NCBI GenBank assembly: GCA_016185435.1
Contig: JACPNN010000005.1
Location: 22,588-86,587, forward strand
From: Candidatus Aenigmatarchaeota archaeon
GTDB lineage: Archaea > Aenigmatarchaeota > Aenigmatarchaeia > QMZP01
Length of the DNA stretch: 64,000 bases
Direction: 5' to 3'
Positions 1 through 64,000 of this stretch are shown here, in pieces (positions within the stretch are counted from its first letter, which is position 1; each line of letters opens with the position of its first letter). The notes below the pieces were generated by a model. It did no database searches. It was not told the DNA's origin and saw only the letters and a list, made by a program, of their open reading frames with translations. The position numbers were made by a program, and so were the translations under genes.

Positions 1-77
1 GGGAAAAGACGCCTGTAATAACCATGCTGCAGAAGGCGAAGGAGAAGCTTGAGAAACAGAAAGAATGAGCCGTTTCC

Positions 78-1124
78 TCATAAGCCATCCACTGACAATT
101 TGCTGTACATCGGCCTATAATTCCCCTCCCTTCCGAACAATTCCATATCAATTCTGTTGTGCCTTGGGTTCAGCAGCCAGCCGTCCTCATACAGCATGCG
201 ATGCTGCCTCGAGGGAAAAACAAGCCTGACTGTTTTCCTGTTCGGCAGTTTTGGTTTTGAGAGAGTCGATTTCAAACCTGTTTTTTTTGCCATTGCCTCA
301 ACCTGCTCCATGAGCTGGCTGCGCTTGTCGGCCAGAGAAATGGAACGATTGCTTCTGTTTATACTTCCGCCTGCGGAAAGGCAGCCCATTATAAATCCAG
401 AGCCTTGCACCCCTGAGAAATCTATGCCAATCATATCCGGAAAACCAAGTTCACTATGCCAGTTTACAAGCCCTTGAGAAGAGACGACGTAATGCTTCGG
501 ATTTCTCTTGTCAGGCTCAAGCTTCAGGCCATATATCCTCCTGAATTCATTCTCCACATAATTCCTGTAAAACTCTTCATCGCCCCTTTTTCTCGAAAAT
601 ATCAGATTATATATTTTTTCCCTCATAATCACACAGGCACCAAAATATGTTATTCCCAGCATTATGGTTTCAGGAACGCCAAGAGCCTCAGGAATCCTTA
701 ATTCTTTCCTCAGGTCACTGTTGCTCCATTCTACATCCATCATGTCGAGGTTGCCTTTATATCCGCCGAACTTCTTCCGCAAATAATGGATTGGAGGGAA
801 GTCACTTTCTTCCTCATAGGCGACAAATTCCCTTACAATCCTGTCTCCGCGGAATTTTGCCTGCATGAGGCTGGATTGCCTGTCAACAAGCATTGCTATC
901 GCCGTGTTCGTTATATGGTCCTTTTTACCCTTGTATACATACATCTCCGCAGCCTTTATTATCCTTTCCTCTTCGGAAGCAGGAGAGAATATCGACTTCA
1001 CCTCTTTCCGGGTGAATCCGTCGGAAAGATAATACATTCTCCCTATATCTTGGCATCTGCGGTAAGCCTCTTCAGTCACGCTTATTCTGCCGTCCCTTCC
1101 TATCGGAGGCCTGTATTTTGTCAT
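78..1124 (-). CDS. hypothetical protein (348 aa), no family recognised
   Basis: Long uninterrupted ORF on the minus strand; no motif I can assign with confidence. Confidence 0.5.
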   Translation of the reverse strand: MTKYRPPIGRDGRISVTEEAYRRCQDIGRMYYLSDGFTRKEVKSIFSPASEEERIIKAAEMYVYKGKKDHITNTAIAMLVDRQSSLMQAKFRGDRIVREFVAYEEESDFPPIHYLRKKFGGYKGNLDMMDVEWSNSDLRKELRIPEALGVPETIMLGITYFGACVIMREKIYNLIFSRKRGDEEFYRNYVENEFRRIYGLKLEPDKRNPKHYVVSSQGLVNWHSELGFPDMIGIDFSGVQGSGFIMGCLSAGGSINRSNRSISLADKRSQLMEQVEAMAKKTGLKSTLSKPKLPNRKTVRLVFPSRQHRMLYEDGWLLNPRHNRIDMELFGREGNYRPMYSKLSVDGL

Positions 1125-1591
1125 ATTTCAGCTTCCTTTTGACTTATTAATTCGATAGCTATCTATTTATTTCCGATATGATTACTTGGTTGAACTGCTG
1201 ATTCAGCTTATTCACCTCTCAAAGGCAGTAAACACCCATTTACGATATTTTTCTCTCAGCCCTTGCCATTACCATTTAAATCTGCCCTCCCACATAATCG
1301 GCATATGCCAGATGTTATCCAGGATCTCAGGGGAAGGCTTGTCACAGTCTATAGTACATTTGGCGTGGACAAGCGAGATAGATACAAGCTGGAGTTTTTG
1401 GGGACTGTCGGCAGAATGGAGACAGAAGGCCTTAAGATCAAGAGGCTACAGTTCACCGGCCCTGACAGGAAGAGGTATTTCAACGATTCCTAGCTTGATC
1501 ACCAAGAAACTGTAAACGATGTTATGATTGATGAACCTACAAGCATTTATGATATGACAGGAAAACATCTTATTTACCAGAAAGGTGGATT

Positions 1592-3001
1592 ATGGCACTC
1601 AGACTCTTCAACACCCTGACAAGAAAAAAGGAGGCTTTCAGGCCCCTGGAAGACAGGATAGTCAAGCTCTATACCTGCGGCCCTACTGTATATGATTTTG
1701 CGCATATCGGCAATTTCAGGGCTTATGTGGCCCAGGACTTGCTGAAAAGGTATCTACTGTATAAGGGCTACAAAGTGAGACATGTCATGAACCTGACTGA
1801 TGTCGATGACAAGACGATAAAAGGCTCGAGGGAGAAGAAGATGAGCCTCAGGGAATATACGGAATTCTACACAAAGGCCTTTTTTGAAGACCTTCAGCGG
1901 CTCAACATTTTAAAGGCTGAAATCATCTGCAAGGCGACAGACCATATTCAGGAGATGGTCCAGCTTACAAAAAAATTGCTCGAAAAGGGAATAGCCTATA
2001 CAGGCCAGGACGGGAGCATATACTTTTCAATTTCCAAGTTCCCCTCATACGGACAGTTTGCAAACCTTGATCTTTCGGGCCTGAAGCCAGGCGCAAGGGT
2101 AAGCCATGACACTTACACAAAGGACAGCGTATCCGACTTCGCCTTATGGAAGGCATACGGCAAGGATGACGGGAAGGTCTTCTGGGAGACGGAGATAGGG
2201 AAAGGGAGGCCCGGCTGGCATATAGAATGCTCGGCCATGAGCATGAAATATCTGGGCGAAACCTTTGATATCCATGCAGGAGGAGTCGACCTTGTCTTTC
2301 CCCACCACCAGAATGAAATAGCCCAGTCAGAGGCTGCGACAGGCAGACAATTCGTCAAATACTGGGCACATAACGAGCACCTGATAGTGAATGGCCAGAA
2401 AATGAGCAAAAGCCTGGGGAACTTCTATACTTTGCGCGACCTTGCAAAGCATGATTCCATGGCAATCCGTTTTGCCCTTCTTGCCACCCATTACAAGCAG
2501 CAGCTCGATTTTTCCTTTTCCAGCCTGGAGCAGGCCAAGGCCAATATCGAGAAGCTGCGCGAGCTGATGAGAAGTCTTAAGGCAACTGAAGGAACAGTGA
2601 AAGGAGATATGGAAAAACTGATCGAAGAAACAAAAAAGAGCTTTGAAAGGGCAATGGATGACGATCTGAATATAGCAAAGGCTATAGCATCAGTGCATCA
2701 GTTTGCAAAGGAAGTGAACATCCTGATTTCCGAAAAACAGATTTCAAGGGAGCAGGCTGCCAAGGGATATGAATTCATGCTCAGGCTTGATTCAATACTG
2801 GGGCTGAGGCTGGAAGACGTAACTGAGGAGTGGAAGCTGATTGATTCAGCTCCTCAATGGCTCAGGGAAGCGGTGGCTCAAAGAGAAGACATGAGGAAAG
2901 GAAAGAAATTCAGGGAATCAGACGAATTGAGAGAGGCAATCAGGAAGAAGGGCATACTTATTGAGGACACCGACGAAGGCGTGAGATGGAGGAAAGCGTG
3001 A
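1592..3001 (+). CDS. cysS: cysteinyl-tRNA synthetase
   Basis: Class I aaRS motifs: HIGN (HIGH-like, in CGPTVYDFAHIGNFRAY), KMSKS, and the Zn-binding Cys/His pattern (WHIECSAM...) typical of CysRS. Confidence 0.9.
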   Translation: MALRLFNTLTRKKEAFRPLEDRIVKLYTCGPTVYDFAHIGNFRAYVAQDLLKRYLLYKGYKVRHVMNLTDVDDKTIKGSREKKMSLREYTEFYTKAFFEDLQRLNILKAEIICKATDHIQEMVQLTKKLLEKGIAYTGQDGSIYFSISKFPSYGQFANLDLSGLKPGARVSHDTYTKDSVSDFALWKAYGKDDGKVFWETEIGKGRPGWHIECSAMSMKYLGETFDIHAGGVDLVFPHHQNEIAQSEAATGRQFVKYWAHNEHLIVNGQKMSKSLGNFYTLRDLAKHDSMAIRFALLATHYKQQLDFSFSSLEQAKANIEKLRELMRSLKATEGTVKGDMEKLIEETKKSFERAMDDDLNIAKAIASVHQFAKEVNILISEKQISREQAAKGYEFMLRLDSILGLRLEDVTEEWKLIDSAPQWLREAVAQREDMRKGKKFRESDELREAIRKKGILIEDTDEGVRWRKA

Positions 3002-6000
3002 TCAAATCTTCCCGAAGAACTGCAGGGCCCCGCCAATGACAATTATTATAAGGACGGCAACAGCCAGCAGCAGCGCGCCAGAATCTGCTGTCAGGGCAGT
3101 GCAGGGGGCGCAGCTGCCGCCGCAGTCGACTCCTTCCTCATTCCCGTCCTTTATGCCATTGCCGCAAGCCTGCTTCTCCGGGCAGCCCTCGTTTATCTGG
3201 CCGTCGCAGTTGTCATCAACATCATTCTCGCACGTCTCCTGCTGCGGCCCGACAGCCTTGCTGACCTCAACCCATTTGCCTTTCTGGCATATCTGTTTGC
3301 TAGGCTTGCATATCCCAACGTTCTTCCCGCCAGTTTCCATGACATCGTCTTCTTTGCAGCAGTTGCCGGCTTCGTCAATCTGCCCATTGCAGTCATTGTC
3401 AATGCCATCGCAGACCTCTGATGAAGGCAGGCCTCCATTGAAGCACTGGCATCCTGCTTCTTCCCTGCTTCTTGCCCCGCCAATATCATCCACCATGCCG
3501 TTGCAGTCATCATCCTTCCCATTGCAAACTTCCGGCTTCTTCTCATATGCTGTCTTTTCAATCCACTCCCCGCCAACACAGACTTTTTTTCTCGCTCCGC
3601 ACCCGCCTGCTGCAGGAGAAAGAAGAGCCTCATCCCCGTCATTGCATCCAAAACAGCCAAGCAGCGGCCTTTGAGGATCAGCCTGTTCATACTCATAGGT
3701 TTCGTCTGTTTTTCCGTCGCAGTCGTCATCAAGCCCATTGGCGCAGATCTCCTTCTTTTGCCCCACAGAGACATTGCCCCTGCAGATGACGCCGCTTCCA
3801 TCCAGGCTGCATGCCCATACGCCTTTGCAGATGCTGCCTTTCCAGTCATTGCACGAATTGCCCAAAATCTTCCCCGGCATGTCAAAGCCTTCATCAATCC
3901 GGCCATCGCAGTCATTGTCCCTTCCATCGCAGATTTCCAGAGCAAAAGGGCGGCTCCTGGGATCCGAATCATCGCAGTCTTCATAGTCGCAGTAGCCGTC
4001 CCTGTCATTGTCAGCGCAAGCTGCTACAGTAGCCTTTGCCGTGGAGACAGTCAGGTCAGATATGCCGACGACAGCCTCTGCCACAAAAACCTTTGTCTTA
4101 TTTGTCAGATTGTATCTGTGCTGAATGCTCCGGTTGATTCTGTTTTGCTGGCAGGACTCCCCTGAGTCACAAATGACAATTCCTGTGTCATCGCCGAAAT
4201 CAATCGACAGGCTGCTTATATTGAAATTCGCAGTGCCCTTCGGGAATGCTATGCTGAAATTAGCGTCTATTCTTGACTCAGTCACTGTCTTGCCGGTTAT
4301 GTTCAGCTCCACTTTCGGCATGACAGATATTGCCGCTGATGTCCAGTTTTTTGACTCCAGCATATCTGTCGCAGCCAGTGTCACATTGTATCTGCCCGGA
4401 TATTTGTAGGCATGCGTTATCGCTGATCCAGTGCCTGTCGAGCCGTCGCCAAAGTCCCATTTGAATTCAGTTATAGGGAATTCGTCTGCCGAATATGATT
4501 TGTCCGCGCTGAGGAATGTCGACTCGTCCGCAACCGGCAGTCCCGGGAAATATGTGAATATGGGCACCGGCACTGTCTTCTTCTTTTTGCACTCCCCGTT
4601 GCTGCATATCATCTTAAGTCTGTAGCAGTCGAAAATTTCTGAGGCGTTCTTGCTGTCCGGGGTGCAGTAATACTCATTCAGATACCGCTTGTCCACACAG
4701 CTATCATCATATGATTGCTTGAGGGCTGTGCCTGTCAGGCTTCCCTGAACCTCATAGTTCTGCCCGCCATCATCATCAACGCATCTCGCGTCAAATACGC
4801 GCACTGTTTTTGGGGAAGAGCGGGCCGAGGCCCCAAACTCGTCCGTGACTTTCAGGACAACATCATATGATTTTACCATCCTGTAGCTGTGGTATGTGTT
4901 CGGCCATGACGTCTTTTCAGTTTCCCCGTCCCCAAAATCCCACTCATAATATGCTATTTCGTCGCCATCCGGATCTTCGCTGTCCCCTGCATCAAAACTG
5001 ACATAGCCATTTACTTTCGTTCCCAGAGGGCTAATGGAGAAAATGGGCACAGGGGGGGAATTGGCAACAGGCAGGGAAGAGCTTGCATCAACCGTGACAA
5101 GCTTGCTAATGCTGCCGATTCCATCATTGTAGTAATCATACTCATTGTCAATCACAAAAAGCGTCACATTATAGACATTTGGCCGCCTGAATGCTATGTT
5201 GATTATGGGATCCCGTGAGACTGAATAATAGGACCCATTAATTCTCCAATAATATCCCCGTATCTCTCCGTCAGAATCGTAGCTTTCAGAGGCATCGAAT
5301 GTCGCGTTTTCCCTCGCCTTCGGCCTCTCCGGATAATAATTGAATTTGGCCACAGGATTGGTGTTCAGCTTTGACACAATTCTGACAGTGCCAGCCTTTG
5401 AGTTCTGGTCGCCGGTCGAATCGAATACTGTCAGTATTACAGAGTACTCTCCTGTGGATCTGTACTGGTGGGTTACTACAGATTTGGAAGTGCTGATTAT
5501 AGCGCCGTCTCCAAAGTCCCATTCATACCTTGTGATCCTGCCTTTCGTGGAATAGCTTCCGGTGGCATCAAATGTCACCTGCCTGTCTGGCAGAGCCTTT
5601 CTCGGGCTGATGGAAAAGTAGACGTGCACCGACGGCCACGAGGAGGTGACCCGTATATTCCTGCTCCTGGAGGACGAATTGCCTCCGCCATTCCTCACAG
5701 TGAGCCTGACAATATATGTCCTTTCAGACTGGAATATATGGTATGCCTGAGGCTCAATTGTAATGTCAGAATCCCCGTCGCTGTAATTCCATTCATACTG
5801 GCTTATCCCTCCCCTGGAATTCGAGGCATCAAAAAACACTTCCCGCCAGGGAGGAGGCCTGAAAGGGGAGTAGGAGAAAGCAGCTGTCAGAGGCTCGTTT
5901 TGGACAGCAATAGCCCTTGAAAAGGCTGATGTCTGGTTCCTGTTATCCTTGACTGTCAATACAGCGACATATGTGCCGGAAGTGTAGTAGGCGTGGGAGG

Positions 6001-6718
6001 TTATAATGCTTTCGTCCGACTCAATCACTGTCGTCCCGTCGCCGACATCCAAAGAATATTCTGTTATATTGCCATCAGGATCATAGCTGCCGGAAGTGTC
6101 GAACAGCACAGCTTCGGATTCGGCAGGATTCTGGGGGCTGATAGTGAAGAATGCAACAGGCAGAGCATTAGGCCTCTCGGCAGGCTGCCACGTGCCGGCC
6201 AAGCAGGTGAAGTTGCCTGTAGAGTTTGCAGCTGTCTCTCCCGGAGCCACGCATGCATTATCTCTCAGACACTCATCGGCATTGCAGCATCTCTTAGAAG
6301 TCGATAGATTAAAATTATTTCTGCAGACAACGCCGGAGCAACACTGATCTGAATCGCAGGTATCGCCTCTTGAAGAGCAAACCGGCTGCGAGACTCTAAC
6401 CACTTTGCCGGTCGAATTCCATCTGCTTGTGTTGTCAGTCAGGTTAAGGACAACGGTATAATTTCCGGCGGCTGAATAGCTGTGGCTCCTCGGGGCGGAA
6501 CTGCCGCTGACATTTGACCCGTCTCCAAAGTTCCATTTGAAGCTGGTTATTATACAGCCGCTGCATCTCGATGCAGCCGGGTCAAAGGTGACATTTGAGC
6601 CTGCCGAAGGATTCAGGGGCGTATAGCTGAATTGCGGCAAAGGGATGGCAAAAGCCAGAGGCGAAGCCAATACAGCAATAGAAAGGGCGAAAATGATGCC
6701 GTATGAAGGTGAGGCCAT
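3002..6718 (-). CDS. giant secreted surface protein: signal peptide, multiple PKD-like domains, Cys-rich CDGxDNDCDG repeats, C-terminal TM anchor
   Basis: N-terminal hydrophobic signal (MASPSYGIIFALSIAVLASPLAFA). Repeated FxYxP...VxFDASxSxDxDGxIxxYxWxFGDG blocks are PKD-like. Many DNDCDG / CxDxDDxCxG repeats. C-terminal hydrophobic stretch ALLLAVAVLIIIVIGGAL. Many N-x-S/T sequons. Confidence 0.8.
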   Translation of the reverse strand: MASPSYGIIFALSIAVLASPLAFAIPLPQFSYTPLNPSAGSNVTFDPAASRCSGCIITSFKWNFGDGSNVSGSSAPRSHSYSAAGNYTVVLNLTDNTSRWNSTGKVVRVSQPVCSSRGDTCDSDQCCSGVVCRNNFNLSTSKRCCNADECLRDNACVAPGETAANSTGNFTCLAGTWQPAERPNALPVAFFTISPQNPAESEAVLFDTSGSYDPDGNITEYSLDVGDGTTVIESDESIITSHAYYTSGTYVAVLTVKDNRNQTSAFSRAIAVQNEPLTAAFSYSPFRPPPWREVFFDASNSRGGISQYEWNYSDGDSDITIEPQAYHIFQSERTYIVRLTVRNGGGNSSSRSRNIRVTSSWPSVHVYFSISPRKALPDRQVTFDATGSYSTKGRITRYEWDFGDGAIISTSKSVVTHQYRSTGEYSVILTVFDSTGDQNSKAGTVRIVSKLNTNPVAKFNYYPERPKARENATFDASESYDSDGEIRGYYWRINGSYYSVSRDPIINIAFRRPNVYNVTLFVIDNEYDYYNDGIGSISKLVTVDASSSLPVANSPPVPIFSISPLGTKVNGYVSFDAGDSEDPDGDEIAYYEWDFGDGETEKTSWPNTYHSYRMVKSYDVVLKVTDEFGASARSSPKTVRVFDARCVDDDGGQNYEVQGSLTGTALKQSYDDSCVDKRYLNEYYCTPDSKNASEIFDCYRLKMICSNGECKKKKTVPVPIFTYFPGLPVADESTFLSADKSYSADEFPITEFKWDFGDGSTGTGSAITHAYKYPGRYNVTLAATDMLESKNWTSAAISVMPKVELNITGKTVTESRIDANFSIAFPKGTANFNISSLSIDFGDDTGIVICDSGESCQQNRINRSIQHRYNLTNKTKVFVAEAVVGISDLTVSTAKATVAACADNDRDGYCDYEDCDDSDPRSRPFALEICDGRDNDCDGRIDEGFDMPGKILGNSCNDWKGSICKGVWACSLDGSGVICRGNVSVGQKKEICANGLDDDCDGKTDETYEYEQADPQRPLLGCFGCNDGDEALLSPAAGGCGARKKVCVGGEWIEKTAYEKKPEVCNGKDDDCNGMVDDIGGARSREEAGCQCFNGGLPSSEVCDGIDNDCNGQIDEAGNCCKEDDVMETGGKNVGICKPSKQICQKGKWVEVSKAVGPQQETCENDVDDNCDGQINEGCPEKQACGNGIKDGNEEGVDCGGSCAPCTALTADSGALLLAVAVLIIIVIGGALQFFGKI

Positions 6719-6761
6719 ATAATTTAAGTTGGTCTAGCTTGCTTTTATTGGTAATATAATA

Positions 6762-9740
6762 TTGCCGCCCAATATACTTCCACATGCATGCCGGAGGATT
6801 ATGCAAAACGCATTCTATATGCTCCATCAGGATGTCCAGGCCCTGGCAGCCGAAAGGTTCGGCAGGCCGACCCCTGTCCAGCAGGCAGTGATACCAGCGC
6901 TGCTCAATAATAACGGACTCTCCGGCAAAGGGCTTTTGGTTATAGCGGAAACAGGATCCGGCAAGACAGAGGCCTGTATGCTTCCGTTATTCAGCAGGCT
7001 TGCTGAGAAGGAGCACAGGCCCATCTCCCTGCTGTACATTACCCCTCTCAGGAGCCTCAACAGGGACCTGATGAAAAGGCTCGTCTGGTGGTGCGAAAGG
7101 CTTGACATCAGCATATCCGTGAGGCATGGCGACACCTCCCAATATGAAAGGAGCATGCAGGCAGCCAACCCCGCTGAAATAATGATCCTTACCCCTGAAA
7201 CCCTTCAGGCCATCCTGGTGGGCAGGAGGATGAGGGAGCACCTGAAGAACGTCAGACATATCGTCATAGATGAAATACACGAGCTTGTCGGCAGCAAAAG
7301 GGGAAGCCAGCTTGCCGTAGGCCTGGAAAGGCTCAGGGCTGTAATAAATGAAAAAGGAGCACCTGATGCCGGAGATAAAGGAAAAGAAGAGCCTGACACA
7401 AGGCACAAAAATGCAGATGAAGAAGAAATAAATAAGGCGGATATTGAAAAAAATGAGACTGCAAAAGGGGAAAACAAGAATTCAGAGCCTTTCCAGATTA
7501 TAGGCCTTTCAGCGACAGTAGGCAATCCTGAAGAGGTGATGGCCTATCTTCATGCCGGTTCAATCCTTAACGCATTCAGCGCCAAAAGCATGCAAATTAT
7601 GGTCGAATACCCAAGAGAAAATGCCATAGACTATATCGCAAAGAAGATCGGGGAAAGCAAAAGCATGCTTATCTTTTCCAACACGCGGGAGACAGCTGAA
7701 GTGCTTTCAAGCAAGCTCAAAAGGGAGAATCTGGAGGTTGAAACACATCACTCCAGCCTTTCAAAAGAGGTGAGAGTCAAGGCTGAGGACGAATTCAAGT
7801 CAGGCAAAGTGAAAGCGATTGTATGCACATCAAGCCTGGAGCTGGGAATAGACATAGGGTCTGTAGACATGGTGCTGCAGTATGGCTCCCCCAGGCAGGT
7901 TTCAAAGCTCCTCCAAAGGGCGGGGAGGAGCGGCCACTCCTCGGGCAGGACGTCAAAGGGCCTGATAATAGCCCTTGATGCCGATGATGCTCTGGAGGCT
8001 GCTGCAATAGCAAGCCATGCAATGAAAGGGCTGATAGAGAAGGCAAGCATCTATGAGAAGCCGCTTGATGTGCTTGCCCACCAGCTTGCAGGGATGGCCT
8101 TGGACAAGTATGGCATAAGGCTGTCTGAGGCATATTCAATAGCAAAAAGGGCCTACCCCTTCAGGAACATTGAAATGCAGGAGCTTTTTGATGTCGCAAA
8201 AGCCATGGAAAGGCTGGGATTTTTCTGGATACTGGAAAGCGAAGATGGGAAACCTGAGAATTTTTCCATCAGGAGGAGGAGCAAGGCCTTTGAATACTAC
8301 AATGAAAACCTGTCCACGATACCTGTCACAAAAACTTACAGCATGATAGATGTCACAAGCAGGCAGCATGTGGCGACCCTTGATGCGGATTTCGTCTCAA
8401 TGAGCCTATACCCTTCGGCAGCATTCATCTCAAAGGGGCAGGGTTGGAAGGTAATCAGCATAGACAATGGCAAAGTTTTCGCAGAGCCCCTCGATGACAC
8501 CCAGGCAGCAGTGCCTGCGTGGCAGGGAGAGATGATACCTGTGCCGAAGGAGATAGCGAATGAGGTGGGAAAAATCAGGAGGAAAGTCAGGGAGATGCTT
8601 GAAAGCGGGACAGGCAATTCAAAGGCTGCGGCAGCAGAATATCTGGTTTCGAATTATCCTGTCAGCAAAAGCGCGGCAGAGCTGATTGCCGAGTACATTT
8701 CAAAGCAGCCGCCAGATGCGCTTGCCACTGACAGAAAGATAGTAATAGAGCACGGCATTGTGGAAAAGGAAGCATTCATGATAATCCATTCATGCAACGG
8801 CAGCAAGGCCAATGAGACTTTTGGCCGGGCTTTGGCCAGCCTGGCTCTCGGCAGGACCAGCAGCCTTGGGCTGGAAACAGATCCCTGCAGGATAATTTTC
8901 AGGCTTAAAAGGCGGTCGGACAGGTTCCATATGATGGACATGCTTGAAGGCATGTCAAAGCCGATGGTGCTGAAAGCTATCCAGCTTGGCCTGGCGGATT
9001 CAGAACTCCTGGCATGGCGTTTCAGCCATGTAGCCAGAAGATTCGGCATAATAGCAAAAGATGCCGATTATGGCAAGGTCTACCTGAAGAAGGCCGTCAA
9101 AGCCTATGTGCATCATCCGGCATACCTCGAGGCGCTCAATGAGGTGATCCAGGAAAAGCTCGACATACAGGCCGCTGAAGAGCTTGCAGAAGGCCTGAGA
9201 GATGGAACCCTTCACACGTCCAAGCATGACAGCCTTACGCCGATCGGCCTTGCAGGCATAGCAAAACGGTATGAAATAATAGCCTCTGCCCTGCCCAGCG
9301 AGGAGATACTGAGGATATTCAGGGAAAGGCTTCACAAAACAATGCTCGCCCTCGTGTGCTGCAATTGCGCCAGAATAGCCGCTATAGGAAGCGTCAAAGA
9401 ACTCCTTTCAAGGGACTTGTCCTGCAATAATTGCAGGTCAAAAATGCTTGGCATAACAAGCGTCCAAAGATCCTCCCAAATCCGGTCGGCAGTCGAAAAA
9501 AATCTTTCAAACAGGAAGCTTTCAGCAGAGGAGCAGAAGGAGCTTGACAGGCTGATGGACTCAGCAGCGCTTCTGGTAGCCTCGGGCCATCAGGCGCTGA
9601 AAGTGCTTGCAGCGAAGGGCATTGGAACCAAAACAGCGGCAAGGATACTTGCTAAAAGGAACACAGAGGACAAGCTATATGAGGATATACTGAAGGCAGA
9701 AAGGCAGTACATAAGGACCAGGGGGTTCTGGAGGGAATGA
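6762..9740 (+). CDS. lhr: Lhr-family large ATP-dependent helicase (DEAD/DEAH superfamily 2)
   Basis: Walker A (AETGSGKTEA), DEIH box (VIDEIHELVGSKRG) and a helicase C-domain (QRAGRSGH-like). ~990 aa with a Cys-rich C-terminal region. Internal low-complexity K/E/D-rich insert. Confidence 0.8.
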   Translation: MPPNILPHACRRIMQNAFYMLHQDVQALAAERFGRPTPVQQAVIPALLNNNGLSGKGLLVIAETGSGKTEACMLPLFSRLAEKEHRPISLLYITPLRSLNRDLMKRLVWWCERLDISISVRHGDTSQYERSMQAANPAEIMILTPETLQAILVGRRMREHLKNVRHIVIDEIHELVGSKRGSQLAVGLERLRAVINEKGAPDAGDKGKEEPDTRHKNADEEEINKADIEKNETAKGENKNSEPFQIIGLSATVGNPEEVMAYLHAGSILNAFSAKSMQIMVEYPRENAIDYIAKKIGESKSMLIFSNTRETAEVLSSKLKRENLEVETHHSSLSKEVRVKAEDEFKSGKVKAIVCTSSLELGIDIGSVDMVLQYGSPRQVSKLLQRAGRSGHSSGRTSKGLIIALDADDALEAAAIASHAMKGLIEKASIYEKPLDVLAHQLAGMALDKYGIRLSEAYSIAKRAYPFRNIEMQELFDVAKAMERLGFFWILESEDGKPENFSIRRRSKAFEYYNENLSTIPVTKTYSMIDVTSRQHVATLDADFVSMSLYPSAAFISKGQGWKVISIDNGKVFAEPLDDTQAAVPAWQGEMIPVPKEIANEVGKIRRKVREMLESGTGNSKAAAAEYLVSNYPVSKSAAELIAEYISKQPPDALATDRKIVIEHGIVEKEAFMIIHSCNGSKANETFGRALASLALGRTSSLGLETDPCRIIFRLKRRSDRFHMMDMLEGMSKPMVLKAIQLGLADSELLAWRFSHVARRFGIIAKDADYGKVYLKKAVKAYVHHPAYLEALNEVIQEKLDIQAAEELAEGLRDGTLHTSKHDSLTPIGLAGIAKRYEIIASALPSEEILRIFRERLHKTMLALVCCNCARIAAIGSVKELLSRDLSCNNCRSKMLGITSVQRSSQIRSAVEKNLSNRKLSAEEQKELDRLMDSAALLVASGHQALKVLAAKGIGTKTAARILAKRNTEDKLYEDILKAERQYIRTRGFWRE
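9711..9740 (+). repeat. 30-bp direct repeat copy 1 (last 30 nt of helicase gene incl. stop)
   Basis: ataaggaccagggggttctggagggaatga, identical to 10549..10578. Confidence 0.85.
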
Positions 9741-9825
9741 AGGCCTGGCGATTGCCCGGCCACCAAAATTTTTCCCCGGTCCGAGCATTTCCCGCTATTT
9801 AAATTGGGCATGCCAATATAACAAT

Positions 9826-10191
9826 ATGCGTAAGCCGAAGAGCATTATCAGTATGCAGGACATAAAAAACAGCAGAATAAGAAAAGGCGTGCGCAGCATA
9901 GTAGAGAGGCTTGAGAAGTACTACAAGCCTGAAAAAATATACCTCTTCGGCTCTGCCGCAAGGAGCGATTTCTCAGAATACAGCGACATAGATCTTCTTG
10001 TAGTAAAGGAAACAAATGAGACGAGCATACAAAGGATGTGGGAAGTATACAGGATTTTAAAGGGCAAAAGCCTGCCGGCTGATATCATTGTTCTCACACC
10101 CAGCGAACTGACAGCCAGAATAAGGTCCCAAGACCCATTTATTCTGGAGATAGTGCACCATGGGATCAATATTTATGAAAGAGTGGCTTGA
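9826..10191 (+). CDS. minimal nucleotidyltransferase (MNT) antitoxin-like protein
   Basis: GS...DxD nucleotidyltransferase motif (LFGSAARSDFSEYSDIDLLVV). Confidence 0.8.
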   Translation: MRKPKSIISMQDIKNSRIRKGVRSIVERLEKYYKPEKIYLFGSAARSDFSEYSDIDLLVVKETNETSIQRMWEVYRILKGKSLPADIIVLTPSELTARIRSQDPFILEIVHHGINIYERVA

Positions 10192-10552
10192 GAAGGCTGA
10201 GAAGGACAGCAGGGCCGCAAAAAAACTGGCATCAGACGAGCAGTTATGGGAACTTGCATGCTTTCATTGCCATCAGGCGGCGGAGAAATCCTTGAAGGCG
10301 TTCTTGGTTTTCAATAAGGGCAAGCTTCCGAGAATTCATGACCTAGAGACCTTAGCAGCCATGTGCGCCGAAATAGATAAGGATTTTGGAAGATTCGCCG
10401 ATGATGCCATATTCCTCAACCCTTTTTATATAATATCCAGATACCCTTCAGCAGCCTCAGATGTCTCCATGGATATTGTGCACGCTGCGCTGGTCGCCGC
10501 TGACACCATTATCGCAGAGGTCAGAAGGAAGATAGAAAAACAGGCCCAATAA
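10160..10552 (+). CDS. HEPN domain protein (toxin partner of MNT)
   Basis: Overlaps the MNT gene end. HEPN-like helical protein with an Rx4-6H-like region (ISRYP...H). Classic MNT-HEPN pair arrangement. Confidence 0.7.
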   Translation: MGSIFMKEWLEKAEKDSRAAKKLASDEQLWELACFHCHQAAEKSLKAFLVFNKGKLPRIHDLETLAAMCAEIDKDFGRFADDAIFLNPFYIISRYPSAASDVSMDIVHAALVAADTIIAEVRRKIEKQAQ

Positions 10553-10578
10553 GGACCAGGGGGTTCTGGAGGGAATGA
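10549..10578 (+). repeat. 30-bp direct repeat copy 2
   Basis: Identical to 9711..9740; lies immediately after the HEPN stop. Confidence 0.85.
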
Positions 10579-10596
10579 CAAGCCGGTGCAAACAGC

Positions 10597-11007
10597 CTAA
10601 TGCGCTTCTCCAGGCAGCATCCTTTTGACTGTTTTTGCCCTGTCAAAATCAGAATCAAGCGAGACGACATATGTCGTCCCATTGGCCATGGCAGCCTGCA
10701 CAACCATGGCATCTTCAATGTCCAGCCTGAAGCTCTCAGAGTGCTCCAAGGCCTTTATCCTGTCCCAGAGGGAGAGCGAATAGATGACCAGCCCCTTGTA
10801 AAGCGAAAGGGATGAGAGGAACTTTTTCATGTCATGGATCTTCTTCCCCTCCCTCTCCATGACTATCAGGATGGAATCTATTTCAATGTCAGAAATTACA
10901 GCCCTGATGCTGCCTTCCATCACCCTTTCCAGAAACTCCTCACATTCCCTGTGCCTGTCCTGCTGGAGTTCGACTTCAAGAAAGACGCTTGCGTCTATAA
11001 GATACAT
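10597..11007 (-). CDS. vapC: PIN-domain ribonuclease (VapC-like toxin)
   Basis: N-terminal MYLIDASVFLE with acidic residues spaced as in the PIN fold; ~135 aa. Confidence 0.75.
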   Translation of the reverse strand: MYLIDASVFLEVELQQDRHRECEEFLERVMEGSIRAVISDIEIDSILIVMEREGKKIHDMKKFLSSLSLYKGLVIYSLSLWDRIKALEHSESFRLDIEDAMVVQAAMANGTTYVVSLDSDFDRAKTVKRMLPGEAH

Positions 11008-11293
11008 GTCTCCACCTGTCTGCCCTTATTGTATGTGCTTCATGCCTCAGGTCCTTTGCAGATTTTTTAACATGCCTCAGCATGCCCTTTATGGCTTCAA
11101 TGGGATTGGAAATGCCCATTCCTGCAGCCATTTTCCTTGCCTCTTCCATGCTGCCGCTCGAGTCTGCCCAGCTTTTCAAGGCTATTTCCGCAGCATGGCT
11201 TATCGAGCCTTTCTGGTAGCCAAACCTTTCCATTGAGGCCTTCCTGAAGCCCCTTTCGGCTTCGTCCGATATTATGACCTTCAATTGTCCCAT
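10976..11293 (-). CDS. vapB: ribbon-helix-helix type antitoxin (VapB-like)
   Basis: Small protein immediately upstream of and overlapping the PIN gene. GQLKVIISDEAERGFRKASMERFGYQKGSISHAAEIALKSW resembles RHH/CopG. Confidence 0.6.
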   Translation of the reverse strand: MGQLKVIISDEAERGFRKASMERFGYQKGSISHAAEIALKSWADSSGSMEEARKMAAGMGISNPIEAIKGMLRHVKKSAKDLRHEAHTIRADRWRHVSYRRKRLS

Positions 11294-11368
11294 AAGTACT
11301 TATAGACTTATAGACTTAAATACCTCTAAATGAAGATGAGCGTGTCCAATTATTTCCGCAACATCCAG

Positions 11369-11941
11369 CTATCCCCTGCTGATCCCCACCTTCAGCCTGC
11401 CGTTTTCTGTCCCGAGGTTCTCTATCTTAAGCCTATGGATTCCCTTCTGAAGGACCATGTCCCCTGCAATATCAATGGCCGGATAATGGAGTATCATTTT
11501 GAGGGCATAGCCTGCCCCAAGGCCGAATGCAAAGCTTGGCTCGATGTTGGCCAAAAACACTCCTCTCTCCATGTCGCGCATCCTGTTCTCAATGCTCCTC
11601 CAGTCGCCGCGCGAGAACACGAGCAAAGCGCTGCTGTTGGCGCGCTGCTTCAGCTTGATAGTATGCGACCCTGCAGCCTTGTCAATCCCTATGGATACAG
11701 GAGAGCCATAAAGGGAGACGAGACTCTTTAACAGGCTGCCGTCCTGGGATGAGATGTAAAAATGGGGCGGAGTAAGATAATTGTTCGATGAGACTTCATA
11801 GGCAGGCTTCTCGCCTATTCCCGGAATGTAAAGAGAGCTATTGCCATCATTGATTTTAAGCTGCACTTCAAATGCGCCGGCCAAAGCAAGAGGGATGGCC
11901 AAGGAAAAGAGCATCATGGGCATAAGATGCAGAGCCTTCAT
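11369..11941 (-). CDS. secreted hypothetical protein
   Basis: N-terminal signal peptide MKALHLMPMMLFSLAIPLALAGA. Confidence 0.5.
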   Translation of the reverse strand: MKALHLMPMMLFSLAIPLALAGAFEVQLKINDGNSSLYIPGIGEKPAYEVSSNNYLTPPHFYISSQDGSLLKSLVSLYGSPVSIGIDKAAGSHTIKLKQRANSSALLVFSRGDWRSIENRMRDMERGVFLANIEPSFAFGLGAGYALKMILHYPAIDIAGDMVLQKGIHRLKIENLGTENGRLKVGISRG

Positions 11942-12025
11942 AACTATTATTTAAGCCCCTCCCCTAAATAACATTCTGCCCTGCCGAATTGGCAAAGAAA
12001 AGGAGCAGAAGGGGCAAGAGAAAAT

Positions 12026-12742
12026 ATGGCAGAAACAGACGGAAGAGCAATAAAGGAAGGCGATTTTGCAGAGATAGATTTCATAGGAAGAGTGAAGGGC
12101 ACAGGGGAAATATTTGACCTGACAGTGGAGGATGCTGCCAAAAAGGAAAGCATATACAGAAGCGATGCCATTTACAAGCCCGCCTTTGTGATAATAGGCA
12201 CAGGCATGATGCTCGAATCACTGGAAAGGATACTAACCGGCATGAAGGAAGGAGAGGAGAAGACAATAGATATTGAGGCAAAGGATGCCTTTGGGCCCAG
12301 GGATGCCTCAAAAATCAGGATACTTCCTTACTCGGCCTTTGCAAAAAACGAGGTCATGCCTGCAGCAGGGATGTTCCTCGAGGTTGACGGAAAGAGATGC
12401 AAAGTGCAGTCAGCGGGTTCAGGCAGGGTAAGGGCTGATTTTAACCATCCCCTGGCAGGAAAGGATGTGAGCTACTGGGTGAAGGTGAGGAGAATAATCG
12501 ACAGGCCCGAGGACAAGGCTTCAGCTTATCTGCAATATCTGGGAATCGACTCCACTCCAGCCTTTTCCGATGGAAAGCTCTCGATTGCCACAAAAATCAG
12601 GCTGGATGATAAGCTCAAGGAGTTCTTTGACGGGCAGCTGAGGAAGCATATGCAGGAGGTCAAGGAAATTGCTTTTTCTGAGGAAAAACAGGAAGGAGAA
12701 CAGAAGTTTAAGGATGGGAAAACAGAAGGCAATCAACAGTAA
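12026..12742 (+). CDS. FKBP-type peptidyl-prolyl cis-trans isomerase (long archaeal type)
   Basis: GDFAEIDFIGRVKGTGEIFD...TIDIEAKDAFG has the FKBP fold signature with an insert-in-flap region. C-terminal acidic tail. Confidence 0.85.
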   Translation: MAETDGRAIKEGDFAEIDFIGRVKGTGEIFDLTVEDAAKKESIYRSDAIYKPAFVIIGTGMMLESLERILTGMKEGEEKTIDIEAKDAFGPRDASKIRILPYSAFAKNEVMPAAGMFLEVDGKRCKVQSAGSGRVRADFNHPLAGKDVSYWVKVRRIIDRPEDKASAYLQYLGIDSTPAFSDGKLSIATKIRLDDKLKEFFDGQLRKHMQEVKEIAFSEEKQEGEQKFKDGKTEGNQQ

Positions 12743-12747
12743 AGATT

Positions 12748-12763
12748 ATAAACATCTGTTTAT
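12748..12763. promoter_or_regulatory. palindromic operator site 1 (ATAAACA-TC-TGTTTAT), overlapping a TATA-like box and the start of the wHTH gene
   Basis: Perfect inverted repeat. Same motif family as the three sites upstream of ftsZ. Confidence 0.6.
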
Positions 12764-12776
12764 GATTATACAGTAT

Positions 12777-13037
12777 ATGAAAAAAGGGCCAGTCAAGAAG
12801 GAAATCATCAAAAAGATCCTGAAGCTTTTGAATGACAATCCCAAGGGAGTGTGGCTAAGGAAATTGGCCAGAGAAATAAAGGAACCTTTGCCTACAGTCA
12901 ACAAGTATGTCAAGAGGCCCGACTATGCAGGCCAATACATAATTGTCGAGAAATTCCCAAAGGAGCTTGGAGGCCATCTTATGCTCAAGCTCAATTACAG
13001 AAAGAGCGCTGAAGTGTACAGGATGCTGAGGGAATAG
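12777..13037 (+). CDS. small winged-helix-like DNA-binding protein (putative regulator)
   Basis: ORF-track ORF 12669..13037 trimmed to the internal ATG after the FKBP stop. Basic, ~86 aa, wHTH-like (LRKLAREIKEPLPTVNKYVKR). The start choice is uncertain; ATG at 12762 is also possible. Confidence 0.4.
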   Translation: MKKGPVKKEIIKKILKLLNDNPKGVWLRKLAREIKEPLPTVNKYVKRPDYAGQYIIVEKFPKELGGHLMLKLNYRKSAEVYRMLRE

Positions 13038-13153
13038 CCATTCCCTTTGAAATTTGCTTTGCCTAAATGTTCAGGAGAATATTTTTGAAGTCAAAATATA
13101 TTTTTTTAGTTAAAATCAGATTTGATAACAGAACCAAAATTGGCCAAATAACT

Positions 13154-13169
13154 ATAAACACATGTTTAC
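13154..13169. promoter_or_regulatory. palindromic operator site 2 (ATAAACA-CA-TGTTTAC)
   Basis: Inverted repeat of the TAAACA / TGTTTA half-sites. Confidence 0.6.
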
Positions 13170-13216
13170 TATAGATAAAAATTGTTATTGGAAAAGACCA
13201 GGATTTTTGAATTACT

Positions 13217-13232
13217 ATAAACATCTGTTTAC
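13217..13232. promoter_or_regulatory. palindromic operator site 3 (ATAAACA-TC-TGTTTAC)
   Basis: Inverted repeat, same family. Confidence 0.6.
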
Positions 13233-13270
13233 TGTTCAGGCCTTCAGAAACCGCTACCCATCCCAATATA

Positions 13271-13286
13271 GTAAACACCTGTTTAC
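13271..13286. promoter_or_regulatory. palindromic operator site 4 (GTAAACA-CC-TGTTTAC), ~25 bp upstream of the ftsZ TATA box
   Basis: Perfect 7-2-7 inverted repeat. Confidence 0.6.
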
Positions 13287-13310
13287 AGTCTATGATAGCT
13301 TTAAAAACCC

Positions 13311-13320
13311 TTTATTATAA
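13311..13320 (+). promoter_or_regulatory. TATA-like box of ftsZ promoter (tttattataa)
   Basis: A/T box ~20-27 bp upstream of the ftsZ ATG, consistent with an archaeal leaderless promoter. Confidence 0.45.
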
Positions 13321-13337
13321 GTATTATTTGATCTTCA

Positions 13338-14429
13338 ATGGCAGAGATGCTACTTCAGGGAAGGAAAGTCGACAAGGAAACAGAAGAGGATGAGGAACTG
13401 AGAAAAATTCTTGAGGCAAGGAAGGCCGAAATCAAGGTTGTAGGGGTCGGAGGGGCAGGAAACAACACTGTTTCCAGGCTTATGGCAGTCGGCATTGTAG
13501 GGGCTGAAACAGTTGCGGTCAATACTGACGCCCAAGATTTGCTTTATACGGATTCAGACCATAAGGTTCTTCTTGGGAAGGAGATTACCCAGGGTTTAGG
13601 GGCAGGAGCGAACCCAAAGGTTGGGATGGAAGCTGCAAAGGAGAGCAAGAAGGATATCAAGAAATACCTTGAAGGAGCAGACCTTGTATTTGTTACTTGC
13701 GGCTTGGGAGGCGGAACAGGGACAGGCGCAAGCCCGATAATTGCCGATGTGGCCAAGAAACTTGGCGCATTAACTGTAGGCGTGGTCACGCTTCCCTTTG
13801 CAATGGAAGGCAAGCAGAGGCAGAGGAATGCGTTCGAGGGCCTTGAAAATCTCGAGAGCGTAGTTGACACCTTAATTGTTATCCCCAACGACAAACTGCT
13901 GGAAATCGTCCCTGATGCAAGCATCACGACTGCCTTCAAAGTGGCAGACGAGGTGCTGGTCAATGCTGTCAAAGGCATAGCGGAACTGATAACAAAGCCC
14001 GGTCTTGTCAACCTCGACTTTGCCGACATAAGGGCTGTCATGGGCTCAGGCGGCCTGGCCATGATAGGCATGGGAGAAAGCGACACTGAAAACCGCGCTT
14101 TGGAATCAGTCGAGAAGAGCCTGCATAACCCCCTTCTTGACGTCGATATAGAAGGCGCCACAGGGGCGCTGATAAATGTGTCCGGCGGAGAGGACATTTC
14201 AATAAGGGAGTGCCAGGAGATTGTCGAAACAGTTGCAAACAAGATAAATTCCGATGCAAAGATAATCTGGGGGGCACAGATAATCAAGGAGCTTGGCGAC
14301 ACAGTAAGAAGCCTTCTGATAATAACAGGCGTCAAGAGCAACCAGATCTACGGCCCGGCCAAGACCTTCACGGGAGAGAGGAAGAAGGAAGTGGAGAATG
14401 TGCTTGGCGTGGAATTTATTGAGTCGTAG
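13338..14429 (+). CDS. ftsZ: cell division GTPase FtsZ
   Basis: Tubulin/FtsZ signature GGGTGTG, N-terminal GVGGAGNN, T7 loop NxDFAD. Confidence 0.95.
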   Translation: MAEMLLQGRKVDKETEEDEELRKILEARKAEIKVVGVGGAGNNTVSRLMAVGIVGAETVAVNTDAQDLLYTDSDHKVLLGKEITQGLGAGANPKVGMEAAKESKKDIKKYLEGADLVFVTCGLGGGTGTGASPIIADVAKKLGALTVGVVTLPFAMEGKQRQRNAFEGLENLESVVDTLIVIPNDKLLEIVPDASITTAFKVADEVLVNAVKGIAELITKPGLVNLDFADIRAVMGSGGLAMIGMGESDTENRALESVEKSLHNPLLDVDIEGATGALINVSGGEDISIRECQEIVETVANKINSDAKIIWGAQIIKELGDTVRSLLIITGVKSNQIYGPAKTFTGERKKEVENVLGVEFIES

Positions 14430-14492
14430 ATAATGATTATTCCCTTTCCCTGCCTGTTTCATTTTGAAAACAGGATCCATATTCTCAAAGTA

Positions 14493-15551
14493 TTATATAG
14501 GGAAATCATTCTGATAATCAGTTGTACCCTGAATCATCTCAGCCCGCCTATCTATAGTGTTTTCAATCTCAGGGCCAGTGGAAATCAGCTCGATGCCGCT
14601 GAAAATTTCTTTCATTCTCATTCTGTCCACATATTGTTCGATATTCTCCAGAAACAGTTTCGCTTCATCTGTCAGCTTTTCATATTCTGTCACGCCTTCA
14701 TTGCCAGCAAACAGCCTGTCAACGCATGTCATTGCCGTCTGAGTGGCCGAGTTCGCCTGGACAGCTTCAGCCGCAAGCCTTTTATCGAAAGGGCCCAGCC
14801 TTCTCGGCCTGCCGCTCACAGTCCCTCTCTCGCTGAGCCCCATCTTCTTTAGCCTCTCTTCCTTCCATTCCTTCCCCATGGGCCCGGGCCCGACCCTCGA
14901 TGTGTACGCCTTGAAGACGACAGTCACTTCACCAACATCCAGAGGCCCTATACCCACATCAGCGGCGAACTGGCTGGCTGTAGTGTCCTGCGAAGTCACA
15001 TGTGGATATCTTTTGTTGAAAAGAGAAAGGCCATAGCCATGCACGCCCTCCACAAGCACGCTCTTTCCGCCCCTGATGGCGCCAAGGACAGTTTTCTGCA
15101 CGTCTGCAAGGAAAGGCCTCAGCTCATGCACATCCTGCGCAAGCTTCGCCCTCCTCAGCACCCTGTCAGCCCTTGCATAGCCTGTTCCTGCTCCCACAGA
15201 CCCTATCCTTTCCACAAGCTCCTTTTCCGCCTCAATATGGCGCTGCTCGATAACAGTGCATCTGTAATCGATTTGCAGCCTCCTGCCAACATCATATTCC
15301 TCCATTTCCTTCAGGAGAATTTTAGGATTGATGAGAGTCCCCCTTGAAACCAGCAGCCTTGATCTTCTGTTAACAACTCCGCATGGCACCTGCCTCACGC
15401 TTTTGCCTGGGAAGATTGTATGGCCCGCCTGTGGCCCTCCGCCGGCCCTCACAACATAATCGAAATCATCTGCCATGGAAAGATAGGCGCATATCTTTCC
15501 TTTCCCCTCATCCCCATAGAAGCCGCCGACAACTATGTGCAGCATACGCAT
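14493..15551 (-). CDS. purA: adenylosuccinate synthetase (short archaeal type)
   Basis: P-loop GDEGKGK (in FYGDEGKGKICAY) and the GGPQAGHT-like motif. Start trimmed to the internal Met (MRMLHIVVGG) to avoid overlapping the upstream HD gene; the ORF track extends to 15659. Confidence 0.8.
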   Translation of the reverse strand: MRMLHIVVGGFYGDEGKGKICAYLSMADDFDYVVRAGGGPQAGHTIFPGKSVRQVPCGVVNRRSRLLVSRGTLINPKILLKEMEEYDVGRRLQIDYRCTVIEQRHIEAEKELVERIGSVGAGTGYARADRVLRRAKLAQDVHELRPFLADVQKTVLGAIRGGKSVLVEGVHGYGLSLFNKRYPHVTSQDTTASQFAADVGIGPLDVGEVTVVFKAYTSRVGPGPMGKEWKEERLKKMGLSERGTVSGRPRRLGPFDKRLAAEAVQANSATQTAMTCVDRLFAGNEGVTEYEKLTDEAKLFLENIEQYVDRMRMKEIFSGIELISTGPEIENTIDRRAEMIQGTTDYQNDFPI

Positions 15552-15570
15552 GTTTTTGGAGCGAAGATTT

Positions 15571-16239
15571 TTATTGCTGCTGCAAGTACCTTCGGCCTTC
15601 CCATTCTTCAAAAAATTCCTCCAGAAAATTCTCCATGAACCTGTGCCTCTCTTCTGCAATCTCCTTTCCTGTTTCCGTGTTCATCAGATCTTTCAGCAGC
15701 AACAGCTTCTCATAGAAATGGTTTATTGTTGTTGATTCTGCATTTTTATATTCCTCAAAGGTTTTGTGTTTTCCAGGCAATATATTAGGATTGTATATCT
15801 CTTTTCCCTTAAATCCACCATATGCAAAAGCCCTTGCTATCCCTATCGCACCAATCGCATCCAGCCTGTCAGCGTCCTGGACAATCATCCCTTCCTTTGT
15901 CCTCATTCTTGCCTTTACTCCAGCCCCCCTGAATGAGACGTTCCCTATGATTTCGCATACATGGGAAGTGACATGCTCTTCGACACATAATTTTTCCAAT
16001 AATTTTCTTACATCTTTTTCTACTATGGAAACATCACCATCATTAAATTTCCAGTCGGCAATATCATGCAAAAGAGCAGCAAGCTGCACGACAAAGAGAT
16101 CCGCTCCCTCCTTTTTGGCGATACGGACAGCGGTTTTCCACACTCTCCAGGCATGCCACCAGTCGTGGCCTGATGCCTCGTCTTCCATTCTTTTTCTCGC
16201 GTATTCGGCTGTCCGTCTCACGATAAGTTCCTGGTTCAT
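15571..16239 (-). CDS. HD-domain phosphohydrolase
   Basis: H...HD motif (ALLHDIADWKF) and metal-binding His residues (WWHAWRVW). Confidence 0.75.
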   Translation of the reverse strand: MNQELIVRRTAEYARKRMEDEASGHDWWHAWRVWKTAVRIAKKEGADLFVVQLAALLHDIADWKFNDGDVSIVEKDVRKLLEKLCVEEHVTSHVCEIIGNVSFRGAGVKARMRTKEGMIVQDADRLDAIGAIGIARAFAYGGFKGKEIYNPNILPGKHKTFEEYKNAESTTINHFYEKLLLLKDLMNTETGKEIAEERHRFMENFLEEFFEEWEGRRYLQQQ

Positions 16240-17495
16240 ATTTCCGATATTTCCCCCCTCTCTTTAAACTTATGTAACACAAAAATCGGCAGGGGGTACA
16301 CAGAGGCCTTAGGATTATAATCCTTCTTGCTCAATATTATGGTGTCCTTTCTTGGACTTACCCTTTCTGACCATTTGACTTCCATCTTTTTCCCGTCAGC
16401 CCAGAAGTCCGTCTCCCCGTCAGAAGCTATTATGAACACATCTCTGCTCACTGCTTTTAAGGAATTGAAAGCGATCATTTCGGCCATTTTGGTTTCCCCC
16501 GCAACAGTTTTGCCCAGAATTTTTTTCTCGAACGTCCTGGCAATGAATGGATCAGTAAAATATATCTTCTTTTCTTTCCTGAACACAGGAAGCTTTTTCT
16601 GTAGGTCCAACTGGTAGCAAAAGTCGGCATACATCAGATTTTTCATCTCCTCCACATACTCTCTAACTATTCTGTGCGAAACACCTATATAATTTCCTAT
16701 CGAATGAAATGCAACCCTTGTCGTCAGAGTTTCCAGAATCCTTGAAATCAGTGCCTTTGATATCTCTTCGCTCCTCCCCAGTTTAAGCATATCGCCCCTG
16801 AACCATGAATAGATTTCATCATAATTTTCCTGCTTAATTGAACCGTCTTCCATCAGCTGCAAAGCAGGCTTGGGAAAGCCCCCGCATTCCATGTATTTCA
16901 GAAAGAGGTTAAATATTTCAGGGAAATGAGGCATAAGGTCTTCCATGTCTTTGAACCTTTCTAGCGTTTCCTTGAGACTGATGCTGCCGAAAATTCCTGA
17001 AAATCTCAGGAAATCCAGAGGCATGAACGGCAAAAAAGTTATCTTCCTGCCGGGAAAGGTCTCTTTTCTCAAGAAGGCAGTTGAAGAGCCTGTAATATAA
17101 AGCACTCTGTTTTTCAAAATGCCCTGGTCAATGGCGAACTTTACGGCCCTCTCCCATCCTTCGACAAAGGTTATCTCGTCCAAAAAGACATATTTCGAGT
17201 TGATAAGCCTCAGCAGCTCTATTATATCAGAATGTTCATTGAGAATTTCGCATGATACATATAGCACCTCATCAGGATTAATTTTTTTGTTAATAAGGAG
17301 ATCGTATATAAGCAGCTTGAAATAAGTCGTTTTCCCAACCCTTCTCGGGCCTATCAAAATCAGGTTCCTCTTTTCATGGAACGAATACAGGATTTTGTGT
17401 TTTCTGGAAAAAACCTCCCTCACATGATCATCATTTTTTATCTCTTCCCTGTTTCGCCTCCACGGGTTCTTCTCCAGTATTATCGATATGTCCAT
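16236..17495 (-). CDS. AAA-family ATPase (ATPase + DUF4143-like C-terminal domain)
   Basis: Walker A GPRRVGKTT and Walker B-like ILFLDEITF... region. Start placed at MDISIIL so the operator/TATA region lies upstream; the ORF track extends to 17582. Confidence 0.65.
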   Translation of the reverse strand: MDISIILEKNPWRRNREEIKNDDHVREVFSRKHKILYSFHEKRNLILIGPRRVGKTTYFKLLIYDLLINKKINPDEVLYVSCEILNEHSDIIELLRLINSKYVFLDEITFVEGWERAVKFAIDQGILKNRVLYITGSSTAFLRKETFPGRKITFLPFMPLDFLRFSGIFGSISLKETLERFKDMEDLMPHFPEIFNLFLKYMECGGFPKPALQLMEDGSIKQENYDEIYSWFRGDMLKLGRSEEISKALISRILETLTTRVAFHSIGNYIGVSHRIVREYVEEMKNLMYADFCYQLDLQKKLPVFRKEKKIYFTDPFIARTFEKKILGKTVAGETKMAEMIAFNSLKAVSRDVFIIASDGETDFWADGKKMEVKWSERVSPRKDTIILSKKDYNPKASVYPLPIFVLHKFKERGEISEI

Positions 17496-17496
17496 A

Positions 17497-17515
17497 TTGA
17501 TACTAACAGTATCAA
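17497..17515. promoter_or_regulatory. 19-bp palindrome TTGATACTAACAGTATCAA (operator copy 1), abutting the ATPase start codon
   Basis: Perfect 8-3-8 inverted repeat. Part of a 23-bp direct repeat catattgatactaacagtatcaa (17493..17515 and 17527..17549). Confidence 0.6.
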
Positions 17516-17530
17516 GTGTATTTAAGCATA

Positions 17531-17549
17531 TTGATACTAACAGTATCAA
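17531..17549. promoter_or_regulatory. 19-bp palindrome TTGATACTAACAGTATCAA (operator copy 2); a TATA-like box (rc cttaaatac) lies between the two copies
   Basis: Identical to copy 1; flanks the putative TATA box at ~17517..17526. Confidence 0.6.
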
Positions 17550-17590
17550 TGGGTCGAATGAGAAAGCAGCTCCTCTATTCATCCCCTTTA

Positions 17591-18730
17591 CTAATCAATA
17601 TATTCAGCCCTCACGCCTTCAAAATCAATATCAGTCTCAACCACATATATCCCGCTCCTTTCCCAATTTTCTATTATATCGATTTCAGCATCCTCATCAA
17701 AACAGAAGGCTATCCCGCAATCGCCTCCTCCTGCCCCCGAGAGCTTGCCTGCCTGGCCATGGGCTTCTGCCATTTCAGCCAGTTGTTTCAGGCCTTCTGT
17801 CTCTATGTTCAGCCTGCTTTTTTCCCCTAGCTCCTTCAATAGCTGCCTGTTCTTTTTTATCAGCTCCAGAATCTTTTTCTTGTCCTTATTTTTCCAGGAA
17901 GAAACAATCTCCCTTACAGTATCCGCTATATTGCCATATATTCTATCATATTCCTCTCTGTCAGAATTCCTGAAGGAATCCATCTGCCTTATCATCTCGG
18001 CAGTGTCGGCAGATTCCTTTGTCCAGCCTATCAGCAGATGCATGCCTTCTATTCTTGCAAGCGGCTCAATTGAAAAGGAAGGCCATATGCTATTGACAAT
18101 CGGCCTCATTCCTTCATTCAGCCTGATCCTTTCCAGCAACCAGTCAGGATCAAACCTCTGGTAAACAAATATCCCGCCATATGTGCTGGCTGCCACATCA
18201 AAGCCTGAGCCGACTTTTCCTTGCGCAAGATAATGCGCTATCGCTGACAATTTGCATATAACATCTTTGGCCTCTTTTGATCTTATTTCCATTCCATTGA
18301 ACCTTAATACAGCGGCCATACAGGCTACAACAGCGGCCGCACTCGACCCGAAACCTATCTTTTTCCTCACCCCGTCAATCTCAGCTTCCATGTCCTTTCC
18401 ATAGCTTTTTATTCTAAACGGCCTCCATGGGCCAAGGTATTGCAAAGCGGCCTCTATGGCGGCCTTTATGAAGGCCAGCTTCTTTTTCTGCTCATCCGGA
18501 ACCTCTGATTTGTATATGATGCTTTTCCCGTCAAATGCGGCCTCTATCCCTTCTATTCCGAAGTCAGGCAGATCAATAAGTATATTCCCCTGCCTCTCCT
18601 CAACCTCAGCAAACACTCTCCTGTCAACAGCGGCCACTATCCCCGGATTTCCCGTTTCAAGGACTGCCCATTCCCCTGCAAGGAAAAGCTTTCCGGGGGC
18701 TGAAATCTTAATCATTTGCACCTCATTCAT
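17591..18730 (-). CDS. GHMP kinase, likely phosphomevalonate kinase (ERG8/bacterial PMK type)
   Basis: N-terminus ISAPGKLFLAGEWAVLETGNPG matches the PMK pattern (GKLyxAGEYAVxEPG). GHMP ATP-binding motif GFGSSAA. Clustered with MVK and MDD. Confidence 0.65.
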   Translation of the reverse strand: MNEVQMIKISAPGKLFLAGEWAVLETGNPGIVAAVDRRVFAEVEERQGNILIDLPDFGIEGIEAAFDGKSIIYKSEVPDEQKKKLAFIKAAIEAALQYLGPWRPFRIKSYGKDMEAEIDGVRKKIGFGSSAAAVVACMAAVLRFNGMEIRSKEAKDVICKLSAIAHYLAQGKVGSGFDVAASTYGGIFVYQRFDPDWLLERIRLNEGMRPIVNSIWPSFSIEPLARIEGMHLLIGWTKESADTAEMIRQMDSFRNSDREEYDRIYGNIADTVREIVSSWKNKDKKKILELIKKNRQLLKELGEKSRLNIETEGLKQLAEMAEAHGQAGKLSGAGGGDCGIAFCFDEDAEIDIIENWERSGIYVVETDIDFEGVRAEYID

Positions 18731-18808
18731 CTTGAATCGGATTCATATAAAAGCAACCGGCTGCCCTTCGGAACCTCCAGAAATGCCACGCATAAGTTCA
18801 GCATAAAA

Positions 18809-19309
18809 TCATTCATCCTCTCCAATATAAACTCTGAAGGCCTTCCTGAATCCTGCCGAAAACATTTCAGGCTCGGCCGCCATTTTCTCCTTTATGTAAC
18901 CCATACTAAAGAACCTTGCCTCATCGATTTCCTCCTTATTTATTGAAAATGGGCCGTCATGCTTCCCTTTGAACAAGACATCTATTTCACTTTCCTTTTC
19001 CAGGAAACATCTGTATTTGGTTACAGGCTTCAATTCAGCCTTGATCCCCAGCTCCTCAAAAAGTTCCCTTTCTGCCGCCTCTTCATATGCTTCTCCGGAA
19101 TCCAGATGGCCGCTTGAAGAGCTCGCCCAGAGGCCTGGGTATAAGTCCTTCTTCATGCTCCTTTTCTGGAGCAGGAGCTGGCCTTTCGAATTGAAGATGA
19201 AGATGTCAACACCTCTGTGAATAAGATTCTTGTTTGTGTGGCACTCCTGGCGTGTGGCTTGGCCTATCACACTGTCGTTTGAGTCGACTATGTCGAAAAG
19301 TTCTGGCAT
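18809..19309 (-). CDS. Nudix-fold isopentenyl-diphosphate isomerase (type 1 IDI-like) or Nudix hydrolase
   Basis: Nudix box GHLDSGEAYEEAAERELFEELGI. Sits between PMK and MDD in the mevalonate cluster. Confidence 0.55.
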   Translation of the reverse strand: MPELFDIVDSNDSVIGQATRQECHTNKNLIHRGVDIFIFNSKGQLLLQKRSMKKDLYPGLWASSSSGHLDSGEAYEEAAERELFEELGIKAELKPVTKYRCFLEKESEIDVLFKGKHDGPFSINKEEIDEARFFSMGYIKEKMAAEPEMFSAGFRKAFRVYIGEDE

Positions 19310-19406
19310 AAATCAATATGTAAGCACGCGATATAAGATTCAGTCTGCCTACAGTCGATATATTTACAATATAAAGTATTTAAATATATGATAATATAAA
19401 TACACT

Positions 19407-19646
19407 ATGGGAACTATAACAGTCTCAATCAGCGATTCAGCTGAAAAGAAGCTGAGGAATGTGGCTGAAGCGCTTTATGGCAGGAGGAAAGGCTATCTTG
19501 GCCATGCCATAACAGATGCCATTGAAGAATGGGTGAGCAAGAAGGATAAGGCAGAGACAATATTTAAGGCTCTGCAGCTGATTGAGGAAGGAAGGAATAT
19601 GGGAAAGATGACATTCAAGAAGAGGGAAGACCTTTATGAGCGATAG
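19407..19646 (+). CDS. vapB: ribbon-helix-helix/CopG-type antitoxin
   Basis: MGTITVSISDSAEKKLRNVAEAL is a typical RHH N-terminal strand. Overlaps the downstream PIN gene by 11 nt. Confidence 0.6.
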   Translation: MGTITVSISDSAEKKLRNVAEALYGRRKGYLGHAITDAIEEWVSKKDKAETIFKALQLIEEGRNMGKMTFKKREDLYER

Positions 19647-20070
19647 TTGTTTTATCGACAGCAACATACTTATTTATACTGTTGACTCTTCAGAAAGGAA
19701 GAAGCATAACATTTCCAAGCAACTAGTAAAGGCCATATTCAATGGGGAAAAGAAAGCAGTTGTTTCAAACCAGATCCTTGCAGAATTCTTCTTCATCGCC
19801 ACCCATAAAATAGAAAGGCCCATTTCTCCGGAAGAGGCAGAAACTGTTGTCAATGCCATCATATTCTCTGAAAGCTGGATCAAGGTGAATTATGGATTAG
19901 GCACAATAAGGAGGGCCATGGGCCTTGTCAAAGAGCATAAGGCGAGCTTCTGGGACGCCTTGATAGGCGCCACAATGCACGAAGCCGGGGTGTTCAAAAT
20001 CTACACTGAGAATGTGAAGGATTTCCAGATGCCGGGGATAGAGGCGGAAAGCCCATTCGTACGTGTTTAG
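19636..20070 (+). CDS. vapC: PIN-domain toxin VapC
   Basis: CFIDSNILIY N-terminal PIN motif; ~144 aa. Confidence 0.75.
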   Translation: MSDSCFIDSNILIYTVDSSERKKHNISKQLVKAIFNGEKKAVVSNQILAEFFFIATHKIERPISPEEAETVVNAIIFSESWIKVNYGLGTIRRAMGLVKEHKASFWDALIGATMHEAGVFKIYTENVKDFQMPGIEAESPFVRV

Positions 20071-20258
20071 CTCATAGAAATAAGTAACTAGCGAGTACAT
20101 CAAGATAAAGTCAATTCACTATGCAAAAAGCGACAAAATTAAAAAACGATAGCATTAGGCTCTGAGGTTATTCTAGGTATTTTTATCCAAGACGCACAGA
20201 CATGAAGAAAATCAATAGACTGAGGACTTATAGAAGGTAGCTAAACACATACGGCTGC

Positions 20259-21254
20259 TTAAAACAGATCCCTTTTGACAAATTCCGCCCCCCTTCCCGG
20301 CCCAGAAACAATAACATCCTCCACTCCCTCTATCCTGGCGGCCATCTCAGCAATCTCCTTCGAGTCCTTTTCCAAGCATATTATTTTTACCTGCGGGCCG
20401 GCATCGCATGTGAAGTAGCATTTCATGCCATTGTCTCTCAATTCAAGAACTGAATGTATAACGGACATGCTGGCCGGATTCCAGTAAATTATGGGAGGCT
20501 TTGTAGAAATCATTGTTGCATACATCTTCAGGCAGTTGTGTTCGGCTGTTGAGCCAACCGCTTCCAAATCCTTTTTCAATATGCCTTTTTTCAATGCATC
20601 AATATCACTTTCCACAGACTCGATCCATGATTTATAGAACGGGCTTGTGGCCACTGACTGGGCCATCCCGGCACGGCTTTTGATCTTCTTCTCCTTTTTG
20701 CTTGCAATGCAGACGACCATCCTGAAATCCTTCCAGTAATTTTCATCAGCTATCTGGACAGCATGGCTGTCAGAGCCATCGCTTTTGACGCCTTTCTGCC
20801 ATTCGACAAAGCCGCCATATACGCTTCTGCTGGCTGATCCTGAACCCCTTCTGGCGAGGATTGACAATTCCTTTTTGCCCAATTCCAAACCTGCGGCCTT
20901 TGAGCCGGCAAGGGCGAGAGCTGCCAAACCAGAGGCCGAGCTTGCAAGGCCTGCAGCAGTTGGAAAAGTATTGTTGCTGACAACTTTCGCAAATTCCTTT
21001 ATTTTGGCCATTTCTTTTATTACATCAAGCTGTATAGTGACTTCCTGCTTTGCGTCACCCTCAGGCAGTTCTGCGCCATCCAGAATTACAATATGGCTTC
21101 TGTATTTGCCATCAAACTCGCATGTGGTATGGCTGAACAAACCGTCAAGAGTCATGCTTATGCTGCTGTTGTGCGGCAGCATTAGTTTAGCGTCTCTTTT
21201 GCCCCAGTACTTGGCCAGGGCTATATTGGAGTTTGCCACTGCGGAGGCTTTCAT
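20259..21254 (-). CDS. mvaD: diphosphomevalonate decarboxylase
   Basis: N-terminal ASAVANSNIALAKYWGKRD and GHMP motif GLASSASG(LAALA). Confidence 0.85.
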   Translation of the reverse strand: MKASAVANSNIALAKYWGKRDAKLMLPHNSSISMTLDGLFSHTTCEFDGKYRSHIVILDGAELPEGDAKQEVTIQLDVIKEMAKIKEFAKVVSNNTFPTAAGLASSASGLAALALAGSKAAGLELGKKELSILARRGSGSASRSVYGGFVEWQKGVKSDGSDSHAVQIADENYWKDFRMVVCIASKKEKKIKSRAGMAQSVATSPFYKSWIESVESDIDALKKGILKKDLEAVGSTAEHNCLKMYATMISTKPPIIYWNPASMSVIHSVLELRDNGMKCYFTCDAGPQVKIICLEKDSKEIAEMAARIEGVEDVIVSGPGRGAEFVKRDLF

Positions 21255-21290
21255 ATCCGTTGAATTTGGAAAAGGAATTTAAAAATACGA

Positions 21291-21935
21291 TTATCTTGCA
21301 GTCAAGTGCCTTGTGTCATTAATCTTCACAACCCTCAGCTTTTTTTCGTCATACTCCAGCACAGTGATGGAGCAGTTGTCGATGTCAAACTCATTCAGAT
21401 AGCTTGCCGGCTTCCTCTTGACGGCAAGAACAAGGTTCTTTATGAAGCCGCCATGGCTGACTACAAGCACAGTCTTTCCCATATTCTCTTTTGCTATTTT
21501 CATGTGAGCCTTATAGGACCTTATTTTCACTTCCCTGACCGTCTCCACATCTTTGACGCCCGGCAGCTCCCTTATCCTTTTCCATGTCTCAAAAAGCTTT
21601 TTGCGCTTCCTTATGTTTTCATCGAACGTCTTTCCCTCCAGACTTGCGGGAAAGTGCCTCTCCCTGAGAGAATCCATGATCCTGATTTCCATTCCATCCG
21701 GTTTCAGCATATTTGCGGTCTCAATTGCCCTTTCCAGCGGGCTTGAATAGACAGCATCTATCCTGATCTTCTCCCTTATCAATCTCTCTTTCACCAGCCT
21801 TGTCTGCCTTCTGCCCTCTTCCGTGAGCCTGCTGAAGTCGCTGTCGCCCTGAATCAGGTTCTTGGTATTCCAGTCCGTCTGGCCGTGCCTGACGAGCAGG
21901 ATTTTTGTTTTCATGAAATATATTGGTGCTGGCAC
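21291..21935 (-). CDS. histidine phosphatase family protein (phosphoglycerate mutase-like)
   Basis: RHG catalytic motif (ILLVRHGQTDWN) and SH..G late motif (VVSHGGFI). Confidence 0.7.
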   Translation of the reverse strand: MPAPIYFMKTKILLVRHGQTDWNTKNLIQGDSDFSRLTEEGRRQTRLVKERLIREKIRIDAVYSSPLERAIETANMLKPDGMEIRIMDSLRERHFPASLEGKTFDENIRKRKKLFETWKRIRELPGVKDVETVREVKIRSYKAHMKIAKENMGKTVLVVSHGGFIKNLVLAVKRKPASYLNEFDIDNCSITVLEYDEKKLRVVKINDTRHLTAR

Positions 21936-22001
21936 CTATACAAATGCGTGCAAACATATGCACGGCAAAAGGCCATTCCTGCAGAAATAAATTCGCCAAG
22001 G

Positions 22002-23051
22002 CTATTTCTCAACCCTCACGCCCTCAACGCCAAGCTCAGTTTCTATCGGGCTGTATCCTGATTCCTTTATCAGGTGAGCCAGCTTTTCCCTGTCTTCATG
22101 GTAGCAGAGCACAGTCCCTCCCCCTCCGGCCCCGCACAGCTTCGCTGCGCCGCCTATTGATACCACCTTCTCTGCCAGCCCATCAATCTGCTTTGTGCTC
22201 ACGCCAAGCTCTGCAAGATTTCTCTGGGCCAGATTCATCAAGTGTTTCGCCTTGCTGAAATCCTTTCTCTTAAGAGCTGCAAGCATCTCATAGGTCGCTT
22301 TTCCCAAAATCTCTATCCTCGCATTCCTGTAACTCTCCTCAAGCCTCATCACATGCTGGACAAGCTCACCTGTAGTTTTTTCAGGCTTTCCGGTATGGAC
22401 AAGCAGGAAGCCGTCCAAAGCATATGGTATTTCATTCTCAAGAGGCTGGATTATATTTGGCCCATTCGCATTTTTCTGGAACCATATCAGCCTGCCATAG
22501 CAGCATGTGGAATTGTCCCCGCCAGAAGGCATTCCATGGTTCAATTTCTCTATTTCATAAGCGATTTCATTGACCCTCTGCTTCACCAGCTTTTTCCCGT
22601 AAGCTTCTGATATCGCCTTTACCATCGCGACAGCCATTGCCGACGAGCTCCCCAGGCCAGAGCCGAGCGGTATTTCGGAATTTATTCCGACTTTTATACC
22701 TTTCCTTATCCTGAGGGCTGACAGGGCCTCCATGCAGGCGCAGATTATTGGTTTATAATAATCCTGCTTCATGAGGGCAAACAGCCTCGAGAAGTCCTTC
22801 TTTTCCTTCCCTTCGATCCATTCTTTTTTGGCCCTCAGGTAAAGGAGCTTTGAATCTTCTATTGTGAATTTTTTGTTCAGATTGAGGGAAGAAGAAATAA
22901 TTTCTATATTTTCGCTTTTTTCCGCCGTGACAAAGCATCTCTTCCCTATGGATGCTATGATAGCAGGTTTTCCATAGACAACGGCATGTTCCCCTATAAG
23001 ATGCACCTTTCCAGGAGCTGAGGCTGAAGGCATTGTATTTTTTGTTTCCAT
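22002..23051 (-). CDS. mvk: mevalonate kinase
   Basis: N-terminal APGKVHLIGEHAVVYG and GHMP motif PLGSGLGSSSAMAVA. Confidence 0.8.
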   Translation of the reverse strand: METKNTMPSASAPGKVHLIGEHAVVYGKPAIIASIGKRCFVTAEKSENIEIISSSLNLNKKFTIEDSKLLYLRAKKEWIEGKEKKDFSRLFALMKQDYYKPIICACMEALSALRIRKGIKVGINSEIPLGSGLGSSSAMAVAMVKAISEAYGKKLVKQRVNEIAYEIEKLNHGMPSGGDNSTCCYGRLIWFQKNANGPNIIQPLENEIPYALDGFLLVHTGKPEKTTGELVQHVMRLEESYRNARIEILGKATYEMLAALKRKDFSKAKHLMNLAQRNLAELGVSTKQIDGLAEKVVSIGGAAKLCGAGGGGTVLCYHEDREKLAHLIKESGYSPIETELGVEGVRVEK

Positions 23052-23067
23052 AATTTAAAAGCAGCTA

Positions 23068-23817
23068 TCAGTTGCTTTTCATCAGCCTTTCAACCTGCCT
23101 TTTCACATTGCCTCTCCTTATGATAGGAATACCCAGTTTTACGGCCTTTTCAATCTGTTCTTTCCCCCCGTACCCCCATTCGACAAGGGCGGCCTTCACA
23201 CCTATTTCCTTGGCCATGATGGCATTCTCCACCAGATCCTCTATGAAGAGGATTTCCGATGCCCTGATTTTCATCCTTTCCGCTATCCTCCTCAGATGGT
23301 CGGCCTTGCCGCCATCTTCCTCCCTCCCCAAAATCCGCTCCTTTTCCATCCCGATGCCGAAATGCCGGAGAAGCTTCAAGGCCGAATCAGAATCCCTTGC
23401 GGTAACTATCAGCACAGGGCACCTCCTTTCCAGCTCCGTGATCGTTTCCTTTACTCCTTCATACAATGCATGCATCTCCAGCCACTTAGCGAAATCACTC
23501 CCCATCCTTTCCTTTCTGATCAAATAGAACTCCAGGACAAATTCCCTGCTGTTTTTGTATTTTCTTTTCAGCCCTGCAAACCCGGCCGGTGCCATCTTGC
23601 TGAAATCAATGTTCTCTTCCTGCACGGCCTTCAAAACAGGCCAATAGTCCTCAGCAACCAGGATGAACTTCCTCGCCTCCCTGAAGGCAGCCCATGATTT
23701 TTCGTTCCGCTCTATTTTCCCGCCCATCCCCCTGAAGGCATCCAGGGCCGTGACATAATGCTCACGCTCGCTGTCCACAATCACTCCGTCAAGGTCAAAA
23801 ACCACGGCCTTTATCAT
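23068..23817 (-). CDS. HAD-superfamily hydrolase
   Basis: Motif I DLDGVIVDS at the N-terminus; motif IV-like EDLVENA. Confidence 0.75.
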   Translation of the reverse strand: MIKAVVFDLDGVIVDSEREHYVTALDAFRGMGGKIERNEKSWAAFREARKFILVAEDYWPVLKAVQEENIDFSKMAPAGFAGLKRKYKNSREFVLEFYLIRKERMGSDFAKWLEMHALYEGVKETITELERRCPVLIVTARDSDSALKLLRHFGIGMEKERILGREEDGGKADHLRRIAERMKIRASEILFIEDLVENAIMAKEIGVKAALVEWGYGGKEQIEKAVKLGIPIIRRGNVKRQVERLMKSN

Positions 23818-24215
23818 ATAATCCCTTTTTCTATCATATGGTTCAGTATCTTCTTTGTGTAGTGCGTCACGTCAAGCTTCTCCATCCCTTTGAGGGAAAA
23901 CCAGCCCAATTCAGCGGCATCAGACCCTGCCCTGACATTCCCTTCCGGCTTCCCGTGGAAGGCATGGCACCTATGCCGATGCAGAATTCCGGCATCATGG
24001 ACAAAAACAAAAAAAGGCCTCTTCTCTATTTTGAAGTCCCCCACCTCTTCTTTAGCTTCCCTCCGCATGCACCTGTAAGGCGTCTCGCCCTTGTCAACAT
24101 GACCCCCGGGAAAGGCCCAGAAGCCTTTTTCAGGGCTGTGGCCCCTCTTTATAAGGAGGAATTTTCCACCTTTCATGGCGACAAGAGCTGTCGTATCATG
24201 CCGGACTATTTCCAT
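23814..24215 (-). CDS. Nudix hydrolase
   Basis: Nudix box GGHVDKGETPYRCMRREAKEEVG. Confidence 0.75.
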   Translation of the reverse strand: MEIVRHDTTALVAMKGGKFLLIKRGHSPEKGFWAFPGGHVDKGETPYRCMRREAKEEVGDFKIEKRPFFVFVHDAGILHRHRCHAFHGKPEGNVRAGSDAAELGWFSLKGMEKLDVTHYTKKILNHMIEKGII

Positions 24216-24274
24216 ATAGAGAGAAGTTATTGCATATCAGCTTAATAAATTACAGAACAAATACCTACACTATT

Positions 24275-24562
24275 GCCCCAGTAGCTCAGCCGGTGGAGCG
24301 TCACCTTGGTATAAACCCTTTTCTTTTTAAGAAAAAGAAAAGCGAATGGGAGACAGAAGCATATCAGCGGATATGCTTCATAACCAAACGTGGAAAAGAA
24401 AAATAAATGCAAAGGAAGAAGAAAATGATGTAAAACAAAAAGGTGAAGGCCGCGAGTTCAAATCTCCACCCTTTCTTTTGTAAAAGAAAGGGTAGGTTAT
24501 CCAAAGAAAACAGTTACAGAGAGTGAATATAAAATATCCGAGTGAACGTCTCGCCTGGGGCT
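24275..24562 (+). tRNA. tRNA-Thr(GGU) with two introns (24312..24440 at 37/38; 24464..24549 in/after the T-loop)
   Basis: Exons reconstruct a cloverleaf: acceptor gccccag/ctggggc, D-stem gctc/gagc, anticodon stem tcacc/ggtga with loop ttGGTa|a, T-arm gcgag-ttcaaat-ctcgc. All four stems pair perfectly only after removing the two inserts. CCA is not encoded. Confidence 0.6.
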
Positions 24563-24642
24563 TTGTTTTTCTCACTAGCAGCCTGAGAATCCATGCGCCA
24601 ATTTAAGCGGGCAAAAGAAATCTTATTGACCGAAGGGCATAT

Positions 24643-25146
24643 ATGATATCCCTCCCCGCAGGCATCCCAGGCAGGACAGGCCATGCCATAATCATCCTTT
24701 CCCTCATACTTCTCGCTGTCCTCTATTCCCTCACATCAGAGATTGTCAACATGGGCAAAGAGCTCCACAAGAACTGCCCGCTTCCTCCGGGCATGTGCAT
24801 TTTCACAAGGAGCATACCGGTAGAATCAGCACTCGGCCTGATTGCCGTCCTATCCCTTCTTTTTCTCGGCCTGAATATCATAATCCAGGCAAGAAGGACA
24901 AAGTCTGTCAGCTTGCAGAGCAGCCGGAAGCTGACCAAGGCGGCAGAGAGCCTTGCAGGCGACGAGAAGCTGGTTTTCGAGGCAATAGCTGCAGATGATG
25001 GCTTTGCCTTCCAGAATGAGCTTGCCACTAAACTCGGGATGTCTAAAGTAAGGATCACAAGAGCCCTTGACAAGCTGGAGGGCAGAGGGCTGATTGAAAG
25101 GAAGAGGAGAGGCATTACGAACGCTGTTATTCTCAAGCACGAATAG
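24643..25146 (+). CDS. membrane-anchored winged-helix transcriptional regulator (MarR/TrmB-like HTH)
   Basis: Two N-terminal hydrophobic helices followed by an HTH-like region (LATKLGMSKVRITRALDKLEGRGLIERKRRG). Confidence 0.55.
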   Translation: MISLPAGIPGRTGHAIIILSLILLAVLYSLTSEIVNMGKELHKNCPLPPGMCIFTRSIPVESALGLIAVLSLLFLGLNIIIQARRTKSVSLQSSRKLTKAAESLAGDEKLVFEAIAADDGFAFQNELATKLGMSKVRITRALDKLEGRGLIERKRRGITNAVILKHE

Positions 25147-25152
25147 GATGGC

Positions 25153-25728
25153 ATGGAAACTTTTTTAAATAAGGGAGGAGAGAAGGCAGGAATCGAAATA
25201 GCAGACAAAAGGCTATTCCTCAGGTATGCAATACCCTGCACGTCCACACTTGTGAAGAGAGGAACCGTTAAGAAGGAGCTTGTCAATGAGCTTCTTGATT
25301 ATGCTTTGAGAAAGAGGGAAATGCAGACAGATATAAGAGAGACCTTTCCTGTGGCTTACCTCGCCTGCAGGAAAATAGCTCAAAACAGAGGAAAAGGGGA
25401 GATAGGGCCAGAGGAGATAAGGGAGTATTTCTGGAACCTGCATGACGATGTCATCGAAAGGAGATTTGAGGAGAAGAGGGACTTCGACAAGGATGACTGC
25501 AGGATATGGGCCGGAAAGGTGCTGAGGCTGTTGGAAGACAACAGAGCAGAGGTGCTGACCCAGAGGAGAGAGAGAATTTTCAGAAATGCATTCGAGCCTC
25601 ACCTAAAGAAGGATGATTATGTTGTCACCCATTACGATTTCATCACAGAGAAGGTTTCAAGGGAAAATGCAAAAGCGATCTGGGAAGACAAAAACAGGCG
25701 GCTTGGGATAGGGACAACATTCCCATAA
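25153..25728 (+). CDS. hypothetical protein
   Basis: ORF of 191 aa, no recognisable motif. Confidence 0.4.
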   Translation: METFLNKGGEKAGIEIADKRLFLRYAIPCTSTLVKRGTVKKELVNELLDYALRKREMQTDIRETFPVAYLACRKIAQNRGKGEIGPEEIREYFWNLHDDVIERRFEEKRDFDKDDCRIWAGKVLRLLEDNRAEVLTQRRERIFRNAFEPHLKKDDYVVTHYDFITEKVSRENAKAIWEDKNRRLGIGTTFP

Positions 25729-25765
25729 ATTTATATCCCTGAACCAATAAGTATGCGGTGGAAGC

Positions 25766-26680
25766 TTGGAAAAAGAGCAGAAAGGCACAATTCTCGCATT
25801 TATTGCCGCCATAATCAGCGGTTTCGCCATATTCGCCAACAAGATATTCATAGTCGACCTAGAGCCGGTTGTTTTTACAGCAGTAAGGGCAATGCTGATA
25901 GGCCTTCTCTTTTTTCTCCTGTCCTTATGGTCCTTCAATTTTGATCTTTCCGGATTCAGGAAAGCCAGATGGAATTATCTGCTTGCAATAGGCATAATCG
26001 GGGGAGGCCTGGCATTCTATTTATTCTTCAGCGGCCTCAAGCTTACGACTGCGGGAAGAGCAGCCTTTTTGCACAAGACCCTGCCGCTCTTCACAACCAT
26101 TATTGCTTATGTCTTCCTGAAGGAAGCGATAACCAAAAAGCAGCTTATTGCCCTGATTCTCATGCTTGCAGGGGCGCTTGCCATATCGTCCACAGCCATC
26201 TCCCCTGACGCATTCTGGACAAATCCGGCTTTTGGCGATCTGCTTGTGATTGCAGCCACAATACTGTGGGGCGTGGAGAATGTGATTGCCAAGAAAGCTC
26301 TTCTTCAGAAAGAATCCCATTTTGTGGTGATGTTCGGAAGGATGTTCTTCGGCGCTGTCTTCCTTTTCGGAGCAATGCTCCTTTTAGGCAAATTTGAGCT
26401 TCTGCTTATGCTAAAGCAGTCACAAATACTAAACCTCATTGCATCAGCAGCAATACTTGCTGGCTATGTCCTGACCTACTACTGGAGCCTGAAACTCATC
26501 AATGTCTCAAAGGCTTCCACAATCCTCCTGTTTGCGCCGCTCATCACGCTTCTCCTGAGCATGGCCTTCATGGGCGAGCAGCCGCCATTGCTCCAGCTCG
26601 CAGGCTCTGCCCTGATCCTTGCAGGCGCTTTCGCGATTGCCAAAGTGAAGAGCGGGATTGAGCAGCCAAAGGCTGTCTGA
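25766..26680 (+). CDS. EamA/DMT-family transporter
   Basis: ~10 predicted TM helices in two internally repeated halves, typical of EamA. Confidence 0.8.
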   Translation: MEKEQKGTILAFIAAIISGFAIFANKIFIVDLEPVVFTAVRAMLIGLLFFLLSLWSFNFDLSGFRKARWNYLLAIGIIGGGLAFYLFFSGLKLTTAGRAAFLHKTLPLFTTIIAYVFLKEAITKKQLIALILMLAGALAISSTAISPDAFWTNPAFGDLLVIAATILWGVENVIAKKALLQKESHFVVMFGRMFFGAVFLFGAMLLLGKFELLLMLKQSQILNLIASAAILAGYVLTYYWSLKLINVSKASTILLFAPLITLLLSMAFMGEQPPLLQLAGSALILAGAFAIAKVKSGIEQPKAV

Positions 26681-26723
26681 CACGGATTCACACTGAATCG
26701 TCTAAAAATAAGGAGGTGACAAA

Positions 26724-27128
26724 ATGGATCTGAAGAAAGGAGTGATCACAGGCGTTGTTGCAGGAATAGTCATGATAGCGCTGGGCTTCGTCTTCATGGC
26801 AGCCACAGGGACAAGCGACTGGTACCAGAAGACATTCCCGATGATGGTTTCCCAGCAGGCGATGCCATTCTTCATACTGTCCATCTTCCTGGCGGGCCTG
26901 TTCATGGGTCTGGTGTATTCGGTAGTAAACCCCTCGATATCAGGTGCCGGCTGGAAGAAGGGAGCGTATTACGGCCTTTTTGTGTGGCTTCTTGCAGGGA
27001 CGATGTGGCCAGTCATGATGATCGGCTTCGCAGGGATCAACATCTGGCTGGTTGAACTGATAGCAGGCCTGATAGAGTACGCGATAACAGGAGCAGTGAT
27101 TGCCATTGTCTACAGCAAGCTGAAGTAG
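26724..27128 (+). CDS. small integral membrane protein
   Basis: Four hydrophobic segments; good RBS-like ggaggtga upstream. Confidence 0.5.
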   Translation: MDLKKGVITGVVAGIVMIALGFVFMAATGTSDWYQKTFPMMVSQQAMPFFILSIFLAGLFMGLVYSVVNPSISGAGWKKGAYYGLFVWLLAGTMWPVMMIGFAGINIWLVELIAGLIEYAITGAVIAIVYSKLK

Positions 27129-27522
27129 CCGACAGAGAATCTTTACTGGAAGATCAAATGCAAAAAGATACTTGCAGTTTTGTATTCACTGCGCCATAAA
27201 GAGACTGCTTCCTACTGAAAATGATGGTCCAAACAATTACAAAACTTCCGGCAGCAGTCGTCAGTCCTTGGCCTTCCTGTGTATCCAATAGCTCTCGATG
27301 CTGTCAGCGTTTACCCAGTGGGTCTCAGTCCCTCCATCTATCCTGATTGTCTTTGCCCTGTCAATGAATTCGATGTTGTGCCTGTGCAGCTCATATACCT
27401 GGTTCGCCGCAGTCCTCACCATAACTTCCCCGAATTCCTCCACGGCCTTCTTCAGGCTCTCGTAATCTATCATAATCAGGGATAATAAGCAGGGTTAATA
27501 AAGACAGCGGCCAGAATCAGAT

Positions 27523-27912
27523 ATGAGACATGTCATCTATGTCTTCGGCAACCCCCTGCTGAAAGAGGACAGCCTGCCACTTAAATTGCTGCCTCGCCTG
27601 AGAAAAGAGTTTCCTGATATTGATTTTGTTGAACTGGACCCTTCTGACAATATACATGAGCTCGGAAAAGAGCTGATCATACTTGATACTGTGCAGGGAA
27701 TAAGGAAAGTGGAAATTATAGAGAATACCGATTCCATAGAGACTGGTAAAGCTTATTCCCTGCATGACTTTGATCTCGGCCAGAACCTGAAATTAATGAA
27801 AAAATTAGAGCTGATAGAGAGGATAAGGATAATCGGGATACCTATGGGGATGAATAAAAATGAAGCCATAGAGCAAGTAAGAATCATACTGCAAAATCTT
27901 TTTTCAAAATAA
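27523..27912 (+). CDS. putative hydrogenase maturation protease (HycI/HybD-like)
   Basis: N-terminal IYVFGNPLLKEDSLP resembles the GNxLxxDDG motif of [NiFe]-hydrogenase C-terminal peptidases. A hydrogenase large subunit with a C-terminal extension after DPCMSCASH is 3 kb away. Confidence 0.5.
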   Translation: MRHVIYVFGNPLLKEDSLPLKLLPRLRKEFPDIDFVELDPSDNIHELGKELIILDTVQGIRKVEIIENTDSIETGKAYSLHDFDLGQNLKLMKKLELIERIRIIGIPMGMNKNEAIEQVRIILQNLFSK

Positions 27913-27917
27913 TCCTA

Positions 27918-28358
27918 TCAAAATTCCAGCTTATTCACCCACTCGGGTATTTTCCCATCCTCAACCCTGTCATACTGCGGCCAGTATGGCTTGATATCGA
28001 TCACCGGCGTACCGTCCAGAATGTCAAGGCCTTTCACCTTTATCCTGTTGCCCTTATGCCCCATCAATCTGACTGTTGTGATTCCTATCGGGTTCGGCCT
28101 CTGGGGGCACCTGCACGCAAAGATCCCTACAACCGGCACATGGGGGTTGCCCTGCGGCTGATGCTTTATCACATGGCCCTTTACTTTATCCATCCAGTAT
28201 ATTATTATCACATGGGAATAGTCATCAATCCCGTCCAGGGCCCCAGTGAATTTCTCGTCCACAACAATTTCCGAAACCTCATCTGCGAAGCCGCCAAATC
28301 TCGGTTCTTTGATGTTGTTTTTGACGAAGCCTATTGGCCTTAAAGTTATGTCTGCCAT
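27918..28358 (-). CDS. TsaA/TrmO-family tRNA methyltransferase (UPF0066/YaeB)
   Basis: RPIGFVKN...PRFGGFADE...IKPY, characteristic of TrmO/TsaA beta-barrel SAM-dependent methyltransferases. Confidence 0.7.
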   Translation of the reverse strand: MADITLRPIGFVKNNIKEPRFGGFADEVSEIVVDEKFTGALDGIDDYSHVIIIYWMDKVKGHVIKHQPQGNPHVPVVGIFACRCPQRPNPIGITTVRLMGHKGNRIKVKGLDILDGTPVIDIKPYWPQYDRVEDGKIPEWVNKLEF

Positions 28359-28674
28359 GATAATTAGAAGTAAATAAAATCAGACAATTTAAAGGCAGTT
28401 GCAGGAGTTCTCAGCCTATTTGTCCTTCATTGCCTTTGCCATCAGGGTGCATGGATTGTAACTTTATAGTCGGCTATCTGCACGGCATAAAAGTATTGGC
28501 AGAATCGGAAAACTCCATAATGCACACCTTCGTTGACTGAATATTTATCATGGTTTTCCTTCTGCGTGTCTCCTACCTCAAGAATTCCAATGATCCAGCT
28601 TTTTGTGCTGAAATTTTCCGTGTGTTTCAACTCCTATGCAAGCACCCGATGTTTTGTATAAAAAATTCTTGGTC

Positions 28675-30027
28675 CTAAAACAGCCCCCAACTGAAATATG
28701 CCATCCCAGCCATAATAAGTGCTCCAGCAATCGAAATCAATATCCCGGCCTTTATCATTTCCTTCACATGGATATATCCTGTGGAATAGGCCAAAGCAGA
28801 AGGCGGCGTGCCCATGGGGAAGATGAAGTCAAGGCTTACCCCTATGGCCGCTGCAACCACGAGGTTTGTCATGTCAACGCCGAGCATGCCTGACAGGGCT
28901 GTTACTATGGGTATCAGGACTGCTGATGCTGCAGTATTGCTGATGAAGCTTGTCAGGGCTATGCCGACAACTCCCATGGCCAGCAGCACAAAGAAATAAT
29001 GCTGGCCTGCCAGCGAGGAGCCGAGGGAAGAGGAGACAATGTCGTCCAGCCCTGATTTGTCTATGGCCATTCCCAGGGCAATCCCCCCTCCAATAAGTAT
29101 CAGGGAGTCCCACCCCACCTTGTGGAAATCATGTGTATCGATGAGCCTGAACAGGTAAAGCAGGATTATGGGAACCAATGCTATAATGCTGTTATGTATC
29201 CCATGAACACTTTCTGTAACCCAGAGAAAGACTGTCAGGACAAATATTGCGGCTACCTTCTTCTGCTCCAGAGTGAACGGGTGGGGATGCTTTTTTGTGG
29301 CCAGCTTCCTGATTTCAGGCCTGAAAACATGATGGAGTACGAGCCAGCATGCAATGACCATCAGGACCATGAACGGAAAGCCTCTCACGCCCCATTCGAC
29401 AAAGCCGAATGTTATCCCTTTTTCGGCCAGGAATTTCTGGGTGATGACATTCGGCGTGCTGCCTATCAGCGTGCCTATCCCGCCTATGGTCGCCCCATAG
29501 CCGACAGCAAGCACCATTGATTTGGCAAAGTTGGAATGCATCTTCTTTATCCTGTTTTTCCTCAGAAGAATTACGGCTATGGGCATCATGATTGCCGCAG
29601 CAGCGGAATTGCTCATCCACATTGAAAGGAAGGCAGTGACAGCCACTGTTCCCAGCAGAACGGACTTGGCCGAGCTTCCAAACCTGCCCAGCACCTTGTA
29701 ACCCAGATACTCATCAAGCTTATGCCTGCTCATTGCCACTGCTATGGCGAACCCTCCCAGGACAAGGACAACCACCCTGTCAAAGAACTGGGAAAAAACA
29801 GCATCTGCCTGGAATCCCCCGGCAATCACAAGAAGAAAGGCCACAAGCAGAGCAGTAGCCTCAAGGGGCATGGCCTCTGATATCCACAAAGTCATGGCAA
29901 GAAGCGTTATCGCAAGAGTAGCTCTAGCCTGCGGCTGGAGATCAATCGGGAGCACATAAACAAGCGAGAACAGCATAAGTGCAAGAAATATTTTTCCGTA
30001 GAACCATTTTCTGTTCACTTCTATCAC
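28675..30027 (-). CDS. DASS/SLC13-family anion (sulfate/carboxylate) symporter
   Basis: ~450 aa polytopic membrane protein with duplicated halves and the SNxAA-like hairpin motif (SNSAAAAIMMP / SNTAASAVLIP). Confidence 0.7.
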   Translation of the reverse strand: MIEVNRKWFYGKIFLALMLFSLVYVLPIDLQPQARATLAITLLAMTLWISEAMPLEATALLVAFLLVIAGGFQADAVFSQFFDRVVVLVLGGFAIAVAMSRHKLDEYLGYKVLGRFGSSAKSVLLGTVAVTAFLSMWMSNSAAAAIMMPIAVILLRKNRIKKMHSNFAKSMVLAVGYGATIGGIGTLIGSTPNVITQKFLAEKGITFGFVEWGVRGFPFMVLMVIACWLVLHHVFRPEIRKLATKKHPHPFTLEQKKVAAIFVLTVFLWVTESVHGIHNSIIALVPIILLYLFRLIDTHDFHKVGWDSLILIGGGIALGMAIDKSGLDDIVSSSLGSSLAGQHYFFVLLAMGVVGIALTSFISNTAASAVLIPIVTALSGMLGVDMTNLVVAAAIGVSLDFIFPMGTPPSALAYSTGYIHVKEMIKAGILISIAGALIMAGMAYFSWGLF

Positions 30028-30950
30028 TCTTCTTTATAATCTATATATACGCTCCTTCCCTTTACAAACTTCACAGCGGCCAGAGCTGCATTGCATCCCT
30101 CCCCTGCAGATTTCAGGGCCTGGGGATTTCCTCCCGTGCAATCACCGGCTGCAAAGATACCATCAACATTCGTCTTGCCGTCCCTGTCCACAACCACATT
30201 GCCTGCTGTGTCCATCCCTATACCGAGCCTGTTTGAAAAAGCAGAGGCTGAGGCCACACCTACAGCGATGAAAACGCCGTCAAGCTGGGCTTTTGAACCG
30301 TCTGCCATCAGAAGATTCCTGAAGAACCTGTCGCCTTCGAAAGCTGAAATTTTTCCTTCAGTGAAACCGATATTGTTTTCCTTCAGTTTTTTCAAAAGAT
30401 TTTCTGATATCTCAACTGTTTCATCATTCGAAAATATCGTAATATTTTTTGTATAGGACAGAAGCTCCAGAGCTTCTTCAGCCGCATAGTTCCCGTTACC
30501 AATGACAGCAACTTTTTTGCTTTTATAGAAATAGCCGTCGCAGATGACGCAGTAATGGACACCCTTCCCTACGAATGTCTCCTCATTCTGCAGGCCTATC
30601 CTCTTGTACGATTTCCCGCAGGCTATGACGATGGCCTTTGCTTCATACTCGTTTTCGTCAGAGGTTTTGACCCTGAAGCCTTTCTCCTGCCTATCTACGC
30701 TTACCACCTCCTTTTCAAGAACCGCGGCCTTATATCGCTCCGCCTGTCTTCTGGAAGCCTGCTGGAACTCTTCCCCCCCTATGCCCTCAGGGAAGCCGAG
30801 GTAGTTGAACACTCTCTTGGCCTTGGCCATATTGCTTTTGCTCGGGAATCCTAGAACAAGGGTTTTCATATTTGCCCTGGCAGCATACATGCCTGCCGCC
30901 AAGCCCGCAGGTCCGGCGCCTATGATGAGCACATCAAATCCCTCAGCCAT
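30024..30950 (-). CDS. thioredoxin reductase-like FAD/NAD(P)-binding disulfide oxidoreductase
   Basis: FAD-binding motif GAGPAGLAAG, second Rossmann motif IGNGNYAAEEA, redox CxxC (CVIC), C-terminal GDCTGG. Confidence 0.75.
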   Translation of the reverse strand: MAEGFDVLIIGAGPAGLAAGMYAARANMKTLVLGFPSKSNMAKAKRVFNYLGFPEGIGGEEFQQASRRQAERYKAAVLEKEVVSVDRQEKGFRVKTSDENEYEAKAIVIACGKSYKRIGLQNEETFVGKGVHYCVICDGYFYKSKKVAVIGNGNYAAEEALELLSYTKNITIFSNDETVEISENLLKKLKENNIGFTEGKISAFEGDRFFRNLLMADGSKAQLDGVFIAVGVASASAFSNRLGIGMDTAGNVVVDRDGKTNVDGIFAAGDCTGGNPQALKSAGEGCNAALAAVKFVKGRSVYIDYKEE

Positions 30951-32235
30951 CTTCCCACCTCACCTTCAGGAAATGGCTGGCGCAGGACATGCACGGGTCA
31001 TAGGCCCTTATCAGCTTCTCTATCTCGTGCTCTATATCATGCCTTTCCATATCCCTGGACAGAAGCTCCGGAACAAAAGCTTTTATGTCCTTCTCCATCT
31101 GTATCTGGTTCTGGGCTGTCGGTATCACAAGGTTTCCATACCTTATCCTTCCATCTTCCATGAAGGAAAGGAGATAGTAAAGAGTGCCCCTTGGGGCCTC
31201 TATCACTCCAACGCCTTCGCTTGCCTTCGGCTTTATGACAGGCCTCGGCTCCTGTTTAAAGTCCCACGTCTCCATGATCTCAATCGCATTGTCTATCGAA
31301 TGGAGCATTTCCACCGCCTGTGCGAGATTGTTGGAGTATATGTTGTCGGAAGGGAATTTGGCAACGGCTTCAGGCACATCATGCAATGTGTCAGGATGCA
31401 TGTTATGCCTGTTGAGGTTCATCCTGGCCAGAGCCCCTACAGTGTATTCTTTACCCTCGAACCTGAATCCTGTTGCCTGCGAATAGGGTATCACAACCCT
31501 GTTCAGGTGGTCCCAGTAATGCCTTTCAGGTATGCAGGTTCCCTCTGAACTCATTATCTCCCCCCTCATGAAATTGTAATTCTCATTGGCTATCCCTACA
31601 TAGTTGCTTTTTCTTGTGAAATTGAAGTCGGATTCAAGCAGAATATCTATTAATTCAGTGGCAAATGCCCTTACAGAATAAAGCTCTTCAATGGATTTTT
31701 TTATGCCATTTTTCTCAGGCAATTTCAGAAACCCCCCAACCCCGGAAAAAATGGGGTGTATGGCCCTTCCTCCAACAAGCTTACAGAGCCTATTTCCAGC
31801 CCCCTTCACGATGAATGCCTGCCTCACAAGATCCTCATCCTTGTCCGCAAGCTCCATGACAGACTGCACGCCAAAGATGTCCGGAAGGACAAAGATATAC
31901 AGATGCAAGGCATGGTCCCTTATCATCAGCCCATACATGTTCAGATGCCTCAGGGCCCTGGTCTGGTCGCTGGGCTTGAAATCCAGGGCATTCTCAACAG
32001 CCTCTGTGCAGCATGACAGGTGAGCCACGCTGCATGTCCCGCATATCCTCGAGACAAGCTGGGGGACAGAATTGAACATCTTGCCCCTTATGGCCTGCGT
32101 ATAGAACCTCTTGTTCTCCACTATCTTCAGCTTGGCATCCAATACTTCCCCTTTCCTGACCTTGATATACAGATCTGCATGGCCCTCTATCTTGCTCAGG
32201 TTTTCGATGTTGATATCAAAGCTGTGCTGGTGCAT
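30943..32235 (-). CDS. [NiFe]-hydrogenase large subunit (group 3-like, minimal)
   Basis: N-terminal RICGTCSVAH and C-terminal DPCMSCASH Ni-binding motifs, with a short C-terminal extension (cleavage substrate). Confidence 0.85.
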   Translation of the reverse strand: MHQHSFDINIENLSKIEGHADLYIKVRKGEVLDAKLKIVENKRFYTQAIRGKMFNSVPQLVSRICGTCSVAHLSCCTEAVENALDFKPSDQTRALRHLNMYGLMIRDHALHLYIFVLPDIFGVQSVMELADKDEDLVRQAFIVKGAGNRLCKLVGGRAIHPIFSGVGGFLKLPEKNGIKKSIEELYSVRAFATELIDILLESDFNFTRKSNYVGIANENYNFMRGEIMSSEGTCIPERHYWDHLNRVVIPYSQATGFRFEGKEYTVGALARMNLNRHNMHPDTLHDVPEAVAKFPSDNIYSNNLAQAVEMLHSIDNAIEIMETWDFKQEPRPVIKPKASEGVGVIEAPRGTLYYLLSFMEDGRIRYGNLVIPTAQNQIQMEKDIKAFVPELLSRDMERHDIEHEIEKLIRAYDPCMSCASHFLKVRWEDG

Positions 32236-32303
32236 TCTATCCTCTTCTCCGAATATATTATTGCTTATCTTTTCAAAGTTTATGCAAAATCTTATTAATC
32301 ATT

Positions 32304-32681
32304 TCAACCGCCCAGTGAACAGCCGCTCATCTGGCTCAGCTTTTCAAAGGTAAGAAGGCCCTCAGCCCTCTTTCCGTCCCTGAACTCCCATGTCGGGTAG
32401 CCTGTTATTCTTGCCTGTTTGCAGACTTCTGTTTGGGTCCTGTCGGCATTTGAGCATTCAATATAGTTCACTTTGCTCCAGCTCGTGCTGAACATCTTCT
32501 TCTGCTCTTCGCAATGCGGGCACCAGAAGGCCCCATACATCTTTGCCCCGCTGTCTGTCAGGCATTTTGCGAAGGAATCGTATTTGCCTTCTATATTTTT
32601 GTTCATGCTCAAAAATACAATGGCTGCAATTATTACCACCCCCGCTGTCAATCCAATCTGAATCTTTTTCTCAGTTTTCAT
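32304..32681 (-). CDS. membrane-anchored thioredoxin-fold protein (CPHC active site)
   Basis: N-terminal TM helix then WCPHCEEQK thioredoxin/DsbA-like motif. Confidence 0.6.
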   Translation of the reverse strand: MKTEKKIQIGLTAGVVIIAAIVFLSMNKNIEGKYDSFAKCLTDSGAKMYGAFWCPHCEEQKKMFSTSWSKVNYIECSNADRTQTEVCKQARITGYPTWEFRDGKRAEGLLTFEKLSQMSGCSLGG

Positions 32682-33214
32682 TGCTTACCCCCTTTTTCAT
32701 TGCTATCCCGGCCCACAATGCCAAACTCAATCAGATATTTATTCAGTATATTAAGAAAGCTTTCCTCAACTATGGGGCATCCGGGCACAGTCTCATCCAC
32801 CCTGATTATCTCGTGCAAAGGAGATACCTTCTTTCTGTAGGGGAATTTCCTGAGAATGGGCATAATCTCCCTCGTGGTCTGCTCATCGAAGAAATTCCTG
32901 TGGTTTGAGGGGGAGCCGTCAATAGCGCAGCTGCCTATGGCCACAACCCTTTTGCTGTTCCTCCTGATCTTCCTCAGCATCTTTTCCTCCTTGAAGCCTG
33001 ATATGGCCCCCTCCACAAAGGCCACATCAATATCCTTCACAACATTCTTCTGCTGTATAACCCTTGCATACTTGAACTCCACAAGGTCCCTCCACCTGAA
33101 AAAATATTCATTGAGAAGCTCTGTAAAAACAATGACGCAGCCCTCATCACCGGTAAATGAGAATACACCGACCTTCAGTTTCTTTTTCCCGTCGCCTTTG
33201 GCTTCCAGGACCAT
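32678..33214 (-). CDS. [NiFe]-hydrogenase small subunit (MvhG/delta-like)
   Basis: Fe-S ligating motifs GDEGC, GSCAIDGS and VPGCP. Confidence 0.7.
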   Translation of the reverse strand: MVLEAKGDGKKKLKVGVFSFTGDEGCVIVFTELLNEYFFRWRDLVEFKYARVIQQKNVVKDIDVAFVEGAISGFKEEKMLRKIRRNSKRVVAIGSCAIDGSPSNHRNFFDEQTTREIMPILRKFPYRKKVSPLHEIIRVDETVPGCPIVEESFLNILNKYLIEFGIVGRDSNEKGGKQ

Positions 33215-33331
33215 ATTTATTATTGCCCATTCTCCTTATATCCGCCCTCCCCAAGTGAGATGGACGCCTCCTGCAAATTCCAATCCTCTGCAGGAAGCAT
33301 CCATCACGGGTTAACATACAACGCAATATTA

Positions 33332-33656
33332 TCAAGCCGCCCTTCTTGTCTCTTCCCTTGTTCTCCCGTCTCTTCTGTAGGTTTCGAATTCTCTTGCAGC
33401 CCTTTCATCTGTTGCCCTCAGCAGCCTTGCGGCTTTTTCCCTTATTGTCGCTGTGTTTGTCGTCCTTAGGTCCTCCTCTATGTCCCTCGCTACATCCCTC
33501 GCTGTTTCAGCGCTTGCGCCGGCCCTTCTCAGAGCTTTCTCGATCTTGCTCCTGTCGAAGTCCTCTGCTCTCCTGTCCCTTTTCCTGACCCTTATCGTGG
33601 TCAAAATTCTCACCTCCTTCCGTACTCTTGCCTGAAACGGATTATATACGCGCATT
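33332..33656 (-). CDS. ATP-cone domain protein
   Basis: IRVRKRDRRAEDFDRSKIEKALRRAG matches the ATP-cone N-terminus. Start trimmed to MRVYNPF; a palindrome TTGAAAC-GT-GTTTCAA (33656..33671) overlaps the start, and a TATA-like tttttatag lies upstream. Confidence 0.45.
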
Positions 33657-34107
33657 GAAACGTGTTTCAAGGGTGCTATAAAAACTGTTTCACCCAAAAT
33701 CGGCCATAGGAGGCATTATGGTGCTGTGCATCGTATCTCTAATAATATTTGCAGTGCTGGGGATTTTCTCAGCCAGATACAGGCCTCTGGCCAAAGAAGC
33801 GTTCAACTGCACATTCAGGCTGGTGACCCTGAGGCCCTGCGAGAGCGGCCTGGACAGGAGGATAAAGATGGCCTTAGTCGTAAGAACCTCAAAAAAAGCC
33901 CCTTTTTTATCAGGCTTTGTCTATAAACATTTCAGCATTCTTTCCATGGTTTTCACGATAATATTTTTCGCAAGCCTTCTGATAGCCGCAAACGGCCTCT
34001 ACAACTACTTCATACACGGGTCGTGCGACCCGAATGGAGGAGTGTGCGTGCTGAACGGGGGGAAGTAGATTTTCTATTACTGATTTTGGCCTATTGTTTG
34101 TGGCCTA

Positions 34108-34920
34108 TCACTCTTTATCTCTGTACAACTTTTGGAGGTTTACCATTGCCGATGGCACAGAAAAAAGAACCACACCAACGAGCGCTATGAAATAAGCAAG
34201 CATCTTATTACTGATTTCAGCACTTTCATCTTGAGTTGGAAATACCATATTTCTACTCACATGCAAGCTTAATCTTTCTCCTTTGCTGTCAATGCCATCT
34301 ATCTCGAAATAAATTCTTTTTGTGTTTTCTAATGCGATGAACCATATTTCATTTTGCCTGTGAAAAGTAGTTGGAATATCATCTTTATCCGTCAGTGTTA
34401 TTGCTGCATCAAATTGCTGTAATTCAGGTTTTGTTACTTTACATATCACCCTATTACCTACTATATATTGCCCCCCAAACGAAATTTCGTTTTGTTGTGA
34501 CTCGTCAAGGCAGTCAATTACTCCTACAATTTGGTTGTTATTTCTATCTCTCAAAACCGAGTCCAAATTAGGTGGACTTACAGTATAATTAATTGCGATT
34601 GTTCCCACATAAAGAAGTACAAAACTAATCACGATAGTTAACGTAAACCATTTGTTGAATTTTTCGCCCAATTCATGAGCGAACTTCCTGAATTCATAGT
34701 AAATATATCCAACAATAATGGCTGCCAGAAAATGCAAAGCTATTAAAGAAACAAAAGAGCTTCCAAACATCGCTAAAAGCGAATTATGCCACATGTTGAA
34801 TGTGATGTTGAATCCATAAACAAAAACAATGGCAAGAGCAATAATAATAGCAAGCAACATCCATTTTCTCTGGATAAACCCAAGAATCTTATTTTTTTCC
34901 TTTTGAAACTTTTTAGACAT
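34108..34920 (-). CDS. integral membrane protein, hypothetical
   Basis: Four N-terminal TM segments then a soluble domain. Confidence 0.5.
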   Translation of the reverse strand: MSKKFQKEKNKILGFIQRKWMLLAIIIALAIVFVYGFNITFNMWHNSLLAMFGSSFVSLIALHFLAAIIVGYIYYEFRKFAHELGEKFNKWFTLTIVISFVLLYVGTIAINYTVSPPNLDSVLRDRNNNQIVGVIDCLDESQQNEISFGGQYIVGNRVICKVTKPELQQFDAAITLTDKDDIPTTFHRQNEIWFIALENTKRIYFEIDGIDSKGERLSLHVSRNMVFPTQDESAEISNKMLAYFIALVGVVLFSVPSAMVNLQKLYRDKE

Positions 34921-35308
34921 ATATAAAGTAAGGAAAGTTCAGAATATATATCTCCTATGTTGTGATTTTTTCTCCATTGTGTTCAAGGCAACAATATCCA
35001 TGACATTTTTTCACACATTTCTTGATGCCTTTTATATCCGCTTATGAAATTATTATATATTATGGGCAAAATTAGGACAATCCTTGGCCTCATCCTTATC
35101 GCCGCAGGCCTTGTCTTCTTCTTCATCCCGGCACAGACTCTGAAGGCCTATAAAATGAACCTTGTTCCGGATGCCATGCAGTGGATGCTTGCCGGAGGCT
35201 TTATTGTCATAGGCCTGCTTGTGATGCTGGCGAGATGGAAAAAATGAGAATCTCCCCTGATATCAGAGTGGCTTAATGCTTTTTAATTGAAGAACTTCCA
35301 ATCACTTT

Positions 35309-35920
35309 ATGACCCCTTCAAAAGGCATACACGAAATCCCGGGAAATGATGAATCCGGATTCATAGATTATGGGAAGAGAAAACTGCATTACAGAGGCTT
35401 TGAATTTTCTATTGATGATGCTTCTTCCCTGGATTTTTCCGGAACAATCTTTGAAAGCCTCAACAGGCTTCATGCAGCTTCCAAAGCCTTCTTTTCAAGC
35501 CTGACAAACGTGCAGATATGCCACTCCCTGTATGTGAAAAAGAGGCTCGTCGACAGATTCTATTTGATTTTATCCCCTTTCAGGGAAGCAGACGACTTCA
35601 GGCAGCTAGTTGATGAGGGTATTGTATTAGCAAAAGGAGAAGAAGGACTTGACAGAATAGAGCTTTTCATGGAAAATGCAAAAAGACATGTACCCTTACA
35701 GGAAGGCAGCATAGTGACCGGCACAATAGCAGCATACAGCCAGTATGATATTCCTTTTTTGAATCTGCCAACTACTTATGGCAGATACAAAATATATGTC
35801 CATGGAACTCCCACTGAATTATGGAAAGGGGAGAGGATAGAGGCTGCAATCACAGACGCTGAGGACAGAAATGGTCATGCTGTTTTCAGAAAAAGACTAA
35901 ATACTGACACATGGCCTTAA
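35309..35920 (+). CDS. hypothetical protein with C-terminal TRAM-like beta-barrel
   Basis: C-terminal GSIVTGTI...YKIYVHG...GERIEAAITDAEDRNGHAVFRK resembles TRAM domains. Confidence 0.4.
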   Translation: MTPSKGIHEIPGNDESGFIDYGKRKLHYRGFEFSIDDASSLDFSGTIFESLNRLHAASKAFFSSLTNVQICHSLYVKKRLVDRFYLILSPFREADDFRQLVDEGIVLAKGEEGLDRIELFMENAKRHVPLQEGSIVTGTIAAYSQYDIPFLNLPTTYGRYKIYVHGTPTELWKGERIEAAITDAEDRNGHAVFRKRLNTDTWP

Positions 35921-35999
35921 GATGCTGCCCATGTGAAAAAATCTTTCCGCGGCTTCCCAAGACAGCCAAGCTTTTAAGTTACCAAAAGGATAGCATCAT

Positions 36000-36677
36000 A
36001 TGACGGCTTTCCGCAAGAAGCTTGTTTCTGAAATAGGCAGGAAGCATATCAGCCAGCACCCTTTCTATCGGCTCTGGAAGGAAGGAAAGCTTTCCATAGA
36101 GCATCTCCAAACCTATGCCAAGCAGTATCACAAATTTGTCCGGAGCTTCCCGAGATTTGTCGCTTCTGTCTACTCAAGCTGCCACGATGCGGACACCAGA
36201 AGGAGGATCCTTGGCAATCTTATTGAAGAGGAGACCGGCAACTTTGAGAAGCCGCATGATGAACTGTGGCTGCAGTTTGCAGAAGCCCTTGCGGTTAAAA
36301 AGAAACATGTAATTTTATCAGAGGAATTCAAAGAGACAAACGAGGCAGTAAAAGCATTCGAGTCCCTTTCAAAAAAATCCCTCATAGAGGGGGCTGCATG
36401 CCTCCTTTCATACGAGTTCCAGATACCTGAGATTGCAAGGCTCAAGAAAGAGGGCCTGAAGAAATTCTATGGGATAAAGGGCAAGAAATCTCTCGAATTT
36501 TTTGACAAGCATCAGGAAGTGGATATAGAGCACTCAAAAGTGTGGCTCGATCTGCTGGAAAAATTTGCAAGGACAAAGGGCGACAGAAGAGCAGCAATAA
36601 AGTCCCTCAGGCAGGGCCTGGAAGCCCAGTGGCTCCTGCTTGACGGTGTGATGAAGAATATTGATGTTGCATGCTGA
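36000..36677 (+). CDS. TenA/PqqC-like (haem-oxygenase-fold) protein
   Basis: HPFYRLWKEGKLSIEHLQTYAKQYHKFV pattern of the TenA/PqqC family. Confidence 0.5.
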   Translation: MTAFRKKLVSEIGRKHISQHPFYRLWKEGKLSIEHLQTYAKQYHKFVRSFPRFVASVYSSCHDADTRRRILGNLIEEETGNFEKPHDELWLQFAEALAVKKKHVILSEEFKETNEAVKAFESLSKKSLIEGAACLLSYEFQIPEIARLKKEGLKKFYGIKGKKSLEFFDKHQEVDIEHSKVWLDLLEKFARTKGDRRAAIKSLRQGLEAQWLLLDGVMKNIDVAC

Positions 36678-38018
36678 CTACAGCCTGAAATCGTAAGGAA
36701 CTGTTCCAGAAACCAGCACTTCTGTCAACCTCTTTCTGCCCCCATAGCTTTCTGAAATATTGAGCTGCGAGCATGCTGACAGCTCCCCTATATAGCTCCT
36801 GCATTCCTGCTTTGTTATCCCGGCCTCTTCAACCCACTTCGGGTACACGAAAAGACTGTACCCCCTGCTGTTTTCCGGATACCTGCCCCTCACCTCTTCA
36901 GCCATTTCAGCTCCCCCCATCTTCCGCAGCAGCCACCCCACCTCCGTCCTGAAACGGTTTTCAAGGCCGCCCCTCCTCGCTCCATACCCTCTGGATGCCA
37001 TCTTTTCAAGAGATGCCGCAATCCCATTGGCCTTCCTTGGACTGGAGCTGTATGATGCCGATTTTCCAAGGAAAAGCATGCTTTTTGCGGCCTTATGGGC
37101 ATCAGGCACTTTGCCCGAATCCCTCTGTCTGCCCATCCAGCTGCCGAGATATAAGGGAAAAAGGCTGAACATTACTGATATTTTTCTGCCATTGTATTCG
37201 CTGGTTTCCAGTTCCGACAAGGGAAAATGTTCCTTGATGCGCCTCCTCTGCAGCATGTCCAATCGGCTGCCTTTAGCGCTCTTATATTCCACTTTCGTGA
37301 CAGCAGCCGGAAATCTGCCGAGGGAAAACATTTCCAGGAATCCCTCCCATCCGTTTCCAGCACTGAAGTGGAGATGCGGAGTGCCATGTTGTAGACCGGC
37401 AAATCCGTGCCTGTCAAAGAGCCCCTGGAAATACGCCGGCTCTTTGCCATTTTCAGGAACGAAAGCTATCCTATAACTCCCGCTCCCCTGCCTTTCAGCC
37501 AGCCCTTTCTTATCCAGCGCCTTGAGGAATGCCTGCTTTATCCCGCCCACAGGCGTGGCAAGCAGGCTGTTGGTACCAGGTGTAAGCTGCGTCCTGCACA
37601 TTCTTTCGTGCCGGGGCAGGATGCCTGCCAGCTGCACAAGCTGGGGATATATGTATGCTGTGAAGATATCATCGCCGTTTTTCATCCACCTGTGCCCCCT
37701 GACACAATAGAAGCTCCTGCTGGCGCTTTCTCCTAGGAGATACATTCTCCCTGGAGTTATTTCAATATCCTCAGGCCTGTACAGATCTGGCTCCCTCTCG
37801 CCACTGGCCCACCTTGATATTGTCGAATAATCAATTCCAGTGAGTTTCCTGACTTTATCATGGCTCTCTTTCAGCAATGCCCGGAAGAACGGCTCGAAAA
37901 ATGCAAACCTTCTGTTCTCCCTCAAGAACAGTTCCATGCCCAGGGATTTCTGGGCGTTCTCTCTTTCCTTCGGATTCAGCCAGTCTATATCCTCATACAG
38001 ATGCCTTTCAGATGCCAT
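36678..38018 (-). CDS. hypothetical protein (446 aa) with an HTH-like segment
   Basis: LTGIDYSTISRWASGE resembles the HTH of some transposase/regulator families. No catalytic motif recognised. Confidence 0.45.
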   Translation of the reverse strand: MASERHLYEDIDWLNPKERENAQKSLGMELFLRENRRFAFFEPFFRALLKESHDKVRKLTGIDYSTISRWASGEREPDLYRPEDIEITPGRMYLLGESASRSFYCVRGHRWMKNGDDIFTAYIYPQLVQLAGILPRHERMCRTQLTPGTNSLLATPVGGIKQAFLKALDKKGLAERQGSGSYRIAFVPENGKEPAYFQGLFDRHGFAGLQHGTPHLHFSAGNGWEGFLEMFSLGRFPAAVTKVEYKSAKGSRLDMLQRRRIKEHFPLSELETSEYNGRKISVMFSLFPLYLGSWMGRQRDSGKVPDAHKAAKSMLFLGKSASYSSSPRKANGIAASLEKMASRGYGARRGGLENRFRTEVGWLLRKMGGAEMAEEVRGRYPENSRGYSLFVYPKWVEEAGITKQECRSYIGELSACSQLNISESYGGRKRLTEVLVSGTVPYDFRL

Positions 38019-38096
38019 AGAGAGATATTTGGAAAAAAACTATAAATTCGCATCAGTGCAGTTGTTCTTGATTTTGCTCCAAAAAAGAGGAGGCTT

Positions 38097-39038
38097 TCAT
38101 ACGCCCAGCCTTCCTGTAAGGGCAAAAATTATCCCATACCCAATCAGGGATCCTGCAGTTATAAACGGCATCGCAGGATAGAACTTCCCTTTCCTTGCAA
38201 GCAGAAGGAGCAGCAGGAGGCTTGCCGCTGAAGTTGCGGTTATGACGAGGGAAAAGTTGAGGGAAGTCAATTTGTCAAAGCCATTCCTGAACAAATCCTG
38301 CATCACCACTGAGGAGAACAGCATGGGAAATGTTATGTCCCCTCCGCCAAGTATGGCAGCCTGATACTGCTTTTCTTCAGCCTCTCCTGTTTTATTTGCT
38401 TTCATGATTTTTTGGCCTGATATAGCGGCCTCCTTTTTGCTGCCCTGTATGGGCAGTGATATTCCCGGGAACAGCTTTGTCCTCATGCTGAACTTGGCCA
38501 TGCTCACCATATGCCCGGTCTTGAAGACCGCCAGGAAATCGTACACAGATATGACAAGCAGGAGCGCTACGACCCAAATGACATCGAACATGGGGAAAAG
38601 CAGGAGCACTATGCCTGAATATACCAGCACCTCTGCTATATTATGGACAATCGGATTGGGCCTGAACACCTTTACAGAGGCTATAACCAGGGCCACAATG
38701 AAGGCTTCGATTTGCCCCATGACAATGGAAAAGCTTATCCACATGGTCAGCAGGACTGCAAAGAAGAACCACAGCTTCCACAGCCTGTAAAGCCTGAACC
38801 TGACTATCAGGAGGAAAAGGCCTGTGGCGAACGCGATGCCAATCAGGATGAACAGAAGCGACTCAAAGCCTGTTGTCTCAGGCCTCTCGACAGGTATAGT
38901 TGAATAGGTGATGATCTTCTCCCCAGTCTCAAGGATCTTCAGTTCCTTTATGCTGGCATTTGCGAGGCCCAGCCCCACAACCTGCGAGAAAATGAATATC
39001 AATATCAGAACAAGGGTAATCTGCAGATTGTATTTCAT
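38097..39038 (-). CDS. presenilin/signal-peptide-peptidase-like intramembrane aspartyl protease
   Basis: Polytopic membrane protein with a YD motif (SVYDFLAVF), GxGD motif (ILGGGDITFP) and a PAL-like region (PFITAG). Confidence 0.55.
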   Translation of the reverse strand: MKYNLQITLVLILIFIFSQVVGLGLANASIKELKILETGEKIITYSTIPVERPETTGFESLLFILIGIAFATGLFLLIVRFRLYRLWKLWFFFAVLLTMWISFSIVMGQIEAFIVALVIASVKVFRPNPIVHNIAEVLVYSGIVLLLFPMFDVIWVVALLLVISVYDFLAVFKTGHMVSMAKFSMRTKLFPGISLPIQGSKKEAAISGQKIMKANKTGEAEEKQYQAAILGGGDITFPMLFSSVVMQDLFRNGFDKLTSLNFSLVITATSAASLLLLLLLARKGKFYPAMPFITAGSLIGYGIIFALTGRLGV

Positions 39039-39091
39039 AAATACATATCATGTTCAGTGTATTAAAAGCCAAACAAATATTGTCTGCTTCC

Positions 39092-39384
39092 TTTCCCCTG
39101 GAACCTCTCAAAAACAGTCGACAAAACCTTTTATTGGTTTTATAAGCCCAAAAGGTTTTATCCAAAAGATGTTTTTTGGGTCGAGCCTTTTGACGCTTAC
39201 GGTTCAAAAAGGGTCGCAAAAAGTTTTATCCAAAAACTGAACCCTTCTACCGTCCTAATCCCTTCTGAAATCTCTGGAATACAGTCGACAAGTCAATCCT
39301 GTACTTGCCTTCGGCAAGCCTTATGACAAGCGGTTTCTGGGCGAACAGCTTGGTGACATCTATATTGTACTTGCCCGGTTTAAG
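39092..39384. repeat. long direct repeat copy 1 (~231 bp shared with 40858..41088, plus a 68-bp internal insert 39168..39235). Includes an orphan 3' gene fragment (C-terminal 46 codons of the Zn-ribbon gene, minus strand 39247..39384)
   Basis: Near-identical alignment with 40858..41088. Copy 1 lacks the rest of the gene. Confidence 0.85.
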
Positions 39385-39484
39385 AGGCATTTGAATAAAT
39401 TGATTCTTCAAGAACATGCTTATGGCATCCGATAGCTTTATAAATATAACCTCAAATTATATTTTGTTAAAGAGGTGATATAAT

Positions 39485-39688
39485 ATGAAGGCTTTCTCAA
39501 AGGTGAAAACCGTTGGAGGCAGTCTCATGGTAAGGATACCCATGGAGCTTGCAAGAGAGGAAGGAATAACTTCTGGCCAGACTGTCGAGATAGATGTGAA
39601 GAAAATGAGGAAAAGCTACTTCGGCATTCTCAGGGGCATAGGAAGTTTCACAGAAGAAGATGAAAAAACAATGGATACGCATGACTAG
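39485..39688 (+). CDS. vapB: AbrB/SpoVT-type antitoxin (VapB)
   Basis: VKTVGGSLMVRIPMELAREEGITSGQTVEIDV is a swapped-hairpin AbrB/MazE fold. Confidence 0.65.
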   Translation: MKAFSKVKTVGGSLMVRIPMELAREEGITSGQTVEIDVKKMRKSYFGILRGIGSFTEEDEKTMDTHD

Positions 39689-40061
39689 ATATATAATTGA
39701 TGCATACGCTTGGATAGCTTACTTGGAGGGGGGCAACCCAAAAGCCAAGGACATAATAGAGACTAGGGAAAACGAACTTGTAACTCCGATTCTAGTCTAT
39801 GCTGAAGTTATAAGCAAAGTGCAGAGAAAGGGAATGGACTACAGAATTGCTTCTGAAGCCATACTCAGCAATTCAACAATCGCATATATTAATGTCGAAC
39901 TTGCTTCCAAGGCTGCCCTTTTCCATGCAGAAACAAGGCAGAAAGTCAGGGATTTTTCCTTGCCTGATGCATTCGTTCTTGCAACGGCCAGAGAACTCAA
40001 TGGCAGAATATTAACAGGCGATATGCATTTCAAGGACTTTAAAGAGGCTGTGATGATATAG
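39660..40061 (+). CDS. vapC: PIN-domain toxin VapC
   Basis: YIIDAYAWIAYLEG N-terminal PIN motif; overlaps the antitoxin. Confidence 0.75.
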   Translation: MKKQWIRMTRYIIDAYAWIAYLEGGNPKAKDIIETRENELVTPILVYAEVISKVQRKGMDYRIASEAILSNSTIAYINVELASKAALFHAETRQKVRDFSLPDAFVLATARELNGRILTGDMHFKDFKEAVMI

Positions 40062-40079
40062 GCTGATTTATGTGTTCTT

Positions 40080-40499
40080 TCATTTGGCTCTCTGGCTGAG
40101 ACTTCCAATGATATCATTAAATATTTTCTGTCCGACAGTGCCAATGAAGATCCAAATAGCAGATGTAATTGATCCCTCAATGAGCATAGCTATATAGCCT
40201 GAAGCATCGGCGACTAATGCAAAAAGACGTGCAACAAAGAAGACCAAGAGCTCCCAACTGATGGTATTTGCCACGGTTAGAGGATACAACACAGAAAGCA
40301 TGGCATCAATTATCGGATTGCAAGGAACAACATCTGGACAGCTTGCACCATAACCAAGGCTGTAAAAGAACATTCCATATGAAATAGTGCTGTAAAGAAA
40401 GCCAGCTATAGCATCAAATTTATTTTCTTTTAAGAAGCCGATAACAGTTTTCGTAAGCAATGGCATTTTATCCGTAGTAGGTGCAAGTAATTTTCCCAT
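40080..40499 (-). CDS. small membrane protein
   Basis: Three hydrophobic helices. Confidence 0.4.
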   Translation of the reverse strand: MGKLLAPTTDKMPLLTKTVIGFLKENKFDAIAGFLYSTISYGMFFYSLGYGASCPDVVPCNPIIDAMLSVLYPLTVANTISWELLVFFVARLFALVADASGYIAMLIEGSITSAIWIFIGTVGQKIFNDIIGSLSQRAK

Positions 40500-40773
40500 C
40501 TGGCAACGTAGCTTTCTTTATGATTTTGGTTACATTTTCAAGATTAACCCCGAATTTATCTGCAACGCTAACAACATCATTATCAAAGCGCCTTCGTTCA
40601 AGATAAGCCCTGCAATCATCAAAGCTGGTTAAATCATCTGTGCATGAGTCGCAATCAAGAGAGATAAACCTCTGAACCCTAAGGGGAAATTTAGAGCCGC
40701 TAAAGACAACAATAATGGCTACAGATAATAGGGCAGCAATTACCAGGAGCAGAAACATATAGTTTTTTTTCAT
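40468..40773 (-). CDS. small secreted Cys-containing protein
   Basis: Signal peptide MKKNYMFLLLVIAALLSVAIIVVF. Confidence 0.4.
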   Translation of the reverse strand: MKKNYMFLLLVIAALLSVAIIVVFSGSKFPLRVQRFISLDCDSCTDDLTSFDDCRAYLERRRFDNDVVSVADKFGVNLENVTKIIKKATLPDGKITCTYYG

Positions 40774-40857
40774 GATTTATTGTTGTTTGGCCAAGCATAA
40801 AAGTATATAAGAACCAAAAGAATCAGCTTTATTTAGCATAACAGTCTCTGAACCTTA

Positions 40858-41088
40858 TTTCCCCTTCCTCCGGAACCTCTCAAACACAGTCGACAAAACC
40901 TTTTATTGGTTTTATAAGCCCAAAAGGTTTTATCCAAAAACTGAGCCCTTCTACCGTCCTAATCCCTTCTGAAATCTCTGGAATACAGTCGACAGATCAA
41001 TCCTGTACTTGCCTTCGGCAAGCCTTATGACAAGCGGTTTCTGGGCGAACAGCTTGGTGACATCTATATTGTACTTGCCCGGTTTAAG
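40858..41088. repeat. long direct repeat copy 2 (overlaps the 3' end of the Zn-ribbon gene)
   Basis: See 39092..39384. Confidence 0.85.
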
Positions 41089-41355
41089 GACCCTGATGGC
41101 CTCGAGGTCCAGTATCACTGTTTCCTGGCCGGCCTCACTTTCCTCAGGCTCCTCCTCCTCCACTATCTCCCTTATGTCCTTCTCGATCGTTTCAATCTCC
41201 TGCTTGTTCAGCTTGAGCCTCTCCTGTTCCACAATCTCGATAAGGTCCTGCCTGACAAAGAAGAAGAACTTGCTGCCACATGAATCGCAGCCGTTAAGCA
41301 GATAAGGCGCATCATCAGGGTGTATCTTGCCGCACTTCGCGCATGTGTTGGGCAT
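40951..41355 (-). CDS. Zn-ribbon protein
   Basis: CAKCGK...CDSCGSK double CxxC. Confidence 0.5.
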   Translation of the reverse strand: MPNTCAKCGKIHPDDAPYLLNGCDSCGSKFFFFVRQDLIEIVEQERLKLNKQEIETIEKDIREIVEEEEPEESEAGQETVILDLEAIRVLKPGKYNIDVTKLFAQKPLVIRLAEGKYRIDLSTVFQRFQKGLGR

Positions 41356-41409
41356 ATTAAATATTGGGCAAAGGGAATATAAAGGGAAAACTGTTTCAGA
41401 ACTAAAACA

Positions 41410-41745
41410 CTAAACCTTCCTTTTTATCCCGATTTCCCCTTCACCCAAGAGCTCTATTTCCACTTTCTGACCTTCTTTGAAACCGATGCCTGCAGCTTCC
41501 TGCGGCAGTGTGACACCTATTGAATTGCCTATTCTCAATATCTTCCTGGTTGTTTTGATTTTCCTGGCCTCTTCCCTCAGCCTGAGCAGTTCTTTCGCTG
41601 TATCTAAAGGAAGCCCTGTATCTCCGCATTTTTCGCACACATTGGCGTTGATAAGGAAGCCCTCGATGAAAGCCTTCTGCACGTTGATTGTCCCTCCGCA
41701 CCTGCAGATGAGGCCTTTCCTCCTCAGATTTTTCATGTTTTCCAT
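41410..41745 (-). CDS. Zn-ribbon + AbrB/SpoVT-like domain protein (putative antitoxin/regulator)
   Basis: CRCGG...CEKCGD then ILRIGNSIGVTLPQEAAGIGFKEGQKVEIEL (swapped-hairpin). Confidence 0.5.
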   Translation of the reverse strand: MENMKNLRRKGLICRCGGTINVQKAFIEGFLINANVCEKCGDTGLPLDTAKELLRLREEARKIKTTRKILRIGNSIGVTLPQEAAGIGFKEGQKVEIELLGEGEIGIKRKV

Positions 41746-41746
41746 A

Positions 41747-42034
41747 TTATATCCTCCCTTCTTCCTTGATGATTGTAACTATTCTGATGAAATTTGGATG
41801 GAGACCGGCTATGACAGTGTATGTGGCGTTCTCCTTGCCGTAATAGAGCCTGAAGCATACATTCTGCCTTTTCTCATCGGATTTTTCAGGCACAGGCCTG
41901 CCCCTTCTTATGGTTTCCTCAGCCATGTCAATGTCAGCCGGTGTCAGGTTTTTATGCTTCAAGGCATGCAGACTGATGTCGATATACACTGTCTGCCTGT
42001 CATACCTCTGCAAGGCCTCCGGTATCCAATCCAT
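41747..42034 (-). CDS. small hypothetical protein, possible toxin partner
   Basis: Immediately upstream of and co-directional with the AbrB-like gene (1-nt gap). Confidence 0.35.
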   Translation of the reverse strand: MDWIPEALQRYDRQTVYIDISLHALKHKNLTPADIDMAEETIRRGRPVPEKSDEKRQNVCFRLYYGKENATYTVIAGLHPNFIRIVTIIKEEGRI

Positions 42035-42106
42035 TCCAATAATAATTGTGTTATAACAATATAAAGCTTTTGTTATAACAAAATCAGCACAAAAGAAGGA
42101 TAAAAA

Positions 42107-43603
42107 TCAGCTTTCAGGCACAGGGTCCACTATCCACCAGAGCTCGTTGCCCAGCCTTGCGCCATAGGCTATTTTTCTGTCGTCTGAACTGAAGACAGGA
42201 TCTCCAATCCAATCATATGGTCTGCCCTCATTGTGGCCGACGACAACTAGCCATTTATCTTCTTTTTTGGCTTTATATGCAACAATTCTGTCATCATGAC
42301 TGAAAATAGGATAACTCACTTCATCATATGGTTTGCTTTCTTTGTTTCCAATCACTACGAATTGCTTTCTCCCCTGTTTTACACTGTAAGCTATTGTATC
42401 TCCATCATGACTGTACACAGGAAAAGATACCTCATCATATATTCCTTCATACTGTTTACCCTCTATACCATCAAAGACTATAAACATTTTTCCTGCTCTC
42501 CCTGCTTTATAAGCAAGTTTCTGACCTTTTGGGCCAAACTCAAAATCCCATATAAGATCATATGGTTCACTTTCTTTGCTCTCAACTACTATTATCGAAC
42601 TGCCGTTCTTGCTAGCTGCATAAGCCACTTTTTTGCTGTCAGCACTGAAGACAGGATCTGATACCCAATCATATCGTTTCTCTTCTTTTTCTCCTATGAC
42701 TACAAATCCTGCTTCTTCTTCCCTAAAATTGTTTTGCCTTTGACGAACCATATAGGCAACATGACGGCTGTCCGGGCTGAAGACAGGCCATGATACAGAA
42801 TCATAGGGTTTGCCTTCTTTTCCTTCAACGACAATGAACCCCTTCTCCCCTTCTGCAGCCTGATAAGCAATTTTTTTGCCGTCTGGGCTGAATACTGGGT
42901 TTACAACCCAACGATAATTCTTGCCTTCCTTCCCCCCAACGACTACAAACTGATTGCCTCCTTTGCTTGCCACAAAGGCCAGTTTGTTGTCCTTGCTGGA
43001 AACAACTTGTGACACATAATCATATAAGTTTCCCTCATTTTCCTCTGTTACAACACGCCACTTACCTCCCTCCTCTGCGATATAAGCCATTTTTTGTCCA
43101 TCTGAGATGAATAGGCGATAGAAGGGGGCCACTATGAAATCATATGGCTTCCCTTCTTTGGATCCCGTAATCACAAATGACTTATTGCCTCTAAAAGCTC
43201 TATATACTATTTGCCCGGCCGGGCTGAATACCAAACTGTCTACCATATTGTAAATGTTGCCTTCCCTATTCCCTACAACAACAAACCATTCCCCGCTCTT
43301 ATTCACACTATAAGCTACCTCCCTACCATCAGGGCTAAAAACAAGTTTGGTTAAGTTATATCCATAGGGAATAGTAGCCAGCTTCGTTGTCTTCAGATTA
43401 AGATCCAATATCAGCTGTTGTCGGTTTTCTGGATTTGCAGCACTCTCCGGAGATGCAGCTTGGTCGTCTGAGCCTTGGTCTCCAGAAGACCTGAATTCAG
43501 AGGGAATTATATAGCTTCCTGCAACCAAAACCGCTATCAATAAAATAACTGCTAGTACACTTTTGCTTTCCATTTTGACTATTTGTCCGCTTCTGCTAAT
43601 CAA
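42107..43603 (-). CDS. secreted PD40/TolB-like beta-propeller repeat protein
   Basis: Signal-anchor, then >8 repeats of FSPDG(K/R)xIAY (PD40 motif). Confidence 0.8.
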   Translation of the reverse strand: MISRSGQIVKMESKSVLAVILLIAVLVAGSYIIPSEFRSSGDQGSDDQAASPESAANPENRQQLILDLNLKTTKLATIPYGYNLTKLVFSPDGREVAYSVNKSGEWFVVVGNREGNIYNMVDSLVFSPAGQIVYRAFRGNKSFVITGSKEGKPYDFIVAPFYRLFISDGQKMAYIAEEGGKWRVVTEENEGNLYDYVSQVVSSKDNKLAFVASKGGNQFVVVGGKEGKNYRWVVNPVFSPDGKKIAYQAAEGEKGFIVVEGKEGKPYDSVSWPVFSPDSRHVAYMVRQRQNNFREEEAGFVVIGEKEEKRYDWVSDPVFSADSKKVAYAASKNGSSIIVVESKESEPYDLIWDFEFGPKGQKLAYKAGRAGKMFIVFDGIEGKQYEGIYDEVSFPVYSHDGDTIAYSVKQGRKQFVVIGNKESKPYDEVSYPIFSHDDRIVAYKAKKEDKWLVVVGHNEGRPYDWIGDPVFSSDDRKIAYGARLGNELWWIVDPVPES

Positions 43604-43962
43604 GCGCTCATCTCCAAAAACAACGCCTTCGGCTGCCTCTTTATCCTCTTGATGAGCTTGGCCGGGCCAATCACTGTCATGCCCCTTTTCCTGCCCACCA
43701 CGGTCTCGACAACCCTGTTCCTTATCCTGGCCAGTATGCCAGCCTCCTCTGCCGGAGTGAACTCCATGCTGCCCAGCTCTATGCCCTTGAACTTGTCTGA
43801 AATCTTTTTCATGGTTTCCTCTATCAGCTCTGTCTCCTGCTCTGCAGAAAGCTTGGCGTCTATCATGATTATCGTGTCCTTCTCTATCTCATCCAATATA
43901 TGCTCCACCTTCTTCTCTTCCACCTTCTCGTAAGGGATGAATTTTATCCTGAGCTTTGTCAT
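43600..43962 (-). CDS. small conserved archaeal protein (GTPase-associated; DUF2073-like guess)
   Basis: Translationally coupled (overlap) with the upstream GTPase gene. Confidence 0.4.
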   Translation of the reverse strand: MTKLRIKFIPYEKVEEKKVEHILDEIEKDTIIMIDAKLSAEQETELIEETMKKISDKFKGIELGSMEFTPAEEAGILARIRNRVVETVVGRKRGMTVIGPAKLIKRIKRQPKALFLEMSA

Positions 43963-43984
43963 ATTCTGCCTCCATCAGATCCTT

Positions 43985-44629
43985 TCATTTTTTGACCTCC
44001 AGCATGGTCTTGTACAGTTCCTTCATATTGTAGCCTGTCTTGGCCGAGACCCCTATTACAGGATACTGGGGGAAGGCCGATCTGATCCTGTAGGCCTTGG
44101 AGCTCTTGACATCCAGCTTGTTGGCCACTATGATGACGGGCTTGCCCCTCGCCTCGAGATTGCCCAGTATGGTGACATTCACCTGGTCCACGGGCTCCTT
44201 TGTCGAGTCCATGATGACAAGAACAAGGTCCATCTTGTCCAGCCACTTTATGGCCTCTATCACGCCCTTTGTCGCTTCTTTCGCCCTTTTCCTTGCGGCC
44301 TGCTTGCTCATGCCGAACTTCAGGAAATCCTCAAAATCAATCTTGGTGGCTATGCCTGGGGTGTCGATCAGGTTGAAAACGAGCTTCTTCCCGTCCTGCT
44401 TCATCTCCACATGCTCCTTCATCTGTATTTCTCTGGTCTCATGGGGTATGGCAGAAACCTTCCCCAGCTCCTCCCCAAGCCAGTCCAGGCAGATGGTATT
44501 GGCAAGCGTTGTCTTGCCCGCATTGACAGGGCCGTACACACCTATCTTCATCAGTTTCCTCTTGCCGAAGAATGAGCCAATGATATCCGCCAGCCTGCCA
44601 TGGAGCCTCTGAAGATGCCTTAGAACCAT
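43985..44629 (-). CDS. small GTP-binding protein
   Basis: G1 GPVNAGKTT, G3 DTPG, G4 NKLD. Confidence 0.75.
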   Translation of the reverse strand: MVLRHLQRLHGRLADIIGSFFGKRKLMKIGVYGPVNAGKTTLANTICLDWLGEELGKVSAIPHETREIQMKEHVEMKQDGKKLVFNLIDTPGIATKIDFEDFLKFGMSKQAARKRAKEATKGVIEAIKWLDKMDLVLVIMDSTKEPVDQVNVTILGNLEARGKPVIIVANKLDVKSSKAYRIRSAFPQYPVIGVSAKTGYNMKELYKTMLEVKK

Positions 44630-44685
44630 TAGTTTATTTAGGCCGAATCCATTTATTAAGCTGAGTCAAGGAAAATATATATTGA

Positions 44686-44900
44686 GGGGTCATGAGGTTA
44701 ATGGCAACCTGGCGGGCTCCAGGCCAGCCTTTCTTTCTCGAAAGAAAGGCTAGGTTACCCAAAGAAAGGAAATACAGATGTTATGCTCGGGAGCATTGAG
44801 CCGACGAGGGAGCTGCCATATGCGGCGAGCATGATGACAGATACCCAAGGCTGTGAAAGGAAGACACCCGTACATGGGAGTTCGAATCTCCCTGACCCCA
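44686..44900 (+). tRNA. tRNA-Trp(CCA) with a 143-nt intron at 37/38 (44723..44865)
   Basis: Acceptor ggggtca/tgacccc, D-stem aggt/acct, anticodon stem gcggg/cccgt with loop ctCCAg|a, T-arm gggag-ttcgaat-ctccc. The intron contains the palindrome cctttctttctcgaaagaaagg and an ATGATGA (box C-like) motif. Confidence 0.65.
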
Positions 44901-45048
44901 TTGCGCACCCCTTTCTTTTAGAAAAAGAAAGGGTACCGCCCTATCCAAAGAAAACCAATTACCTCCACTGAACTTGACATTTCCTGCTCGATATCGGTAA
45001 TTCCTTTTTCTGGATAACCTACCCTCTTTTTTGGAAAAAGAGGGTGGT

Positions 45049-45082
45049 GTACATGGGAGTTCGAATCTCCCTGACCCCATTC
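45049..45082 (+). pseudogene. orphan duplicate of the tRNA-Trp 3' half (34 nt identical to 44870..44903), preceded by an intron-type palindrome
   Basis: gtacatgggagttcgaatctccctgaccccatt repeated. A third partial copy (tctccccattgcgca) lies at 45146..45158. Confidence 0.7.
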
Positions 45083-45573
45083 CCAGAAGGGAGGTATCCC
45101 TTCTATGGTTTACTTCCCTCTGAATACTAATATCAATCTTGATCTCCCCATTGCGCATTCCCTACGCAGAGGGAAGGTATTCCCTCTACCGTCCTACTCC
45201 CTTCAGATTACAAGTATCGCCACCTGTAATCCCTTTCTTTGCCGAACGGGCTTTCTTTTGGAAAGAAAGCCTGTAAAGGTCTACCGCTCTACCCCCAAAA
45301 GAAAAGGCAATACTAATCAGAGAGGTGTAGTATAGGCTTTTCTTCCAGAGAAAAGCCAATTGGAGACAGAAGCATATCAGTGGATATGCTTCATAACCAA
45401 ACGGGCAAAAGAAGGATATACCAATGATAAGCATATCCTTCAGTTGCTGGGGGCTGATAACACTTGGCCAGCCTGTGACAGTGAAGTAAAGACTTCAAAA
45501 AAGTTGGCTGACCAAGTGAAGGGCCCGCAGAGGCCCTTATTGGGATACCTCCCCTCTAGGGAAAGAAAGGCAG

Positions 45574-46032
45574 TTATACTTTCTTCCGCTTCTTGAAATC
45601 TTGCCACAGGAGGCTGAGTTTTGCCTCAATTCTGCCCAGCTCTATCAGAACAGCCCCTGTAAGCAATGTATCCAGGCTGATGTCGGCAGGAGAATGTATC
45701 ACGCCCAAAGCCTTGAGCAATACGACTGCAACAACTGTGCCTATAATGCCCCATGCCAGTATCCTGAGCGCAAAGTCAACCTTATCAGATACCATTCAGC
45801 CCCTTTCCATCCTGTCAAAGGCAAACGCAGCAGAAAGGCCTGCTGCAAAGCCTGCTGCAATGCTCGGCAGCAACTCAAATCCCGCGATGACCATAGCAAC
45901 TGCCACAAGCACGAATACGGCCGCACCCGCAAGAAAATTCTTGTCATCCTTGGACACCATAAATAATAATATTCGATCAAGCCATAAAAATCTTTTTCGG
46001 AAAAGACTTAACAAAAGCAGTACAGACTGCAA
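45574..46032 (-). CDS. two small hydrophobic proteins (73 aa and 78 aa) adjacent to the pilus locus
   Basis: ORFs 45574..45795 and 45796..46032, each with predicted TM helices. Confidence 0.35.
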
Positions 46033-46043
46033 GAATCCTGTCT

Positions 46044-46448
46044 TTAGCTGTAGCTTATCTGCACCACATTGTCAAAGGCCTCCACAGACACCTTATAAGT
46101 GCCTTCCCTCGTCGGCAGGCTGCCGTTAAGGGGGGAAATTGATGTTTCAGAGAAGTTAGAGATGCTTTGGCCTGTCCTTAGGGCCACAATAATATTTCTG
46201 CCATTGATACTGATGTTTTCCACCCCCTTCGGTATATATACATCCATCCTTATTTTGGCAGGCTTCCCCTGCGAGAAAACAGAATCAGCGGCTTTTGCCA
46301 GCCTTGAGACAGCTGATTCGGCATACGACTGGGTAAGCTCAGCGGCAGTGCTGGCCTGCAAGGTGCTGACATAGTACCAGACAGGTATAAGGAAAGCCAG
46401 AACCAATGCCACAATGGCCAGCATCTCAGTGGCTGCCTGCCCTTTCAT
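46044..46448 (-). CDS. class III signal peptide (type IV pilin-like) protein
   Basis: N-terminal MKGQAATEMLAIVALVLAFLIP matches the archaeal prepilin pattern. Confidence 0.55.
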   Translation of the reverse strand: MKGQAATEMLAIVALVLAFLIPVWYYVSTLQASTAAELTQSYAESAVSRLAKAADSVFSQGKPAKIRMDVYIPKGVENISINGRNIIVALRTGQSISNFSETSISPLNGSLPTREGTYKVSVEAFDNVVQISYS

Positions 46449-46542
46449 ATTAAATATTGCAGTCTGCCAAATAAATGGATGAAAAACAAAAGAAAAAGAT
46501 GAAGGTAAAAATAAAAAGAAAGTCTGGCCCAGTCCAATACTT

Positions 46543-47010
46543 TTAACTTACCGTGCCAGTCAGTGTACCTGATGATACGAAGCCACTCAAGCCTGTGTCA
46601 AGATTGTTGTATGTCACTGTCACATTGGCCGAATAGCCTGCTCCTGAAGTCCTTGTGCCGCAGCCAGTGAATGTCGCTGTGTAAAGGCCATTTGTTGGCA
46701 GATTGCCGCTTGCTCCGCTGGTCATGGTGCATGTTGTCGTTCCTACAGTCGCTCCAACAGTGGTTACATTGATGGGTGCTCCAGCGCTATTTCTTAGCTG
46801 GATAGTCAATGCGCCTGCAGCAGTCAGTTGCCACCCTCCCGCCGGAATCTCAAATGCCGACAGTCCTGCCTTTGTCGTTGGTGCCACATTTGTCGGGTTG
46901 AAGACACCGAGGGCCCACAGCGCTGCAGCCACTATTATCACTATCAGGATGGCCCATCCGTAGGTCATCAGGTATTCCATCGCTGCTTGTCCTTTAAGCT
47001 GTTTTCCCAT
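46543..47010 (-). CDS. archaeal type IV pilin
   Basis: MGKQLKGQAAMEYLMTYGWAILIVIIVAAALWALG is a canonical class III signal peptide, with a Thr/Gly-rich body. Confidence 0.75.
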   Translation of the reverse strand: MGKQLKGQAAMEYLMTYGWAILIVIIVAAALWALGVFNPTNVAPTTKAGLSAFEIPAGGWQLTAAGALTIQLRNSAGAPINVTTVGATVGTTTCTMTSGASGNLPTNGLYTATFTGCGTRTSGAGYSANVTVTYNNLDTGLSGFVSSGTLTGTVS

Positions 47011-47159
47011 ATACCTCTTATTATTATATGTCGGGCCTCCCTTATAAACTTTGGCCGCCGCTTTCCATCATGCATATGACTCCAGCATATCGGTTAACTT
47101 TTTTATTTTGTGAAATTCTCATATTTTCTTACTTCACGATAAGGAATAGAATAAATATC

Positions 47160-48110
47160 TCAGCCGGTGCCAAGGAAGGTGTTGAATATGGACTGTATCA
47201 TGGAGCCTGTGATGAAATAGACTGCAAGGGAGGCTATCACAAGGAAAGGTATATACTTTATTCCCCCACTCTCCTTTCCTGTCGAAATCAGGCCTATTAT
47301 GAGGCTGCCGAAGATCGCTGTGACAAGCATGGCGGCTATCGAGAACTGGAACATGAACTCCTGGCTGATGGCCGTCTTCCCGAAGCCTGCAAACTTGATT
47401 TTAGATACGGAAACATCAGGCAGGTCCACAGAACCGAAGCTTGACAGGGTATTGACAAGGAAGGCAGACATTGAATAGAGCATGGGCGCTCCAATAGCTC
47501 CTGCAAAGAAGATGAAGAAGATGTACATCGCAATATTGGCCCCCATCTCCTTCTTTATAACCTGCATCCTCCTCAAGTCAGCTGCATTCTCCTCAAGGAG
47601 GTTGGCAAACTTGCCCCCGGAGGAAATCCCCTCTATTATCAGCTTTATGGTCCTTTCAAAGGCCCCTGACCTCACATATCTTGTCATCCCCTTCAAAGCC
47701 TCTTCGAGCGGCATGCCTGTCATGACGTCCTTCCCTGCATGCTGTATGGCCTCTGAAAGGGGGCCGAATTCGGGCCTGGCTGACATTATGAATGCCCTGG
47801 ACGGGATGTATCCGGCCCTGCTGTTGCTCGCCATCAGCTGGAGGGCATCAGGCAATATGTTCTCCAGAAAGCCTGTCCTCCTTTCAACGGCAAGGACAAC
47901 AAACCCGTGGAAGAGCAGGAGGCTGCCGATGAAGACAGCGGCCCATACAAGCGAAAAATACTGCCCTGTCAGCAGGGCTGCCACAAAGCCCAGGGCAAAG
48001 GAGAGCGCAAAGGAATAGTTTGTAAACATTTCAGGGGAGCGCCTGATACCTGCCAGTGTAAACCACTCCCCCACCTTCCTTTTGTACGCATCAGGCATCA
48101 GTCTGTACAT
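47160..48110 (-). CDS. type IV pilus/archaellum assembly membrane protein (TadC/FlaJ-like half)
   Basis: T2SSF-like domain between TM helices. Confidence 0.7.
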   Translation of the reverse strand: MYRLMPDAYKRKVGEWFTLAGIRRSPEMFTNYSFALSFALGFVAALLTGQYFSLVWAAVFIGSLLLFHGFVVLAVERRTGFLENILPDALQLMASNSRAGYIPSRAFIMSARPEFGPLSEAIQHAGKDVMTGMPLEEALKGMTRYVRSGAFERTIKLIIEGISSGGKFANLLEENAADLRRMQVIKKEMGANIAMYIFFIFFAGAIGAPMLYSMSAFLVNTLSSFGSVDLPDVSVSKIKFAGFGKTAISQEFMFQFSIAAMLVTAIFGSLIIGLISTGKESGGIKYIPFLVIASLAVYFITGSMIQSIFNTFLGTG

Positions 48111-48117
48111 GCCTCCC

Positions 48118-49002
48118 CTATAGCCCCACAGGCCTCTTGCTCTTTATTATCCCGATGAAAATGAACTGGAAGAGGATAAGGAAGCCAATGACCATCATCA
48201 GCACGAACTGGATGTTTATGACATTGCCAACAAAGCCCGTCATTATGAGAAGAAAGACTATGCCAAGGGTGGGGAAAATGACCACAAGCAGCATGTACAT
48301 CAGGGCCAGCGGGTTGAGCTGGCTGCCGTACTTCTTTATCTCAGCCTTCTGGTCAACTATGATGCTGTCGACTATTTCATTCAAGGTCACGCCGATGTCA
48401 GACCCTGTCTTCAGCGCATTAAGCAGCTGCCACATCACGCGCCTGAAGTAGAGGGAGGGATTGGATCTGGTAAGCCTTTCCAGGGCCTCAATCTCTGACA
48501 TGCCTGTGTTTATCTGCTTTACAGCCTTCCTGAACTCGGCCGACAGCACGCCATAGTCGGCCATGGATATGGAGACCATGGAGTTGTAGAGAGGCATGCC
48601 GCCCCTTACCTGTATCAGCAGATGCCTCATCGCATAAGGCAGGTTATCCTCCAGGGCCTTCACCTTCCTTGCAACAAGCAGCTTCGGATAGAATAGTATG
48701 TATAAGGAGGCAAGAAGACCAGCAAATATACCTGTGCCAAGGGCGACAAGTATGGCCCTTATGACCTCAACCTTTGCTATCAGGGAGACCAGAAATACGC
48801 CTCCTGCGGCCATAGTAAAGAGGTTGGTGAACGCCAATATGGCAAAAGCCACCCATTCCTTTGCCGAAGAAGCGAATTCTGCCTGCTGCAGCTTCATCTC
48901 AAGCTCAGGGAAGAACCTGCTGACTGTCTCCGCTGCCGGCAGGTAATGCCTTGAGACTTTTTTCATCCTCTCCGACATCGCAAAAGGTTTCGCAGGCATC
49001 AC
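48118..49002 (-). CDS. type IV pilus assembly membrane protein (TadB/FlaJ-like half)
   Basis: T2SSF-like domain; adjacent to the TadC-like gene (split FlaJ arrangement). Confidence 0.7.
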   Translation of the reverse strand: MMPAKPFAMSERMKKVSRHYLPAAETVSRFFPELEMKLQQAEFASSAKEWVAFAILAFTNLFTMAAGGVFLVSLIAKVEVIRAILVALGTGIFAGLLASLYILFYPKLLVARKVKALEDNLPYAMRHLLIQVRGGMPLYNSMVSISMADYGVLSAEFRKAVKQINTGMSEIEALERLTRSNPSLYFRRVMWQLLNALKTGSDIGVTLNEIVDSIIVDQKAEIKKYGSQLNPLALMYMLLVVIFPTLGIVFLLIMTGFVGNVINIQFVLMMVIGFLILFQFIFIGIIKSKRPVGL

Positions 49003-49153
49003 TTGATAATGGTTTTTCTGGGTTAAAAATGGAAAATGAGCTCGCTTCCTTGGTAATGATCCATTTTAGTGATCACAGCAGCAGCCGACTATGGAGAAAA
49101 TCGGGCTTTGCTTGGACACAAAATGGAACCTTCGGTTTTATGAGGAATAAATA

Positions 49154-49567
49154 TCAGCCATCTATGACATTTATCCCCTCTGTCTTCCTGAAAGCAGTGT
49201 CAAAGGTTGCTATGGTTTTAATTCCGAACTTCTCAACAAAGATCCTGCTTGTGCAGTCGGTGAATGACATCCTCTCCTTGTTGCCCTTCCGGAAGAGCTC
49301 CCATGCCGCATAGAGAACGGCATTATTTACAACGGCTATTTGCACTGAATCCATTATATATTGACCCATCCTGACAGCATGGTCAAGGCTCTTTGTTCTG
49401 ACGAGCATGACTGTCACGGCCTCGTCAAAAATATAGTCTGAAGTCATTGGCTTTCCATAGTTTCCAGATGCAATATCAGAAATAATCTTTTTCGCCTTCC
49501 CATGGTTCTGGTCTGCCTCGTTGTAAAAGGAGACAAATACGCTGGTATCGATAAAGATTGTCATCAT
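49154..49567 (-). CDS. vapC: PIN-domain toxin VapC
   Basis: IFIDTSVFVSFYNEAD PIN N-terminus. Confidence 0.75.
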   Translation of the reverse strand: MMTIFIDTSVFVSFYNEADQNHGKAKKIISDIASGNYGKPMTSDYIFDEAVTVMLVRTKSLDHAVRMGQYIMDSVQIAVVNNAVLYAAWELFRKGNKERMSFTDCTSRIFVEKFGIKTIATFDTAFRKTEGINVIDG

Positions 49568-49794
49568 CTCATCCCGTAAAGCGTTTTATCAATCTCCTCG
49601 CTCAGTTTTTCGCTTCCCTTGCCCAGATTGACAGACCTGAAATCCAGCATGTTTCTGATGGGTTTCGCGTGCTCTTGGAGCCAGAAGCCCATGGCAAGGG
49701 TAATAGCCTTGCCGACAGGCAGGCCTTCCCTGGTGGCCTCTGCCTTGAATTCCCTAAATGTCTTTTCGTCCACATCCCTGATGCTGAGCTGCAT
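49564..49794 (-). CDS. vapB: RHH-type antitoxin VapB
   Basis: MQLSIRDVDEKTFREFKAEA (RHH strand-helix). Overlaps the vapC start. Palindrome ATGTAATAC-TT-GTATTACAT immediately upstream (49796..49818). Confidence 0.6.
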   Translation of the reverse strand: MQLSIRDVDEKTFREFKAEATREGLPVGKAITLAMGFWLQEHAKPIRNMLDFRSVNLGKGSEKLSEEIDKTLYGMR

Positions 49795-50545
49795 ATGTAA
49801 TACTTGTATTACATGTATATAAAGGTTATTTCTGTCATATATCGAGCTAAGAGAATTGGCTGCTTCGCTTCAAGCTTTTCAAGCTTCTCTGTATCCCTGG
49901 CCAGCTGCTCGAACAACCACCTGTTGCTCTCGACAAGCTGCAGCCATCTTTGCCTTGTGCCCATATTTGATATGCGCAATCGCTGGCGAGAACGTTAAGT
50001 TTAAATTTCTTACTGTTGTAATTCACTTATGACGAAAAAACTTTCCATAGAATTAGATATACAGGGACACATAGAAGTAGACAAAAGAGCGGATCCCCTT
50101 GAACGTGGTCCAAATTATTTTAGACCAACCATTTTAAGGGAAGATCTGCCTCCTGAAGCAGTTAGAGCTTGGGTTAATTCTTATATGGGTGGTCTAATAA
50201 ACGAGGTAGTACAGAAGAGCGGATATACAGGACCCGCTAACCTAATCATTACTATAAAATATCAATCAGAATAGTTCGCCAGCGACTTTCTCCTCGCTTG
50301 TGCCCGTCGAATCCTTCTGTGATATAAATGAAGGGCACATAACAGCCGCTAAACGGCTCATTTCGATTCGCCCAAAGTTTCGCAAAGCGAAACCTTCGCT
50401 TAGCGGCATACGATAGATGGTATCCTCATTTCTTTTTTTCAGGGATGCTGCGCCTTTATAGTCATCACATGATATTGGTTTTTTGTGCTAAAAAAGAAGA
50501 GGAATCAGGAAACAATTGAACAGGATTGATGAAAAGAGCATGAAC

Positions 50546-51268
50546 CTATATCTCAATCACCTTCAGCCCTTCTGGGGTGACGTCAAACGGATGTATCATT
50601 GTCGAATGCTTCGTCCTCCTCATCTTCCTTACTGTCAAAGTCCTTTTGTATTCCTCGGCAACAGGCACGAAATCAAGCTTGATGACAGTGTCGACAATGA
50701 ATTCGATAATCCCCCCGCCTGAAAGGCTCTCGCTGGCCTCAGGAATGGTCCCCGTAAGCAGGGATGTGACACCCAGATGCCTCAGCTTTTCCGTAAGGGC
50801 TGTCAGGGCAACCCTGCTGACATACTCGTCCTTTATGAACATCTCTATTATCGATACCGAATCGACCACAACCCTTTCGGCCTTCACTTCCTCAATGGCC
50901 TTCTCTATTTTCGACATCAGATCGTATATGTAGAGCCTCACGAGCCTGTTCAGGTCTTCCACATCCTTGGACGGGAAAAGGGGCTTTATCGAGAAAATCT
51001 TGACTATGCCCGACTTCTCAAGGCCCTCAAAATCCCAGTCAAACATGGCCACTATATCCTTCTTTATTTCCTCCGCGCCCTCCTCAGTCGTGATATACAC
51101 TCCAGGCTGGTTCTCCCTTGTCCCCTGATAGAGGAATGTTGAGCAAAAACTGGTCTTGCCAGTCCCTGTCTTGCCCGTGACGAGGTTGATGCTTCCTTTG
51201 ACAAATCCGCCCTCCATCTTCTCGTCCAATCCTATCACTCCTGTCGATATCCTCTCAACATGCCCCAT
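50546..51268 (-). CDS. KaiC/RadA-like RecA-superfamily ATPase
   Basis: GLDEKMEGGFVKGSINLVTGKTGTGKTSF (Walker A in a KaiC-like context). Confidence 0.75.
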   Translation of the reverse strand: MGHVERISTGVIGLDEKMEGGFVKGSINLVTGKTGTGKTSFCSTFLYQGTRENQPGVYITTEEGAEEIKKDIVAMFDWDFEGLEKSGIVKIFSIKPLFPSKDVEDLNRLVRLYIYDLMSKIEKAIEEVKAERVVVDSVSIIEMFIKDEYVSRVALTALTEKLRHLGVTSLLTGTIPEASESLSGGGIIEFIVDTVIKLDFVPVAEEYKRTLTVRKMRRTKHSTMIHPFDVTPEGLKVIEI

Positions 51269-51542
51269 TATTAAAATGTTGCCTCAAGCCTGCTTAAATT
51301 CATGACATATCGCCAGGAAACTGAGATCATGAGAAGGAAAATGGAGGATGCCAGCAAATTTTTGCCTCCAAAACAAAGCTTATAAATCCCCCTTTCCTAA
51401 AAGAAAACATGAACCAAACGGCATGGCTTCCCAAGCGCAGGATTGATTCTACATACACAGCCTTGCCGGGCTTCTCAATGGCCTGTTATTGATCCTTCAT
51501 CTGTTTCCGGTCAACATATAACCGCTTCAAAACCTGTCGATT

Positions 51543-51932
51543 ATGGCGAAACCTTATCAAAACCCGGTGAGAGGAGAAAAAGAAGACAATACCAATACGA
51601 ATGGAAACGCAGATGATGAGATGGTAGAGATATTCAAGCAGATGGCCTCCCGCTTCCTAAGCGAGGAAGAGCTTGCAATCATGAAGTTCCTTGCAGACAT
51701 AAAGCAGGATGGAACGACGCAAGCAGAGGCGAGAAACGGCATGGAGGGGACAAGGGACTGGGTCCAGGCATCCCTGCTGAACGGTTTAGGCCTCACCTTC
51801 TGCGAGGCAAGGAAGCCGCTGACAATAGAGCAGGCAATAGAGCACATATTCAATGTGGAGCTTTCAGGGCCTGCCAAGGAGCAGGAGGCTGAAGAGGGCA
51901 TGGAAGAGGAATATCTGGAAGGGGAACAATAG
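51543..51932 (+). CDS. acidic hypothetical protein
   Basis: ORF of 129 aa, E/D-rich C-terminus. Confidence 0.4.
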   Translation: MAKPYQNPVRGEKEDNTNTNGNADDEMVEIFKQMASRFLSEEELAIMKFLADIKQDGTTQAEARNGMEGTRDWVQASLLNGLGLTFCEARKPLTIEQAIEHIFNVELSGPAKEQEAEEGMEEEYLEGEQ

Positions 51933-51935
51933 CAA

Positions 51936-52628
51936 CTAGCCGTTTGACTGCAGCCTTTTCAGCACCTCATAGGCCTTCAGGACATGCTCTTCCTTTACAT
52001 ACACAAGCAGTTCCCTGCTGGCCGTCAGCATTTCTGTCATGACAATATCATTGATATGCAGCTCCCTTGCGACCACCGATAATACGCCTTTCGATTCTAT
52101 GGCCTCTTCAGGGAACATCATGCTTATTTCTGATATGTCATCATACCTGTTTTTCATCCTGAAGAGATCGAAAACTGTTTTGAAATCCTTCTCCTTCTTC
52201 CTGTCTATGAAAATCGTGATTGAAGAAGAGCCGACAACGATCTTAAGAGTATCCCCTTTGTCATAGTCTGTCTGGGCTATTATTTTTTCCAGCCTCTTCA
52301 GAAGGTCCTTGTCCTTCTCGAAATCAAGAATGAGAATCCCGTCCTTCAGGGAGATCCTGATATCCCTGAACAGATCAATGGCCTCTTCTTCCACCTTGCC
52401 GAACTCGAACCTCCTGAGCATGGCTATCAGGGCCTCCATCTGGCCTTTCTGGGCCACCTTCTGCCGGATAAGGTATCTGGCCAAGGCCCTCCTGTTTATC
52501 AGGCCCTGCTGGTAGCACTTCTCTATCTCTGGTTTTTTGCTCAGCAATTGCCTGAAGTTCTGCTCTATTTGGGACATAATTTTAATATTTATGCTATTAA
52601 TTAATAAATCTTTCATTTTATGACACAA
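51936..52628 (-). CDS. hypothetical protein, possibly ACT-domain containing
   Basis: Weak resemblance to tandem ACT domains; uncertain. Confidence 0.35.
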   Translation of the reverse strand: MCHKMKDLLINSINIKIMSQIEQNFRQLLSKKPEIEKCYQQGLINRRALARYLIRQKVAQKGQMEALIAMLRRFEFGKVEEEAIDLFRDIRISLKDGILILDFEKDKDLLKRLEKIIAQTDYDKGDTLKIVVGSSSITIFIDRKKEKDFKTVFDLFRMKNRYDDISEISMMFPEEAIESKGVLSVVARELHINDIVMTEMLTASRELLVYVKEEHVLKAYEVLKRLQSNG

Positions 52629-52660
52629 GACTTAAATACACTTGCCAGCCAAATCAGAAA

Positions 52661-53056
52661 GTGATGGATATGGAAACGGCCCAGGCATATTCTCGGGACG
52701 CAGGGTATGGGATAAAGCAGCCGACTGTAGGCCAGATACATGATGTGAGGTTTCACACCAATGAGATTGTGAGGAAGTTTGAGAGGAAAAGCTCAGGGGG
52801 ATGGGAGGAGAGGCAGCACGAACTTCTGGAGACCCTCCCCTTCGATGTCATGGCAGACATAGGCGGAGAGAAAGTTGTTGTCAGAGGTTCAGTGAAATAT
52901 TCTTCGGCGTCCAGAGAAGAGATGATAAATCATGGAAGGAGCTATAGAGGAAAGCATGTCGAATTTGGAAGCCGCTTTGATATTCCGGACATAATTTACG
53001 GCGGCTTCAGCAGCAAGAGCACCCGCTTATATGAGATCAGAACTATTACAGACTAA
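52661..53056 (+). CDS. hypothetical protein
   Basis: ORF of 131 aa. Confidence 0.35.
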   Translation: MMDMETAQAYSRDAGYGIKQPTVGQIHDVRFHTNEIVRKFERKSSGGWEERQHELLETLPFDVMADIGGEKVVVRGSVKYSSASREEMINHGRSYRGKHVEFGSRFDIPDIIYGGFSSKSTRLYEIRTITD

Positions 53057-53155
53057 AGCGGCAGCTGGACTCCGGGGGTGATTTTTATAGAACACGGCCA
53101 TATACAGAAGAATGGAAGCATACAGACAGAGATAGTCGAGGGGCTGACGTTCTGA

Positions 53156-53632
53156 ATGCTGGAAATCAGCTTCATATTTAAGCAAAGAAACAAACAACTA
53201 TCCATGGAAACTCTAAATGTCAGGATGAAGCTGCTGAAGAAGTTCCTAAGAACGCAGGATTTTGTCAGGGCTGTCTATCTTTTCGGTTCCATGGCAACGG
53301 GAAAATCGTCAAGGCACAGCGACATAGATATAGCTGTTCTCTTTGACAGGAAACTGACAAGGCAGGAAAGGAATGCGAAAGAGCTATTTCTTATAAGCTC
53401 GCTCACCTCAATGCTCGGCAGGGAAGATCTCGATGTAGTCGTGATGAACGATGCTCCGCTCCTCCTGAATTTCAACATAATAAGGGATGGGAGGATTCTT
53501 TATTGTAAAAGCAGCCGCGAGAAAATACAGAACGAGGTAAGAATCATGTCATCTTACCTTGATAGGGATTATTACGATTCCCTGTTCATAAAAAGGGATT
53601 TTGGCAGGATAAGAAAAGAGGGGATACTGTGA
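53156..53632 (+). CDS. nucleotidyltransferase (MntA-like antitoxin)
   Basis: LFGSMATGKSSRHSDIDIAVLFD. Confidence 0.8.
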   Translation: MLEISFIFKQRNKQLSMETLNVRMKLLKKFLRTQDFVRAVYLFGSMATGKSSRHSDIDIAVLFDRKLTRQERNAKELFLISSLTSMLGREDLDVVVMNDAPLLLNFNIIRDGRILYCKSSREKIQNEVRIMSSYLDRDYYDSLFIKRDFGRIRKEGIL

Positions 53633-54051
53633 TAAAAGAGATACACGCCAAGCTGAGAGAGCTAGAAAGGCACACAAAGTTTCTCCAAGAATGCACAAAG
53701 TATTCTGCCAAACAGCTTGAGGAAGATATGCTGGCAAGAGGCGCTGTAGAGCGGTATCTTCAGCTTGCAATAGAAATGGTTATCGAAATCTCCGAGATTC
53801 TTATTGCAGGGAAGGGCTTCAGGAAGCCGGAGAAATACAGGGATGCAATCCTTATCCTCGGTGAGGAAGGTATCCTGCCGAAGAGCTTTGCTGAAAAATT
53901 TGCGCCTTCGGCAGGCTTCAGAAACATCCTCGTTCACCATTATTCCGATGTTGACGTGCACAAACTGCACAGCTTTCTGAAAAATGACATCAAAGATTTT
54001 GACTCCTTTGCGAGATACATAGTAAAATATCTTGAGAAGCAACTCAAATAA
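53629..54051 (+). CDS. HepT/DUF86 HEPN-family toxin
   Basis: Rx4HxY motif (RNILVHHY). Overlaps the MntA stop. Confidence 0.75.
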   Translation: MIKEIHAKLRELERHTKFLQECTKYSAKQLEEDMLARGAVERYLQLAIEMVIEISEILIAGKGFRKPEKYRDAILILGEEGILPKSFAEKFAPSAGFRNILVHHYSDVDVHKLHSFLKNDIKDFDSFARYIVKYLEKQLK

Positions 54052-54093
54052 GGCTGCAGGATCCCGGCAGAACTCCAATATTAATGATCTGGC

Positions 54094-55188
54094 ATGAAGC
54101 CCTCAATCGACCCCTGGGGAAAAGGAGAGGTGAAGGATTACGGCAGGCTCATGGAGGAATTCGGTTTGAGGCCATTCGATGATTTCATAAAAAAACTCCC
54201 GGATCCTCCTTTGCTCATAAGAAGAGGCGCTGTGTATGCGCATAGAGACTTTGAAAGGATACATTCTGCAATAAAATCAAAAAAGCCCTTTGCCATGATG
54301 ACAGGCCTCATGCCTTCAGGCAAGTTCCATCTGGGCCACATGATGGTCGCCCAGCAGATTGTCTATTATCAGAGTCTTGGGGCCCATGTTTTCGTTTGTG
54401 TTGCCGATGTGGAGGCCTATAATGTCAGGAGGATGCCTTTTGATGAATTGAGAAGAACAGCAATTGAAGAATACCTGATCAATTACATAGCATTGGGATT
54501 AAGGCCGAAGAGCTGCACATTCTATTTCCAGTCGGCTCATACCGTTCCTTATTACAGACTAATTTCCATGCTTCCAAGAAGGACAACGCAGAATGAATTC
54601 GAGGCCATATACGGCACTTTCGATCCCCAGAAGCTGATTTCTGTTTTCTACCAGATAGCGGACATCCTCCATCCCCAGCTTCCCGATTATCTCGGGCCTC
54701 TCCCCCTTGTCGTGCCTGTAGGGGTGGACCAGGACCCTCACATAAGATACACAAGGGACATCGCCTCGAGGATAAACGAATTCAGATTCATTCCGCCTTC
54801 ATCAACCTACCACAAATTCGCCAAAGGCCTTCAGGGAGGCAAGATGAGCTCCTCAGATCCCACAAGCTATATCGCTCTGACAGACACGCCTGAAGAGGCC
54901 AGAAAGAAAATCATGAAGCACGCATTTTCAGGAGGCAGGGACACAGTGGAAGAGCACAGGAAGCTTGGGGCCAATCTGTCTGTCGATGTGAGTTATGAAT
55001 ATTTGTATTATTTGTTCGAAGAGGATGACAGGAAAATGAAAAAAATAACAGAGGATTACGGCTCCGGGAAGATGCTTACCGGAGAGGTGAAGAAGTTTCT
55101 TTCAGAAAAGCTGGAGAAGTTCCTGATCAGGCATAGAGAAAAGAGAGAGAAAGCTATTGATTTGGTACCTAAGTTCTTGGAGAAATAA
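54094..55188 (+). CDS. trpS: tryptophanyl-tRNA synthetase (archaeal type)
   Basis: Class I motifs HLGH (FHLGHMMVAQQ) and KMSSS. Size and N-terminus are consistent with archaeal/eukaryal-type TrpRS; TyrRS is not fully excluded. Confidence 0.75.
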   Translation: MKPSIDPWGKGEVKDYGRLMEEFGLRPFDDFIKKLPDPPLLIRRGAVYAHRDFERIHSAIKSKKPFAMMTGLMPSGKFHLGHMMVAQQIVYYQSLGAHVFVCVADVEAYNVRRMPFDELRRTAIEEYLINYIALGLRPKSCTFYFQSAHTVPYYRLISMLPRRTTQNEFEAIYGTFDPQKLISVFYQIADILHPQLPDYLGPLPLVVPVGVDQDPHIRYTRDIASRINEFRFIPPSSTYHKFAKGLQGGKMSSSDPTSYIALTDTPEEARKKIMKHAFSGGRDTVEEHRKLGANLSVDVSYEYLYYLFEEDDRKMKKITEDYGSGKMLTGEVKKFLSEKLEKFLIRHREKREKAIDLVPKFLEK

Positions 55189-55263
55189 TTCAATTTCTGC
55201 AATCCCTTTATTCGAATAGACTCGCCTTTTTTTCTGAAAAAATCGATGCACCTTGCACGGTAG

Positions 55264-55421
55264 CAGGCCCGACGGGATTTTCGTCTTGGGTATTTTCCAG
55301 ATAGATGTTTGTATTTCCTTTTTCTGGATACCCTACCCTCTTTTTTGGAAAAAGAGGGTGGTGTCGAACCCGTATCCCCTGCTCCGGAGGCAGGTGTTCT
55401 ATCCGACTGAACTACGGGCCT
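55264..55421 (-). tRNA. tRNA-Arg(CCG) with an 86-nt T-loop intron (55279..55364)
   Basis: On the minus strand: acceptor aggcccg/cgggcct, D gttc/gaac, anticodon stem cctgc/gcagg with loop ctCCGga, T-stem acggg/cccgt, and T-loop ttcga|at restored only after excising the insert. The insert begins caccaccctctttttccaaaaaagagggtagggtatccagaaaaagg. Confidence 0.5.
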
Positions 55422-55473
55422 AATATACCTTTCTCTGCTTCTTATATCCCTTTGCGGCCTAAATTATACTATT

Positions 55474-55762
55474 GCGGGGGTTCCCGAGAGGCCAAAGGGG
55501 CGGGACTTAAGAAAACCTTTTCTTTTCCAAAAAGAAAAGGTTTTATCCAAAAGAAAACAAATGAAAAACAAGCGCTTGCGGAAAAGAAAACAACATACAG
55601 AAATCTTAAGTATTGAGCGAAAGCTGTGAAATAAGAGATCCCGTGACTTAGTGTCTTCGCAGGTTCGATAGGCTTTCTTTTCAGAAAAGAAAGCCCATAC
55701 GGCAAAGAAAACATAATACAAAAACTGAAACAATAACCAGAACGAAAATCCTGCCTCCCGCA
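55474..55762 (+). tRNA. tRNA-Leu(UAA) with two introns (55512..55637 at 37/38; 55669..55747 in the T-loop)
   Basis: Acceptor gcggggg/ctcccgc (one G-U), D ccc/ggg with long D-loop, anticodon stem cggga/tcccg with loop ctTAAg|a, long variable arm (tgacttagtgtcttc), T-arm gcagg-ttcga|at-cctgc. Confidence 0.6.
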
Positions 55763-55784
55763 CTGACCCAATATGCAACAGGCT

Positions 55785-57983
55785 TTAGGCGGCACCCTTC
55801 TTTCCGAATTTCCCCTGGAGAAACTCCACAAGGGTGGTGTGGCCCCTCAGGCCGAAGTGGTAGAAAGTGATGTCGTTCTTCCTGCAGTGTCTTTTGAGCT
55901 GGTAGTAGATGGGATGATACACTGATGCGACCACACATACAACGGCATCCTCCTGGCCGATGCCGGAGATATCCTTTCTTCTATTGAACTCGTCAAACAC
56001 CTCCACTGGCGTGTCAACGGCATGCTTTATCTTCTCCGACACATCATGTCCGTACTGGCCTCCCCAGACGATTATCCTTTTGTAGGAGGGCCTTTCTTCT
56101 CCGGCAGACAGTCCGGCTTCACGGATTACTTCTCCAGCAGGGGCAGGAGGATAAATATCTACATGCAGAAGGCTGCCGATTTCCCTATATATATTTCTGC
56201 TTTGTGATCTGGCAATTTCATGCAGTTTGCCGCGAAAAGCATCATCATTGAGCCTGGATTTGTAGGCCAAGAACAGAGAATAGTCGCTGAGGATGAGCTC
56301 ATAAGCCTTTGTGCCGCCAAGCCCAACCGCGTCCCTGCAGAAATCTTCCAAGGATTCCCTCCGGTTTACCCATATGTCCCTCAGCCTTCTGGAACTGGAG
56401 GGGCCGAGGGAATTGTAGGTTTCCCTTACAAGACCGACAACTTCAGGCCCTGCGCCTGACTTCTCCAGCTCCTGCATCATGGCTTCATGCCAGCCTGCAC
56501 GCTTTTTCTTAGACTTCATTTGCGTCTGTTCAGCCTTGGCCGGAGATCTTTCAGCCCTGAGCAGATTCTCTACCAGCTGGTCCGCAGAAAGAGAATCAGA
56601 CACCCAGGAGAGCCCTCCGTCGTCCAGCTGCCTCAGCTTCTGCCTCAGTTTTTTGAGCTCTTCAGCGGATGGCATATATTCCCCTATCATCAGCAGGGCC
56701 AAGGTCTTGTTGCTTTCAGAGGCAGCCGCTGAAGCCAGATAGTCGCTGATAATAAGATCCGCCAGATGGTAATGCTTCGCGATGTCCAGAAGCCTCCCGG
56801 CATTCGGGTCGACAAGGATGTCAGGCCCGTTCCTTAGAATACAGGCGGCTGCCTCCGCCTGTCCGGAGACTGATGCGATTTCCTGCACCAGATCAAGAAG
56901 ACTCCCATCCCTCAGGCCCCATCCGATATCGGCTGTTGTCAGCAGGAACTCATTGTATTCCTTCGCCGAAACCTGGACCCTGCGGAGCCCTTTGTAAACG
57001 CTGGCGGCAGCCGGCCTGCGTGCGAGATAGTCAAGGATCTCCATCTTCTGATCTGCACCGGCTCCGGAAATCAGATGCCATATGGTGTGCGCGTCCGCGT
57101 TATGAGCCTTCAGCCTGCCTGTTCTGTCCGCGACAAAGGAAACGATCTCAGGTCCTTTCATCTCAGCTTTCCTGAAGCAGTCGAGGATTGCCAGTTCCTC
57201 ACTCCCCCCGAGAGCGATATATGCATCCTTTGCCTTCCCCACCCTTTCATGGGCAATTTTCGCGTCCTCGATGTTGCTGACAAAAGCAGACAGCGGAATC
57301 ATGTGAGCTACGCGTTTCCGTTGACCGGCAGTTAACAGACCCTTGATGTCACTGACAATGGCATTCTCCGGAGTCATGTACCCAGTACCGGCTATAGGAT
57401 CGCTTGTCTCTTTCCTGAATTCCCATATGAAATCGGCGACATACCTCTGAGCCGCCCCCTCCCCTCCCTTCTCAAAAACCTCCCTGAAATGTCCTGCTGC
57501 ATCATGCAGGTAGCCAAGGCTTTCTGTTTCATACAAATCCATTGTGTGGTTCACCAGCATTGTGTAGTTCATGAGCCAGCTAAAACCAGGAGTGTCGATG
57601 AAAGATGTGTCGGCAGCCTCAGGCCCAAGCGCAGACCTCAATGCCTTTTTCAGACTCTGAAAATCCGCAGAGGTTTCCGCCACTTTCTGCGCCACAGGAT
57701 TTGCCCTCATCCTGTCCAGCCAGCCCTCGTATTCTGTCACAGCCCTGTCCAGGTCATCAAGCGCTTCACCATACTTCCTGCTGACTTTGAAAGCTTCTTC
57801 CAATGCTCCAAGAAGTTTGAACATCGGCTCAGCACGCACCAGGTCACCGTATGATTTGGCCTCCCATTCGGCTATGCCGTATAGGTGCTGGAGCGCCTTG
57901 ATCGCAACGCTCTTGTTTCTCTTCTTTTTTTCCTCAAATTCCTTCAGCCAGCTTCTTCCTTTCCAGAAGGACTTGCCTGCCAT
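55785..57983 (-). CDS. large hypothetical protein (732 aa)
   Basis: Long ORF, comparatively GC-rich. No family recognised. Confidence 0.5.
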   Translation of the reverse strand: MAGKSFWKGRSWLKEFEEKKKRNKSVAIKALQHLYGIAEWEAKSYGDLVRAEPMFKLLGALEEAFKVSRKYGEALDDLDRAVTEYEGWLDRMRANPVAQKVAETSADFQSLKKALRSALGPEAADTSFIDTPGFSWLMNYTMLVNHTMDLYETESLGYLHDAAGHFREVFEKGGEGAAQRYVADFIWEFRKETSDPIAGTGYMTPENAIVSDIKGLLTAGQRKRVAHMIPLSAFVSNIEDAKIAHERVGKAKDAYIALGGSEELAILDCFRKAEMKGPEIVSFVADRTGRLKAHNADAHTIWHLISGAGADQKMEILDYLARRPAAASVYKGLRRVQVSAKEYNEFLLTTADIGWGLRDGSLLDLVQEIASVSGQAEAAACILRNGPDILVDPNAGRLLDIAKHYHLADLIISDYLASAAASESNKTLALLMIGEYMPSAEELKKLRQKLRQLDDGGLSWVSDSLSADQLVENLLRAERSPAKAEQTQMKSKKKRAGWHEAMMQELEKSGAGPEVVGLVRETYNSLGPSSSRRLRDIWVNRRESLEDFCRDAVGLGGTKAYELILSDYSLFLAYKSRLNDDAFRGKLHEIARSQSRNIYREIGSLLHVDIYPPAPAGEVIREAGLSAGEERPSYKRIIVWGGQYGHDVSEKIKHAVDTPVEVFDEFNRRKDISGIGQEDAVVCVVASVYHPIYYQLKRHCRKNDITFYHFGLRGHTTLVEFLQGKFGKKGAA

Positions 57984-58100
57984 GCTTAGAATTGTGTGCT
58001 AATTTTTTTAAGGCTTCACCAATGCGCTTATCCCAAAACTGCATGCAGAAAGCACAAAAAACAAGCCTTTCCGTTTATTTCCCGCCGTGTCTAAAACAGC

Positions 58101-59456
58101 TCACCTGTACCCTTTTTTCTTCCCCACATACTCCTTCCTCGAGCCCGCATACCCCACATCGCCTGTCCCGTAGAGGCTGAGGCCTTCTCCCATGCTGCTG
58201 CCTTTGGACGCATATCTGTCCTCCTTTTCTGATGCGGCCTCCTGCTGCCATGTGACCTTGAATGTATCCTTCACCTCATAGGGATTATCTATATGGAAAG
58301 GGGCTGGAGTGGAAATGCTCGTATGGAATTTCCAGAGGACATTCCCGTCCATCGAGAGGGCATACAGGTTGCCGTCCCAGCCGCCGAAGATTATCTTTTC
58401 TCCCGCGACAGTCGGCGTGCCCACAACCAGCGATCTGGTGTTGAACTTCCATTCCAGATGGCCTGTCTTTGCCTTCACAGCATACAGATTGTTGTCAGCA
58501 GAACCGAAAAATAAAAGTCCGCTGCCAATATCGGACCCTATCCCAACCCACTCGTTTGTCGTGAAGGTCCAAAGGCGGCTGCCTTCCAGGGAAACAGCAT
58601 GCATCACCCCGTCCCTTCCGCCAAGGTATACGGCATCTTTTGTGACAAGCTGGCCATTGTCCTGCGGAGAATTAGTCGGATACTTCCATATCAGCTGCCC
58701 ATTTCCGGCATCCACCGCATAGAGGTTCTTGTCGAAGGAGGAGAAGTAGACAACACCGTCCTGATACGAGACCCACATGATTATTTCCCCCTTTGTAGGG
58801 AAGGTCCATAAGAGCCCTCCATTCTCATCCACAGCATATAAGTTGTAGTCGTAGCTGCCGAAATATATCACTCCGTTGCCGTATGCGGGCCCTGAAGACA
58901 CAGGCCCCTTTGTCCTGAAGGCCCACTGCTTTTCACCATCAGAATTGACAGCGTAAAGGTTCTTGTCCTGCGAGCCGAAACAGATCATATCATCCACAAC
59001 CAGAGGCTTGCTGAATATCTTTCCTGTGGTCCCGAATTTCCAGAGCAGATTCCCCTCAAGGTCAAGGGCATAGAGGATGTTGTCATAGGAGCCAAAATAC
59101 ACCGCTCCTCCCGCAACTGTTGCATTCCCGCATATTGGCCCCTTTGTAGCAAACCTCCACAGTTCCTGCCCTTTCTCTGTCAGGCAGTAGAAGTTCTTGT
59201 CGCATGCGCCAAAGTATATCCTCCCATTGCTCCACTGCGGCTTGGATTCAATGCTCCCACCTTCTCCTATCTCCCAGTTCAAGGTCTTGCCTGAAGTGAC
59301 TGCCTGCAGCACCATATCGACAAGCTGGAAGCTGCCGAAGCCGCTGACATCGGCCGACAGCGAGGGCCCTGATGTGCCGGTCCCATATGTCTGGTAGCGC
59401 ATATATATGATTGTTTTTGCTTCTTTAAAATATCGCATCTGTCTGCTACTATCCAC
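58101..59456 (-). CDS. PQQ-like beta-propeller repeat protein (BamB/YVTN-like)
   Basis: Repeated NLYA(V/L)...G...LW(K/T)F motifs (PQQ-enzyme-repeat-like). Confidence 0.75.
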   Translation of the reverse strand: MDSSRQMRYFKEAKTIIYMRYQTYGTGTSGPSLSADVSGFGSFQLVDMVLQAVTSGKTLNWEIGEGGSIESKPQWSNGRIYFGACDKNFYCLTEKGQELWRFATKGPICGNATVAGGAVYFGSYDNILYALDLEGNLLWKFGTTGKIFSKPLVVDDMICFGSQDKNLYAVNSDGEKQWAFRTKGPVSSGPAYGNGVIYFGSYDYNLYAVDENGGLLWTFPTKGEIIMWVSYQDGVVYFSSFDKNLYAVDAGNGQLIWKYPTNSPQDNGQLVTKDAVYLGGRDGVMHAVSLEGSRLWTFTTNEWVGIGSDIGSGLLFFGSADNNLYAVKAKTGHLEWKFNTRSLVVGTPTVAGEKIIFGGWDGNLYALSMDGNVLWKFHTSISTPAPFHIDNPYEVKDTFKVTWQQEAASEKEDRYASKGSSMGEGLSLYGTGDVGYAGSRKEYVGKKKGYR

Positions 59457-59495
59457 TTAAGCCTTTAAAAGCCAGCACATATTAATCTTATCCAT

Positions 59496-59512
59496 GGCCT
59501 CGTTGGTGTAAT
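59496..59512 (+). pseudogene. orphan duplicate of the first 17 nt of tRNA-His, fused to an intron-type palindrome module
   Basis: ggcctcgttggtgtaat is identical to 59617..59633, followed directly by ccgccctctttttccaaaaaagagggcaggttgcccagaaaaagg. Confidence 0.6.
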
Positions 59513-59616
59513 CCGCCCTCTTTTTCCAAAAAAGAGGGCAGGTTGCCCAGAAAAAGGAATTACATGTACTAAACATGCAATTTCAACTAATACGAGACCT
59601 GAACAATAAGGCATAT

Positions 59617-60072
59617 GGCCTCGTTGGTGTAATGGAAGCACAGAAGCCTGTGGGCCACCCTCTTTTTCCAAAAAAGAGGGTAGGATATCCAGAAAAAGGC
59701 AATGCAGATGTCGTAAGTAATAACAAATTACGGCATGGCTGCTGGGGGTTAATAAGGGCTGCTCATCATGAGTGATGGCATGCCTTCGCAAGAGCGAAGC
59801 GCACCGCTGGAGGCCCCTTTCGTATAAGCTCAGCAGGAAGCAAGGGGTACTATGGGGATGCGCAGCCTTTGGCTGGCATGCCTTCGCTTCAGCGAAGTGC
59901 ACAGCATGTCCCCATGCAGAAAGCTTCTAGCCTGGGTTCAAATATAGGCTTTTCTTTTGAAAAGAAAAGCCCATTCGGCAAAAGAAACATAATACATCTG
60001 TTGAATGGGTCGATAGCCCATTCGGCAAAGAAAACAGATACCGGATGTATATTGAAAATCCCAGACGAGGCC
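59617..60072 (+). tRNA. tRNA-His(GUG) with two introns (59654..59921 at 37/38, ~268 nt; 59944..60059 in/after the T-loop)
   Basis: G-1 paired to C73 (His identity element). Acceptor gcctcgt/acgaggc, D gtgt/gcac, anticodon stem gaagc/gcttc with loop ctGTGg|a, T-arm ctggg-ttcaa|at-cccag. All stems are perfect only after removing both inserts. Confidence 0.55.
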
Positions 60073-60180
60073 CATTCTTTTTTTAGCTGCATTACGAAAA
60101 TTTCTCTATCCTATGGTTGTAAAATTCTTTTGCTATCCTGATGCATTACATTTATTATACATAAATACTACATATGTAAT

Positions 60181-61140
60181 ATGAATGTAATGCGAAAGAA
60201 AATCTTTGCGCTATCCGTCATTTTTGCCGCACTTATAGTGTCGCATGCATCTTCTTTACCATCCTTTGTCAATCCGGGCATAGACCCGGGCATGACAATC
60301 TTCACCATCGAGGAGAACCTCCTCAACAAGACAGCTTTTGGAGGCCTGAGGGAGGCAAGATACATTTTCAAAGGGGAAGGGGCGGAATATTTCATCCTCG
60401 CAAGGCATGCTCTGGGCAGCGGGAACATAGGCAATTCTTATGCGATAGTGGGGAATAAGGGAGCATTGTGTAACCCCAAAAATGATCTGACATTCAGGAA
60501 CGGGGCCAATCAGTCATACATCCTGAACAGGACAGGGACAACGTTCATAAACACAACTGACAAGTTGTTCCACTGCCTGTTCACCGTGCGTTCCGAATCA
60601 GGGAATCAGACACTCACCCTGGCCGTGAATTCTCTGCTGTCAGGCCATGGGGAGTCCAATTTCTCCTGGCTTTTCAACCCCTCCACATATCCATTGAATG
60701 TTAGTATCATATCCCTGGGCTATTTCAACAACGCCACAGGCCTCTTTCCGCCCCAGATAACAATCCTCAACAACAATTCCATAAGAGTCATGCTCTTCAT
60801 GAGCGGGACAGACCTTTATGGCAAAGGCCTGTGTCTGGGCGCAAAGAACTTCAACATAAGCAAAATAACATACAGGGCGACAAATGGAACGCTTGACAGC
60901 GGTTATGTGCCTATCAGGAAATTCAACCAGAACTTCGGCTGCACCCCTTCAGCATGCAAAACACTGGTATCAACCCCTAATGGCATTCCCCTCCACTCAG
61001 GCATAGATCCCTCGCATCCTCTGGGGCAGATTATAAATCCTGGAGCGACTGTTACCATCAGCCTGAACACCAGCCAGCCAGTATTATGCGCACAAGGATA
61101 CAACAGGGGATTGCTGAGATTCCATACCCTGCCGCTATAG
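60181..61140 (+). CDS. secreted N-glycosylation-rich hypothetical protein
   Basis: Signal peptide MNVMRKKIFALSVIFAALIVSHA; many N-x-S/T sequons. Confidence 0.5.
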   Translation: MNVMRKKIFALSVIFAALIVSHASSLPSFVNPGIDPGMTIFTIEENLLNKTAFGGLREARYIFKGEGAEYFILARHALGSGNIGNSYAIVGNKGALCNPKNDLTFRNGANQSYILNRTGTTFINTTDKLFHCLFTVRSESGNQTLTLAVNSLLSGHGESNFSWLFNPSTYPLNVSIISLGYFNNATGLFPPQITILNNNSIRVMLFMSGTDLYGKGLCLGAKNFNISKITYRATNGTLDSGYVPIRKFNQNFGCTPSACKTLVSTPNGIPLHSGIDPSHPLGQIINPGATVTISLNTSQPVLCAQGYNRGLLRFHTLPL

Positions 61141-61324
61141 GGCTGGGACATGGATTGAGCGACTTATGCGCTGTGATTTTATTCCGCTTTGTCATCCTAC
61201 AAAATAAATTCACACACACCCAGTAGTAAAATAAGTTCGATGTAGTGCGTTTTGCGATACCATTATAAGGCCTGGAAACAATCAGTTGGCATAAGAAGTA
61301 TTTCTACAAAAGGAGGGTCAAATT

Positions 61325-61861
61325 ATGAAAAAATCTAAACTTGCTCTGCCATTGGCAATTCTTGCCCTGTTTGCTGTCCTAGTTTCGGCAGCGGGCATGA
61401 TAGACACGACAATTTCAGCCTCTGCTTCAGGCGGCAGCCTGAACACCTACAAAGGCCTTGATCTCTCACTGGTTACGATGAAGAAGATCAGCTTTGATAC
61501 AGACGCTTTCCAGAGGCAGATGATCCCGAGCATGGCCATAAGCCAGCAGGCGAACAGCAAGCTTGAAGTCATGGGATGGGCGGGCATAGTTCCTTTCCAT
61601 TCAGTCACGAGCTCACATGGCCACGAGCTGCAGTTCACATGCAGCCAGTTCGCAGCCCAGCATCTGGAATGTACGGGCCCAGGAAAGCTTGATGTCAGGT
61701 CTTGGGATTACAGCATCAAGAGATGGGTTGTCGACATCTGGTTCCATGTCAACAAGGCGACAGGAAAGGCTGACTATGTGGCAAAGAACCATGATACAGG
61801 CGAAGTCCTTATAAATGTCACAGGCATGGATGTGGGCAAGTTCTGGTACAGGTCAGGATAA
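61325..61861 (+). CDS. secreted hypothetical protein
   Basis: Signal peptide MKKSKLALPLAILALFAVLVSAAG; RBS-like aggagggtca upstream. Confidence 0.5.
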   Translation: MKKSKLALPLAILALFAVLVSAAGMIDTTISASASGGSLNTYKGLDLSLVTMKKISFDTDAFQRQMIPSMAISQQANSKLEVMGWAGIVPFHSVTSSHGHELQFTCSQFAAQHLECTGPGKLDVRSWDYSIKRWVVDIWFHVNKATGKADYVAKNHDTGEVLINVTGMDVGKFWYRSG

Positions 61862-61884
61862 GTCCAATTCATTTTTTGTTTTTC

Positions 61885-62469
61885 TTATCTTGTTTTTGTT
61901 TTCCTAGTTTTTTCCTTCTCCCTCAGCTGCCTGTTTATCTTCCTGAGGGAGGGGCAGACGATCTTGATTTTATTGAATTTTTCCAGTTTCCTGTCATACT
62001 CAAAGGCCATGATCTTCATGTGGTACCTGTTCCCGATGTCCCCGACTATGCCTTTGTCCTTGGCCTTCCAGCCGTGGGCCTTTCTTTTGATCCTGTTCAG
62101 GACAACTAGGATGGTCAATGCCAGCCCGCCTTTCTTGACGTCCTTCTTGTCTGTGGGGCTAAGCCTGGATGGGAAATCCGGATGCGAATGGAAATCCCCG
62201 ACAACCCTCAGGTCAGTGAGGCGAGAGAGCACATAGTTGACCCTGTTGATCCTTATAGACGGGACATTGACATACTCATAGCCTCTTATCGCGCTCTGGA
62301 AATTAATCGCATCCCGCACCATGTAGTGCTTTTTGTGCTTCACCCCGATCAGGAGGCCAATTGCCTCTTTCTTGTAGACCTCAGTGCAGGCAGTGGCTAT
62401 GTCAATCAAGGCCCTTTCCGACAGCGTGAGGTTCCTTCTGAATGCAGGCATTAATATAAATGTGCACAT
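61885..62469 (-). CDS. JAMM/MPN+ metalloprotease
   Basis: E...HSHPx7SxxD motif: EAIGLLIG ... GDFHSHPDFPSRLSPTD. Confidence 0.65.
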   Translation of the reverse strand: MCTFILMPAFRRNLTLSERALIDIATACTEVYKKEAIGLLIGVKHKKHYMVRDAINFQSAIRGYEYVNVPSIRINRVNYVLSRLTDLRVVGDFHSHPDFPSRLSPTDKKDVKKGGLALTILVVLNRIKRKAHGWKAKDKGIVGDIGNRYHMKIMAFEYDRKLEKFNKIKIVCPSLRKINRQLREKEKTRKTKTR

Positions 62470-62570
62470 CCGTATAAAAAATGCCGATTATCTGCCAATG
62501 ATTTATTTCTGCAAGAGAAATAGAAAAGATCGAGATATGGAAACATATGAGAAGTTGTTAATCGAAACAA

Positions 62571-63869
62571 TCATTCCTGCTTTTCCTTGCCCTTCCTCTT
62601 CCTGCTGTTGTCCCAGGCAACATAGGCTATTGCCGCAGTGATGAGTATCACAAGCACCGCAACAAGCACAAATCCTGCACTTAGCTGCTGCTCCCCCTTA
62701 CCAGTCTCCTTTGTCTGAGGCTGCTCCCCAGGCAGGATTCCAGAGGGCTCTTGAGGGACAGAGCTTTCCGTCTCTTTCGGCGCTTCTGCGGGCGCGGTTG
62801 CAGATACGGGAACAGTTCCGGCAAACGGCGTAATGGTCACCTCTGCCTTGCTGTTGGCTATAGTCTTCAGAAATACGGCAAGGTCAAAGCTGCCGTCCCC
62901 GTCGAAGTCCTTCCTCTTCTCCTGGCCAATTCTCAGGCTGAAGACTTCCCATGATGAGGAAAGATTGAATGTGGCAGTGGTATTCGTAAGGTTTGCAAGC
63001 TTCAGCTGGTGCGCCTGGCCCTTGAGATTAAATTTGACAACATCTCCTTTGGCAAGCGATTGCGTCACAGATCTCAAAATCTCTCCCTTGTCATATGTGT
63101 TTGCTCCTCCTCCTCCGCCTCCGCCGCCTCCTGTGGTGCCTGTTCCAGGCGTTTCAGACGATGCTGCCGTCACGGTTACTGAAACTGTTTTTGTTATCGA
63201 GTCAGCGTTTGAGGGCGCTATGATGACTGTCAGCGTCTGCGCGCCAGTGGATGCGGAAGGCGAGACAGCGATGCTGCAGCTTATGCCGGCGCTCTGGCCA
63301 CCTGAGATTTCGGATGGGGAACATCCTGAAGAGACAGAGAAAATGCTGGGGGATACTGTTATTGTCCCGAACCTTGCGGAGGTCTCTCCGCTGTTCACGA
63401 TATTGAGGCTGAGAGCCAGGTTGGATCCCTGGGCCGCGCTCGCCGAACCTGGCGAAACAGTCGCTGATATGGAAGGGGCAGTTATGACATTGAAGGTGCT
63501 TGAGGTAGCGGTTTCAGGACTCCCCTGGCCGCTGATGGAAACAGAAATGGTTTGGCCGCTCAGCTTCTGAGAAATTACAGTAGTCGTCCATGAAACGGAT
63601 CCACTGCTGCTTGCGGTTTTTGTGAAGCTTTCCCCTGTCAGGCTGAAACCTGCGGGATATGATGTTATTATGGCCTGCGCATTGGCAGTAGCTCCTGCAA
63701 CAGAAACGGTGAAGACCCTGCCCTGCATGACTGAATTGGAATCAGCCCCCGACTGGGAAATGCTCACGCTCGCCGCCGCGAAAGCCAGCCCTGGCAAAAT
63801 CAAAGCTGCAGCCAGAATATATATCAGTATTTTCATGTTCACCATCCGCACACTCCTACGCAGAACCAC
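62571..63869 (-). CDS. Ser/Thr-rich cell-surface protein with C-terminal TM anchor
   Basis: Signal peptide, low-complexity S/T/G-rich body (poly-Gly run), C-terminal hydrophobic helix plus basic tail (RKRKGKEKQE). Confidence 0.6.
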   Translation of the reverse strand: MVLRRSVRMVNMKILIYILAAALILPGLAFAAASVSISQSGADSNSVMQGRVFTVSVAGATANAQAIITSYPAGFSLTGESFTKTASSSGSVSWTTTVISQKLSGQTISVSISGQGSPETATSSTFNVITAPSISATVSPGSASAAQGSNLALSLNIVNSGETSARFGTITVSPSIFSVSSGCSPSEISGGQSAGISCSIAVSPSASTGAQTLTVIIAPSNADSITKTVSVTVTAASSETPGTGTTGGGGGGGGGANTYDKGEILRSVTQSLAKGDVVKFNLKGQAHQLKLANLTNTTATFNLSSSWEVFSLRIGQEKRKDFDGDGSFDLAVFLKTIANSKAEVTITPFAGTVPVSATAPAEAPKETESSVPQEPSGILPGEQPQTKETGKGEQQLSAGFVLVAVLVILITAAIAYVAWDNSRKRKGKEKQE

Positions 63870-64000
63870 CTCTCATACGTCTCATTTCCTGCTGAAGCCT
63901 GGATGTTCAGCATGATCTGATAATTTCCGTCAGGCCATGTGCCTGCAGGGGCAGAAGCTATCTGCACAGGGGATACCCTGACCAGGCTGTAGCCGTATGA

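Follow-up and report, generated by a model that had tools for sequence, protein, structure and literature searches.

Repeated tRNA-Trp ends in an array of intron-type modules behind a tRNA gene of an Aenigmarchaeota genome

The end of the tRNA-Trp gene in an Aenigmarchaeota (DPANN) genome recurs in the DNA behind the gene, within a tandem array of units that each open with a copy of the tRNA terminus. In our view (probability roughly 0.8), these additional tRNA ends have no function and are junction repeats left by the insertion or duplication of intron-type modules behind the gene. The analyzed window is a stretch of 64,000 nt (assembly GCA_016185435.1, contig JACPNN010000005.1, positions 22,588 to 86,587 of the forward strand), and the comparison covered these 64 kb of the host genome and three related genomes. 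The closest of the relatives discussed here at the tRNA-Trp locus, L013 (GCA_053536595.1), has a GTPase 95% identical to that of the window and a locus syntenic with it; in L016 (GCA_964372825.1), the protein neighboring tRNA-His is 88% identical; and L015 is more distant (74% identity). The window is assigned to Candidatus Aenigmarchaeota by the proteins encoded in the neighborhood (OapB, OapC, and an Era-like GTPase) and their homologues.

Repeated tRNA-Trp ends and the units that carry them

The longest repeat, GTACATGGGAGTTCGAATCTCCCTGACCCCATT, is an exact direct repeat of 33 nt at positions 44870-44902 (copy A) and 45049-45081 (copy B). It comprises tRNA-Trp positions 42 to 73 and two trailer bases, TT, and the number of chance matches to it in shuffled sequence was 0. 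An exact 12-mer, CCCCATTGCGCA, is shared by positions 44896-44907 and 45146-45157 (copy C) and comprises the last 5 tRNA bases and 7 trailer bases. Upstream of copy C, similarity is weak (18/23 over 45135-45157). Despite this, we regard copy C as real, because L013 carries an 18/18 copy, AATCTCCCTGACCCCATT, at the orthologous place, and copy C of the window equals the L013 18-mer minus 6 nt on its left. An earlier note, made from the sequence of the window, had described the first repeat as a 34-nt tRNA-Trp 3′ half and the third copy as the last 14 nt of the gene followed by ttgcgca. Both repeats exist, with exact lengths of 33 and 12 nt, respectively. The palindrome that the same note saw directly before copy B is confirmed (45019-45047, 12 bp) and is an inverted head of the intron type.

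The copies carry genomic trailer bases (TT, GCGCA) and not CCA. Given the lack of CCA and the presence of trailer or leader bases, they are not derived from the cDNA of a mature tRNA. Independent Logan contigs, obtained from other samples, break off exactly at the shared 33-mer (44899 and 44902). A k=31 graph stops in this way wherever a repeat occurs in two contexts, and an assembly artifact of this window is therefore not the source of the duplication. A scan of genome contigs with a 25-mer returned distant low-GC DPANN tRNAs alone, with a single copy in each. A simple tandem duplication with a period of 179 nt was rejected, since the sequence after copy B is unlike the sequence after copy A.

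The first unit of the array consists of copy A, GCGCA, head M2a, tail X, and inverted head M3 (Table 1). The second is composed of copy B, CCC, a purine-first hairpin, and a U-type tail (U1), and the third of copy C, TT, CCC, and a paralogous hairpin and tail (U2), after which M2b follows. The interval between copies A and B is 146 nt long and is fully accounted for by two well-formed heads and tails; the two heads, which form the ends of this insert, belong to one family, are ~60% alike, and are inverted relative to each other. M3 shares 98% identity with the head that opens the tRNA-Arg intron, at a distance of 10 kb (blastn 47/48, 55315-55362), and the identity reaches 2 nt (GT) into copy B.

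Further along the array, the tail of U1 (45111-45137) is 93% identical to L013 positions 3968-3942, and positions 45146-45162 are 94% identical to L013 positions 4044-4028. Copy C has the left context of the downstream copy in L013, while its right context is the native trailer and module start. Such hybrid contexts are the product expected from unequal crossing-over within the motif CCCCATT. The hairpin of M2b doubles as a head on the minus strand (45223-45277, 55.1 bits on that strand with covariance model R1) that is nearly identical to the head of the T-loop intron of tRNA-Leu in L016, and positions 45275-45313 are 90% identical to M2 of L013. A degenerate tRNA within 45160-45600 was considered and found to be unsupported.

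Table 1. Features of the window that bear on the repeated tRNA-Trp ends, with R1 scores of head modules
Feature	Positions	Strand	Remarks
tRNA-Thr gene	24275-24562	+	
Likely TATA box, TTTATTAA	44652-44659	+	~30 nt upstream of tRNA-Trp; read from sequence; conserved in L013
tRNA-Trp gene	44686-44900	+	
tRNA-Trp(CCA) exon 1, positions 1-37	44686-44722	+	from ARAGORN after splicing; 100% identical in L013
Head module opening the tRNA-Trp intron	44722-44778	+	R1 52.4 bits
tRNA-Trp intron, 143 nt, at 37/38	44723-44865	+	BHB: h 5 bp, H 3/4, h′ weak
tRNA-Trp exon 2, positions 38-73	44866-44900	+	CCA not encoded
Copy A, within the working gene, and TT	44870-44902	+	
Trailer GCGCA and head M2a	44903-44965	+	hairpin 44909-44933; R1 48.8 bits
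Segment X, module tail	44963-44994	+	start resembles U-type tails; CACTGAACTT stretch recurs in L013; short homology, judged by eye
Head M3, inverted relative to the tRNA	44994-45050	-	R1 62.8 bits
Copy B, partial copy (positions 42-73 and TT), considered non-functional	45049-45081	+	absent from L013
Unit U1	45082-45145	+	CCC, purine-first hairpin 45085-45104, U-type tail
Copy C, CCCCATTGCGCA, hybrid repeat	45146-45157	+	
Unit U2, paralogue of U1	45158-45231	+	hairpin 45168-45187 and tail
Second M2-type head, M2b	45243-45316	+	R1 22.7 bits (+)
Orphan head/body of tRNA-Thr intron 1	45332-45420	+	no exons around it; 65 nt, 92% identity to 24336-24400
tRNA-Arg gene	55265-55420	-	
tRNA-Leu gene	55474-55762	+	
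tRNA-His parallel	59494-59633	+	19-nt duplicate of positions -3 to 16 flanks a 102-nt head module; head 58.8 bits
tRNA-His gene	59617-60073	+	

tRNA introns and their head modules

The five tRNA genes are spread over four intergenic regions of the window and contain eight introns of 79 to 268 nt, located at 37/38 and 59/60. All of these introns (8/8) fit the bulge-helix-bulge (BHB) motif, in which two 3-nt bulges have a 4-bp helix between them, with a flanking helix h of 5 to 6 bp and a central helix H of 4/4, or 3/4 in Trp_i1 and Thr_i1; the outer helix is weak in most of them. Spliced tRNAs were checked with ARAGORN, which recognizes all five products (5/5) as tRNAs and accepts tRNA-Trp only once it is spliced. 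Neither ARAGORN with default settings nor Rfam at gathering thresholds detected any of the tRNA genes in the 64-kb window (0/5). With its intron option, ARAGORN gave a tRNA-Trp model in which exon 1 is joined to copy B and the hairpin serves as the variable arm; we rejected this model because it has a poor anticodon stem and because the true exon 2 begins at 44866. As a practical warning, standard tRNA finders miss tRNA genes in this Aenigmarchaeota lineage, and the ARAGORN intron option can mislead. The sequence of the TATA-like element at 44652-44659 suggests that it likely acts as a promoter element of tRNA-Trp. A convincing box D or guide of the C/D type was not found in the tRNA-Trp intron, which contains a box C-like motif (ATGATGA, 44829-35) and gives a weak snoRNA-like match (E ~0.9).

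Every intron opens with a "head" of ~57 nt that begins 2 to 8 nt past the 5′ splice site. The head starts with a hairpin of 10 to 16 bp whose first arm is pyrimidine-rich (for example, CCCTCTTTTT/AAAAAGAGGG), and the hairpin is followed by a short linker, a purine tract that resembles the purine arm of the hairpin, and A(A/T)TAC. When head modules of the window and its relatives were scored with R1, strong matches were confined to four tRNA loci within the 64 kb and their orthologues in two relatives. Heads of the Arg, His, and Trp loci are 85 to 98% identical. The introns of the window thus have similar sequences in different tRNAs and at different positions, each in a BHB context, as expected of a family of transposed introns; this does not apply to copy B. 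Heads are also located outside exons, as M2a, as the inverted M3, as the two-way head at 45223-45316, in the 5′ duplication of tRNA-His, and, in a weak form, behind tRNA-Arg. Among the module units, blastn showed that only the heads recur and not the whole units. A metagenome scan with the module hairpin returned a single irrelevant gut contig. We also considered a triplex signature, in which the purine tract would be a mirror repeat of the purine arm of the hairpin (8.1 for a head's own arm versus 7.0 for cross-comparisons; 8.1 for mirror versus 7.4 for direct repeats). We make no triplex claim, because the difference in scores is too small in low-complexity sequence.

Related genomes and the tRNA-His locus

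In the tRNA-Trp locus of L013, exon 1 is identical to that of the window, the intron has diverged, and GCGCA and M2 lie directly behind the gene, where M2a is conserved (89% identity over 44860-44964). The L013 array is simpler, with a U-type tail, the 18-nt copy of the tRNA end, two further CCCCATT copies, and no copy B. There are three CCCCATT copies in the array of the window and four in L013, and all four motifs found in 10.9 kb of L013 are within 220 nt. L013 lacks the counterpart of window positions 44963-45110, a 148-nt patchwork of X, M3, copy B, and the hairpin. This shows that copy B is part of a four-piece patchwork inside an older M2 unit. The comparison with related strains that the earlier note had proposed did turn up a relative without copy B, but the copy is placed inside an older unit and is not a fresh attR at the tRNA gene. 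Logan contig L004 runs colinear with the window except that exactly 44903-45081 (179 nt) is missing. It represents an allele with a deletion or else a k=31 assembly path of low coverage; the missing stretch is consistent with a deletion between copies A and B. The tRNA-Trp gene of L015 is interrupted by two short introns and has no heads or repeats.

A parallel case is found at tRNA-His, where the 19-nt duplicates are located at 59494-59512 and 59615-59633 and the first copy is preceded by a TATA-like box. In L016, the tRNA-His site is uninterrupted (empty) and the 19-nt duplication is absent. The His intron at 37/38 is 66 nt long in L016 versus 268 nt in the window. Within the His introns of the window there are X-Y-X repeats, one of 22 nt at a spacing of 47 nt and one of 32 nt at a spacing of 98 nt, and the 59/60 intron of L016 tRNA-His is without the duplication at the 47-nt spacing. 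The differences between the His introns of the window and L016 suggest that module turnover is fast. Because X-Y-X duplications also arise inside introns, the pattern occurs where no att logic applies. Across the loci, repeat lengths vary (7, 12 to 18, 19, 22, 32, and 33 nt), and closely related genomes vary in how many units they have and how these are composed, in intron content, and in exon-end duplications.

Origin of the repeated ends

We propose homology- and microhomology-driven copy-and-paste, together with unequal crossing-over, as the mechanism behind the junction repeats, and give this proposal even odds. We prefer it because of the patchwork structure of the array, the inverted chromosomal head, the hybrid copy C, the variable repeat lengths, and the occurrence of the pattern within introns. 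Recombination between intron modules, which the earlier note offered as a fallback, comes close to this reading. Under the proposed mechanism, template switching during replication would occur at the hairpin-rich heads, and a switch that re-enters upstream of its exit point would copy the adjacent tRNA end again. Unequal crossing-over or deletion would also occur between the direct repeats. The events that survive would be those that keep one intact copy of the gene or, within a gene, those whose products can still be spliced at a BHB, and we infer that this selection filter is the reason why the repeats run just past the gene end. The perfect copy B would be the youngest product, having come with the inverted tRNA-Arg-type head through a join with a 2-nt GT overlap, which hints weakly at microhomology. 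No dedicated integrase would be needed. Donors are identified for some of the pieces only, namely, the Arg-type head and the M2 and U paralogues, and not for X or the His_up tail.

More tentatively, and with considerable doubt, we suggest that the heads could be previously undescribed small non-autonomous mobile elements specialized on tRNA genes in Aenigmarchaeota. If this is true, insertions within genes would survive only as spliceable BHB introns and would thus create introns, insertion at a gene end would duplicate the tRNA terminus, and the Trp and His duplications would be footprints of archaeal tRNA intron gain caught in the act. Scars in the form of partial tRNA copies beside tRNA genes are familiar; in the window, the material of the scar belongs to the module family that forms the very large tRNA introns of the genome. 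The filled and empty sites and the nested repeats provide a tractable natural system for how archaeal BHB introns spread.

The reuse of the same tRNA-end site in two lineages is also expected from a site-specific recombinase, and a constant extension of the repeats to just beyond the gene is typical of att sites. The main rival of our reading is, accordingly, integration by a trans-acting recombinase: the units would be miniature, non-autonomous elements with a tRNA-end attP, inserted serially by an integrase encoded elsewhere (tandem accretion), and the 33-, 18-, and 12-nt repeats would be attL/attR cores. We consider this origin less probable than our own reading, though more probable than the other alternatives. 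The direct repeats do span a tRNA end and 2 to 7 trailer bases with the gene left intact, as att sites would (33 nt of the Trp 3′ end; at tRNA-His, 19 nt of the 5′ end), and the units are arranged head to tail and bounded by CCCCATT in both the window and L013. L004 is possibly an allele of precise loss, the tRNA-His site is filled in the window and empty in L016, and integrating elements have been linked to tRNA fragments and to intron gain before (PMC3293823, PMC9897764). However, copy B is inside the older M2 unit and not at a tRNA, one of the modules has the inverted orientation and matches the head of a chromosomal intron, similar partial duplications are found inside introns and away from tRNA ends, and the tRNA-His case would require a matching attP of its own. 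In addition, the 36 ORFs of the window that were scanned contain no integrase, transposase, or reverse transcriptase domains. No virus or plasmid with the attP was found either: a 31-mer of the repeat and the module hairpin had no exact match in IMG/VR, and a 459-nt query (44862-45320) had no blastn match in INPHARED or PLSDB, all of which cover DPANN mobile elements poorly. The att-like footprint described in the earlier note is hence right as to form, whereas its attribution to an integrase and the idea of a lost element are left without support.

That lost element would have been a large virus or plasmid carrying an integrase, once located between the repeats and since deleted almost wholly. 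We regard this origin as improbable. The geometry is that of SSV-/pNOB8-type integration into tRNA 3′ halves (PMC3293823), and the 33-nt core runs from the 3′ strand of the anticodon stem to the end of the gene. Yet what remains between the repeats is two intact heads shared with chromosomal introns and not random debris, and there is no integrase fragment in it. The genes flanking the tRNA-Trp region are conserved and syntenic in L013, and none of the relatives compared has a large insert. The element with an integrase and the same repeat, which the earlier note had suggested looking for, was found neither in these relatives nor in IMG/VR, INPHARED, or PLSDB, where viral and plasmid matches were absent altogether. 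The sole ORF that spans the interval (44781-45158, minus strand, 125 amino acids) crosses the repeats and hairpins, was outside the domain scan, and has a product absent from gene records; it is taken as a chance frame. Look-ups of ORFs spanning the repeats and of the protein neighboring tRNA-His gave no matches.

Slightly less probable still is RNA-mediated intron mobility, that is, reverse splicing or ligation followed by reverse transcription and recombination, with exon ends dragged along. The modules are genuine BHB introns common to different tRNAs, and the mechanism of intron transposition in archaea is stated to be unknown (PMC4090602). This route does not sit well with a head that is inverted relative to any tRNA transcript, with duplicated ends that lack a BHB, or with duplicates that include leader and trailer bases, and no reverse transcriptase was seen in the window.

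Least credible of all is a functional copy B, which would supply the 3′ exon or half to a second tRNA that is either split or alternatively spliced; the earlier note had named a finding of this kind as one that would overturn its interpretation. Copy B matches the working 3′ part of tRNA-Trp with 100% identity, and shared tRNA 3′ halves are known in Nanoarchaeum and Caldivirga. DPANN genomes also often hold undetected disrupted tRNAs (PMC5829648). Nevertheless, the homology of copy B starts at position 42, and the bases of its context at positions 39 to 43 (GTGGT) are unable to pair with GCGGG of the Trp anticodon stem. No BHB with H of 4/4 and with h and h′ of at least 2 bp was found in 34 equivalent registers of the interval between copies A and B, in which the sole cases of H 4/4 stem from internal palindromes. 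ARAGORN rejects exon 1 joined to the copy B context as a tRNA, the 64-kb window contains one matching tRNA-Trp 5′ half and no second one, and the sequence upstream of copy B has no TATA-like box. Copy B is, moreover, absent from L013, the relative with 95% identity, and possibly from one population allele. It resembles split, tri-split, and permuted archaeal tRNA genes in being a free-standing tRNA 3′ portion beside intron-like sequence, but it differs from them in having no positions 38 to 41, no BHB-forming leader, no promoter, and no partner 5′ half.

Our reading, in which the repeats are junctions of inserted or duplicated modules, can be set beside several known systems. The Trp repeat has the form of the att junctions of archaeal integrating elements of the SSV and pNOB8 types, and tRNA fragments as integration scars are widespread (PMC9897764). 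The Trp insert differs from these in being 146 nt long and non-coding, in consisting of chromosomal intron-type modules, in having copies nested in older units, and in that no integrase or attP donor was found for the Trp unit. The closest known parallel is the tRNA-Thr locus of Caldiarchaeum subterraneum, where related genomes differ by an insertion between a tRNA fragment and the gene (PMC3293823, Sugahara et al. 2012). That insert is 1.8 kb long and encodes a recombinase, and the duplication of the tRNA end has been linked to intron gain (PMC3293823). The tRNA-His case is likewise a duplication of a 5′ fragment, but the Trp and His inserts are 100 to 150 nt long, without genes, and of the same family as the introns.

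Near-identical introns in unrelated tRNAs are described for the Thermoproteales (as summarized in PMC4090602); the mechanism of their transposition is given as unknown, with a presumed action on DNA. The window shares with them the occurrence of similar introns in unrelated tRNAs, both at 37/38 and at non-canonical sites such as 59/60. The window differs in belonging to a DPANN genome, in introns 4 to 10 times longer, in the conserved hairpin head of ~57 nt, and in modules that also occur outside exons, in both orientations and with duplications of exon ends. Overall, the case differs from the known systems in its phylum, in how large the introns are and in their conserved head, in inserts of 100 to 150 nt that contain no genes and come from the intron family itself, and in the tandem nesting.

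Two further systems share single traits with the array. Streptococcal CIMEs are gene-less, att-bounded elements that undergo tandem accretion, are kilobases in size, and are mobilized by a known integrase. The units behind tRNA-Trp are similar to them in being gene-less, situated between repeats, stacked at a tRNA site, and perhaps removable by recombination between the repeats; they differ in that CIMEs are bacterial, kb-sized, and mobilized by a known integrase, none of which is seen here (for the context of IMEs, see PMC5357655). MITEs, too, are short, non-coding, rich in hairpins, and present in multiple copies, and the insert between copies A and B ends in two inverted members of one family. 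The heads at these ends are, however, only ~60% alike, the flanking repeats range from 7 to 33 nt, and nothing but the heads recurs, which is not the pattern of a MITE or DNA transposon; the units of the window have no target duplication of fixed length or identifiable transposase family, and they are strictly associated with tRNA genes.

Intron-bearing tRNA genes and intron turnover

None of the five tRNA genes in the window was detected by default ARAGORN or by Rfam, and all five were recognized as tRNAs once their introns had been spliced out manually. Each gene is interrupted once or twice, at positions 37/38 and 59/60, by introns 79-268 nt long.

Coordinates of the tRNA genes and of example head modules (~57-nt hairpin modules that open every tRNA intron here and also occur outside exons)
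Feature	Window position	Strand
tRNA-Thr-GGT	24275-24562	
tRNA-Trp-CCA	44686-44900	
tRNA-Arg-CCG	55265-55420	(-)
tRNA-Leu-TAA	55474-55762	
tRNA-His-GTG	59617-60073	
Head module with purine tract	44726-44778	
Head module with purine tract	55333-55364	(-)
Head module with purine tract	59513-59566	
Head hairpin with T run	45022-45032	
Head hairpin with T run	55514-55526	
Head hairpin with T run	59516-59525	

Orthologous introns at the same position are very unlike each other between genomes whose neighboring proteins are 88-95% identical. For example, the 37/38 intron of tRNA-His is 268 nt long in the window (59641-59910) and 66 nt long in the relative L016 (3200-3140(-)), and the middle part of the tRNA-Trp intron (44723-44865) cannot be aligned with that of L013 (4190-4075(-)), the closest relative at this locus. 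Because the exons are nearly identical while the introns differ radically, tRNA intron turnover, judged from these sequence comparisons, is very fast.

Within the tRNA-His introns, there are two partial duplications, in which a repeated piece lies on both sides of an insert: a 32-nt repeat at a spacing of 98 nt (59776-59905) and a 22-nt repeat at a spacing of 47 nt (59968-60036). The latter is missing in L016, and its insert pairs with the duplicated piece to form a new 7-bp hairpin.

Head modules and transcription

In all head modules, a purine tract located ~6-15 nt 3′ of the hairpin repeats the hairpin's purine arm, and tract and hairpin vary in concert from copy to copy. The longest-match scores between tract and arm are close, 8.1 for a mirror repeat (triplex-type) versus 7.4 for a direct repeat (alternative hairpin), and the tract may be of either type. 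Intron heads inside the tRNA genes also have stretches of 4-6 consecutive T on the transcribed strand. Given that oligo-T is the archaeal termination signal, read-through of these introns calls for explanation. The head module directly behind tRNA-Trp, 8 nt 3′ of the gene, may act as its terminator.

At tRNA-His, 19 nt of the 5′ end (positions -3 to 16) are present twice, with a 102-nt head module between the copies (59494-59633); the corresponding site in L016 is empty (3250-3025(-)). A TATA-like TTTAAAA precedes the first copy; transcription of the working tRNA-His gene therefore probably runs through the module.

Surroundings of tRNA-Trp

The filler behind tRNA-Trp differs in kind between L013 and the window. 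In L013 (3940-3800(-)), three more CCCCATTAT motifs occur, in alternation with ATGGGG copies in inverted orientation and with GC-rich hairpins (GGGGACATGCTGTCCC, GGGGGCATGCTGCCCCC). Two Logan contigs from different samples (L011 and L012), coming from the downstream genes, both end at ~45524, 50 nt beyond a 73-aa ORF, which points to a further repeated or variable sequence at that position.

In a more distant Aenigmarchaeota relative (L015, 1310-1165(-); GTPase 74% identical), short introns interrupt tRNA-Trp at two places, the anticodon loop and the T-loop; the T-loop intron has a GC-rich hairpin. Since this gene has neither heads nor end duplications, a T-loop intron in tRNA-Trp may be ancestral.

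The tRNA-Trp intron of Haloferax serves as a C/D guide. Here, the intron contains a box C-like ATGATGA and a weak SNORD-like Rfam match (E about 0.9; 44826-44884), and the trailer region has a weak sR11-like match (E 2.8; 45420-45515); a search turned up neither a convincing box D nor a convincing guide.

A palindrome with a 12-bp stem (TGTTATAACA...TGTTATAACA; 42049-42080) lies between the genes for the origin-associated proteins OapC and OapB (40951-43962). The tRNA-Trp locus may therefore be near a replication origin, a proximity that could bear on replication-based rearrangements.

Elsewhere in the window, a 348-aa ORF (78-1124(-)) adjoining the cysteinyl-tRNA synthetase gene has a weak LAGLIDADG_3 domain match (E 7e-6) and could represent a homing-endonuclease-like gene, free-standing or degenerate.
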